From: Eledone cirrhosa
Taxonomy: Eukaryota
DNA: 64,000 nucleotides
Direction: 5' to 3'
NCBI GenBank assembly: GCA_964016885.1
Contig: OZ024763.1
Span: 17,794,001-17,858,000, forward strand
Shown here: piece after piece, positions 1 through 64,000 of the stretch
Layout of the letters: every line of letters starts with the position of its first letter
How positions within the stretch are numbered: position 1 is the first letter of the stretch
The notes under the pieces: generated by a model
The model's input: only the letters and a program-made list of their open reading frames with translations
Database searches by the model: none
Told to the model about the DNA's origin: nothing
Position numbers and translations under genes: made by a program

Positions 1-161
1 CATATATAAATATCATAATACACACATACATATATATATACACACACAAACTTATATATATATATACACTTATGCAGATATATATTTATATATATTCATA
101 TACACACACATGCATATATACACATATATATAAATATCATAATACACACATACATACATCT

Positions 162-194
<33 letters not shown>

Positions 195-310
195 CACACA
201 TGCATATATACACTTATATATGTGTATACGCACACACACATTATATATATATGCACATACATACACACACATTATATATATATATGCACATACATACACA
301 CACATTCCAC
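1..310. repeat. Compound (TA)n/(CA)n microsatellite
   Basis: Direct low-complexity dinucleotide repeats. Confidence 0.9.
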
Positions 311-795
311 CACAGTGTAGCTTCTACTGTATTACTAACTAGTTATTTAAATGTATATATAAACCCATGTCACCTGAAGACACTCTACTGACTTAGATGA
401 AATCTTTTCTTCATCTTCCTAAATACAACCCAGGGAAAAGGCATTCTTTTATTTGTCTTTCTTTCTTGAATGGGTGGGAAAAAAAATTAATCACATTTAC
501 TGGAATGAAATTTATTTTTTTCTCCTAAAATGTCCTTAATTTTTTATTTTATAATTTTTATTTTTTCATTTACTCTCCAAAAAATAATAAGAAAAAACCC
601 CAACAAACTGTATTTCTGATGATCTAGTCAAGATGTTGTTGGTGCCTTGAAAGCCTGAAAACTGCAGCAGTTTATAAACTGCTGCCTTAGTTATCTATAG
701 CAGAACCTTGGTTCACGAATGACACTTACCTTATCACAAACAATTTGGTTCATGAACAAATCGGATTTACATCGGGATTATACATATTATATATA

Positions 796-1126
796 GAGCA
801 CATGGCTTAGTGGTTAGAGCATTGGCCTTGCAATCGAAAGGTTGTGAGTTCAATTCTCAGACCAGGTGATGTGTTGTTTCCTTGAGCAAGACACTTTATT
901 TCACATTGCTCTAGTTTACTCAGCTGTAGAAATGAGATGATAGGGACTGAGGTTCCTATCATTCCACTGCAAAGTGGTCGTGGAGGTGCCACGGCAAAAA
1001 AAGCACCCAGCACTCACTGTAAATGAGGTTGGTGTTAGGAAGGGCATCCAGCTGTAGAAATCAAGCCAGAATCAGTTCCCGTCCCACCCTTGCAAGCAGG
1101 GAAAAGCTTGAAAATGATGATGATGA
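796..1126 (+). mobile_element. tRNA-derived SINE, family S1 (CORE-like centre, RTE-derived 3' end)
   Basis: A box TGGCTTAGTGG, B box GAGTTCAATTC, CCTTGAGCAAGACACTT CORE-like motif, 3' end GTCCCACCCTTGCAAGCAGGGAAAAG+(ATG)n shared with RTE family B; five copies in the window. Confidence 0.9.
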
Positions 1127-1127
1127 T

Positions 1128-1546
1128 ATTTGTTTTGCAAGGTTTTTGATATGAAATCGTGTGTCGAAACAAATATTGTTATACTTGGGGAGGCTCATAT
1201 TGTTGTAATAATTGTTTCTACTTTAGGCACAAGGCCAGCAATTACCCAGTGCATTACTGGTACTTTATTTTATCGACCCCATAAGGATGAAAGGCAAAGT
1301 CAACCTCGGCGGGATTTGAACTCAGATCGTAAAGGGACGTAACTATGCTGGAAAGCATGGCGTCCGACCCTCTACCGATACTGCCAATCCACCGCCCCTC
1401 ATATTGTTGTAATAATATTGCCAGAAATAATAACAGAACACACTCACTGTTTGGTTGGTTTTCGCTTCTGTATCTTTTATATCTCCATAGTTAATTTATT
1501 TGGCAATCAATGTTTATCATTGACTGACCAACGGTTAAAAATACAG

Positions 1547-1595
<49 letters not shown>

Positions 1596-1680
1596 ATCAA
1601 AGTTCTTTCATTGCACATCTGCAACAGCATCAGTGGTACTATTATGTTTCCTCCTGTTGTATTGTGCAACAAAAGAACTT
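1128..1680 (-). mobile_element. Short non-coding element family A (Penelope-like, hammerhead-bearing), interrupted by SINE S2 and (TA)n
   Basis: Aligns with 3977-4270 and with the reverse complement of 10610-10849; degenerate hammerhead (CUGAUGC-U-GUUGCA..UGCAAU-GAAA) on minus at ~1596-1633. Confidence 0.65.
1213..1397 (-). mobile_element. tRNA-derived SINE, family S2, with 19-bp TSD
   Basis: Minus head GGCGGTGGATTGGCAGTATCGG...GAGTTCAAATCC; TSD CTCATATTGTTGTAATAAT at 1194-1212 and 1398-1416. Confidence 0.9.
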
Positions 1681-1729
1681 GTAATAATAATAATTACAAA
1701 GACCAAAATCCAAAGTGGGCTTGATAAGG

Positions 1730-1799
<70 letters not shown>

Positions 1800-1821
1800 T
1801 ATATATAAACCCGTAGATCAA

Positions 1822-1944
1822 ATATTTATTATTAGTACAGATAAAATATTAAGCAAAGAATTTCTGCTTTCACCCTTTTATGGGATCTTCTGGGTGAAAG
1901 CAGAAATTTTTGCTTAAACTTTAATCTGTATTAATAATAAATAT
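1822..1944. repeat. Imperfect inverted repeat in a short dispersed element (single-arm relative at ~28705-28866)
   Basis: ATATTTATTATTAGTACAGAT...TTTCTGCTTTCACCC pairs with GGGTGAAAGCAGAAA...ATCTGTATTAATAATAAATAT. Confidence 0.7.
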
Positions 1945-1952
1945 ATGTATAT

Positions 1953-2411
1953 TTACATCTCTCTAAGACAATGTCTCTGGACCGAGATCTTTGGTGCTAT
2001 GCAGTAATACAGAAGACCCGCCTTGCCTATGTACAAAGCGAAACCTACAGTCAGTAGGCACCTCTTAACCAAATATACACCCCCAATCCACTACCCCTAT
2101 CCTATCCTCCCACTCCCACCAACAGAACGAGAAAATGAGATCGAGATCGTGTAGGTGTCACGACAAAAAAAAACACACAGTCCACGCTGTAATGTGGCCG
2201 TGTAGGTAACACGGTAAAAACCTCCCAGCCCCACACTGTAAATGTGGTTGGTGTTAGGAAGGGCATCCAGCCGTAGAAAACCTGCCAGATAGTCCTATAT
2301 GAGCGAGACACGGTCACCCGACCAACCTTGCCTCAAGTGGGGCAACTCCCGTCTAACCCATGCTAGCATGGAAAATGGACGTTAAACGAAGAGGATGATG
2401 AGATGATGATG
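1953..2411 (+). mobile_element. RTE LINE 3' end (ORF tail plus 3'UTR, family C-related)
   Basis: Encodes LHLSKTMSLDRDLW..; GTTAGGAAGGGCATCCAGCCGTAGAAAA motif; (GAT)n-like tail. Confidence 0.8.
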
Positions 2412-2821
2412 TGTAGTGGAAACTTGGTTCACGGATGCTACTCATGACAAAATAAATTTGTTCACAAAGAATTTTTTCAAACATAAAACATCTCAAGTGA
2501 TGAACAGTTTCTTGAGTAATGAACACGCAACCTGGCAACAATGGTCGGTGACAAGCTGTGTAGTTAGTTACTGTGGTGATATCTATCTGTCTTTTACACA
2601 CAGTCTCTCTCTCTCATTGTATTTCTCTCTCACTCTCTCTCAATCTCTCTCTCTCTCTCCATCCTCTCTCTCTCCATCCTCTCTCTCTCCATCCTCTCTC
2701 TCTCCATCCTCTCTCTCTCCCTCTCCATCCTCTCTCTCTCCATCCTCTCTCTCTCCATCCTCTCTCTCTCTGTATTTCCCTCTCAACATTTCGAATGAGA
2801 AAAATATTTTTCGGTGACTAA

Positions 2822-3030
2822 TATTTTGAACACAACATACATCAACTTCCTTACATTCAAGCATCTCTACCACCTCAGTTGAGCGACCTTTTAAAGTGCC
2901 TACATTTATGGAACCAACTCTGAAGTTTTGGATTTCGTTGGGTGGGTGGAAGGGATGTGTTTGAGGGGGATGGGGGTTATGTTAGCCATCCGTGTCTGAA
3001 ATAAAGAGGAGTCATTGCATTCTCGTCCGG
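2822..3030 (-). mobile_element. RTE LINE 5' ORF fragment (APE N-terminus)
   Basis: Translates RVGSINVGTLKGRSTEVVEMLECKEVDVCCVQ, homologous to the start of the 34218-37337 ORF. Confidence 0.7.
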
Positions 3031-3092
3031 CAACAGGAGGTGAATTTATCTTTGACATTGACATTGAGTGTTCACATTCTTAATATATATAT

Positions 3093-3890
3093 ATCATCAT
3101 CATCATCATCATCAACGTTTAACGTCCGTGTTCCACGCTTGCATGGGTTTGGACGGGGGTATTCCCACTTGAGGCAAGAGTCTTGCTCGCATAGGACTGT
3201 CTGGCAGTTTTCTACAGTTGGATGCCCTTCCTAACACCAACCACATTTACAGTGTGGGTCTGGGAGGTTTTTACCGTGTTGCCTACACGGCCACATTACA
3301 GCGTGGACTGTGTGTTTTTTTGTCATGACACCTACACGATCTCATTTGTTTTGGCCTGGATGGTGTGGCACCAACATAACTTTACATAGGAGGGGGTAGT
3401 GTGGATGGGGTGGGGTTGGGGGGGGGGGTGTATTTTGTTAGAGATGCCTACTGGCTGTAGTAGGTTTTACTATGTATTTAGGTAAGGCGGGTATTCTCTA
3501 TTACTGAGTACCGCCAAAGGTCTCGGTCCAGTGACATTGTCTTGGAGAGGTGTAAGTGTGTGAGGTCGGAGTTTATCAGCTCGTCCCAGGTTTTTCTAGG
3601 TCTGCCTATTCCGTGGCTACCGTCTATCTTTATTGCCCTGCACTTTGTTATACAGCTATCGACTTTCATGCGCATCACGTGTCCATACCAACGTAGCCTT
3701 CTCTCTCCTTAGTTCGTTTATGCTTTGCCATTCACGTATATTACTATTACACATCCAGCGGAGCATGCAAGCTTCGTTCCTCTGCACACAATGCCCAGGT
3801 CTCACTGCCATGCAACATTGCTGTTCGTATGCAGGCATCATACAACCTGCCTTTCATTTTTAGGGAGAACCCTTTAGCGGCTAATAGTGG
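3093..3890 (-). mobile_element. 5'-truncated, internally deleted RTE LINE (family C)
   Basis: Near-identical to 6986-7825; GRPRKTWDE C-terminus; (CAT)n tail on plus. Confidence 0.9.
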
Positions 3891-3976
3891 CTATATATTT
3901 ATATATATATAGTTATATATATATATATTTATATATATATATATTTATATATATATATATTTATATTTATATATAT

Positions 3977-4358
3977 TTAGTTTTGCAAGGTTTTTTATAT
4001 GAATTCGTGTGTCGAAACAAATATTGTTATACTTGGGAGGGCCACACCTGTGTAACATTGCCAGAATCAACAACGGAACACACTCACTGTTTGGTTGGTT
4101 TTCGCTTCTAGCTTCTGTGTCTTTTAAATCGGCAATCCAACTTACTTGGTCCCCAATGTTGCCATTGACCGACCGACGGTCAAAAATAATACAGATACAA
4201 CATAGACACAAATACATATATATAGTTTATCATAAATCTTTCGTTGCACATCTGCAACATCGTCAGTGATGTTATATTTTCAACCAAACAGTGAGTGTGT
4301 TCCGCCATCAACTCTGGCAACACCACACAAACATGACCCTCCCCAAGTATAACAATAT
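3977..4358. mobile_element. Family A element with partial inverted copy (fold-back)
   Basis: 4077-4097 is the reverse complement of 4281-4301, and ~4020-4045 of ~4332-4357; flanked by (TA)n. Confidence 0.7.
4229..4270 (-). ncRNA. Minimal type I hammerhead ribozyme motif
   Basis: AUCA-CUGACGA-U-GUUGCA(GAUG)UGCAAC-GAAA-GAUUU-A-UGAU: core, 6-bp stem II, 4-bp stem I. Confidence 0.7.
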
Positions 4359-4471
4359 ATATATTTCTATATATATATATATTTATATATATATTTATAT
4401 ATATTTATATATATTTATAAATATTTATATATATTTATATATATTTATATATACACATATATATATTTATT

Positions 4472-4503
<32 letters not shown>

Positions 4504-4661
4504 TATATATATATATTTATATATATATATATTTATATATATGTATATATATATATTTATATATATATATATTTATATATATGTATATATATATATTTAT
4601 ATATATTTATATATATATATATATTTATATATATGTATATATATATATTTATATATATATT

Positions 4662-4692
<31 letters not shown>

Positions 4693-4749
4693 ATTTATAT
4701 ATATTTATATATATTTATATATATATTTATATATATTTATATATATATT

Positions 4750-4786
<37 letters not shown>

Positions 4787-4869
4787 ATTTATATATATTT
4801 ATATATATTTATATATATATTTATATATATATTTATATATATTTATATATATATATTTATATATATATT

Positions 4870-4903
<34 letters not shown>

Positions 4904-4985
4904 TATATATATTTATATATATTTATATATATATATTTATATATATATTTATATATATATATATATTTATATATATATTTATATA

Positions 4986-5046
<61 letters not shown>
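4359..5046. repeat. (TA)n/(TTTA) microsatellite
   Basis: Direct observation. Confidence 0.95.
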
Positions 5047-5047
<1 letters not shown>

Positions 5048-6028
5048 TATAGAATCAGTAGAGGAGCTAGAGAATAAATTCCGGCTATGGAAACAGCAGT
5101 TGGAAGCAAGAGGACTGAGAGTAAATCTAGCTAAGACAAAAGTGTTGATGAGTAGAAAAGAGGACAAAACCCTGATTCCGTCAGGGAAATGGCCATGTTC
5201 GATATGCAGAAAAGGAACTGGCATAAATTCTATAAAATGCACACAATGTAGGTCCTGGGTACACAAGAGATGTAGCGGGATAGCAGGCAAACTAACAGGT
5301 AGGGAGAAATATGTATGCAGTAGATGTACAGGGAAATTAGACAGTAGAAGTCGCACTGATAGACACATTTTTCAAATGCGAGAGGGCGCTATAGAAGTGG
5401 TGGATAGCTTCCGGTACCTAGGAGATCAGATTAGCATGGGAGGAGGGTGTTCCGAGGCCATAGTATCTAGAATAAGGACGGGTTGGAAGAAGTTTAGGGA
5501 GCTGCTTCCTCTGTTGACGAAGAAGGGTTTCTCCCTGCGTACGAAAGGCCGGTTGTATGATGCCTGTGTGAGGAGCGCGATGCTGCATGGTAGTGAGACA
5601 TGGGCAGCTACCGCAGAAGATATGCGACGGCTGGAGAGAAATGAGGCAAGCATGCTCCGTTGGATGTGCAGTGTAAATGTGCGTGAACGACCCAGCATAA
5701 ATGTGTTGAGAGAGAAACTGTGTCTGAGAGGGATAGAATGTAGTGTACGGGAGAGGAGACTGAGGTGGTATGGACATGTGATGCGCATGGAGGATGACCG
5801 ATGGGTGAAGAAGTGCCAGGAAATGCCAGTTGAAGGAAGACGTGGTAGAGGTAGACCACGAAAAACATGGGCGGAGGTGGTGAGAACAGACCTCAGATCA
5901 TTGAAGCTCACGGTGGAGATGACGAGGGACCGTGACGAGTGGAGAGATGCTGTGCTGAATAAGACCCGTCCCACCCTTGCAAGCAGGGAAAAGCGGACGT
6001 AAAATGATGATGATGATGATGATGATGA
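5047..6028 (+). mobile_element. 5'-truncated RTE LINE (family B)
   Basis: Open RT C-terminal half (..[38 protein letters not shown]) followed directly by (ATG)n; (TA)n on both sides. Confidence 0.95.
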
Positions 6029-6058
6029 TATATATTTATATATATATTTATATATATT

Positions 6059-6137
<79 letters not shown>

Positions 6138-6147
6138 ATATATTTAT

Positions 6148-6303
6148 AGCGAAGGAAAAGTTGTAAGGAACCAGGTGGACCATAACGCACCAAAGTACTC
6201 AATACTTAGGGTAGTAGAGTGGGTAATGAACTGATTTTTCATTCAGTACAGAATTAGCCGTCGAAACGGCTTGAGCTCAGCCGTCGGGGTCTTACTTACT
6301 CCT
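6148..6303. repeat. Short dispersed non-coding element in (TA)n (inverted relative at 12281-12375)
   Basis: GTACTCAATACTTAGGGTAGTAGAGTGGGTAAT is reverse-complemented at ~12300-12330; GTACTCAATAC also occurs at 38230. Confidence 0.6.
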
Positions 6304-6344
6304 ATATATATTTATATATATATATATATTTATAGATATATATT

Positions 6345-6375
<31 letters not shown>

Positions 6376-6376
6376 T

Positions 6377-6411
<35 letters not shown>

Positions 6412-6480
6412 ATTTATATACATATATATATATTTATATATTTATATATACATATTTATTTATTTATATATATATATTTA

Positions 6481-6539
<59 letters not shown>

Positions 6540-6582
6540 TTATTTATATATATATATTTATATATATATTTATATATATATT

Positions 6583-6617
<35 letters not shown>

Positions 6618-6618
6618 T

Positions 6619-6649
<31 letters not shown>

Positions 6650-6698
6650 ATATTTATATATATATTTATATTTATATATATTTATATATATATTTATA

Positions 6699-6745
<47 letters not shown>

Positions 6746-6760
6746 ATTTATATATATATT

Positions 6761-6791
<31 letters not shown>

Positions 6792-6794
6792 ATT

Positions 6795-6825
<31 letters not shown>

Positions 6826-6828
6826 ATT

Positions 6829-6859
<31 letters not shown>

Positions 6860-6862
6860 ATT

Positions 6863-6893
<31 letters not shown>

Positions 6894-6905
6894 ATATATA
6901 TATTC

Positions 6906-6943
<38 letters not shown>

Positions 6944-6985
6944 TCATATATATATTCATATATATATGTATATATTCATATATGC

Positions 6986-8100
6986 ATATCATCATCAACG
7001 TTTAACGTCCGTGTTCCACGCTTGCATGGGTTTGGACGGGGGTATTCCCATTTAAGGCAAGAGTGATTGTCTTGCTCGCATAGGACTGTCTGGCAGGTTT
7101 TCTACAGTTGGATGCCCTTCCTAACACCAACCACATTTACAGTGTGGGACTGGGAGGTTTTTACCGTGTTGCCTACACGGCCACATTACAGCGTGGACTG
7201 TGTGTTTTTTTGTCGTGACACCTACACGATCTCATTTGTTTCGGCCTGGATGTTGTGGCACCAACATAACTTTACATAGGAGGGGGTGGTGTGGATGGGG
7301 GTGGTGGGACGGGGTTGTTAGAGATGCCTACTGGCTGTAGTAGGTTTTACTATGTATTTAGGTAAGGCGGGTCTTCTCTATTACTGAGTACCGCCAAAGG
7401 TCTCGGTCCAGTGACATTGTCTTGGAGAGGTGTAAGTGTGTGAGGTCGGAGTTTATCAGCTCGTCCCAGGATTTTCTAGGTCTGCCTATTCCGTGGCTAC
7501 CGTCTATCTTTATTGCCATGCACTTTGTTATACAGCTATCGACTTTAATGCGCATCACGTGTCCGTACCAACGTAGCCTTCTCTCGAGTAAACAACATCT
7601 GATCCCTCTTATTTCTAATTTTTTCCTTAGTTCGTTTATGCTTTGCCGTTCACGTATATTACTATTACACATCCAGCGGAGCATGCAAGCTTCGTTCCTC
7701 TCTAGTCTGCGTATATCCTCTGCGCACAATGCCCAGGTCTCACTGCCATGCAACATTGCTGTTCGTATGCAGGCATCATACAACCTGCCTTTCATTTTTA
7801 GGGAGAACCCTTTAGCGGCTAATAGTGGTATAAGCTCTCTGAACTTTTTCCATCCAGTTCTGACTCTAGCTACTGTACTTTCGGAGCACCCTCCCCCACT
7901 GCTGATTTTGTCACCCAGGTAACGGAAGCTGTCCACTATTTCTATAGAGCCCTCTGCGCAATTGAAAGAGCTAGTATTTTGTGGGCACTTGCTGCTACTT
8001 ATTGCACCAGAACACCGGCCACATGTAAAATCTAAGTTCTTAGTTAGCTTACCTGTGATCCCACTACATCTTTTATGCACCCATACTTTGCATTTGGGAC
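6986..8100 (-). mobile_element. 5'-truncated RTE LINE (family C)
   Basis: ORF 7358-8080 is the RT C-terminus; ~370-nt 3'UTR; (CAT)n tail. Confidence 0.95.
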
Positions 8101-8107
8101 ATATATG

Positions 8108-8138
<31 letters not shown>

Positions 8139-10154
8139 TCATATATGTATATATATTTAATATATATATTTAATATATATATTTAATATATATATTTAAT
8201 ATATATATATATTTAATATATATGTATATATATTCATATATATTTATATTTATATATATATATGTGTATATATTCATATATGTATATATGTATATATATT
8301 TAATATATATATATGTATATATATTCATATATGTATATATATTCATATATGTATATATATTTAATATATATATATTTAATATATATATATGTATATATAT
8401 TCATATATGTATATATATTCATATATATATATATATATATTCATATATGTATATATGTATATATATTTAATATATATATATGTATATATATTCATATATG
8501 TATATATATTCATATATGTATATATATTTAATATATATATATTTAATATATATATATGTATATATATTCATATATGTATATATATGAATATATATATATA
8601 TATATATTCATATATGTATATATGTATATATATTTAATATATATATATATATGTGTGTGTGTGTATAGATGTGTCTAAGAACGATACTGTGTATAATTCC
8701 AGATTTAGCGAATGTTTCTGAAAATCTAAGAATAATTTGTCTAATTTTCTATGACAAGTCTATCATTAGCAATAGGAACTGTCTCTCATTGGTGAAACCC
8801 CAAAAGATAGAAGACCTTCTCTCTCTATATATATATCTATCTCCCTCTATCTATCTCTCTATATATATCCATCTCCCTCTATCTATCTTTCTATCTATCT
8901 ATCTATCTCTCTCTCTCTATCTATCTATATCACTCTCTCTATCTATCTACCTCTCTCTCTATCTATCTCCCTCTCTCTCTATCTATCTCCCTCTCTATCT
9001 ATCTATCTCCCTCTCTCTCTCTCTCTCTCTTTCTATCTCTCTCTCTCTCTATCTATCTATCTCTATCTTTCTCTCTATATCTCTCTACCTCTCTCTCTAC
9101 CTCTATCTCTACCTCTCTCTCTACCTCTATCTCTACCTCTTTTTCTCTCTATCTCCCCTCTCTCTCTATACATATATATTTATATATATTTTTTTTTCTC
9201 TCTATATCTCTCTACCTCTCTCTCTCTATCTCCCTTCTCTCTATATATATCTCTATCTCTCTCTTTCTCTCTATATCTCTATTTATCTATCTACCTCTTT
9301 TTCTCTATATCTCCTCTCTCTCTACCTACCTCTTTTTCCTTCTCTCTCTCTATCTCCTCTCTCTCTCCCTACCTCTTTCTCTCTCTATCTCCCCTCTCTC
9401 TCTCTATCTCCTCTCTCTCCTCCTACCTCTTTTTCTCTCTATCTCCCCCTCTCTCTCTCTATCCTCTCTCTCTCTCCCTACCTCTTTCTACCCCCCCCCC
9501 CCCGACCCTCTCTCCATTTCTGCGTCTTTTTATTTCCTTCATTATTTTACCTGTCATTTCTATTATTTTCTAATTAGTGTTGGTGGTGGCAGGTTGGTGA
9601 AGGGGATGATGGTGGTGATGATGGTGGGGGGGGGGGGATGATGATGATGATGGTATAGTGGTGGGGGCCGGGGTAGTGCTGTTGGTAATGATGGTGGTGG
9701 TGGTGGGCTAATGATGGGGATGATGTTAATGGTGTGTTGTTTTTTTTTTGGGGGGGGGGGGGGGGGGTAGTGATGGTGTTGTTGATGGTGATGGTAGTGT
9801 TGTTGTTGTAGTTGTTGGCGGTGATGAGGGTGGTGGGAGTGTTGTGGTAGTGGTGTTTGTTTGTTTTGTTGTTTATTTCCATTCTGTCTTTCAACAAAAA
9901 CCTTCCTGTATCCCCCATCTGCCCTCCCCATCCACCTTTCCTCTCTCCCCCCTCCACCACATCTCCACCCACCTGCCTACCCAGATAAATAGACTGCATT
10001 TATGTCAATCATCACCACCATCATCGTCACCATCATCATTATCATCACCACCATCATCATCATCATCGTCATCACCATCATCACCATCATCATCACCATC
10101 ATCATCATCATCGTTATCATCACCATCATCATCATCGTCAACACCATCATCACC

Positions 10155-10186
<32 letters not shown>

Positions 10187-10335
10187 CATCATTATCACCA
10201 TCATCATCATCGTTATCATCACCATCATCATCATCATCATTATCATCATCGTTGTCATCATCATCATCAAGGTCATCATTACTGTCCCCTTATCGTCAAT
10301 GGCGTCTTCATCATCACATCATCATCATCATCGTC
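8101..10335. repeat. Succession of simple repeats: (TA)n, (CT)n/(CTAT)n, (GGT)n, (CAT)n
   Basis: Direct observation, with short unique spacers. Confidence 0.85.
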
Positions 10336-10503
10336 GTAATTTAAAGTCTATTTAGTCCCCCTGCTAGCAAGAGTTGGACATGACATGACATCACAGACTG
10401 TCTCTATGTTATCATGGCACCAACACTAGGGAGGATGTCATGTCCTCGGCATAGCCAAACGGTCTTCCCGGCCCTTAGTTTGGCAGGTTTTCTACAGCTA
10501 TAT

Positions 10504-10849
10504 ATGGTTGTTTATATATTGTCAAAGATCTTTCATCACACGTTCTGTGACCTCCTCAGTGGCCGGGTTTTTATTGTCTCTCTTTTGTTCTGTCCTACAA
10601 AATAAAAACCCAGTCACTGAGGAGGTCACAGAATGTGTGACGAAAGAGTTTTCACAATATATAAACAACCATCCGGTTATCGAACCAACCAACCAACCAG
10701 AAATTTCTAATAAATTGAAGTGAAAACCAACATGTGTGTGTGTGTGTTTTTATTGGCAACATGACCCTCCCAAAGTATAACAATATCTGTTTCAACACAC
10801 GTTTTCAGATAAGATATCTTGCAAAACAAATGCAAAAACGAAGTATATT
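10504..10849 (+). mobile_element. Family A element with head-to-head inverted 5' arm
   Basis: 10504-10575 pairs with 10600-10672; 3' part is the reverse complement of 3977-4100 and 1128-1200. Confidence 0.75.
10613..10656 (+). ncRNA. Hammerhead ribozyme motif (mirror copy on minus at ~10521-10563)
   Basis: GUCA-CUGAGGA-G-GUCACA(GAAUG)UGUGAC-GAAA; the mirror arm keeps palindromic stem III AGAUCU followed by U-UGAC. Confidence 0.65.
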
Positions 10850-12117
10850 CATCATCATCATCATCATTTTACGTCCGCTCTTCCCTGCTTGCAAGGGTGG
10901 GACGGGTCTTATTCAGCACAGCATCTCTCCACTCGTCACAGTCCCTCGTCATCTCCACCATGAGCTTCAATGATCTGAGGTCTGTTCTCACCACCTCCGC
11001 CCATGTTTTTCGTGGTCTACCTCTACCACGTCTTCCTTCAACTGGCAATTCCTGGCACTTCTTCACCCATCGGTCATCCTCCATGCGCATCACACGTCCA
11101 TACCACCGCAGTCTCCTCTCCCGTACACTACATTCTATCCCTCTCAGACACAGTTTCTCTCTCAACACATTTATGCTGGGTCGTTCACGCACATTTACAC
11201 TGCACATCCAACGGAGCATGCTTGCCTCATTTCTCTCCAGCCGTCGCATATCCTCTGCAGTTGCTGCCCATGTCTCACTACCATGCAGCATCGCGCTCCT
11301 CACACAGGCATCATACAACCGGCCTTTCGTACGCAGGGAGAAACCCTTCTTCGTCAACAGAGGAAGCAGCTCCCTAAACTTCTTCCAACCCGTCCTTATT
11401 CTAGATACTATGGCCTCGGAACACCCTCCTCCCATGCTAATCTGATCTCCTAGGTACCGGAAGCTATCCACCACTTCTATAGCGCCCTCCTGCATTTGAA
11501 AAATGTGTCTATCAGTTCGACTTCTACTGTCTAATTTCCTTGTACATCTACTGCATACATATTTCTCCCTACCTGTTAGTTTGCCTGCTATCCCGCTACA
11601 TCTCTTGTGTACCCAGGATCTGCATTGTGTGCATTTTATAGAATTTATGCCAGTTCCTTTTCTGCATATCGAACATGGCCATTTCCCTGACAGAATCAGG
11701 GTTTTGTCCTCTTTTCTACTCATCAACACTTTTGTCTTAGCTAGATTCACTCTCAGTCCTCTTGCTTCCAACTGCTGTTTCCATAGCCGGAATTTATTTT
11801 CTCGCTCCTCTATTGATTCTGCTATAAGAACCAGATCGTCAGCATAGAGAAGTTCCCATGGACAGCCAGTCTTAAACTCCTCTGTTATGGCTTGGAGGAC
11901 TATAATGAACAAGAGTGGGCTGAGGACTGAACCCTGATGTTCACCTACTTGTATCTGGAATTCCTCACTAAACTCCATTCCTACCCTGACTTTACTGCGA
12001 GTACCTCTGTACAAAGTTTGCACTGTCCTTACAAGCCATTCCTCAACACCCAGCTTCCTTAGGGACCACCAGATGACAGATCGGGGTACCCTATCAAAGG
12101 CCTTCTCTAGGTCAACA
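10850..12117 (-). mobile_element. 5'-truncated RTE LINE (family B)
   Basis: [36 protein letters not shown]; (CAT)n tail. Confidence 0.95.
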
Positions 12118-12578
12118 TATTATATATATATACATATATAATATACTTCGTTTTTGAATTTGTTTTGCAAGATTACTTATATATATATATATTTAGCGGA
12201 CGTAAAATGATGATGATGTGTGTGTGTGTATATATATATATGTGTATATATGTATAAATATATGTATATATATATATATAGGAAAAATTACCCACTCTAC
12301 TACCCACTCTACTACCCTAAGTATTGAGTACTCTAGTGGGTTATAGTTCATAAGGTTCCTTACCACATTTCCTTTGTTATATATATATATTTATATATAT
12401 ATATATGTGTATATATATATACATTTATACATGTATACATATTATATATATATATATATATACACACACATATATGTATATTTATACATATATGTATACA
12501 TATATGTATATACACATATATGTATATATATATGTATATATATACATACATGTATATATGTATATATATACATATATG

Positions 12579-12628
<50 letters not shown>

Positions 12629-12924
12629 TACATATATGTATATATATATATGTATATATATATACATATATGTATATTACATATATGTATATATATATAT
12701 ATATGTATATATATACACATTTGTATATATATGTATATATATATATATGTATATATATACACATTTGTATATATATGTATATATATATACACATATGTAT
12801 ATATATGTATATATACATATATGTATATATATATATGTGTATATATATATATATATGTATATATATATACACATGTATAAATATGTATATATATACATAT
12901 ATGTATATATATATGTATATATAT

Positions 12925-13350
12925 CATAAACCATGTCTATAGAATCACCAGATAAAATATATACTATTTCCTCTCCCAATTAGCATAATTGACTATATAA
13001 AAAATCGAATAGACCAGGCTATAAGAATAAGGCTTCTATGAAGAAATCTCCAACAAATAACCGAAACCAGCCCTTCTCGTCGGCCACAACGGAATATTTA
13101 TCGAATATATCGACAGCGTAATCGCCCAGATATACAGTCAATTAAACAGAATTAGGTGTAAAATAAACTAGGAGAAAATAGAATACATTTATTTACCTCT
13201 ACCATGGTTTCGTCCGCACTTTGAGATTTCCAGTAACTTTGGAAACTCGAGCATCGAACTCTTCAGGAGTTTTGCTCTAATCTAGACATTAAATTTTCCA
13301 AAGTGATCGCGCCAAGAATTCATTCAAAAATGGCTAAGAATCGTGACGTA
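12925..13350 (-). mobile_element. Non-coding hammerhead-bearing element, family P1
   Basis: 12925-13210 is the reverse complement of 39257-39553; adjacent to (TA)n. Confidence 0.7.
13196..13270 (-). ncRNA. Type I hammerhead ribozyme motif with extended stem II
   Basis: CUC-CUGAAGA-GUUCG...GAGUUUCCA(AAGUUAC)UGGAAAUCUC...CGGAC-GAAA-CCAUGG-UA-GAG; palindromic stem III ACCAUGGU; GUA cleavage triplet. Confidence 0.75.
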
Positions 13351-13446
13351 GCAGCGGTCAGGTTGGAAGGGATGTGGTAGTTGCTTACGGCTGGTGGCTT
13401 TTTGCTAGAAAGCACAGCACAATACAGCAAAATTTGTATCTCAATT

Positions 13447-13489
<43 letters not shown>

Positions 13490-13494
<5 letters not shown>

Positions 13495-13795
13495 GAAACA
13501 CACAGATACATGCGGACACACACATATACATGAATGCATCCACACCCAACCGTGAGTTAAGGGTGCCAACCTCACCGATGTTGCTCAATGAATGACTGGG
13601 ACAGACCAATCCGGTTGAACCAGACTGAACCAGTATCAGAGTTAAAAATACATTATGTAGAGAGAAGAAACATTTAGATATAATTAGTAATAAAATGTAT
13701 CATACCTAAACTGCTCCTAGATTCCTCGACTACGTAGTTTCGTGGCATAAACAAAAACTATACATCATAAAGATATAGAGTCCCTGCGAGGTCTG
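13490..13795. repeat. Dispersed ~300-bp repeat (second copy from ~63217)
   Basis: High-identity direct match to 63217-63521; both start at a (TA)n tract. Confidence 0.85.
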
Positions 13796-14068
13796 TATAT
13801 ATATATGTATATATATATGTTTATATATATATATGTATATATATCTATGTATATATACACATATGTATGTATATATATATATACACACACACACATATAT
13901 ATATATGTATATATGTATATATATATATATATATACACATATATGTATGAGATATATATATCTATGTATATATACACATATATGTATGTATATATATATA
14001 CACATATATGTATGAGATATATATATCTATGTATATATACACATATATGTATGTATATATATACACAT

Positions 14069-14164
<96 letters not shown>

Positions 14165-14166
<2 letters not shown>

Positions 14167-14512
14167 AGGCATATGGCTTAGTGGTTAGAGCATTGGTCTT
14201 GCAATCGAAAGGTTGTGAGTTCAATTCTCAGACTCGGTGATGTGTTGTTTCCTTGAGCAAGACACTTTATTTCACATTGCTCCAGTTTACTCAGCTGTAG
14301 AAATGAGATGATAGGACTGGGGTCCCTATCATTCCACTGCAAAAGTGGTCGTGGAGGTGCCATGATAAAAAAAGCACCCAGCACTCACTGTAAATGAGGT
14401 TGGTGTTAGGAAGGGCATCCAGCTGTAGAAATCAAGCCAGAATCAGTTCCCGTCCCAGCCTTGCAAGCAGGGAAAAGACGGACGTAAAATGAAATGATGA
14501 TGATGATGATGA
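14165..14512 (+). mobile_element. SINE S1
   Basis: Full-length match to 796-1126; inside (TA)n. Confidence 0.9.
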
Positions 14513-14812
14513 TATATACACATATATGTATATATATATACACTTATGTGTATATATACACATATATGAATATATATATATATACACATATATGTATATA
14601 TATATATACACATATATGTATATATATATATATACACATATATGTATATATATAATACATACATATACCGTTTATTTTGTGATAGAATATAATATGTTTA
14701 GAAATATAATTTATCAGAAAAACTGAATTATTAAATGGTCACTATGGACATATAATTACATTTTTTATTTTGTTTCTTATTTTCTCGTTTGTTAAAATAA
14801 TATTACTTTTAA

Positions 14813-14852
<40 letters not shown>

Positions 14853-14881
14853 ACATATATATATTGTGTTTATGTGTATGG

Positions 14882-14921
<40 letters not shown>

Positions 14922-15679
14922 AGATTCATATATATTATGTGTATGTGTGTGGGTGCGTATATATGTATATATATTGATATATGTATAAGTGTGTGTGTGT
15001 GTGTGTTTGTATGTAAATATACATATACATATAGTGTATATGTAAGTATATATATATATAAATATATATATATACTTATATATATACACATGTATATAAG
15101 TATATATGTGTATATATATTGGTAAACGGAATAGAAAATGCTGACAAATTGTTCACTGAAAAATAGTTTAATTAGGAATAAGTGAGAATTAGTAATAGTA
15201 TTGGTTAGTATTCAGTTTTGGTTTCAAGTTTTACCGGTTGCGCATTTCTAATGCTTTGCAAAAATAATTTTGAGATAGAGCGCCCGTGATGTTTGCTCTA
15301 ATCTGTGTATATATATATATATAGTATGTATATATCTATATATATATATATATATATATACATACATACATATACACTACATATATATATATGTGTGTGT
15401 GTGTATGTATATATATATATATGTAGGCATATATATATATGTAGGTATATGAATTTTTTTCCTTTATGTTACATTCTAATGCCAATATGTTATCAATTAT
15501 ACTGTAGTAGTAGTAGTAGCAGCAGTAGTCTTTGTAACAACACCAGCAAAAGTAGTATTATTTCATCAGTAGCTTCCACTGCATCCCATTTTGTTACCAT
15601 ATTTCCAATGAAAGACGCTGCCTATGATTTTAAAATAATCAAGAATTTAGAGTGATTTAGCTAACTTTCTCTTTGTTAA

Positions 15680-16500
15680 GCTGGTGTTTGGAACATAACT
15701 TAAAGAAGGTTCTTGCGTAAAACCATGATGGAAGGTTTTCAGATAAAAATACTGTAAAGTGGTCATGTAGGTGTCATGATAAAAAGCACCCAGTCCACAC
15801 TCTAAAGTGGTTCTGTAGGAGACACAGTAAAAAGGCTCCCAGTCCACACTGCAAATGTGGTTGGTGTTAGGAAGGGCATCCAGCCGTAGAAAACTGCCAG
15901 AAACAGTTCTATATGAGCGAGACACGGTCACTCAACCAATCTTGCCTCAAGTGGGACAAACCCGTCCAACCCATGCTAGCATGGAAGATGGACTTTAAAT
16001 GATGATGATGATGATAAACACTTTAAACTAGACGTCTTTGTATCATAGAACCACTAGTTGTTTGGTGTCAAAGGTTTCAGCTGGTGTTTGGAACATAACT
16101 TAATGAAGGTTCTTGCGTAAAATTATCATGGAAGGTTTTTAGATAAATATAAACATTTAAAGAATATATGGCTTTCTATCATAGAGCCGCTGGTGTTTGG
16201 AACATAACTTAATGAAGGTTCTTGCTTAAAATTATCATGGAAGGTTTTTAGATAAATATAAACATTTAAAGAATATATGGCTTTCTATCATAGAGCCGCT
16301 GGTGTTTGGAACATAACTTAATGAAGGTTCTTGCATAAAATTATAATGGAAGGTTTTTAGACAAATATAAACATTTAAAGAATATGACTTTGTATCATAA
16401 AACTACTGGCTGTTTGGTGTTAAAAGGTTTCAGCTGGTGTTTGGAACATAACTTAACCAAGGTTACATAAAAATATGACTGAAAGATTTTAGATAAATAT
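15680..16500. repeat. ~109-bp tandem repeat; first unit interrupted by an RTE 3'UTR fragment (~15750-16015 +)
   Basis: CTGGTGTTTGGAACATAACTTAA at 15681, 16081, 16190, 16299, 16434. Confidence 0.8.
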
Positions 16501-16700
16501 AATTATTCAAAAAATATACAATTTTGTATGATAGGTGACTGGGGTTTTGATGTGGTTTGGTGTCAGAAGTGTTAATTAAAGGTAGGAAATATTAGGGTAA
16601 ATCATATCAAGAAGATTTTTAGATTAAAAAATGGGAAGAAAAGAAAGGATCTTACAATAGATGATTATTATCATTATTATCAGGGTTTAAGAGGTTTTAG

Positions 16701-16895
16701 AGGCGGTGGATTGGCAGTATCGGTAGAGAGTCGGATGCCATGCTTTGCAGCATAGAGTTACGGCCCTTTGCGGTCTGAGTTCAAATTTCGCCGAGGTTAA
16801 CTTTGACTTTCATCCTTACGGGGGTCGATAAAATAAAGTACCAGTAATGCACTGGGGGTAATTGCTGGCCTTGTGCCAAAAAGTAGAAACAATTG
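16701..16895 (+). mobile_element. SINE S2
   Basis: A and B boxes; probable TSD TTATCAGGGTTTAA at 16677-16690 and 16896-16909. Confidence 0.85.
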
Positions 16896-17084
16896 TTATC
16901 AGGGTTTAAAATGTGGGTAGACTGTGATGTAAGTCTAAGTTTTGTCTCACCACACCAGTGCTTATCCCGGTGTGAAGTGGTGTGAAGTGACTGAGACTGA
17001 GAGTAAAAACACTCCCCCTGGATAGGAGGCCAGTCCATCACAGAGTTAAAGCTTATCTCAAGACCTGAGGCTCATCAGGTCATG

Positions 17085-17775
17085 GCGTGAACCAACTGAA
17101 AGTACAAGACTCCCCCTGGACAGGAGGCCAGTCCATCACAGGGTTAAAGACCCCAGCTATTGCTGGCACTCATTTTCATCTGAGTATACTGGAGCACCAT
17201 GAAATGAAGTGTTTTGCTCAAGAACACAACACACAACCCAGTCCAGGAATTGAACCCACAACATTATAATCGTAAGTCCAACACCCTTACCACTGAGCCA
17301 TGTGGCTCCACAGAAATATTCTAATGAACAAGTTATCTGGTTAAGTGACGTATGCTGGAGCACCATGAAATGAAGTGTGTTGCTCAAGAACACAACACAA
17401 CCCAATTCAGGAATCAAACCTGTGACATTATTATCATAAGTCCAACACCCTTACCATTGGGGCACTGTGAAATGAAGTGTGTTGCTCAAGAACACAACAC
17501 AACCCAATTCAGGAATCAAACCTGTGACATTATTATCATAAGTCCAACACCCTTACCATTGGGGCACTGTGAAATGAAGTGTGTTGCTCAAGAACACAAC
17601 ACAACCCAATCCAGAAATTGAACCTATGACATTATATCTTTAAGTCCAGCACCCTTACCATTGGAGCAATGTAAAATGAAGTGTTTTGCTCAAGAATTGA
17701 GTGTTTTGTGCAGGAATCAAACCCACCACATTATAACCTTAAGTCCAATGCCCTTACCACTAGGTTATGCCACTC
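17085..17775 (-). mobile_element. Older tRNA/CORE-type SINE with tandemly amplified head (102-bp units)
   Basis: GAAATGAAGTG(T)TTGCTCAAGAACACAACAC at ~17201, 17367, 17469, 17571, 17673; minus strand shows A and B boxes. Confidence 0.75.
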
Positions 17776-18284
17776 TATACTGTGATGAAAGATTTAAGTT
17801 GTAATCCATCGTTGAAATTCTCACAGCCAATATTGTGTGTGTTCCTTTCATCATGAATGATAAACACAGGAAGAAGAAGCAACAAAAAAAATATATCTAA
17901 ATGGATGTTTATGGAAAACTAAGATGTTTTTTTTTAATTTTTTATTTTAGCTCCTTTTAATTTTGAGTTGATTTTTTTAGAATTTATTCATTTGAACATG
18001 GATTTTTAAAAACCCTTTCCTTACTTTTGTTTTTTTTTATTATATTCTATTTTTTTTTTGTGTGTGTTATTTTTAAAAGGAAGAAGAAAAAAAGGGCTGT
18101 TTGGGATTTTTATGTTTTGAATATCAGAGAGTTTATAATCTGTTAAAATAGAAAAGGAAAGAGAAACAAAACAAAAATGAGAGAGAGAGAGAGAGAGAGG
18201 GGAAAAAATTAAATTTTAAAATGTTCTTTCTTAAATTAAATTAGTGTTTACTAGCAGTGAAAATGGATGTTTAATGATAACGGT

Positions 18285-18745
18285 GATGATAGTGGGGATG
18301 ACAGTGGTGGTGGTGGTGGTGGTGGTGGTGGTAATAGTGAGGATGATAGTGGTGGTGGTGGTGGTGGTGATGATAGTGGTGGTGGTGGTGGTGGAGATGA
18401 TGATAGTGGTGGTGGTGGCGGTGGTGGTGGTGATGATAGTGGTGGTGGCGTTGGTGGTGGTGGTGGCGGTGGAGGTGGTGATGATAGTGGTGGTGGTGGG
18501 GATGATGATAGTGGTGATGATAGCGGTGGTGGTGCCGGTGGTGGGGATGATGATAGTGGTGGTGGTGGTGGGGATGATGATAGTGGTGATGATAGCGGTG
18601 GTGGGGATGATGATAGTGGTGGTGGTGGCGGTGGTGGGGATGATGATAGTGGTGGTGGTGCCAGTAGTGGTGGCGGTGGTGGTGGTGATGATAGTGGTGG
18701 TGGTGGTGGCAGTGACGGTGGTGGGGATGATGGTGGTGATGTGGA
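18285..18745. repeat. (GGT)n/(GAT) trinucleotide compound repeat
   Basis: Direct observation. Confidence 0.9.
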
Positions 18746-18872
18746 GGAAGAAGAAAATTAATGTTAAATGATGAAATGATGATGATGATGGTGATGGTGA
18801 TAATGTGGGGATTTCTGGTTGTATTAACTTTTCTGTGTATATATATATATATATATATATAGGTATATATAT

Positions 18873-18924
<52 letters not shown>

Positions 18925-18981
18925 TATATATATATATATATTATATATATATAGGTATATATATAGGTATATATATATATT

Positions 18982-19036
<55 letters not shown>

Positions 19037-19187
19037 TATACACACATATAATACATATATATACACACATATAATACATATATATATATATACACACATA
19101 TAATACATATATATATATATACACACACACATATAATACATATATATATACACACACACATATAATACATATATATAAACACATATA

Positions 19188-19225
<38 letters not shown>

Positions 19226-19236
19226 ACATATAATAC

Positions 19237-19313
<77 letters not shown>

Positions 19314-19317
19314 ATAC

Positions 19318-19349
<32 letters not shown>

Positions 19350-19620
19350 GTATATATTATCTGAATTTCAAGCGTTTAAAATATATTTTGTTTGCATTCG
19401 TAAATTACCTTTTTTCCTTATTAATAAACTATGACAATAGCATTTAAAATTTTCAGGAAATAAGACATATGCCATGTGTATCCTGGGTTTTAGAATACAT
19501 ACACTGTATGATCGCCTGAAAGTAACCAGGCTGTGATAACTGTGATGATGTGAGACCTTTCTCTTGACCCTTCAGCATACTGGGTTTGTTTTATGAATTA
19601 CTTCCCTTGACACTGTTTAA

Positions 19621-19845
19621 AGCTTTAGCATTCAAACCAGCTGTATCCGGCCAGAATTCTCTCACCTCTTTCTGTTCAAACCGGCTGTAAATGGCTACTC
19701 ATACTTCTGTTAAGGTATTATTATTCTCAAAATAGATATCATCGAAATCTCATAGATTGATATTATGTAAGATAATTATGTGAGATAAAGTGTTTACCAT
19801 GAAAATACAATAGTATATATATAGAGTAATGTAAATGGTAAAGGA
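19621..19845. mobile_element. piggyBac-like MITE M1 (degenerate ends)
   Basis: TTAA on both sides; matches 19928-20138. Confidence 0.75.
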
Positions 19846-19927
19846 TTAATGTATTAAAGGGGAAATTACTCTATTGTCACCAACAGCGTGTTGAAGGTTA
19901 AACTGGAATCATCTTGACACTGTTTAA

Positions 19928-20138
19928 CCCTTTAGCATTAAAACCAGCTGTATCCGGCCAGAATTCTCTCACCTCTTTCTGTTCAAACCGGCTGTAAGTG
20001 GCTACTCATACTTCTGTTAAGGTATTATTATTCTCAAAATAGATATCATCAAAATCTCATAGATTCAATATTATGTGAGATAAAGTGTTTACCATGAAAA
20101 TACAATAGTATATATAGAGTAATGTAAATGGTAAAGGG
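19928..20138. mobile_element. piggyBac-like MITE M1
   Basis: TTAA|CCCTTTAGCATT...AATGGTAAAGGG|TTAA. Confidence 0.85.
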
Positions 20139-20409
20139 TTAATGTATTAAGGGGAAATTACTCTATTGTTGCCAACAGCGTGCTGAGGGTTAAACTGGAA
20201 TCATCTGGATATATTTGTGAAAGACATGGCCTCTCCTGTGAACTCAGTGGAACGTGAGACTGTATATAAGTGAGATACAGATCCCTGGCCTGTCTAAGAG
20301 ATAAGTGGCTCTGCTTCTATATTGACTTGGTCAATATAGACCCATCCAACCCATGTTAACAGGGAAACAAAGACAAGGGGGATGATTACATTATATATAT
20401 ATAGAGAGA

Positions 20410-20748
20410 TGACACACGACCAGGATCTCTGGCGATATACGGTAACACAGAAGACCCAACTTAGCACAAGCTGAAGCATATGTACAGTATCCTCCACCCC
20501 CAACACCCCCCAACTCTCCCCCCCCCCAGTAAAGTGGATGTGTAAAGGACAGTGTTAAAAGTACCCAGCCCACTCTGTCAATGTGGTTGCCATTAGGAAG
20601 GGCATACAGCTGTAGAAAACCAGTCAGAAACACCCCTATTTGAGTGAGACACGATCACCCAACACAACTTGCCTCAAAATAGGACCCGTCTAACCCATGC
20701 TAGCGTGGAAGATGGACGTTAATCGATGATGATGATGATGATGATGAT
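20410..20748 (+). mobile_element. RTE LINE 3' end fragment
   Basis: ORF tail (DLWRYTV), AGGAAGGGCAT motif, CCCATGCTAGCGTGGAAGATGGACGTTAA plus (GAT)n. Confidence 0.75.
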
Positions 20749-21129
20749 ATATATGGTGATAAGAAGGGCATCCAGCCACAGAAAATTTTGCCAAACAAAG
20801 GGTTAGGAAGGGCCCCTCAGTTGTGTCAAAGACATGACAACCTCTCTCATGCACTCAGTGGAATGTGGTACTACATAAGCAAGACTCACATCCCTGATCT
20901 GTCTGGGAGATCAGTAGCTTCGCTTCAGTACTGACATGAACTCTATAGACCTGTCCAACCCTTGCTAGCAAGGGAAGTGGACATTAAGGTTATGGTAATG
21001 ATGATGATGAATTTTGCTGTGTTTATCCTGTTTTGTTTTTTAAATAAGCTCACTGTATCCCTGCATGCTGTAAAGTCTAAAGTCTGCCACGAGTCTAGAG
21101 GCTTCTCATTGTCATAATTGGAGAATCTA

Positions 21130-22348
21130 TGAGGATCGACTGCAAAGTTCATAGTCTGACCAAGATACTCTCATGGAATGACCAAATGAGGTTTATTTTT
21201 CAACATAGTCCCTGGAAATAAACAATCCAGTTATTAATTAGAAGAGTTGAAATTAATGCCTGCAAGATTTCACAGCTCTGCCATCACTCCTTCGTAGGCT
21301 GACCAAGATTCAACAGCTCTAGCATCACTCCTTCATAGGCTGACCAAGATTCAACAGCTCTAGCATCATTCCTTCATAGGCTGGCCAAGATTCAACAGCT
21401 CTAGCATCATTCCTTCATAGGCTGGCCAAGATTCAACAGCTCTAGCATCACTCCTTCATAGGCTGACCAAGATTCAACAGCTCTAGCATCATTCCTTCAT
21501 AGGCTGGCCAAGATTCAACAGCTCTAGCATCACTCCTTCATAGGCTGTCCAAGATTCAACAGCTCTAGCATCACTCCTTCATAGGCTGGCCAAGATTCAA
21601 CAGCTCTAGCATCACTCCTTCATAGGCTGTCCAAGATTCAACAGCTCTAGCATCACTCCTTCATAGGCTGGCCAAGATTTCACAGCTCTAGCATCACTCC
21701 TTCATAGGCTGACCAAGATTCAACAGCTCTAGCATCACTCCTTCATAGGCTGACCAAGATTCAACAGCTCTAGCATCACTCCTTCATAAGCTGACCAAGA
21801 TTTCACAGCTCTAGCATCACTCCTTCATAGACTGACCAAGATTCAACAGCTCTAGCATCACTCCTTCATAGGCTGACCAAGATTCAACAGCTCTAGCATC
21901 ACTCCTTCATAGGCTGACCAAGATTCAACAGCTCTAGCATCACTCCTTCATAGGCTGACCAAGATTCAACAGCTCTAGCATCACTCCTTCATAGGCTGAC
22001 CAAGATTCAACAGCTCTAGCATCACTCCTTCATAGGCTGACCAAGATTCAACAGCTCTAGCATCACTCCTTCATAGGCTGACCAAGATTCAACAGCTCTA
22101 GCATCACTCCTTCATAGGCTGACCAAGATTCAACAGCTCTAGCATCACTCCTTCATAGGCTGACCAAGATTCAACAGCTCTAGCATCACTCCTTCATAGG
22201 CTGACCAAGATACTCTCATGGAATGACCAAATGAGGTTTATTTTTCAGCATAGTCCCTGGAAAGAGATAATATAGTTATTAATAAGAAGAGTTGAAAATT
22301 AATGCCTGCAAGATTTCACAGCTCTATGAACTTTTCAGCCAACCCTCA
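21130..22348. mobile_element. Mariner/Tc1-like MITE with duplicated body and internal satellite
   Basis: TA|TGAGGATCGACTGCAAAGTTCATAG ... CTATGAACTTTTCAGCCAACCCTCA|TA imperfect TIRs; body repeated at ~21156-21279 and 22201-22325. Confidence 0.7.
21264..22210. repeat. 41-bp minisatellite, ~23 copies
   Basis: Unit CAAGATTCAACAGCTCTAGCATCACTCCTTCATAGGCTGAC. Confidence 0.95.
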
Positions 22349-23198
22349 TATTTATGAAGTTTTAATATTTTGATATGTAAAATGTTTTAAGTGTTGTTTA
22401 AAGCAGTAGTTCCCAAATTTGGGTTCCACAAAGGAGTGTCTGGGTTTCCATGAAAAAAATGTAGAGGAGTATATTTATATTATAACCATATAACAGTATT
22501 AGACTTTGGGGCTCCCCCAAAAGCTGCTGAACTAAAAAGGCTTGAGAAACCATTTTAGAGTATAGTTTTGGGGGTGTTTTTTTCACAACTCCATTATGTA
22601 ATGATTTCTTTACCATTTCATGCATTTTATAAAGCTTCAACAAGTTTCTTTACTTTCTATATATATATATTCCCTGCTACTCAGGGGAGATTCAAACTGT
22701 GTGCAAGGGAGATGCGAGGGGGCATAATGAATAGGGATTAGTTGAAAAAAAAAGAGATTGACTTAGAAAACATTGTATAATGATTCAGAGTAGAAGAGGA
22801 GAGAGGAGAGGCAGAGTGAGTGAAAGAGAGGACGAGAGAGAGGAGAGGCAGAGTGAGTGAAAGAGAGGACGAGAACAAGAGAAATAAAATACAAGACAGA
22901 AGTAAGATTGAAAGAAAAAGTATGGTTAAGTCACAGAGAAAAACAGTCGGTGATTGTGTGCATGTGTATGTATATGTAGGGGATATTTATGTATTAAAAA
23001 GTTCAAATTATAAACATTTGTTGGAAATATTCACAAGGCAAAACATAAATAACACTCATGACGATGTAGTAAATGTAGAAAAACAATGTTTCATTGTAAA
23101 ATAATCATTCTTGATGTTTTAGCACCTTATTTACATACATAGAATATCTGTAAAATATTGACCTCGACTATAAGCAAACCCCTTTTGTGTGTGCTGGC

Positions 23199-23401
23199 TT
23201 ATATTCGAGTATATACAGTAAATGTCCTGTACTGAGACCAAGAGACAATATTGTCCTGGGGTTTCTTCTTCTTCATCCTCTTTCTCCTCCTGTCTTCTTC
23301 TTCACCTTCACCTTCTCTTCTTCTTCCAATTATTACTGAGCTGGTCGGGGGAGGGGACCTAGTCGTCAACCCCACCTTCTTGAGGGTCTTATCAAAAACA
23401 A
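23199..23401 (-). CDS. Possible terminal coding exon (unknown protein)
   Basis: T-rich acceptor ..TTTTTTTTTTAAGCAATGCAG; open frame VFDKTLKKVGLTTRSPPP..KKKKPQDNIVSWSQYRTFTVYTRI*; no homology recognised. Confidence 0.25.
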
Positions 23402-23445
23402 CTGCATTGCTTAAAAAAAAAACGTTAACATAAAATAAAAATAAG

Positions 23446-23722
23446 CCCTTTAGCATTTAAACCGGCTATATCCGGCCAGATTTCTCTCACCTCTTTCTGT
23501 TCAAACCAGTTGCAACTGGTCACTCATACTGATGTTAAGGTATTGTTCTCAAAATAAATATCAAAATCTCATAGATTTGATATTATGTGAGGTAAATCCT
23601 TTACGATAAAAATACAATAGTATATATAGAGTAATGTAAATGTTATGTGAGATATTATGTCAGGTAAAGCCTTTACCATGAAAATATAATAGTATATATA
23701 GAGTAATGTGAATGCTAAAGGG
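23446..23722. mobile_element. piggyBac-like MITE M1 with the 72-bp internal unit duplicated
   Basis: CCCTTTAGCATT...AATGCTAAAGGG|TTAA; two tandem TATTATGT..GTAATGT units. Confidence 0.85.
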
Positions 23723-24663
23723 TTAAATAATAAATAAATAAGTAAGCGCCCTGCTAAAAACAACATTAAAATAAATGCTGACAAATTACAACTATTTCCT
23801 TTTTTTACTTTTAATAAACTAGGATTTTATCTACACAAGGGCGTGTTTGTATATATATGTGTGTGTGTGTGCGTATACATTTACATGTATGAGTGTATAA
23901 ATATAAACGTGCAAACACAGACACTCTTACAAAAATACACAAACACACACATACATTTACACAAATACACACACACATACATTTACACAAATACACACAC
24001 ATACATTCACACAAATACACACACACATACATTTACACAAACACACACACATACATTCACACAAATACACACACACATACATTTACACAAACACATACAC
24101 ATTTACACAAACACATGCACATACATTTATACAAACACACACATACATTCACACAAATACATACAAACACATATACATTCACACAAACACACCCACATTT
24201 ACACAATCACACACATACATTCACACACAGCGTAGCAAATGGAACGCCAGCCAATGTTTTGCTATAGTTTTTTCACCATCTCCTTCCTTCCTTTTACACA
24301 GACATACATTCACACACACACACACACATACACACACACACACACGCAAACACACATTGCTTGACGGACAGATGTTTTACGATAGTTTTTTTCAGCAGCC
24401 CCTTCCTTTGTTTTTCACACACATATATTTATACACACACTGCGTGAAGGACAGATGTTTTGCTATAGTTTTTTCTCCATCCCCTTCCTTCATTTTACAC
24501 ACACAAACACACACATACACACACACTGCGTGACGGACGGACGGAAGTCGCTCAAATTTAAATATAGATTTGATCAGCATTAACAAAGCGAACATAAACC
24601 ACCAAATAAATTAGTAGAATTATCTGCAGCCATCCAGTCTTGCTTGCTTCTTTCTTTTTACAG

Positions 24664-24855
24664 GTCTTGTTGAAAACATCCGTCTAGCTGATATGAATAA
24701 CTGGTCTTTAAGTCCTGAACAGTTTGCTGACTTAGCATCTTCTTTAAATAGCTTCTTCAGCCAAACTGGGCTGTCGTCTCCTTGTCTAAGTGAAGTAGGG
24801 TCTCAACCAATGACGTCCATCCAGTATGACGACAGCCACCAAACTCCGGGTCCAG
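24664..24855 (+). CDS. Candidate internal coding exon of an unidentified host gene (192 nt, phase 1-1)
   Basis: Acceptor TTGCTTCTTTCTTTTTACAG|, donor CAG|GTAAG; open frame [63 protein letters not shown]; unique sequence. Confidence 0.65.
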
Positions 24856-25265
24856 GTAAGGCTTGCTGGATCAGTTGTTATTCACCTTAGTTTCTCCTCC
24901 GTCTTTTCACGCTGTTTAAGATGGGAATATTTAATTCAAATGCTTTTCTTTTAGTCTTATAACATTCAAAACTACACTAACTTAACTTTACTTTACTTTA
25001 CTTTACTTAACTATTACTAACAAATGCATCTTTTAGTAAAATAAACCGTAGTTATCTAGAAATCTTGTTTTTTTTTTTTTATTATGTTGCTTCTCCCCTT
25101 CACACATTTTAAAACCATTCTCCTCCTCCTCCTTTTCCTTCTTCTCCTCGTCCTTCTTTGTCACATTCTTCTTCTTTTCCTTCTCCACATTCTTCTCCTT
25201 CATCATCATCTTCTTCTTTTCCCGCTTATTCCTGAGAGGACTGTGTGTGTGTGGGGGGGGGGGGG

Positions 25266-25485
25266 GGCAGAGTCCACAAACACTCCTTCCAGCGGGTCCT
25301 GTCAGAAGAATCACCCGTCTCCAATTGATCTGGTGGGGTTCCCAAGCGTGACCAGCCAAGCTCATGGATGTTATCCAACCATCTTAGCTCGGAGTCCAGC
25401 CCTGGGTCTCCTGTCGGTTGGCTTTGCCCAGTAAAATCTGTCCAGTGATGCTTTCCTGAGACATTCTAACCATGCGTGTGTTATT
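25266..25485 (-). mobile_element. Decayed RTE-type LINE 3' coding end
   Basis: Frameshifted translation resembles ..VRMSQE..RWLDNIHELGWSRLG..DRTRWKECL, an RTE-like C-terminus. Confidence 0.5.
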
Positions 25486-25677
25486 GCATTGTTTTCTTAA
25501 AATTCGAAATATTTTTTTAGGGGGGAAAAACATCTTCAACAGCAAACTTCAACTGATTTCATATTGAAAAAATAGTTGATCACTTATTAATAATAGTCTT
25601 AAAAATTTGGTAAAGTTCCCTTAGAGACGGAAAATGGTGGATGTAGGCACTTCAGACCTTTTGTTTTCCATCTTTAA

Positions 25678-25881
25678 CACTTTAGTATTTAAAATGACCA
25701 TAAGTGGCCAAGAATTCTCCCCCTACTTTCTGTTCAAACTTCCCGTAACTAGCCACTCATACTGACATTAAGGTATTGTTCTCAAAATAAATAATATTAA
25801 AATCTCATAGATTCGATATTATATGAGATAAAGCCCATGAAAATACATTAGTGTATATAGAGTAATGGAAATGCTAAAGGG
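25678..25881. mobile_element. piggyBac-like MITE M1 (diverged)
   Basis: TTAA flanks; 3' AATGCTAAAGGG; aligns with the other M1 copies. Confidence 0.8.
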
Positions 25882-25885
25882 TTAA

Positions 25886-26203
25886 CCCATTTGTCACCAA
25901 CCCAGCCAAAACCAGTTCTGGTTCTATGAAATAAAATCACCCATTTTAAAAGTTTTTAATTTAAATTAAAATCTTGCAACATAATTTCATATAAGAACCT
26001 TACTTTAACCTTTAGCGCATTAGTAATTTTTTAGGAGTTGTTTCCCTTGACACTGCATTATCTATTAAGAGGAGATTACTCTTATGGTGCCCTATGTTGC
26101 CGACAGCATGTTGAAGATAAAATAATTTTAGTAAATCCTTCAAAATTCTTCATTAATTAATTGAAACGGAGTGTATTTCATCAGAAATACAGTCATGAAA
26201 GGA
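25886..26203. mobile_element. Second TTAA-flanked piggyBac-like MITE abutting M1
   Basis: TTAA|CCCATTTGTCACC...GTCATGAAAGGA|TTAA; shares the TTAA at 25882-25885 with M1. Confidence 0.45.
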
Positions 26204-26600
26204 TTAAGAGTCGTTTACCTAATTTTTCTCAACTATTATTTATAGTGATCAACACTTATTGCACTTATTTTCTGCATTTGGGACTCTCGTATTTTCAAAT
26301 TTTAAATATTTTTCAGTGCTATGATAATTCATGAGGGTTTTATCATTTCTTATTGTTTCAATGATCACCACTTCCCCCACCCCTCCCTGGATTTAGAATT
26401 GCAAAGGGACACCCACACTAGTTCCCCTAACTCAGAGGTTCTCAAACTTTTGGGGGCCACCGCTCCCCTCCCCCCTCACGGCCATGTAATACCCTCAAGT
26501 TCCTCCACCCCTATTTCCAGAGAGACCTGCCTTCACACAAATTGTGTATAATATATAATAAATAAAATTGTTAATTGATATATAATAAATAATTTATACC

Positions 26601-27976
26601 ATGTATAAATAAATATTTGTATGTATAACTATAATATATATATATGTATAAATAAATATTTGTATGTATAACTATAATATATATATGTATAAATAAATAT
26701 TTGTATGTATAACTATAATATATATATGTATAAATAAATATTTGTATGTATAACTATAATATATATATGTGTAAATAAATATTTGTATGTATAACTATAA
26801 TATATATATGTATAAATAAATATTTGTATGTATAACTATAATATATATATATGTATAAATAAATATTTGTATGTATAACTATAATATATATATGTATAAA
26901 TAAATATTTGTATGTATAACTATAATATATATATGTATAAATAAATATTTGTATGTATAACTATAATATATATATATGTATAAATAAATATTTGTATGTA
27001 TAACTATAATATATATATGTATAAATAAATATTTGTATGTATAACTATAATATATATATGTATAAATAAATATTTGTATGTATAACTATAATATATATAT
27101 GTATAAATAAATATTTGTATGTATAACTATAATATATATATGTATAAATAAATATTTGTATGTATAACTATAATATATATATGTATAAATAAATATTTGT
27201 ATGTATAACTATAATATATATATGTATAAATAAATATGTGTATGTATAACTATAATATATACTATGTATAAATAAATATTTGTATGTATAACTATAATAT
27301 ATATATGTATAAATAAATATTTGTATGTATAACTATAATATATATATGTATAAATAAATATTTGTATGTATAACTATAATATATATATGTATAAATAAAT
27401 ATTTGTATGTATAACTATAATATAGATATGTATAAATAAATATTTGTATGTATAACTATAATATATATATGTATAAATAAATATTTGTATGTATAACTAT
27501 AATATATATATGTATAAATAAATATTTGTATGTATAACTATAATATATATATGTATAAATAAATATTTGTATGTATAACTATAATATATATATGTATAAA
27601 TAAATATTTGTATGTATAACTATAATATATATATGTATAAATAAATATTTGTATGTATAACTATAATATATATATGTATAAATAAATATTTGTATGTATA
27701 ACTATAATATATATATGTATAAATAAATATTTGTATGTATAACTATAATATATATATGTATAAATAAATATTTGTATGTATAACTATAATATATATATGT
27801 ATAAATAAATATTTGTATGTATAACTATAATATATATATGTATAAATAAATATTTGTATGTATAACTATAATATATATATGTATAAATAAATATTTGTAT
27901 GTATAACTATAATATATATATATGTATAAATAAATATTTGTATGTATAACTATAATATATATATGTATAAATAAAT
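26601..27976. repeat. 41-bp AT-rich minisatellite, ~33 copies
   Basis: Unit ATGTATAAATAAATATTTGTATGTATAACTATAATATATAT. Confidence 0.95.
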
Positions 27977-28008
27977 ATATATTTTTTTATTATACTATAT
28001 TTATATAT

Positions 28009-28192
28009 AATTGTTTCTGATTTTGGCACAAGGCCAGCAATTATCCCAATACATTACTGGTACTTTATTTTATCGACCCCGTAAGGATGAAAGGCAAAGC
28101 TAACCTCGGCGGGATTTGAACTCAGATCATAAAGGGGCATAACTCTATGCTGTAAAGCAAAGCGTCTGACTCTCTACCAATACTACCAACCC
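28009..28192 (-). mobile_element. SINE S2
   Basis: Matches 1213-1397. Confidence 0.85.
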
Positions 28193-28607
28193 ATATCATT
28201 TGATATTTAATATACAATTATATCATCTCTACCGACAACCCCCCCCAGCGCACCCCAGGACCTTCTCGTTACCCCTCGTGGAGCGGTAGCGACCACTTTG
28301 AGAACTTCTGCTTTTTGGGGGGGAGGGGGCTTTTTTATTTTTAGTTTTTTTTTATTTTATTTCATTTCATTTTAGTTGATTTTATATTTATTTTTTGTAT
28401 GTTGTTCCATTGTATATTATTTAAATTTTCAGCCAGGAAAGTTAACAGATTCCAGTAATATTTTAATATTTTTATTATCGTTCCCACTCCTAGTCCTAAA
28501 GTTCTTACAGTGTTTTCTTTTTATTTTAATTTTTATCTTTATCTTTTTGTTTTTGTTTTTGTTGAAATTGTTTTCAAAATTTTTTTTTTCATATCATGAA
28601 TGGGTTA

Positions 28608-28645
<38 letters not shown>

Positions 28646-29044
28646 TATATGTATATATAATAAAATGTGGAGAGGAAGCACACAAATTAGGATATATATA
28701 TATATAGTAATAATAATAGATTTGAAGACTAAAATCCAAAGAGGGCTCGATAAGGATAAATATATATCAAATATATAAGAACCGTAGAGCAAATATTTAT
28801 TAAAATAACAGATTAAAGTTTAAGCTAAGAATCGCTGCTTTCCACCTTAACGGGATCTTCTGAAACTAATATATATATCAAGCTGTCTGCCGGCGAAACA
28901 ATTGTAACACACAATAAATTGAGTCCAGATGCATCACTGATTTTTCATTTTGTATTATATCACACTCTGCTCTGTAAGAACATAGAGTGCTCAACTGGCA
29001 TACCGCCTATGGAAGCATCATAGCTACCATCAAACACGCATATA

Positions 29045-29385
29045 TCATCATCATCATCATCATTTCATTTTACATCCGCTTTTTCCCTGCTTGCAAGGGT
29101 GGGACGGGAACTGATTCTGGCTTGATTTCTACAGCTGGATGCCCTTCCTAACACCAACCTCATTTACAGTGAGTGCTGGGTGCTTTTTTTGCCGTGGCAC
29201 CTCCACGACCACTTTGCAGTGGAATGATAGGGAACCCAGTCCCTATCATCTCATTTCTACAGCTGAGTAAACTGGAGCAATGTGAAATAAAGTGTCTTGC
29301 TCAAGGAAACAACACATCATCCGGTCTGAGATTTGAACTCACAACCTTTTGATTGCAAGGCCAATGCTCTAACCACTAAGCCATG
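29045..29385 (-). mobile_element. SINE S1
   Basis: Reverse complement of 796-1126. Confidence 0.9.
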
Positions 29386-29669
29386 GCTACCGTCTAGTTT
29401 TATTGCCCTGCACTTTTTTAAAACAGCTGTCGTTCCTCTCTAGTCTGCGTATATCCTCTGCACACAATGCCCAGGTCTCACTGCCATGTAACATTGCTGT
29501 TCGTATGCAGGCATCATACAGCCTGCCTTTCATTTTTAGAGAGAACCCTTTAGCGGCTAATAGTGGTATAAGCTCTCTGAATTTTTTCCATCCAGTTCTG
29601 ACTCTAGCTACTGTACTTTCAGAGCACCCTTCCCCACTGCTGATTTTGTCACCCAGGTAACGGAAGCTG
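29386..29669 (-). mobile_element. Internally deleted RTE family C fragment
   Basis: [20 protein letters not shown]..; matches 7690-7930. Confidence 0.9.
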
Positions 29670-29680
29670 TTGCTAGAATT

Positions 29681-30034
29681 GTGAAATCTACTGACGCATG
29701 CTCCCTCAGAGACTGCCCGATACGCCATGCGAACTGTTGCCTACGCACATACGTCATGTATAAGATAGAATGTGACAGGTGCAACCAATACTACATAGGT
29801 AGCACAATCCGACCTTTGCACATCCGGATCAAGGAACACACTAAAACCAGGGCCTCGTCTTTCCGGAAACACATAGACAAATGCGGAAACAAAGACGGAA
29901 GGCCCATTGTCACAATTCTAGCGACTGAAAGAAACGTCGGCACATTACGTATCAAGGAAGCGCTTTTTATCAAACGCCTGCAACCGCAAATAAACAACCG
30001 ATCAGAGAGAAGCGAAATGGGATGGCTGGTTTAA
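29681..30034 (+). pseudogene. Penelope-like element GIY-YIG endonuclease domain (5'-truncated ORF end)
   Basis: VMYKIECDRCNQYYIGSTIRPLHIRIKEH...LRIKEALFIKRLQPQIN: GIY-YIG signature with the CxxC between the motifs typical of PLEs. Confidence 0.85.
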
Positions 30035-30752
30035 GCTAACAAACGATGCAGCAACACACGCACACACACACACACAAAGGAGACAACTACACACACACAC
30101 GCACACACACACAGTAGCATTCCACCATACGAACATACTACACTGCCAATACAGAGGAACAAGGCAACAACACACGCACACACACACTCAAGCGAGACAA
30201 CAACACACGCACACACACACACAGTAACATTTAACAAACAGGCAGAGAATGGACTGACAGCTAGCGCCATCCCACTCCCTCATTCGGCCGCTGACCTCTG
30301 CCTGACCGACCCCATTTCACGCGCACGCGCGCTCTGCCGAATACCTCAGATATTCAAGACAACAATCAGCGGAGGACGCGTTTTGCACCTGTCCGACAGA
30401 CAACCTTTCCCCCACCCCGGAAAAACCCCCAGTTGATGGATGTGAATCCAAAATATATAGGGACTATTAAATCTCTCCCGAGGTAACTCTCTCTCGTGTT
30501 GTTATTTTATTTTATCCTTTACGCTCTATCCTTCATTCCTCTACACGTCTTATACACGCCACGCATCTCAACGTACACCCACTTACATCTCTATCTCCAC
30601 CACCGGATCTTGTTACCCGGAGATTTACTCATTTGCATTGTCGAGGCTTCCAAACGACTTAAAGATATTTACTTATTGTTCCACAATGCTTCAAGCAAAC
30701 TTCAATACTCTCATATATATATATATATATATATATGTGTGTCTATATATAC

Positions 30753-30790
<38 letters not shown>

Positions 30791-30829
30791 GATATTAATA
30801 AATGGAAACTATATTTATAAAACCATATT

Positions 30830-30894
30830 TATTTCATTATATATATTTCAAGGATACCAAGTTAAATTATGGTATGCCTTCATCAGACAAAATA
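30830..30894 (-). ncRNA. Type I hammerhead ribozyme motif
   Basis: UAUUUUGU-CUGAUGA-AGGCAUACCA..UGGUAUCCUU-GAAA-UAUAUA-UA-AUGAAAUA. Confidence 0.7.
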
Positions 30895-30904
30895 CAATAT
30901 ATTG

Positions 30905-30969
30905 TATTTTGTCTGATGAAGGCATACCATAATTTAATTTGGTATCCCTGAAATATGTATAATGAAATA
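30905..30969 (+). ncRNA. Type I hammerhead ribozyme motif
   Basis: UAUUUUGU-CUGAUGA-AGGCAUACCA..UGGUAUCCCU-GAAA-UAUGUA-UA-AUGAAAUA; 8-bp stem I with wobbles. Confidence 0.7.
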
Positions 30970-31099
30970 AATATGGTTTTATAAATATAGTTTCCATTTA
31001 TTAATATCGTATATCTACTCCAAATACTTGTCGAGTGCTTTATATCAGTTATAAACATATTTACTTGTTGTATCCCAACAATTTAAATAGAAATTTTGC

Positions 31100-31122
31100 A
31101 TATATATATATATATGTATATA

Positions 31123-31169
<47 letters not shown>

Positions 31170-31170
31170 G

Positions 31171-31241
<71 letters not shown>

Positions 31242-31258
31242 ATATATATGTATATATA

Positions 31259-31289
<31 letters not shown>

Positions 31290-31330
31290 GTATATGTATA
31301 TATATATGTATATATATGTATATATATATG

Positions 31331-31361
<31 letters not shown>

Positions 31362-31362
31362 G

Positions 31363-31417
<55 letters not shown>

Positions 31418-31430
31418 GTATATATATATG

Positions 31431-31468
<38 letters not shown>

Positions 31469-31506
31469 CATATATATATGTATATATATATATACATATA
31501 TATATG

Positions 31507-31538
<32 letters not shown>

Positions 31539-31550
31539 CACATATATATG

Positions 31551-31582
<32 letters not shown>

Positions 31583-31634
31583 CATATATATATGTATATA
31601 TATATATGTATATATATATACATATATATATATG

Positions 31635-31668
<34 letters not shown>

Positions 31669-31669
31669 C

Positions 31670-31717
<48 letters not shown>

Positions 31718-31803
31718 GTATATATATATATGTATATATATATATACATATATATATACATATATATATACATATATATATATATATGTATATATATACA
31801 TAC

Positions 31804-31849
<46 letters not shown>

Positions 31850-31940
31850 ACATATATATATATATATACATATATATACATATATATATATATACATATA
31901 TATATATACATATATATACATATATATACATATATATATG

Positions 31941-31971
<31 letters not shown>

Positions 31972-32035
31972 GTATATATATGTATATATATATATGTATA
32001 TATATGTATATATATGTATATATATATATATATGT

Positions 32036-32113
<78 letters not shown>

Positions 32114-32167
32114 GTATATATATATGTATATATATATGTATATATATATATGTATATATATATATAC

Positions 32168-32216
<49 letters not shown>

Positions 32217-32324
32217 CATATATATATATGTATATATATATATACATATATATATACATATATATATATATACATATATATATATGTATATATATATACA
32301 TATATATATATACATATATATATG

Positions 32325-32356
<32 letters not shown>

Positions 32357-32481
32357 CATATATATATATGTGTATATATATATACATATATATATGTATA
32401 TATATATATACATATATATATGTATATATATATATACATATATATATACATATATATATACATATATATATATATACACAC

Positions 32482-32516
<35 letters not shown>

Positions 32517-32566
32517 AACATATATATATATACATATATATATACATATATATATATATACACACA

Positions 32567-32602
<36 letters not shown>

Positions 32603-32606
32603 CACA

Positions 32607-32638
<32 letters not shown>

Positions 32639-32719
32639 CATATATATACATATATATATATATACATACATATATATACATATATATACATATACATACA
32701 TATATACATATATATATAC

Positions 32720-32757
<38 letters not shown>
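31100..32757. repeat. 1.65-kb (TA)n array with TG/CA interruptions
   Basis: Direct observation. Confidence 0.95.
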
Positions 32758-32760
<3 letters not shown>

Positions 32761-32967
32761 ATACACTGGTTGGCATAGAAAACTATAAATGTTTGAATGA
32801 ATATATTGTTGTTGTTTGATGTAATTATTGACTATAACTGCCATATGATTGTAAAATTTAAATAATTAATCAAAATAATTAGCAGTGTAGTGTAATGTAA
32901 TATCGTTAGTTAACGACAGTTAGAGCCTACACCACTACGACACATATATCACAACTACTAACATCAC

Positions 32968-33336
32968 AACTTGAGAGGAGATTGGATGGCACATATACCC
33001 GCCTCTTAATGAGAGTGCAAAACCTATCCTGGAAACGACATCCCACCTTGTCTGAAATCTATGGCAAACTCCCTCGAGCCTCTGCCCTTCTAAAATCCCG
33101 GAGAGCTCAATTTGCTGGCCACTGTCACCGTGCCAGCAATGAAATCATATCCGCTCTCTTGCTCTGGAACCCTGACTCCAGCCTGACTAGGAGTAGGAAG
33201 CTGTCATTCCCTGACGTTATCTCTAGGGATACGGGAATCAGTAGACAGGACCTGGGGGCGGTGATGGGGGAGAGGGGATTCTGGGGTATGAGAGTGAGAT
33301 CCATCATCTCGACAGTAGTCGACGAATGATGATGAT
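32968..33336 (+). mobile_element. RTE-like LINE 3' fragment (family D)
   Basis: LDGTYTRLLMRVQNLSW..FAGHCHR..LLLW..; stop followed directly by (GAT)n. Confidence 0.8.
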
Positions 33337-33379
33337 GTGATATATATATATGTGTGTGTGTGTGTATATATATATATAC

Positions 33380-33617
33380 AGAGGAGACTGAGGTTGGCTG
33401 GACATGCTCACCGACATCCAGAGTTGACATTGCACTCAGTGCTCCTGTGGGAGCCCCTACATGGACACACTAGAAGAGGAAGACAAAGGTTAACGTATGT
33501 TGATGCCCTAAGGACAGACACTGGTCTGTTGGAGATGCAGGACATGGCAGCGATAATGAGGGACAGAGACCGCTGGAGAGAACTCGTCCATGGATCTCGG
33601 GAATTTTACCTACCCTA

Positions 33618-33618
<1 letters not shown>
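33380..33618 (+). mobile_element. RTE-like LINE 3' fragment (family D-related)
   Basis: QRRLRLAGHAHRH..VLLWEP..RRGRQRLTYVD..DRDRWRE. Confidence 0.75.
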
Positions 33619-33705
<87 letters not shown>

Positions 33706-33918
33706 TGTATACACACACACACACACTAGCCAGTTAAAGAGTGTGTAACCACACGCACACAGAAATACACACAAACGCGCATATGCACACACACTCATAC
33801 ACACCCTGATATATATATACACTACCACACACTACCCCGCACACAGTAAATACTATATATATATATGTATATATATATAGCCATGCATATATATATACAT
33901 ACATGTGTATATATATAT

Positions 33919-36900
33919 ATCATTATCATCACCGTTTTACGTCCGTTCTTCCACGCTAGCATGGGTTAGACGGGTTGTCCTGTTGTGGGCAGTGTCTGGT
34001 CGGCTGACCATGCCTTGCTCATACAGGAACTGATCTGGCTTGATTTCTACAGCTGGATGCCCTTCCTAACACCAACCTCATTTACAGTGAGTGCTGGGTG
34101 CTTTTTCGTGGCGCCTACACGTCCACTTTACAGTGTGGGCTGGGTGCTTTTTTTGCCGTGGCACCTCCACGACCACCTTGCGGTGGGGGGGGGGGGGGGG
34201 CATATTGTTTATATGCTTCAGTATGTACCCATGGGAGGTCGGGTACCCTGTATTACTGCGTGACGCCAGAAGTCACGGTCGTGTGTCATTGACTTTGAGA
34301 GGTGTAGTTGGGTAAGGTCGGCTTTTATCACCTCATCCCAAGTCATCTTGGGTCTCCCCACTCCGCGGTTTCCATCAACTTCTAGTGCTCTGTACCTTTT
34401 TATGCAGCTGTCATCCTTCATACGCATCACATGTCCATACCAGCGTAACCGCCTCTCCTGCACGCAGCATTTGATTCCTCTTATGCTCAGTCTCTCTCTC
34501 AATTCATTTATGCTTTGTCGTTCACGTATATTACTGTTACACATCCATCGGAGCATGCAGGCTTCGTTTCTCTCTAATCTACGTAAGTCTTCCACCTTCA
34601 GCGCCCAGGTCTCACTACCATGCAACATCGCTGTTCGGATACACGCATCATACAGTCTGCCTTTCATTCTGAGGGAGAAGCCTTTTGCAGCTAGCAGTGG
34701 TAGTAGTTCCCTAAACTTCTTCCATCCCGTTCTTACCCTAGTTATTGTACTTTCTGAGCACCCACCTCCGTTGCTAATTCGGTCACCTAGGTAGCAGAAG
34801 CTGTCTACTGTTTCTACAGGGCCCTCCCAGAGATTGGTGGTACTTGTTTCCTGTGGCTGTTTGCTTGCTGTTTCAGCACAGCTGCTGCATGTGAATCCTA
34901 CATTCTTAATTAAGCTTCCTGAGATCCCGCTACATCTCTTGTGTACCCATTGTTTGCATTTGGGGCAGAGAATGGAGTTCCTACCTACACCTTTCCTACA
35001 TACTGAGCAAGGCCATTTCCCTGAGGGGATCTGGGTTCTGTTTTCTCGTCTACTTATAAGGACCTTAGTCTTTGTCATGTTGACTTTGAGGCCCTTTCTC
35101 TCTAGTCCCTGCTTCCAGGTTTGGAATTTATTCTCTAGTTCTACCATAGATTCAGCTATGAGTGCGAGGTCATCAGCATACAGGAGTTCCCATGGGCATC
35201 CGGTCTTAAACTCCTCCGTTATTGCCTGCAGGACTATGATGAACAGGAGAGGGCTAAGAACAGAGCCCTGGTGGACCCCAACCTGTACGCTAAATTCCTC
35301 GCTATACTCATTGCCAATCCTAACTTTGCTGACTGCTCCCCTATACATGGCTTGTACCGCTTTCACAAGCCATTCATCTACTCCTAGTTTTCTAAGAGCC
35401 CACCAGATTACTGCACGTGGAACTCTGTCAAAGGCTTTCTCAAGGTCGACAAATGCCAAGTAGAGTGGCTTACTTTTAGCTAGGTACTTTTCCTGTAATT
35501 GCCTCACAAGGAAGAGGGCATCAGTGGTGCCTTTCCCTGGTACAAACCCAAATTGCATCTCGTCTATATTCACCCGGTCCCTAATCAGCTGTGCTATAAC
35601 TCTTTCTGTTACTTTCATGACCTGGTCCATCAACTTTATACCTCTATAGTTTCCTCTATCTAGTGCATCGCCTTTACCTTTGTAGCAGTTGACAATGATG
35701 CTACTGCACCAATCTTTTGGTATGGCCCCCTCTAGTATTACCTGGTTAACGATACGTGTGGTTATAGTGTGACCTACAGACCCAGATGCCTTCAGCATCT
35801 CGGCAGCTATACCCGATGGACCGGTTGCCTTCCCTATCTTCATATCTCTGATTGCCTTACTTACTACGCTGCCGCTGACTTGTACTGCTGGTCCCTCTAT
35901 AGGGTCTACGTGGGGTAGGGTCTCTTCTTCCCATGCATTCTCCTCATTTAGTAATCTATCATAATGACTCTTCCATGCATCTTTCTTCTCAGCACTTGTG
36001 AGGGCAAGCTCACCTTTATCATTCCGGATACACTTCTCTCCAATGACATCACAACTATCTCTGACACACTGCCTCGCAATCTTGAATACCTCCTGTTTCT
36101 GGTCCTCACGTTGTAAAACATGCTTGAATTTTCTATCCTCTGCTTCCCTCCTAGCTAAGTATACTTGTCGCCTAGCTTCCCTCTTGGTCTCTATGTAATG
36201 TACCCTGCTCCCCCCGTTCTTCCATTCTTTCCATGCCTGTCTCTTGGCCTTGACTGCTTCATCTACCTTATTGTTCCACCACCAAGTCACTCTCCTCCTG
36301 CTTGAGGTCTTACTCCAGCCACAAACCTCATCCGTCGCCTCTAGTAAGTTATTTTTTAGGAACTCCCAGTTCTCTTCTACGTTAAATGTCTCTATCTGTC
36401 CTTCTTTACTGTCGTAGGCGTTGAGTAAAATATCTTTAAATCTGTTACTGGTTGAGGGGACTTTCAGCTTCCAGATCTTTCTTCTCCAGGTTGGCCTCTG
36501 TTTCAGGGCCCGTCTAGTTCTGACCGTGAGGTCGCTGACAACTAAGCTATGTTGGGATGTACATTCCTCACTAGGGAAGGCTTTTGTGTTTACGACCGTC
36601 CATCTGTCACGTCCTCTGATGAGGATAAAATCTAACTGACTAGAGTGCTCCCCTGATCTATAGGTGATCAGGTGGTTGTCGGGTTTTTTAAAGTTTGTGT
36701 TACATATCGACATGTCATTGGCGTCGCAGAATTCTAGAAGTCTGAATCCTTCCTCATTCCTTGTGCCAACTCCATGGCCTCCATGTACTCTATTGAAGCC
36801 GTCGCAGTGTTTACCTACGTGTCCGTTAAAATCTCCTGCAATGATTAGGAAGTCCTTGTCGTCTGTTAGAGCAGTAGTGTGTATTAGGGACTCGTAAAAC

Positions 36901-38145
36901 CTATCCTTAAGTTCGTCTGGCAGCCCCGATTGGGGTGCGTAAGCTGATATTATTGTGGTAATTGTCTTATTCAGGACTAGTCTGAGTTTAATGATTCTTG
37001 CATTTACCCTGTACACTGAGATTACTTTATCTACCCACTTGTCAGCTAATAGTATACCTACACCACCCATCCCATCGTCATTTCCCACCCAGAAAAATTT
37101 GTAGCACTGGCTTTTTCCTACAAGGACTCTAGCAGACCCTCCTCTCCATCTAGTCTCTTGCACATAGCATACATCAACTTCCTTTCGCTCTAGCATTTCT
37201 ACGATTTCTCCTGCTCTTGCTTTCATTGAGCCTACATTGATGGTACCAACTCGGAGTTTTGGGCATTTGTCGACACTCGTAGGGGAGGGTCTCTGGGTTG
37301 GCGCTTCACGTGGGTGCTTGGTAGCTCGCAGATTCATATTTCATCTATTGATTCAGAGTTGCTCGTGTATTCCCAGCTCATCCATCCATAACGGTGGGAA
37401 AATTGAGGGCTAGAAGAACAGTGGTGGTGGGGTAATGGCAGGGTGTGTTGGGATGCGCCAGAGGAGGAGAGAGTTAGTTAGGCAGGTAGTAGCAGCAGCA
37501 GTGGAAATGACATGCTAGGTTTGATTGGTCGAATAGACTATGGTGGTGTGTGGGGGTGGGGGGGGAGGGAAATTGTGAGGTAGGAACTGAGGGTCGCATG
37601 GTAAATATCCAAGTTAATACTACATCAGTAAAATTAACAATAATAACGTCATGAAAAACTACTAAGAGAAACCCTCGAAAATTTATCGCTAATACAGCAG
37701 GGAACATCATAATATTAACGACAATATGTAGGCTAAAATACCTTCGTAGATTAGATGGATGGCTGGAAAAATTGGAATCAGCTCTAGTGATACATTTTAG
37801 CAGAGAAGAATGGGAAAGTGTCTTATCTCTTCAATATTTTCAGATTGAATGAATTAGGTTAAAGACAGGGTAGTAGCCTTAAAGAAGTGCATAGAGAGGG
37901 GGGGTAGGAACTGAGGGTCGCATGGTAAATAACTGAGAGAGATACAATAGGATTAGAATACCGCATGGTAAATATCCAAGTTAATAAGTTAATACTACAT
38001 CAGTAAAATTAACAATAATAACGTCATGAAAAACTACTAAGAGAAACCCTCGAAAATTTATCGCTAATACAGCAGGGAAAATTTAACGCTAATACAGCAG
38101 GGAACATCATAATATTAACGACAATATGTAGGCTAAAATACCTTC

Positions 38146-38147
<2 letters not shown>
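33919..38147 (-). mobile_element. Apparently full-length RTE-clade LINE (family A)
   Basis: Intact ORF, ~300-nt 3'UTR with (GAT)n-like tail, putative 5'UTR with internal duplications (~37576-37748 and ~37902-38147); (TA)n on both sides; 5' boundary uncertain. Confidence 0.9.
34218..37337 (-). CDS. RTE LINE polyprotein: APE endonuclease + reverse transcriptase with an inserted PHD-like Zn finger (1039 aa)
   Basis: APE motifs NVGSM, VQETRW, SAYAPQ, GDFNGH, LDFILI, QH; RT motifs YRGI, QFGF, FVDLEKAFDRV, QGSVLSPLLF, YADD, YLG; no stops. Confidence 0.95.
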   Translation of the reverse strand: MNLRATKHPREAPTQRPSPTSVDKCPKLRVGTINVGSMKARAGEIVEMLERKEVDVCYVQETRWRGGSARVLVGKSQCYKFFWVGNDDGMGGVGILLADKWVDKVISVYRVNARIIKLRLVLNKTITTIISAYAPQSGLPDELKDRFYESLIHTTALTDDKDFLIIAGDFNGHVGKHCDGFNRVHGGHGVGTRNEEGFRLLEFCDANDMSICNTNFKKPDNHLITYRSGEHSSQLDFILIRGRDRWTVVNTKAFPSEECTSQHSLVVSDLTVRTRRALKQRPTWRRKIWKLKVPSTSNRFKDILLNAYDSKEGQIETFNVEENWEFLKNNLLEATDEVCGWSKTSSRRRVTWWWNNKVDEAVKAKRQAWKEWKNGGSRVHYIETKREARRQVYLARREAEDRKFKHVLQREDQKQEVFKIARQCVRDSCDVIGEKCIRNDKGELALTSAEKKDAWKSHYDRLLNEENAWEEETLPHVDPIEGPAVQVSGSVVSKAIRDMKIGKATGPSGIAAEMLKASGSVGHTITTRIVNQVILEGAIPKDWCSSIIVNCYKGKGDALDRGNYRGIKLMDQVMKVTERVIAQLIRDRVNIDEMQFGFVPGKGTTDALFLVRQLQEKYLAKSKPLYLAFVDLEKAFDRVPRAVIWWALRKLGVDEWLVKAVQAMYRGAVSKVRIGNEYSEEFSVQVGVHQGSVLSPLLFIIVLQAITEEFKTGCPWELLYADDLALIAESMVELENKFQTWKQGLERKGLKVNMTKTKVLISRRENRTQIPSGKWPCSVCRKGVGRNSILCPKCKQWVHKRCSGISGSLIKNVGFTCSSCAETASKQPQETSTTNLWEGPVETVDSFCYLGDRISNGGGCSESTITRVRTGWKKFRELLPLLAAKGFSLRMKGRLYDACIRTAMLHGSETWALKVEDLRRLERNEACMLRWMCNSNIRERQSINELRERLSIRGIKCCVQERRLRWYGHVMRMKDDSCIKRYRALEVDGNRGVGRPKMTWDEVIKADLTQLHLSKSMTHDRDFWRHAVIQGTRPPMGTY

Positions 38148-38187
<40 letters not shown>

Positions 38188-38189
<2 letters not shown>

Positions 38190-38407
38190 GTTATTCCGGG
38201 TTGAATCGGAGGTAACCACAGTAAGTAAGGTACTCAATACATTGCAGAGTATAAAAGTTTTAATATAGATGAGATTCTACAGGACTAGAACTGTTTCATT
38301 CTTTAGAGACCTATAAATACCATACTTATTTTTTGATACCCAGATTCCTGATGATTTCTAAAGACTGAAACAGTTCTAGTCCTGTAGAATCTCATCTATA
38401 TTAAAAC
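38188..38407. mobile_element. Short fold-back element with degenerate hammerhead core (right arm duplicated at 38623-38710)
   Basis: 38257-38306 pairs with 38357-38407; CTGATGA..GAAA at 38348-38370. Confidence 0.6.
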
Positions 38408-38440
<33 letters not shown>

Positions 38441-38471
38441 GGCCATGCATATATATACATACATGTACATG

Positions 38472-38574
<103 letters not shown>

Positions 38575-38762
38575 ATCATAAAATATGTCTTTAGAATCAC
38601 TAGATATAATATAAACCATGGTAGATACTTATTTTTTGATACCCAGATTCCTGATGATTTCTAAAGACTGAAACAGTTCTAGTCCTGTAGAATCTCATCT
38701 ATATTAAAACTATATATATATATATATATTTATATATGGCCATGCATATATATACATACATG

Positions 38763-38816
<54 letters not shown>

Positions 38817-38817
38817 T

Positions 38818-38849
<32 letters not shown>

Positions 38850-39220
38850 CAAATGAGATTGTGTAGGTGTCACGACAAAAAACACACAGTCCACGCTGTA
38901 AATGTGGCCGTGTAGGCAACACGGTAAAAATCTCCCAGCCCCACACTGTAAATGTGGTTGGTGTTAGGAAGGGCATCCAGCTGTAGAAAACCCGCCAGAC
39001 AGTCCACGCTGTAATGTGGCCGTGTAGGCAACACGGTAAAAACCTCCCAGCCCCACACTGTAAATGTGGTTGGTGTTAGGAAGGGCATCCAACTGTAGAA
39101 AACCCGCCAGACAGTCCTATGCGAGCAAGACAACCACTCTTGCCTCAAGTGGGAAAACCCCCGTCCAAACCCATGCAAGCGTGGAACACGGACGCTAAAC
39201 CTGATGATGATGATGATGAT
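38850..39220 (+). mobile_element. RTE family C 3'UTR fragment with internal ~120-bp duplication
   Basis: Reverse complement of 6990-7236; (GAT)n tail. Confidence 0.85.
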
Positions 39221-39555
39221 CATAAAATATGTCTTTAGAATCACTAGATATAATATAAACCATGGTAGAGGTAATTTGGTATGTACACAATTCTTCTAAG
39301 CTCAATTTTTACACCTAATTGTGTTTGGTTGACTGTAGATCTGGTCGATTTCTACATGCTGTCGAAATGTTAGATAAATAATCTATCGTTGCCGCCGCGA
39401 AGGAGCTGCTTTCGGTTATTTGTCGGAGATTTCTTCATAGAAGCCTTTATTCTTATAGCTTTGTCTAATTGATTTTTTATATGGTTAATTATGCTAATTG
39501 GGAGAGGAAATGGTATATATTATATCTAGTGATTCTAAAGAGATATTTTATGATA
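39219..39555 (+). mobile_element. Family P1 copy with ~45-bp terminal inverted arms
   Basis: 39219-39263 pairs with 39510-39553; the body begins at hammerhead stem III ACCATGGTAGAGG. Confidence 0.7.
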
Positions 39556-39632
39556 TATAGCTCTGATTGTTTAATTTATTAACTTTTCATTGAGCCACAA
39601 CGTGACCTGTTGCAAAACACATATATATTTAT

Positions 39633-39683
<51 letters not shown>

Positions 39684-39803
39684 CATGCATATATATATAT
39701 ACATACATGTGTATGTATATATATATATATATACATGTATATGCATATATATGTGTGTCTGTGTATATATATATATATATGCCCATGCATATATATACAT
39801 ACA

Positions 39804-39854
<51 letters not shown>

Positions 39855-39930
39855 ATATATACACACACACACACATATATATACATATATATACATACAT
39901 GTATATATAAATATATATACATATATATAT

Positions 39931-39981
<51 letters not shown>

Positions 39982-40032
39982 CATGTATATATATATACAT
40001 TCAAGTATATATATATATATATATACATTCAA

Positions 40033-40089
<57 letters not shown>

Positions 40090-40252
40090 TACACATATAT
40101 ATATATATATATGTGTATCATTGTTATTACTATTACATTAAAATACATAACAATAGAGTTTATTAGATTTAGTTATTTTAACTAAAAATTCTAATTTCTA
40201 ATGTTTCAATCTAAATATTCTCATCTTTGTCCCTCTTATGACTTGATTAGGC

Positions 40253-40346
40253 GACCAATCAGGGCCGACCAATCAAGGTCGACCAATCAGGGTCGACCAA
40301 TCAGGGCCAACCAATCAGGGTCGACCAATCAGGGCCGACCAATCAG
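40253..40346 (+). repeat. 13-bp tandem repeat of a CCAAT box (7 copies)
   Basis: GACCAATCAGGG(C/T)C units. Confidence 0.85.
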
Positions 40347-40407
40347 TCGCTATTGTTCACAGAATTCTAATGTTTTACTTTTTCTTATATCTCCTCATGT
40401 TGTAAAG

Positions 40408-43400
40408 ATGTGTCTCTCGCTGTATGTGTGTGTGTGTGTGTGTGTGTCTCTCGCTCTATGTGTGTGTGTGTGTGTGTGTGTCTCTCGCTGTATGTGTGTG
40501 TGTGTCTGTGTCTCTCGCTGTATGTGTGTGTGTGTGTGTGTGTGTGTCTGTGGATGTGTGTGTGTCTCTCGCTGTATGTGTGTGTGTCTGTGTGGATGTG
40601 TGTCTCTCGCTGTATGTGTGTGTGTCTGTGTGGATGTGTGTCTCTCGCTGTGTGTGTGGATGTGTGTGTGTGGATGTGTGTCTCTCGCATGTGTCTGCGT
40701 GTCTGTGGATGTGTGTCTCTCGCTGTGTGTGTGTGCGTGTGTCTGTGTGTGTGCGTGTGTCTGTGGATGTGTGTGTGCGTGTGTCTGTAGATGTGTGTGT
40801 GTGTGGATGTGTGTCTCTCGCTGTATGTGTGTGCGTGTGTCTGTTGTTGTGTGTGTGTAGATGTGTCTCTCTCGCTGTATGTGTGTCCGTGTGTCTGTGG
40901 ATGTGTGTGTGTGTGTCTCTCGCTGTATGTGTGTGTGTTTGTGTGGATGTGTGTCTCTCACTGTATGTGTGTGTGTTTGTGTGGATGTGTGTCTCTCACT
41001 GTATGTGTGTGTGTCTGTGGATGTGTGTCTCTCGCTGTATGTGTGTGCGTGTGTCTGTGGATGTGTGTGTGTCTGGATGTGTGTCTCTCGCTGTATGTGT
41101 GTGCGTGTGTCTGTGGATGTGTGTGTGTCTGTGTGCCTGTGTGTGTGTGTATATGTATGTGTGCCTCTGTGTATGTGTGCCTGTGTGTGTGTCTGTGTGT
41201 GTATCCGTGCCTATGTGTGTGTCTGTTTGCCTATGTGTATATGTGTGTGTGTGCTTATGTGTATATGTGTGTGGGTGCCTCTGTGTATGTGTGTGCCTAT
41301 GTGTGTGTGTCTGTGTGCCTCTGTGTATGTGTGTATGTGTGCCTATGTGTGTGTGTGTGTGTGTGCCTTTGTGCATGTGTGTCTAACTGCCTCTGTGTGT
41401 GTCTGTGTGCCTGTGTGTATGTGCATGTGTGTCTAACTGCCTCTGTGTGTGTGTGTGTGTGTGTGTGCCTTTGTGCATGTGTGTCTAACTGCCTCTGTGT
41501 GTGTCTGTGTGCCTGTGTGTATGTGCATGTGTGTCTAACTGCCTCTGTGTGCCTGTGTGTGTGTGTGTGTGTGTGTGCCTGTGTGTGTGTGCATGTGTGT
41601 CTAACTGCCTCTGTGTGCCTGTGTGTGTGTGTGTGCCTGTGTGTGTGTGTGTGCCTGTGTGTGTGCCTATGTGTGTATGTGTGCCTGTGTGTGTGTGTGT
41701 GCCTGTGTGTGTGTGTGTGTGTGTGCATGTGTGTCTAACTGCCTGTGTGTGTGTGTGTGTGTGTGCCTGTGTGTGTGTGCATGTGTGTCTAACTGCCTCT
41801 GTGTGCCTGTGTGTGTGTGTGTGTGTGTGCCTGTGTGTGTGTGCATGTGTGTCTAACTGCCTCTGTGTGCCTGTGTGTGTGTGTGTGCCTGTGTGTGTGT
41901 GTGTGCCTGTGTGTGTGCCTATGTGTGTATGTGTGCCTGTGTGTGTGTGTGTGCCTGTGTGTGTGCCTGTGTGTGTGTGTGTGTGTGTGCATGTGTGTCT
42001 AACTGCCTCTGTGTGCCTGTGTGTGTGTGTGTGCCTGTGTGTGTGTGTGTGTGTGTGCATGTGTGTCTAACTGCCTCTGTGTGCCTGTGTGTGTGTGTGT
42101 GTGTGCCTGTGTGTGTGTGCATGTGTGTCTAACTGCCTCTGTGTGCCTGTGTGTGTGTGTGTGTGTGTGCCTGTGTGTGTGTGCATGTGTGTCTAACTGC
42201 CTCTGTGTGCCTGTGTGTGTGTGTGTGTGTGTGCCTGTGTGTGTGTGCATGTGTGTCTAACTGCCTCTGTGTGCCTGTGTGTGTGTGTGTGTGTGTGCCT
42301 GTGTGTGTGTGCATGTGTGTCTAACTGCCTCTGTGTGCCTGTGTGTGTGTGTGTGCCTGTGTGTGTGTGCATGTGTGTCTAACTGCCTCTGTGTGCCTGT
42401 GTGTGTGTGTGTGTGTGCCTGTGTGTGTGTGCATGTGTGTCTAACTGCCTCTGTGTGCCTGTGTGTGTGTGTGTGCCTGTGTGTGTGTGTGTGTGTGTGC
42501 ATGTGTGTCTAACTGCCTCTGTGTGCCTGTGTGTGTGTGTGTGTGTGTGCCTGTGTGTGTGTGCATGTGTGTCTAACTGCCTCTGTGTGCCTGTGTGTGT
42601 GTGTGTGTGTGTGCCTGTGTGTGTGTGCATGTGTGTCTAACTGCCTCTGTGTGCCTGTGTGTGTGTGTGCCTGTGTGTGTGTGTGTGCATGTGTGTCTAA
42701 CTGCCTCTGTGTGCCTGTGTGTGTGTGTGTGTGTGTGCCTTTGTGTATGTGCATGTGTGTCTAACTGCCTCTGTGTGCCTGTGTGTGTGTGTGTGCCTGT
42801 GTGTGTGTGTGTGTGTGTGCATGTGTGTCTAACTGCCTCTGTGTGCCTGTGTGTGTGTGTGTGTGTGTGCCTGTGTGTGTGTGTGTGTGTGTGCATGTGT
42901 GTCTAACTGCCTCTGTGTGCCTGTGTGTGTGTGTGTGTGTGTGCCTGTGTGTGTGTGTGTGTGTGTGCATGTGTGTCTAACTGCCTCTGTGTGCCTGTGT
43001 GTGTGTGTGCCTGTGTGTGTGTGTGTGTGTGTGCATGTGTGTCTAACTGCCTCTGTGTGCCTGTGTGTGTGTGTGTGTGTGTGCCTTTGTGTATGTGCAT
43101 GTGTGTCTAACTGCCTCTGTGTGCCTGTGTGTGTGTGTGCCTGTGTGTGTGTGCATGTGTGTCTAACTGCCTCTGTGTGCCTGTGTGTGTGTGTGTGCCT
43201 GTGTGTGTGTGCATGTGTGTCTAACTGCCTCTGTGTGCCTGTGTGTGTGTGTGTGTGTGTGCATGTGTGTCTAACTGCCTCTGTGTGCCTGTGTGTGTGT
43301 GTGTGCCTGTGTGTGTGTGCATGTGTGTCTAACTGCCTCTGTGTGCATGTGCGTGTGCCTGTGTGTGTGTGTGTGCCTGTGTGTGTGTGCATGTGTGTCT

Positions 43401-43616
43401 AACTGCCTCTGTGTGCCTGTGTGTGTGTGTGTGCCTGTGTGTGTGTGCATGTGTGTCTAACTGCCTCTGTGTGCATGTGCGTGTGCCTGTGTGTGTGTGT
43501 GTGCATGTGTGTCTAACTGCCTCTGTGTGCCTGTGTGTGTGTGCATGTGTGTCTAACTGCCTCTGTGTGCATGTGCGTGTGCCTGTGTGTGTGTGTGCCT
43601 CTGTGTGTGTGTGTGT
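40408..43616. repeat. GT-rich compound minisatellite with two successive core motifs
   Basis: GATGTGTGTCTCTCGCTGT cores to ~41100, then GCATGTGTGTCTAACTGCCTCT cores separated by variable (GT)n. Confidence 0.95.
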
Positions 43617-44379
43617 ACATATATACATATGCTAGCGTGGAAGAACGAACGTAAAACGGTGATGATGATGATGATGATGATATATATGTGTGTGTGCTTG
43701 TGTCTATTGTCCTCTGTGTGTGTGTGACTGGAAGTGTGTGTGTGTGAATTAGTGTGTGTGTGTGTGTATCAAAGAGATTGTGTGTATGTATGAGTACACA
43801 TATGTATACATACATACATATATATATATATACATGCATACACAGACATATATATACATGCATACACATACATATATATATATACATGAACACATACATA
43901 CATAAATGCATACACAGACATATATGTATACATACACAACACATATATACATACACACATATATATACATACACACACTTACATGCATATATATATATAT
44001 ATCTATACATGAACACATACATACATATATACATACACAGACATATATATACATGCATACACAACACATATATACATACACACACATACATGCATATATA
44101 TACATGAAACGCATACATATATATACAAACCTGCAAACACATTTATACAGTATTAATGATTAGTGAAAAGAAGACTAGTGCCAAACTAATGAGGAATCTA
44201 CAGATACACCACCTTGACTATACCTTTAGATTTTTGTACCTGTAATTATTGGGGCTCTTGGATACCTTACTTACTGTCTCAGTACAAATCTTGAGAAGCT
44301 GGGCTTCACAGAAAGAACACAGCTAGTTAGGAAGTTGTAAATGCAAATGTAAATATAGAGTAATGGAAATGCTAAAGGG

Positions 44380-46509
44380 TATTGTTCTTGAAATAAATAA
44401 TATCAAAATCTCATAGATTCGATATTATGTGAGGTAAAGCCTTTACTGTGGAAATACAATAGTATATACAGAGTAATGTAAATGTTATGTGAGATATTAT
44501 GTGAGGTAAAGCCTTTACTGTGGAAGTACAATAGTATATATAGAGTAATGTAAATGTTATGTGAGATATTATGTGAGGTAAAGCCTTTACCATGAAAATA
44601 CAATAGTATATACAGAGTAATGTAAATGTTATGTGAGATATTATGTGAGGTAAAGCCTTTACTGTGGAAGTACAATAGTATATATAGAGTAATGTAAATG
44701 TTATGTGAGATATTATGTGAGGTAAAGCCTTTACTGTGGAAGTACAATAGTATATATAGAGTAATGTAAATGTTATGTGAGATATTATGTGAGGTAAAGC
44801 CTTTACTGTGGAAATACAATAGTATATATAGAGTAATGTAAATGTTTTGTGAGATATTATGTGAGGTAAAGCCTTTACCATGAAAATACAATAGTGTATA
44901 TAGAGTAATGTGAATATTATGTGAGATATTATGTGAGGCAAAGCCTTTACTGTGGAAGTACAATAGTATATATAGAGTAATGTAAATGTTATGTGAGATA
45001 TTATGTGAGGCAAAGCCTTTACTGCGGGAATACAATAGTATATATAGAGTAATGTAAATGTTATGTGAGATATTATGTGAGGTAAAGCCTTTACTGTGGA
45101 AGTACAATAGTATATATAGAGTAAGGTAAATGTTTTGTGAGATATTATGTGAGGTAAAGCCTTTACTGTGAAAATACAATAGTATATATAGAGTAAGGTA
45201 AATGTTATGTGAGGTAAAGCCTTTACCATGAAAATATAATAGTATATATAGAGTAATGTAAATGTTATGTGAGATAAAGCCTTTACTGTGAAAATACAAT
45301 AGTATATATAGAGTAAGGTAAATGTTTTGTGAGATATTATGTGAGGTAAAGCCTTTACTGTGAAAATACAATAGTATATATAGAGTAAGGTAAATGTTAT
45401 GTGAGATAATTATGTGAGGTAAAGCCTTTACCATGAAAATATAATAGTATATATAGAGTAATGTAAATGTTATGTGAGATAAAGCCTTTACTGTGAAAAT
45501 ACAATAGTATATATAGAGTAAGGTAAATGTTTTGTGAGATATTATGTGAGGTAAAGCCTTTACTGTGAAAATACAATAGTATATATAGAGTAAGGTAAAT
45601 GTTATGTGAGATAAAGCCTTTACTGTGAAAATACAATAGTATATATAGTATAAGGTAAATGTTATGTGAGGTAAAGCCTTTACCATGAAAATATAATAGT
45701 ATATATAGAGTAATGTAAATGTTATGTGAGATAAAGCCTTTACGGTGAAAATACAATAGTATATAGAGAAAGGTAAATGTTTTGTGAGATATTATGTGAG
45801 GTAAAGCCTTTACTGTGAAAATACAATAGTATATATAGAGTAATGTTAATGTTATGTGAGATATTATGTGAGGGAAAGCCTTTACCATGAAAATATAATA
45901 GGATATATAGAGTAATGTAAATGTTATGTGAGATATTATGTGATATAAAGCCTTTACTGTGAAAATACAATAGTATATATAGAGTAATGTAAATGTTATG
46001 TGAGATATTATGTGAGATAAAGCCTTTACTGTGGAAATACAATAGTATATATAGAGTAAGGTAAATGTTTTGTGAGATATTATGTGAGGTAAAGCCTTTA
46101 CTGTGAAAATACAATAGTATATATAGAGTAATGTAAATGTTATGTGAGATATTATGTGAGATAAAGCCTTTTCTGTGGAAATACAATAGTATATATAGAG
46201 TAATGTAAATGTTATGTGAGATATTATGTGATATAAAGCCTTTACTGTGGAAATACAATAGTATATATAGAGTAAGGTAAATGTTTTGTGAGATATTATG
46301 TGAGGTAAAGCCTTTACTGTGAAAATACAATAGTATATAGAGAGTAATGTAAATGTTTTGTGAGATATTATGTGAGGTAAAGCCTTTACTGTGAAAATAC
46401 AATAGTATATATAGAGTAATGTAAATGTTTTGTGAGATATTATGTGAGATAAAGCCTTTACTGTGGAAATACAATAGTATATATAGAGTAATGTAAATGC
46501 TAAAGGGTT
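44380..46509. repeat. 72/60-bp satellite (~30 units) expanded inside a piggyBac-like MITE M1
   Basis: Unit equals the M1 3' internal segment; preceded by M1 sequence ATCAAAATCTCATAGATTCG; ends with M1 right TIR AATGCTAAAGGG. Confidence 0.9.
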
Positions 46510-47239
46510 GAGATAAACTGAAGACTCTCTCTAAGGAATTTCCTATCAGTATTGTTTGGTGTCTCATAAAGGAATGGGTCCAGTCAGTCTTTAATAGTTT
46601 GATCCCTATAGAATTTATAGGAGGGAATGTGTCGATCTAGAGTTTATTAGATTTGATCCCTATAAAATGTGATTTGTACAAAATTCCTTAATTTTCTAAC
46701 ATTTTTCATGACATATATACATACATAAATGCATATATATATATACACACACACACACATATATATATATGTATACATGCGCACATGTTTACACACATAA
46801 ATATGTATGTGTATATATATATATTTCTGTTTACTTTTTACACATATATATATATATTCACACATACACAAACTCATATCCTATGTTTCTATGTTTTTTT
46901 TTGGCTGGTTCTTTATTTTGGCTGGTTCTTTTTGTTATTATTTATGGTATAGAATCAATAAATCCTCTGAGTAAAAGAGAGAAAGGTGGAGGGGTGGTAG
47001 ACGGGTGGTTGGTATGAGTAAGGGTGGAGGAGGAGGTGTAGAAAGATGGCAGCAGCCAAAAGAGACGATAAAAAAAAAAAACGGAAAAACAAAAACAAAT
47101 TATATCATTTCTCCTCCCTTGACACAAGCTGTACCATAAGGGGTAAGTCTCTGATGTCATAGATAAATATATAAATAATATAGATATAGATTTATACATA
47201 GAGAGAGATGATAATGATATATATATATATATATATATA

Positions 47240-47566
47240 TCATCATCATCATCATTTCATTTTACGTCCGCTTTTTCCCTGCTTGCAAGGGTGGGACGGG
47301 AACTGATTCTGGCTTGATTTCTACAGCTGGATGCCCTTCCTAACACCAACCTCATTTACAGTGAGTGCTGGCACCTCCACGACCACTTTGCAGTGGAATG
47401 ATAGGGACCCCAGTCCCTATCATCTCATTTCTACAGCTGAGTAAACTGGAGCAATGTGGAATAAAGTCTCTTGCTCAAGGAAACAACACATCACCCGGTC
47501 TGAGAATTGAACTCACAACCTTTCGATTGCAAGGCCAATGCTCTAACCACTAAGCCATGTGCCTCC
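47240..47566 (-). mobile_element. SINE S1 (small internal deletion)
   Basis: Reverse complement of 14165-14512. Confidence 0.9.
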
Positions 47567-47596
47567 ATATATATATATATATATAAATATATATGT

Positions 47597-47813
47597 ATCA
47601 TCATCATCATCATTTTATGTCCGCTTTTCCCTGCTTGCAAGGGTGGGACGGGTCCTATTCAGCACAGCATCTCTCCACTCGTCACGGTCCCTCGTCATCT
47701 CTTCCATGAGCTTCAGCGATCTGAGGTCAGCTCTCACCACCTCCGCCCATGTTTTACGTGGTCTTCCTCTTCTGCGTCTTCCTTCTACTGGCATTTCCTG
47801 GCACTTCTTCACA
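47597..47813 (-). mobile_element. RTE family B 3' fragment
   Basis: [24 protein letters not shown]. Confidence 0.9.
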
Positions 47814-47819
47814 CATGTA

Positions 47820-47937
<118 letters not shown>

Positions 47938-47949
47938 ATATATATATAG

Positions 47950-47981
<32 letters not shown>

Positions 47982-48021
47982 CATATATATGATATATATA
48001 TATAGATATGTGTATATATAT

Positions 48022-48257
48022 AATTAAGTTAAAAATGTACATCCACATTTCTGGAGAATAGAGGAAAGGTGTTTCCTCGAAAACCAGTATGACTCTAAAA
48101 ACCGGTTTGTCTGTGTGTTTACATACAGAATAGCTGGACACTCACAGTAAAGTGTCCAGTGAAAAACTCGGTACATCTACATATGTACACGTGTGTGTAT
48201 TCATATGCATACTAGTATTTCAGTATACATATGTGGATGTACATTTTCAACTTAATT
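48022..48257. mobile_element. Short element with 27-bp terminal inverted arms and a degenerate hammerhead-like motif
   Basis: AATTAAGTTAAAAATGTACATCCACAT / ATGTGGATGTACATTTTCAACTTAATT; CTGGAGA-ATA-GAGGAAA(GGTG)TTTCCTC-GAAA at 48051-48082. Confidence 0.55.
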
Positions 48258-48321
48258 GTTTAAGCGTCAGTCATACAAAAGTGAGTTACAAACGAAACAA
48301 AATTTAATTTTGTTTCGTTAT

Positions 48322-48352
<31 letters not shown>

Positions 48353-48551
48353 ATATATATATATATATCATATATATATATATATGATATATATATATGT
48401 GTGTGTATATATATATATATATCATATATATATATGATATATAATATATAATAGCGTAGAAAATAGATGTTAAATGATGATGATATCATCATCATCATCA
48501 TTTAACATCTATTTTCCACGCCATTATATATTATATATCATATATATATAT

Positions 48552-48591
<40 letters not shown>

Positions 48592-48596
48592 TATAT

Positions 48597-48758
48597 ATCA
48601 TCATCATCATCATCGTTTAACGTCCATCTTCCACGCTTGCATGGGTTTGGACGGGAGTTTTCCCACTTGAGGCAAGAGTGGTTGTCTTGCTCGCATAGGA
48701 CTGTCTGGCGGGTTTTCTACAGCTGGATGCCCTTCCTAACACCAACCACGTTTACAGT
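48597..48758 (-). mobile_element. RTE family C 3'UTR stub
   Basis: Matches 6990-7143. Confidence 0.85.
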
Positions 48759-48775
48759 ATATATATATATATATG

Positions 48776-48811
<36 letters not shown>

Positions 48812-49126
48812 CTATATATATATATATATAACGGAGTAAAAGAAGGGCCCCCCTCAGTACATCCTTCTTGCTATTCTCTGGAAAAAAGGACCCTCTCGGC
48901 ACATCTCTCATGCGATCTACTAGGGTAAAAGGACCCTCGCTATTCTTTGAAAGGTGTGGGTATTCTTTGGATTTGAGGCCTCTTTTAGCATGTCTCTTTT
49001 GCTGTTGTTTGAAGGAAAGGACCCTCTCGCTATCCTTTGGGTTTGAACCCCCTTTTAGTAAGTCTTCTTTGCTGTTGTTGGAGGGAAATGGCCCTCCCAA
49101 TACATCACCTTCACTATCCTGTTGGT

Positions 49127-49540
49127 AAAATGACCCCTTCAGCACATCCCCCTCACTATCCTGTGGTTAAAATGACCCCTTCAGCACATCCCCCTCACTA
49201 TCCTGTGGTTAAAATGACCCCTTCAGCACATCACCCTCACTATCCTGTGGTTAAAATGGCCCCTTCAGCACATCCCCCTCACTATCCTGTGGTTAAAATG
49301 ACCCCTTCAGCACATCCCCCTCACTATCCTGTGGTTAAAATGGCCCCTTCAGCACATCCCCCTCACTATCCTGTGGTTAAAATGGCCCCTTCAGCACATC
49401 CCCCTCACTATCCTGTGGTTAAAATGACCCCTTCAGCACATCACCCTCACTATCCTGTGGTTAAAATGGCCCCTTCAGCACATCCCCCTCACTATCCTGT
49501 GGTTAAAATGACCCCTTCAGCACATCACCCTCACTATCCT
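49127..49540. repeat. 42-bp minisatellite, 10 copies
   Basis: Unit AAATG(A/G)CCCCTTCAGCACATC(C/A)CCCTCACTATCCTGTGGTTA. Confidence 0.95.
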
Positions 49541-49949
49541 TTGGGTTTGATGCCCCTTTTAGTAAGTCTTCTTTGCTGCTGTTTGAGGGAAAGGACTCCC
49601 TCAGCACATCTCTCCATCTTATCCTCCGAAGAAAATCCATTTTCCCATTTTACACACCAGAATTACGAAACAACAATAAAATAGATTGCAACTATATATA
49701 TGTTAATGAAATAAAAAAATAAAAAAATTTTTTTTTTTTTCTATCTCTCTCTCCATCCCCCCCACACACACACACCCCACCCCCAGCCCCCCATACACAC
49801 CAATTCTTCCAGTATTACAAACATTTGTTCATTAATGCTTCATGTTTGAAATAAACTAAACTCGGAAAAAAACATTTGTTTTTTTTTTTCCTGTCTATGT
49901 CTTCGAATTTCATTAGAAAATTATGTTCACTTGGAAACTTCCAAGTTAT

Positions 49950-49986
<37 letters not shown>

Positions 49987-50528
49987 GGTAGCCTCAGCCG
50001 AAATCGATTCAACAATTGATCTCCACGTGGGTCTGTCGTTCATTGCTGTTGCCAAATCCTGGATTTCAATACCAGAATCTCTGGAGATGACATCGGGATA
50101 GGAGAGCTTGTGACCACCCACCCCCTGTTATTAATGACTGCTTGTGGTTTCCAAAACACTAATGGGGACACAGCCTCATAGGTGGCACGATGGCAGTGGC
50201 CAGCAAATCAGGATAGGAGAGCTTGCACACCCTGTTATTAGTGACTGCTTGTGGTTTCCAAAGCACTAATGGGGACACAGCCTCATAGGTGGCACGATGG
50301 CAGTGGCCAGCAAATCAGGATAGGAGAGCTTGCACACCCTGTTATTAATGACTGCTTGTGGTTTCCAAAGCACTAATGGGGACACAGCCTCATAGGTGGC
50401 ACGATGGGAGTAGCCAGCAAATCAGGATAGGAGAGCTTGCACACCCCCTGTTATTAGTGACTGCTTGTGGTTTCCAAAGCACTAATGGGGACACAGCCTC
50501 ATAGGTGGCACGATGGGAGTGGCCAGCA
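49950..50528 (-). mobile_element. RTE family D 3' fragment with a ~107-bp segment repeated four times in tandem
   Basis: KLSYPDVISRDSG..; FAGHCHRATYEAVSPLVLWKP units at 50136, 50243, 50350, 50459; (CAT)n tail. Confidence 0.8.
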
Positions 50529-50536
50529 GATCTTAC

Positions 50537-50763
50537 TCTCCTTTTACATACAACGACAGATATGCATGGGGAGGCCGGCATATATTTCTTTCAAAGTCAG
50601 ATGTCGCCAGCTTATGTTCTGAATACATTGAAGTAAGCGAATGTGGATGCCAAGTTCTATATTCCATGTGTGTTCCATGTTCATTGAAAACAATTCCAGC
50701 AATTACACAAGTAGGCACTACTAAGCCAAACCTTTGTTCTTTATTTTCTTGCTCTTCATCAGA
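50537..50763 (-). CDS. Candidate internal coding exon of an unidentified host gene (227 nt, phase 0-2)
   Basis: Acceptor CTTAGTTTTAGTTTCCTTTGTAG|, donor GA|GTAAG; open frame SDEEQENKEQRFGLVVPTCVIAGIVFNEHGTHMEYRTWHPHSLTSMYSEHKLATSDFERNICRPPHAYLSLYVKG. Confidence 0.7.
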
Positions 50764-50881
50764 CTACAAAGGAAACTAAAACTAAGACTTTTAAAAATAA
50801 CATCACCATTGATATTTTCATTTACCACATTACTAACGAGGATACAAAAAATATGGACGTAAAAAAATATATATATATAAA

Positions 50882-51271
50882 TAATTGTTTCTACTTTAGG
50901 CACAAGGCCAGCAATTATCCCAGTGCATTACTGGTACTTTATTTTATCGACCCTGTAAGGATGAAAGGCAAAGTCAACCTATATATATATAAATAATAAT
51001 ATATAAATAATTGTTTCTACTTTTGGCACAAGGCCAGCAATTACCCAGTGTATTACTGGTACTTTATTTTATCGACCCCGTAAGGATGAAAGGCAAAGTT
51101 AACCTCGGCGGGATTTGAACTCAGAATGGCAAGGGCCGTAACTCTATATAATATATATAAATAATTGTTTCTACTTTAGGCACAAGGCCAGCAATTACCC
51201 CAGTACATTACTGGTACTTTATTTTATCGACCCCGTAAGGATGAAAGGCAAAGTTAACCTCGGCGGGATTT
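50882..51271 (-). mobile_element. Three tandem 5'-truncated SINE S2 copies
   Basis: TAATTGTTTCTACTTT(A/T)GGCACAAGGCCAGC at ~50882, 51008, 51162, separated by AT-rich spacers. Confidence 0.85.
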
Positions 51272-52402
51272 GTGTGTGTGTGTGTGTGTGTGGGCATGTG
51301 TCTGTGTAAGTGTGTGTATGTGATTGTGTGTGTGAGTGTGTGTATGTGATTGTGTGTGTGGGCATGTGTCTATGTAAGCGTGTGTGTGTGAGTGTGTGTG
51401 AGTGAGTGTGTGTGTGGGCATGTGTCTGTGTAAGCGTGTGTGTGTGAGTGTGTGTATGTGATTGTGTGTGTGGGCATGTGTCTGTGTGAGCGTGTGTATG
51501 TGATTGTGTGTGTGAGCGTTTGTATGTGATTGTGTGTGTGTGTGATTGTATGTGTGAGTGTGTGTATGTGATTGTGTGTGTGAGCGTTTGTATGTGATTG
51601 TGTGTGTGGGCATGTGTATGTGTTAATATGTATGTATACATGTGTGTTTGTCTTTGTGCATGTGGGCATGTGTGTGTACATCCCTGTGAGTGTGTTTGTG
51701 GTCGTGTGTGTGTGTATACATGTGTCTATGTGATTGTGTTTGTGTGTGGTCATGTGTGTATCTGTGTGTGTCTGTGTCTGTCTGTGTGTGAGTGTGTGTA
51801 TCTGTGTGTGTGTGTGTCTGTCTGTCTGTCTGTGTGTGTACTTATCTGTGTATGTGTGTGTATCTCTGTGTGTGTGTATCTGTGTGTGTGTCTGTCTGTG
51901 TGTGAGTGTGTGTATGTGTGTGTGTGTGTCTGTCTGTCTGTCTGTCTGTGTGTATGTGTGTGTATCTGTGTGTGTGTCTGTGTCAGTCTGTCTGTGTGAG
52001 TGTGTGTGTGTGTGTCAGTCTGTCTGTGTGAGTGTGTGTGTGTGTCTGTCTGTGTGTGTGAGTGTGTGTGTGTCTGTGTCAGTCTGTCTGTGTGAGTGTG
52101 TGTGTCTGTGTCAGTCTGTCTGTGTGTGTGTGTGTATCCTGTATTGATTAGGTTTCCTTCTGGAATGGTGCAGTATTAGAGATTATGAGACACGACCCCC
52201 TCTCTCTCCTCTCTCTCTCTTCCTCTCCCCTCTCTCTCTTCCTCTCCCCTCTCTCTCTTCCTCTCCCCTCTTTCTCTCATCTCTATCTCTTCCCCCCCCC
52301 TCTCTCTCCTCCATCTCCACCTCCTACAACTGGAGAACTAGATTATTTAATGAGGCGGCATATCTCTTGTTCATACATATATATGTATGTATGTATATTT
52401 AC

Positions 52403-52440
<38 letters not shown>

Positions 52441-52446
52441 ATTTAC

Positions 52447-52482
<36 letters not shown>

Positions 52483-52488
52483 ATTTAC

Positions 52489-52520
<32 letters not shown>

Positions 52521-52526
52521 ATTTAC

Positions 52527-52558
<32 letters not shown>

Positions 52559-52561
52559 ATT

Positions 52562-52608
<47 letters not shown>

Positions 52609-52611
52609 ATT

Positions 52612-52658
<47 letters not shown>

Positions 52659-52659
52659 T

Positions 52660-52712
<53 letters not shown>

Positions 52713-52788
52713 ATTTACTACATATACAGTTATATATATGGGTAAATATGTATATATATATAACTGTATATGTAGTAAATATACATAC

Positions 52789-52823
<35 letters not shown>

Positions 52824-53055
52824 ACTATATATGTAAATATACATACATATATATATATATATATGTAAATATACATACATACATATATATATATAACTAT
52901 ATATGTAAATATACATACATACATATATATATATATATAATTATATATGTAAATATACATACATATATATATATAACTATATATGTAAATATACATACAT
53001 ACATATATATGATTATAAATTATACATATATATATATATAATTATATATGTAAAT

Positions 53056-53110
<55 letters not shown>

Positions 53111-53396
53111 TATAATTAAATATATATATATAAACATATTAGTTTTGCGAGGTTTTTTATATGAAATCGTGTGTCGAAACAGATATTGTTATACATATAT
53201 ATATAATTATAAATGTAAATATATATATTTATGTATATTTTACTCTTTTACTATATATGTATATATTTATATATATGTATATATATATTACATATATATG
53301 TATGTATATATATATATATATGTATATATATATGTATATGTATATATATATATATCTATATATATGTATATATATATATATATTTATATATATGTA

Positions 53397-53445
<49 letters not shown>

Positions 53446-53590
53446 ATATTTATATATATGTATATATATATTTATATATATGTATATATATATTTATATA
53501 TTTATATATATGTATATATATATTTATATATATGTATATATATATTTATATATATGTATATATATATTTATATATATGTGTGTATATATA

Positions 53591-53664
<74 letters not shown>

Positions 53665-54620
53665 TATATACCCACTTCTTTATATAAATATACATTGCTT
53701 TTAGTGGATCTTTTTTGTTTGTGTCGGGTTGAGAACTGATCTGAGCTATTGCTAATGTTTAATTACCATCTTGACTTGTGTACACACACACACCACTCTA
53801 CACACACATACACACACACACACCAATCTATATACACACACACCACTATATACACACACACACCAATCTACACACACATACCACTCTACACACACACACA
53901 CACATACCACTCTACACACACACACACTACATGTACACCACACTCCACACACACTCACTACACACATACACTCCACACACACTCACTACACACATACACT
54001 CCACACATACATGCGACAGACATACTACACTACACATACACCACACTGCACACACTCACACAATAAACGCACACACACCACATTACACATACACACACAC
54101 CACATTACACATACACACACACCACATTACACATACACACACACCACATTACACACTCACACACCACATTACACATACACACCACATTACACATACACAC
54201 ACACACCACATTACACATACATACACACCACATTACACATACACACACACCACATTACACATACACACACACACCACATTACACATACACACACCACATT
54301 ACACACACACTCACACCACATAACACTACACACTAAATACTCACACACATCACACCACACTACACATACTATACTATACACACACACAGCACCCACACTA
54401 TCTTTCTCTCTCTCCTAATTACTGGTGCTTCAATAAAATGCACCCAGTGCACTCACACACACCACACACCACACATACACACACCTCACGCACACCACAC
54501 CACACATTCACACACCACACCACACACCACACACACCACACACACACCACACACACACCACACACACACCACACCACACCACACACATCCACACACCATA
54601 TACACACACACACACACACA
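51272..54620. repeat. Succession of (GT)n, (CT)n, (TA)n, (CA)n compound simple repeats
   Basis: Direct observation; includes a family A stub at ~53140-53194. Confidence 0.85.
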
Positions 54621-54724
54621 TGCTCTCTGTCTCTCTCAATGAAAGACAACCTCCTTAGTACCAATGCTACAATATAATGTACCCCAGTGCCACACATATT
54701 TTCTCTTAATGATAAACAACCCCA

Positions 54725-55145
54725 CTAGTGCTGGTGCCCTGATAAAATGCACCCAGTACACTCTGTAAAGGGGTTAGTGATAGGAAGGGCATCCAATCAT
54801 AGAAAAGTTGCAAAACAAAGGGTAGAGAGGACTCTTCAGATAGGAGAAGGACATGACAGCTTCTTGAGTGGTGGTACCATGATAAAATGCACCCAGTACA
54901 CTCTGTAAAGTGGTTGGTGGTATCTAACCATAGAAAACTTACCAAAGAAAGGGTGGGAAGACTCTTCCGTTGTGTCAAGGACATGACAGCCTCATTGGTG
55001 CAGATGACATGATAATATGCTCCGTGTACACTCTGTAAAGTGGTTAGTGATAGGAAGGGCATGCAGCCAAAAAAGAAAATACCAATCAAAGGGTCGGTGG
55101 GAGCACTCTTCAGCTGTGCTGAGGACATGACATCCTCCCTTGCAT
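54725..55145 (+). repeat. Three diverged tandem units of an RTE-3'UTR/SINE-related domain
   Basis: GATAAAATGCACCCAGTACACTCTGTAAAGTGGTT..AGGAAGGGCAT..GGACATGACA repeated. Confidence 0.6.
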
Positions 55146-56142
55146 TGGTGTCAGGATTGGAAAGTCTTTGTCACTCTGTAGAATACAGGGGGGAATATAT
55201 GTAAGCAAGATGGCTCCCCTGCTGTATATCCATCTTAGAGATCACTAGCTCCAAATACAAGGTTCTAAAAACCTTCGCTAAGTACAAATCACTACCTCCC
55301 GACGGACAACTTTCACTGCACACCAGGTCCAAACACAGAGGGGCCAAACTCCCACTGTCATCGCCTCCATCTCTCTCACCCTTCCCATCTCTCATGTACA
55401 CCAGGTCCCAACACAGAGGAGCCAAACTCCCACTGTCATGGCCTCCATCTCTCTCACCCTCCCCATCTCTCTGTATTATGAGCAAATGGGGTCCCATGTG
55501 TTGGCTGCCCCTCAGCCCCGGGGGATGGTAAGGGAGATGCGTAAGTACTGACTTGGTCTGTGATGATCTGTCACACCCCTCTCCACTTCTTCACGCACAC
55601 CCTCTCTCTTCACGCACACCTCCATTCTTGTCATCTCTCATATATTCCTCCACACCAGTTATACCCAATCTCTCTTACTCTCACTCTACCCCATCATCAT
55701 CAACACTACTGTGACCACAATACCACCACCACCACCACCATCACCACAACTCCACCTCTATTACCACCACTAACACAACGCCACCACAACTACTATGACC
55801 TACTCCCACCACCATCACCACTCTCACCATCACCACCACCACAACTACTATGACCTACTCCCACCACCACCACCACTACAAAGACCTACCTCCACCACCA
55901 CCACCATCACTCCCACCACCATCACCACTACTATAACCTACTCCCACCACCATCACCACTACTATGACCTACTCCCACCACCATCACCACTACTATGACC
56001 TACTCCCACCACCATCACCATCATTTGATCAGTGGAAATATTTCTTTAAAAAAACCTACCTTACTTTGTAGTCTTGTTTGAAGTTTGGTAGGAATTAACA
56101 AACACCTTGTTGATTGTATACCACTATATATATATAGTGGTA

Positions 56143-56329
56143 AGGGCGGTGGATTGGCAGTATCGGTAGAGGGTCAGACACCATGCTTTCCAGCATAGTT
56201 ACGTCCCTTTACGATCTGAGTTCAAATCCCGCCGAGGTTGACTTTGCCTTTCATCCTTACGAGGTCGATAAAATAAAGTACCAGTAATGCACTGGAATAA
56301 TTGATGGCCTTGTGCCAAAAGTAGAAACA
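56143..56329 (+). mobile_element. SINE S2 with 20-bp TSD
   Basis: ACTATATATATATAGTGGTA at 56123-56142 and 56330-56349. Confidence 0.9.
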
Positions 56330-56460
56330 ACTATATATATATAGTGGTATATATATATATATATATATATAGTGGTATATATATACACACATATATGTAT
56401 ATATATATATATAGTGGTATATATATACACACGCACACACACACATATATATATATATAT

Positions 56461-56800
56461 GGAGGCACATGGCTTAGTGGTTAGAGCATTGGGCTTGCAA
56501 TCGAAAGGTTGTGAGTTCAATTCTCAGACCAGGTGATGTGTTGTTTCCTTGAGCAAGACACTTTATTTCACATTGCTCCAGTTTACTCAGCTGTAGAAAT
56601 GAGATGGTAGGGACTGGGGTCCCTATCATTCCACTGCAAAGTGGTCGTGGAGGTGCCACGGCAAAAAAGCATCCAGCACTCACTGTAAATGAGGTTGGTG
56701 TTAAGAAGGGCATCCAGCTGTAGAAATCAAGCCAGAATCAGTTCCTGTCCCACCCTTGCAAGCAGGGAAAAGTGTACGTAAAATGAAATGATGATGATGA

Positions 56801-56803
<3 letters not shown>
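56461..56803 (+). mobile_element. SINE S1
   Basis: Full-length match to 14165-14512. Confidence 0.9.
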
Positions 56804-56836
<33 letters not shown>

Positions 56837-57028
56837 CGGTATATATATACACACGCACATGAACATATATATATATATATATATAGTGGTATATATACAC
56901 ACACACACACACGCTCACACATATATATATATAGTGGTATATATACACACACGCACACATATATATATATATAGTGGTATATATACACACACACACACAC
57001 ACACATTTATATATATGTATAGTTTTAC

Positions 57029-57077
<49 letters not shown>

Positions 57078-57409
57078 ACACTACATATATACCATCATAT
57101 TTTTATGTATATATATATATGCTCTAGTACATATATACATATACACCACTACATGTATACACACACCACTACATACATACACACACCTACATATATATAT
57201 GTGTATATATATTTATATATACACACCATTACACATATATACACATCACAATACATACACCCATATACGTACACAACTATACATACATGCACACACACCT
57301 ACATATATATATATATATATATATACACCATTACACATACATACACTCATATACATACAACTACATACACACACACTCAACTACATAGATATGCACACAC
57401 CAATATACA

Positions 57410-57446
57410 TACATACACACACACAATTATACATACACACAGACTC

Positions 57447-57487
<41 letters not shown>

Positions 57488-58335
57488 TATACATACACAC
57501 AGACTCACATACATACACACACACAATTATACATACACACAGACTCACATACATACACACACACACACAATTATACATACACACAGACTCACATACATAC
57601 ACACACACACACAATTATACATACACACAGACTCACATACATACACACACACACACGCAATTATACATACACACACTCACATACATATACACACACACAC
57701 ACACACACAATTATACATACACACACTCACATACATACACACACACACAATTATACATACACACAGACTCACATACATACACACACACACACAATTATAC
57801 ATACACAGACTCACATACACACACACACACAATTATACATACACACAGACTCACATACATACACACACACACACAATTATACATACACACACTCACATAC
57901 ATACACACACACACACAATTATACATACACAGACTCACATACACACACACACACAATTATACATACACACAGACTCACATACATACACACACACACACAA
58001 TTATACATACACAGACTCACATACACACACACACACAATTATACATACACACAGACTCACATACATACACACACACACACAATTATACATACACACACTC
58101 ACATACATACACACACACACACAATTATACATACACAGACTCACATACACACACACACACAATTATACATACACACAGACTCACATACATACACACACAC
58201 ACACAATTATACATACACACACTCACATATTCATACCGAGTATTAGAGATTATTGACCCGACCACGTACATACACACACACACACACACACACAATTATA
58301 CATACACACAGACTCACATACATACACACACACAC
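57410..58335. repeat. CA-rich minisatellite (ACAATTATACATACACACAGACTCACATAC + (CA)n)
   Basis: Direct observation. Confidence 0.9.
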
Positions 58336-59094
58336 AGCTATACACAAACACACACACACCTTTACATCTAGATATATCTAATATTATTATTATTATTGGT
58401 AGTAACCATTGAAGCGGTAGAGCACCAGACATGAGGGCTGCTGAGATGAGGGACTGAACTGAGGCCAATTAACACTTCACCTAGCAACCAATTGCTAGAG
58501 AAATATGACAAAGATATAAAGCTCAATTATCATCAACCTCCCTACCTATCTGTCTATCTATCTGCCTCTCTCCCCATCTTTCTGTCTATCTGTCTGTCTG
58601 TATGTCTCTCTGTCTCTCTGTCTGTATGTCTGTCTGTCTATCTATCTGCCTCTCTCCCCATCTATCTGTCTGTCTGTATGTCTGTATGTCTCTCTGTCTC
58701 TCTGTCTGTATGTCTGTCTGTCTATCTATCTGCCTCTCTCCCCATCTATCTGTCTGTCTGTCTGTATGTCTGTATGTCTCTCTGTCTCTCTGTCTGTATG
58801 TCTGTCTGTATGTCTGTATGTCTCTCTGTCTATCTGTCTGTATGCCTCTCTCCCCATCTTTCTGTCTATCTGTCTGTCTGTCTATCTATCTGCCTCTCTC
58901 CCCATCTATCTGTCTGTCTCTCTGTCTGTCTGTGTGTCTCTCTGTCTCTCTGTCTGTATGTCTGTCTGTCTGTCTATCTTTCTCTCTCTCTTATTTATTA
59001 ATGTTAAAGTTATATGATTTTTATGTAAAAAGCCCTGCTGTCATTTCTTGTAATGTCCCATTTTTGTAGTCTATCTATCTATCTATCTATCTTT

Positions 59095-59706
59095 CATACA
59101 CTGCCCGGGCGTCACTGACCTGTGGGGCTATGTAGAACGACTATTGTCGCGGGTGGGACCAATCCGGTTGACCACCGAGTCCATTGTCATGATCAAACCG
59201 CCACCCTCCTTCAAAAACGAAGGAGAGGCGGTTTTCCTTTGTGTGATAGCTATGGCGAAAGAGGTTGTATGGTGGACAAGGTTGAAAGGGCTGAGGTCAG
59301 ACACCTTTCTCTCCGGCCAACAACTGATTCTTTGTTTCAAATACCACTTTGGAAGAAGAATCAGGATGGAGAGAGAGGTGCTGTACCCCAGCAAGTTTTA
59401 TGAAAGGTGGGTGAAAGTGGCGAGAATGGCCCGAGTGAATGGGCCTTCTCTCTATATCAGCCTGTAGGTTGAGGAAAAAGAGGAGGAGAGGAAAGGAGTA
59501 CAAGCTCTTCGTACTCCTGGAGATGAGGGTTGCACATTTTTTTTCGGGGGTATGTGTTGCCCATATAAACTGTCTCCCTCTATTGGGGAAAATCGACTAA
59601 CTTTTTAAATTGCATTTGTGATAACATTTTACACGTTTTTATTGTATGTAAACTTCCCCCTTTGTATTTGTCCCCTTCTTTTGTGCCCCTGTGGCTAATA
59701 AAGAAA
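59095..59706 (+). mobile_element. Tx1/L1-clade LINE 3' fragment in (TCTA)n
   Basis: IHCP..LW..AKEVVWWTR..FYERW C-terminus resembling Tx1 ORF2; 3'UTR ends GGCTAATAAAGAAAT followed by (ATCT)n. Confidence 0.7.
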
Positions 59707-59736
59707 TATATCTATCTATCTATCTATCTATCTATC

Positions 59737-60075
59737 AGAGTGGAGAGAGAGAGGCACTGCACCCCAGTAAATTTACTGAAAGGTGGGTGTATGTGGCAAA
59801 AATGGCCCGAGTGATTGGGCCTTCTCTGTATATAAGCCTGTAGGTTGAAGAAGAGAGCAAAAGGAAGAAAGGAGCACTTGCACAACACGCTCCTGAAGTT
59901 GAGGGTTGTTCTATCGACGGGGTATTAAACAACCCATTTGTGGGGCCTCCCCCCTATTGGGGATTTCGATTGTTATTATTGTTTGTTTCATATTTTTACA
60001 CGACTGTATGTAAAATCCCCGACATGTCTTTGTATTGTCCCCTTTTCTTGTGCGCCCTTGTGGCTAATAAAGAAA
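59737..60075 (+). mobile_element. Second, diverged Tx1/L1-clade 3' fragment in (TCTA)n
   Basis: Homologous to 59365-59706 with the same 3' end. Confidence 0.7.
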
Positions 60076-60192
60076 TATATCTATCTGTCTATCTATCTGT
60101 CTGTCTATCTACTATCTATCTAGCTATCTCTCTGTCTTTTTGTTTGTCTGTCTGTTTATCTGTCTGTCTGCCTGTCTCTATCCATCTATCTA

Positions 60193-60555
60193 TCATCATC
60201 ATCATCATATTACGTCCACTTTTCCCTGCTTGCAAAGGTGGGACAGGTCCTATTCAGCACAGCATCTCTCCACTTGTCACGGTCCTTCGTCATCTCCTCC
60301 GTGAGCTTCAGCGATCTGAGGTCTGCTCGCACCACCTCACCACCATGTTTTTCATGTTCTTCTTCGACTATGTCTTCCTTCTACTGGGATTTCTTGGCAC
60401 TTCTTTACCCAGCGGTCATCCTCCATGCACATCACATATCCATACCATCTCAGTCTTCTCTCCTGCACACTACAGCCTATCCTTCTTATACACAGTTTCT
60501 CTCTCAACTCATCTATACTTGGTCGTTCACGCACATTGACCATTGACATTGCACA
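60193..60555 (-). mobile_element. RTE family B 3' fragment (diverged)
   Basis: [23 protein letters not shown]; (CAT)n tail. Confidence 0.85.
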
Positions 60556-60601
60556 TCTATGTATCTATCTATCAGTCTATCTATCTATCTATCTACACAC
60601 T

Positions 60602-60634
<33 letters not shown>

Positions 60635-60740
60635 TACACATAAATGACTTTGTAGCTTTAGTAGAATCTTTGAGGAAACCACATTGAGTTGTAACAATTT
60701 TATTGGTCCACCATAAACAGATGGATACCAGTACATATAC

Positions 60741-60771
<31 letters not shown>

Positions 60772-60796
60772 CATATATATATACATATATATGTAT

Positions 60797-61410
60797 ATAG
60801 CTTCCGGTACCTAGGAGATCAGATTAGCATGGGAGGAGGGTGTTCCGAGGCCATAGTATCTAGAATAAGGACGGGTTGGAAGAAGTTTAGGGAGCTGCTT
60901 CCTCTGTTGACGAAGAAGGGTTTCTCCCTGCGTACGAAAGGCCGGTTGTATGATGCCTGTGTGAGGAGCGCGATGCTGCATGGTAGTGAGACATGGGCAG
61001 CAACTGCAGAGGATATGCGACGGCTGGAGAGAAATGAGGCAAGCATGCTCCGTTGGATGTGCAATGTCAATGTGCGTGAACGACCCAGCATGGATGTGTT
61101 GAGAGAGAAACTGTGTCTGAGAGGGATAGAATGTAGTGTACTGGAGAGGAGACTGAGGTGGTATGGACATGTGATGCGCATGGAAGATGACCGATGGGTG
61201 AAGAAGTGCCAGGAAATGCCAGTTGAAGGAAGACGTGGTAGAGGTAGACCACAAAAAACATGGGCGGAGGTGGTGAGAACAGACCTCAGATCATTGAAGC
61301 TCACGGTGGAGATGACGAGGGACCGTGACGAGTGGAGAGATGCTGTGCTGAATAAGACCCGTCCCACCCTTGCAAGCAGGGAAAAGCGGACGTAAAATGA
61401 TGATGATGAT
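60797..61410 (+). mobile_element. 5'-truncated RTE LINE (family B)
   Basis: Near-identical to 5405-6028. Confidence 0.95.
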
Positions 61411-61543
61411 ATACATGAATGTACATATATTTAAAAACATTTTGAAGGTCTTTCACTATGAATTTAAAGTGGTGACTTTAGTCACATACCTAGCTTCAGC
61501 AAAAACAAAGGGAAATAACCGACGCGTTTCTCGCTGTTTAGCC

Positions 61544-61603
<60 letters not shown>

Positions 61604-62363
61604 TGCATGCATGCATGCATATAAATATAGTTTATATTAAATTTCACACATTTAACATATATGTGTGACCTTAGGTCTCAGAGTCCAATTATGGCCTCCA
61701 CTGTATAGTCGAGGTGCTGTTCTAAAATTGGTTTCTATCATCAGACAAAAAGACAAAAATTGAAAGAAAAACCATTACTTTACGAAAAATGGTCATAATT
61801 CATGGAGAGTTCCACCCCAAAGACCAGAGATTACAATAAATGATCATAAAACAATCGTAAAACAGTGAACTGATTAAGCACTAAAGTGTGCCATTTTTAT
61901 TTTCAGTGTTCAACACATATATATATATATGTGTGTGTGTGTATATATATATATATATAATATTATATATAGATATATAGATATATATATAGATAGATAT
62001 ATATGTGTGTGTGTGTGTGTATATATATATATAATATTATATATAGATAGATATATATGTGTGTGTGTGTATATATATATATATATAATATTATATATAG
62101 ATAGATATATATGTGTGTGTGTGTGTATATATATATAATATTATATATAGATAGATATATATGTGTGTGTGTGTGTGTGTATCTGTGTTTATGTATATTT
62201 ATATACATATATATATACGTATATTTATACATATATGTATATGTATCTATGAATATATATATGCAAGCAGGGAAAAGTGGACGTAAAATGAAAAATGAAA
62301 AATGTATATATATACGTATATATATCATCATCATCATCATCATCGTTTAATGTCCATCTTCTA

Positions 62364-62402
<39 letters not shown>

Positions 62403-62557
62403 CATACATACATACATATGAAACTGTAGCTCATTAGAATACACAACGAAATGGAATATTGACTACAAAAATAAAATCACTCATCACCTGATCTTGTTGA
62501 ATTAATTACTTCCATACTAACAGTGTCATTAGCCCTACCAAAGATAGGTAGATACCA

Positions 62558-62621
<64 letters not shown>

Positions 62622-62654
62622 CCTACCTATTTATATATATACACCCTAGCTATA

Positions 62655-62694
<40 letters not shown>

Positions 62695-62728
62695 TATAAG
62701 ATCAAAAGATGGTTAAAAGAGTTCCAAG

Positions 62729-62799
62729 TATTTTATTATGCGCATTTCAAAAACAAATATCATCATGGGATGATATCTGCGTTTTCATCAGATAAAATA
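62729..62799 (-). ncRNA. Type I hammerhead ribozyme (mirror of 62998-63068)
   Basis: Exact reverse complement of the plus-strand motif. Confidence 0.8.
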
Positions 62800-62997
62800 G
62801 GGATACATGATATGAAGCTTAAAAAACACTTGTGAATAGTGAAGTTTTAAATCAACATAAGAAAAATAATTTAAGATTGATGTATGATATTGGGAAAAAG
62901 TGAGGGGGGGGGGGGTAAGGAAGAGGAGGAGATGAGAGTAAAGAATGGTGGGGGAGGAGTATAACAAGTGTTTTTTAAGCTTCATATCATGTATCCC

Positions 62998-63068
62998 TAT
63001 TTTATCTGATGAAAACGCAGATATCATCCCATGATGATATTTGTTTTTGAAATGCGCATAATAAAATA
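62998..63068 (+). ncRNA. Type I hammerhead ribozyme
   Basis: Stem I UAUUUUAU/AUAAAAUA; CUGAUGA; stem II GCAGAUAUCAUC(CCAU)GAUGAUAUUUGU; GAAA; palindromic stem III AUGCGCAU; predicted cut after A63060. Confidence 0.8.
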
Positions 63069-63216
63069 CTTGGAACTCTTTTAACCATCTTTTGATCTTA
63101 TATATTATTTATATTCCAGTCCTACAAACTGTAGAGTGCTTCTTATCCGATATCTGCATTGCTTTATTGTGCTACAATAAAACTCACCTCCTACATATAT
63201 ATATATATATATATAT

Positions 63217-63660
63217 TTAGAAACACACAGATATATGCGGACACACATATATATACATGAATGCATCCGCACCCAACTGTGAGTTAAGGGTGCCAACTTC
63301 ACCGATGTTGCTCAATGAATGACTGGGACAGACCAATTCAGTTTGAACCAGACTGAACCAGTATCAGAGTTAAAAATACATTATGAAGAGAGAAGAAACA
63401 TTTAGATATAATTAGTAATAAAATGTATCATACCTAAACTGTTCCTAAATTCCTCGACTACGTAGTTTCGTGGCATAAACAAAAACAATATATCAAAGAT
63501 ATAGAGTCCTTGCGAGGTCTGCCGACTTATCAAGAGGATACCTCATTTTACTAGTCTCAAGAACGCGTCTACACGACGTGAGAAAGAATCCCAAAAGGCA
63601 GAGGGGGAGATAGTCACGCGATATAACGGTCGAGAAACAGAGCTAAGCCTCTTATAACCA
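63217..63660. repeat. Longer copy of the dispersed repeat at 13490-13795
   Basis: Direct match over ~300 bp; the extent beyond that is inferred from the next (TA)n tract. Confidence 0.75.
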
Positions 63661-64000
63661 CATATATATATATGTACGTATATATAAATCAAAATGGCGA
63701 GGTGTGTTGTTGCAATTAAGTATAATGAGAAATTAGAAATTAGGATTATCCATCATCAGTTGTCTACCACATGCATCATGGGTATTTCTTTGCGTTAGAG
63801 ACAAGATACCTCTGCCTAGGGCGAAACAATAACTAAAGTAAGTTATTGGGATAAAAAGAAGTGGGTGGAGAAAGAGAAGGGCATGTAAACAGACTCGAAT
63901 GGTGAGGCAACGGAAAGAGAGAAAAAAAGGAAAAATATCAAGTCAATAATTCATTTCGAACATAAGAACAGACGAATTTTGACGAGGAGAAAAAGACACA

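Follow-up and report, generated by a model that had tools for sequence, protein, structure and literature searches.

A hammerhead-bearing inverted cassette in the genome of Eledone cirrhosa, very probably the truncated end of a Penelope-like element

Introduction

Inverted truncated copies, one-sided tails and a bias towards (TA)n have been described as typical of Penelope-like elements (PLEs) (PMC8557442, PMC8969392). Equally, pairs of PLE hammerheads on opposite strands, 100-700 bp apart, were reported in 2014, and metazoan PLE hammerheads have been characterized as poor cutters in vitro (PMC4209133). The hammerhead of the Anolis PLE requires protein and is dispensable for insertion (PMC11167929). 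The formation of tandem and inverted PLE structures and the role of the hammerhead have been named open questions (PMC8557442). In work on Anolis Poseidon, PLE protein was found to cut and extend both strands in vitro, to use uncleaved RNA and to start at two sites bounding the tail; the available text of that study offers no explanation of inverted copies (PMC11167929).

The locus considered here lies in a 64,000-nucleotide stretch of the Eledone cirrhosa genome (the window; assembly GCA_964016885.1, contig OZ024763.1, positions 17,794,001 to 17,858,000 of the forward strand), and all coordinates are those of the window. It had been singled out by a sequence-only reading as a dedicated fold-back unit with two hammerhead ribozymes.

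Anatomy of the cassette

Positions 62694-62833 and 62964-63103 are exact reverse complements with 130 bp between them, so that the 140-bp perfect inverted arms of the sequence-only reading are confirmed, and the homology reaches further to 62685 and 63114 once one 2-bp AT indel is allowed. The cassette is larger than these arms and asymmetric, a long tailless copy being set against a short tailed copy.

62660..62689, no strand: (TA)n run, left boundary; likely insertion target, overlapping the AT-rich end of the left copy
62685..62963, minus strand: 279-nt tailless copy, the longer of the two, of the element's 3' end (arm homology and strand-switch continuity)
62964..62968, no strand: head-to-head junction with the 5-bp microhomology ACAAG (contig divergence past the spacer)
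62964..63194, plus strand: short 5'-truncated tailed copy, 231 nt (arm homology and tail)
63115..63194, plus strand: tail of 80 nt, in the right copy only
63195..63215, no strand: (AT)n run, right boundary (sequence)

The left copy, which comprises a pyrimidine-rich upstream part, the inferred promoter region, the hammerhead and the inner 3' end, runs into (TA)n without the 80-nt tail, whereas in the right copy the tail precedes (AT)n; the two overlap by 150 bp. The (TA)n neighbourhood noted previously is thus found on both flanks, which makes a target-site duplication unreadable. The 130-bp 'spacer' is sequence that naturally lies upstream in the left copy, as in other copies 62834 joins 62964 on the opposite strand, a continuity seen in the runs X1 (11 contigs), X8 and X9 (271 reads, 24 starts). 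This joint was rejected as family-wide proof of a fold-back, representing native continuity of the left copy. Fifteen X1 contigs agree with the spacer through 62968 and thereafter continue into other purine-rich sequence; since other copies extend the purine-rich stretch beyond 62964-62968, the focal junction is a 5-bp microhomology, ACAAG. The exact focal junction 62963/62964 is not among the read or contig rows listed.

No frame of at least 90 aa with a domain match occurs in the cassette, in agreement with the non-autonomous character proposed earlier. The insertion is probably young, as also proposed, given 0 substitutions between the arms in 140 bp. At 63070 both arms carry T, a minority letter in the family (in X1, A accounts for 1.40 of 1.72 million depth), as a single donor would produce.

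Identity of the cassette

With its hammerhead, one-sided tail and (TA)n target the layout equals the published form of PLE insertions, and the cassette is very probably a truncated PLE-type end, in line with the affinity given by the sequence-only reading. Features shared with EN+ PLE insertions (Craig et al. 2021, PMC8557442; Arkhipova et al. 2013, PMC3846280) are the head-to-head inverted 5'-truncated copy at the 5' end, insertion into (TA)n, the junction microhomology, in the 3' repeat end a type I hammerhead whose helix III is palindromic, and a tail at one end only, which at 80 nt exceeds the 30-40 bp described. A cap-like C at the fixed end of the junctions listed and a DPE-like 8-mer at +28 may mark a putative internal promoter. 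Unlike those insertions, the focal one has neither ORF nor partial tandem; no direct repeat of the focal unit, whether as a partial tandem forming pLTRs or as head-to-tail units, occurs within the 64-kb window; a partial tandem is a feature of full-length copies and would not be expected of stumps. PLE membership is read from architecture, the defining RT plus GIY-YIG ORF not having been found in the cassette, and the putative link to a GIY-YIG/CCHH frame at 29564-30034 is an indirect one through a chain of tail similarity.

Anolis Poseidon (Frangieh et al. 2024, PMC11167929) equally has two 3' ends bounding the tail and an AT-rich target, and its template is uncleaved RNA, as would apply to the focal family; its ORF starts inside the hammerhead, whereas no frame follows the focal one. 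Animal non-LTR retrozymes (bioRxiv 10.64898/2026.07.22.740005) are likewise short and non-coding, carry a type I hammerhead and are related to PLE pLTRs. They are, however, head-to-tail tandem units, and the focal head-to-head pair cannot yield a ribozyme-bounded monomer; identity as a tandem retrozyme was rejected on the head-to-head pair and the absence of head-to-tail units from the window.

Hammerhead motifs

Each arm carries one type I hammerhead motif:

62729..62799, minus strand: motif of the left copy, predicted cut between 62737 and 62736
62998..63068, plus strand: motif of the right copy, predicted cut between 63060 and 63061

Stem I (TATTTTAT/ATAAAATA) has 8 bp, the core consists of CUGAUGA, GAAA and the triplet AUA, and the palindrome AUGCGCAU forms stem III. 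Of the 16 positions of stem II, 15 are paired, two of these as G-U, and the fourth is a C-U mismatch; the 12 inner pairs are contiguous. The conserved core (C3 U4 G5 A6 N7 G8 A9, G12 A13 A14, A15.1-U16.1, H17) and the three stems are present, and the observation of two complete, outward-facing hammerhead motifs stands. A strict descriptor finds four motifs in the window, the focal pair and a second pair at 30838-30961, against a chance level of 1 match in 60 dinucleotide-shuffled windows. The search with Rfam hammerhead models that the sequence-only reading had suggested gave no match, neither at the gathering score nor with E values as high as 10.

Metazoan PLE hammerheads (Cervera and de la Pena 2014, PMC4209133) resemble the focal motifs in type I topology, full core, long helix II, short palindromic helix III suited to dimers and occurrence as opposite-strand pairs. 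They differ in having 7-8 bp in helix II against 16 positions here and an extra base between 9 and 10.1 that the focal hammerhead lacks; the focal helix I has 8 bp, and A10.1-U11.1 takes the place of G-C (PMC4209133). All four window motifs have A-U as the first pair of stem II, so that the usual G10.1-C11.1, listed as highly conserved in PLE hammerheads (PMC4209133), is absent from each of them; the family variant A63013G turns this pair into G-U.

Variants were compared from 40 of 80 rows, the 20 between 62978 and 63079 being checked against the structure. Pairing is kept in 8 of 8 paired-stem variants listed, against 27 of 50 possible transitions that would do so. These variants are one-sided and cannot be phased; in this form the retained pairing agrees with the earlier reading. 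Among the same 40 of 80 rows no variant affects a core position save the variable N7. G63054T, which would break the helix III palindrome, is seen only in X9 and is absent from X1, X5 and X8; together with a pile of read ends at 63051 (X9) it was disregarded as probably reflecting a single restriction tag.

Folding

In folding models, which ignore tertiary contacts and proteins, the 71-nt motif alone favours a slightly different fold, the hammerhead lying 6.0 kcal/mol above it. Two copies co-fold as a dimer (-41.1 versus 2 x -14.8) in which both stems I and II form and stem III is an intermolecular helix of 8 bp, so that the dimer-type hammerhead proposed earlier is reproduced at the level of folding. 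In the full single copy the hammerhead fold costs 10-11 kcal/mol, and stem I has a modelled probability of 0.01 in single-arm RNA from the inferred start. The cost is about 98 kcal/mol in two-arm RNA (62685-63186) on either strand and 95 kcal/mol in the nascent plus-strand two-arm RNA, and as each two-arm RNA holds a single sense ribozyme, a dimer partner in cis is lacking.

These values count against the switch between self-cleavage and dsRNA that the sequence-only reading had envisaged. A read-through transcript is predicted to be plain long dsRNA rather than a switch, and RNA from the internal start would run outward without the antisense arm. The ribozyme is predicted to be cargo of the repeat end that requires a second RNA or protein for cutting, and the inverted layout can be inferred to be a by-product of insertion with no switch. 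Head-to-head copies, if read through, would give 150 bp of perfect dsRNA, which is true of any inverted repeat.

The repeat family and its junctions

Eight runs from four studies, none of them recorded as RNA, contain part of the sequence, the best with 63% of the sampled words, and 4 of 11 listed runs were compared with 62834-63190. Family matches over this stretch, mostly 90-99% alike, amount to 4604 contigs in X1, 58 in X5, 7 in X8 and 5240 reads in X9; contig depth gives no copy number. The sequence matches indicate a hammerhead-bearing family that is abundant and present in at least three coded organisms. Copies that stop at 63114 and pass into (AT)n occur in X1 (57 contigs), X5 (2) and X9 (273 reads), others running through the tail, whose outer end at 63194 lies outside the compared stretch 62834-63190. 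A subfamily departs after 63093 into a different AT-rich end (X1, X5, X9). Among frames of at least 90 aa with a domain match, none for RT or endonuclease was linked to the family, and pattern scans of metagenome contigs and viral contigs gave 0 matches.

Junctions were taken from the rows listed, 15 of 53 and 12 of 27, of which 11 and 11 start at 62856-62859 and give 19 distinct junctions; this set excludes four opposite-strand rows and one 63105 row. All 19 junctions listed have one side that breaks off at 62860, a position 124 nt upstream of the cut site. In 19 of 19 this position has T, the family letter, in place of which the focal copy carries A. This T is followed by C in 10 junctions, by T in 6, by the native G in 2 and by A in 1, while C would be expected at 0.17-0.18 (excess p about 0.0004-0.0007). 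For 8 of the 19 the inserted letters are unknown and none were assumed; 8 of the remaining 11 have C. Most of these Cs also occur in the partner as microhomology; two do not. The partners start at 18 different places from 62984 to 63165, six of them inside the tail, and none of the 18 listed at the cut site 63061. Breaks within about 21 nt of the start of the compared stretch are invisible in this comparison, as are the far ends of the copies.

62860..62860, minus strand: inferred transcription start (+1) of the family (T in 19/19 and C next in 10/19 junctions listed)
62826..62833, minus strand: DPE-like 8-mer ACAAGTGT, 6/8 to RGACGTGY, at +28 from the inferred start

The internal promoter of Penelope includes the downstream element RGACGTGY (PMC2377424). 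The 8-mer, found post hoc, is the sole 6-of-8 match to this element within 176 nt downstream of the putative start. The usual position of a DPE is +28. In L1, capped full-length insertions are marked by an additional G at the 5' end (PMC11702581), and because of this precedent the fixed end with its excess of C suggests run-off of the cDNA from a capped 5' end. Judged from the junctions of these related copies, it is likely that the copied RNA was capped and not cut by the ribozyme; alternatively, the excess may reflect a source subfamily with C at 62861. The focal locus itself is no run-off copy, since its long arm passes the inferred start, where it carries the non-family letter, by 103 nt.

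A second cassette and a neighbouring PLE end

A similar arrangement occurs elsewhere in the window:

30790..31099, no strand: second cassette, of another family, with two hammerhead motifs (descriptor and arm alignment)

Its order is (TA)n, tailless inverted copy, tailed copy and (TA)n, without spacer and with a perfect palindromic centre, 3 substitutions between the arms and a tail on the right only. Beyond core, stem I and tail it has little in common with the focal cassette. Its stem II differs in sequence and still pairs, again with a pyrimidine mismatch at the fourth position, and in the right copy the second and third pairs change from A-U to G-C. Co-folding of its AU-rich stem III palindromes gave no hammerhead dimer.

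The focal tail and the tail of this second cassette align with a score of 32.5, which 0 and 4 of 3000 background segments reach. The second tail in turn matches the 3' end behind an endonuclease frame at 29564-30034 with a score of 42.5 (0 of 3000 background); compared directly, the focal tail and that endonuclease-coding end show a weak likeness whose score is reached by 3-5.5% of background. Likeness of the tail to the pieces at 28960-29040, 13492 and 12925 was rejected as not above background. The frame has a GIY-YIG with CCHH pattern (Pfam GIY-YIG E 0.00024, just under its cut-off); no longer relatives of this fragment were found among 172 candidates, and 6 of near length among 11 candidates. 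The stretch 29564-30712 represents a PLE 3' end with the GIY-YIG/CCHH frame, a long 3' region, a tail and then (TA)n; near 30430-30465 a possible degenerate small hammerhead can be made out by eye.

Origin of the inverted arm

The reading cautiously favoured here is a single truncated insertion of the PLE 3' pseudo-LTR, made in two priming events from one capped, uncut sense RNA; twin priming as the source of the inverted arm is held slightly more probable than an even chance. PLE endonuclease/RT supplied in trans would nick both strands of the (TA)n run. One DNA end would prime reverse transcription at the inner start (the equivalent of 63114) and run ahead, and in many copies the resulting cDNA would reach the capped 5' end at 62860; that of the focal copy would go 103 nt past 62860, so that its template would be a longer or read-through RNA. 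The other DNA end would prime at the outer start (63194), copy the tail and stop early, whereupon the two cDNA 3' ends would anneal at ACAAG and be filled in. Twin priming on one RNA would account for a tail on one side only, for arms that are identical and have a minority letter in common, and for the short tailed partners. In L1 twin priming, too, the second target end primes the same RNA, the inversion junctions show microhomology and a cap-derived extra G occurs; L1 segments, however, are adjacent and barely overlap, whereas the 150-bp focal overlap needs strand displacement or a second RNA (PMC11702581). In the literature searched no proposal of twin priming or cap run-off for PLE inversions was found, and older subscription papers and supplements may hold one.

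Extended to the whole family, the proposal would be that inverted PLE ends arise as both target strands prime one capped, ribozyme-uncut sense RNA, the inner primer running off the cap and adding the extra base and the outer stalling behind. This generalization is put forward tentatively, at somewhat less than even probability.

The close rival is a second arm copied from DNA, in which the same PLE end is inserted, one cDNA runs off, its 3' end folds back and copies itself, and one tail is lost in resolution. Although rather unlikely, it fits the focal locus nearly as well if one tail was trimmed. Identity of the arms over 140 bp agrees with it, a short complement is present (ACAAG on CTTGT at 62829-62833), the second cassette (30790-31099) has a perfect palindromic centre, and two of the 19 junctions listed carry TGTTG-type letters that mirror the fixed end; furthermore, self-priming has been proposed for rotifer Penelope (PMC3846280). 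On the other hand, neither arm contains the other, the left having 130 additional upstream bases and the right the 80-nt tail, so that an extra trimming step is needed, and 6 of the 18 listed partners begin inside the tail, which a tailless first cDNA could not supply. Extension of both strands by PLE protein in vitro (PMC11167929) equally speaks for twin priming rather than fold-back.

The dedicated non-autonomous fold-back unit of the sequence-only reading, ribozyme-processed and with a cleavage/dsRNA switch, is very improbable, even though both motifs are complete, 8 of 8 listed stem variants keep pairing and the family is abundant. Head-to-head junctions differ between copies, with 18 different partner starts listed, which shows in the sequences compared that the family does not move as a fixed fold-back unit, and the 130 bp between the arms belong to the left copy's upstream part. 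Processing by the ribozyme does not agree with a fixed end 124 nt upstream of the cut and 0 of 18 listed partner starts at 63061, nor does a switch with the 98 kcal/mol gap of the two-arm RNA and the stem I probability in single-arm RNA.

An assembly or library fold-back artefact is still less probable. It could account for the perfect identity of the arms, for the focal junction not being among the listed rows and for no piece spanning the stretch; against it stand the 2-bp indel between the arms, a left end that coincides with the family end in three runs, the like layout with 3 substitutions at 30790-31099 and head-to-head junctions in raw reads of another sample. Least probable is a MITE or foldback DNA transposon with terminal inverted repeats, which the long inverted repeats around a short non-coding centre might recall, but the right repeat is not terminal (80-nt tail), the inner boundaries vary, and hammerheads with conserved cores and a cap-like extra base are present.

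Further repeats in the window

A third repeat is represented by two minus-strand copies (63218-63660 and 13492-13796) between (TA)n runs, with GAAA and a 10-base palindrome; one copy directly adjoins the right (AT)n of the focal cassette, and the copy at 13.7 kb breaks off inside the presumed stem II. A fourth family (12924-13449) has a minus-strand hammerhead candidate at 13266-13200 with a stem I of 3 bp and the palindrome ACCATGGT, and 3' halves of this family adjoin (TA)n at 38612 and 39256. More halves or candidates that resemble hammerheads lie near (TA)n at 61530, 28850-29040 and 4233-4266; with 0.55 chance matches per window in the relaxed scan, single ones are uncertain. Other retroelements are an apparently intact LINE ORF on the minus strand (34218-37340), whose 1039-aa frame comprises an AP-type endonuclease, an RT and a PHD finger; a head-to-head pair of LINE-like 3' ends tailed by (ATG)n (60195-60549 and 60797-61410; 87% alike, probably separate insertions); and, at 14173, 29383 and 56470, the tRNA-like heads (95% alike) of a SINE of about 346 bp.

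Implications

The focal locus is ordinary PLE debris of a kind already known. Its family, however, combines a sharp inferred RNA start with two 3' ends and a very large number of short head-to-head copies. It represents a test case in which the genome alone could show whether the templates were uncut sense RNAs with a cap, and whether RNA or a fold-back gave rise to the second arm. If true, family-wide twin priming would replace the antisense self-priming model; equally, the 5' end of the copied RNA would not be set by the hammerhead, and thousands of natural junctions would be available for testing.
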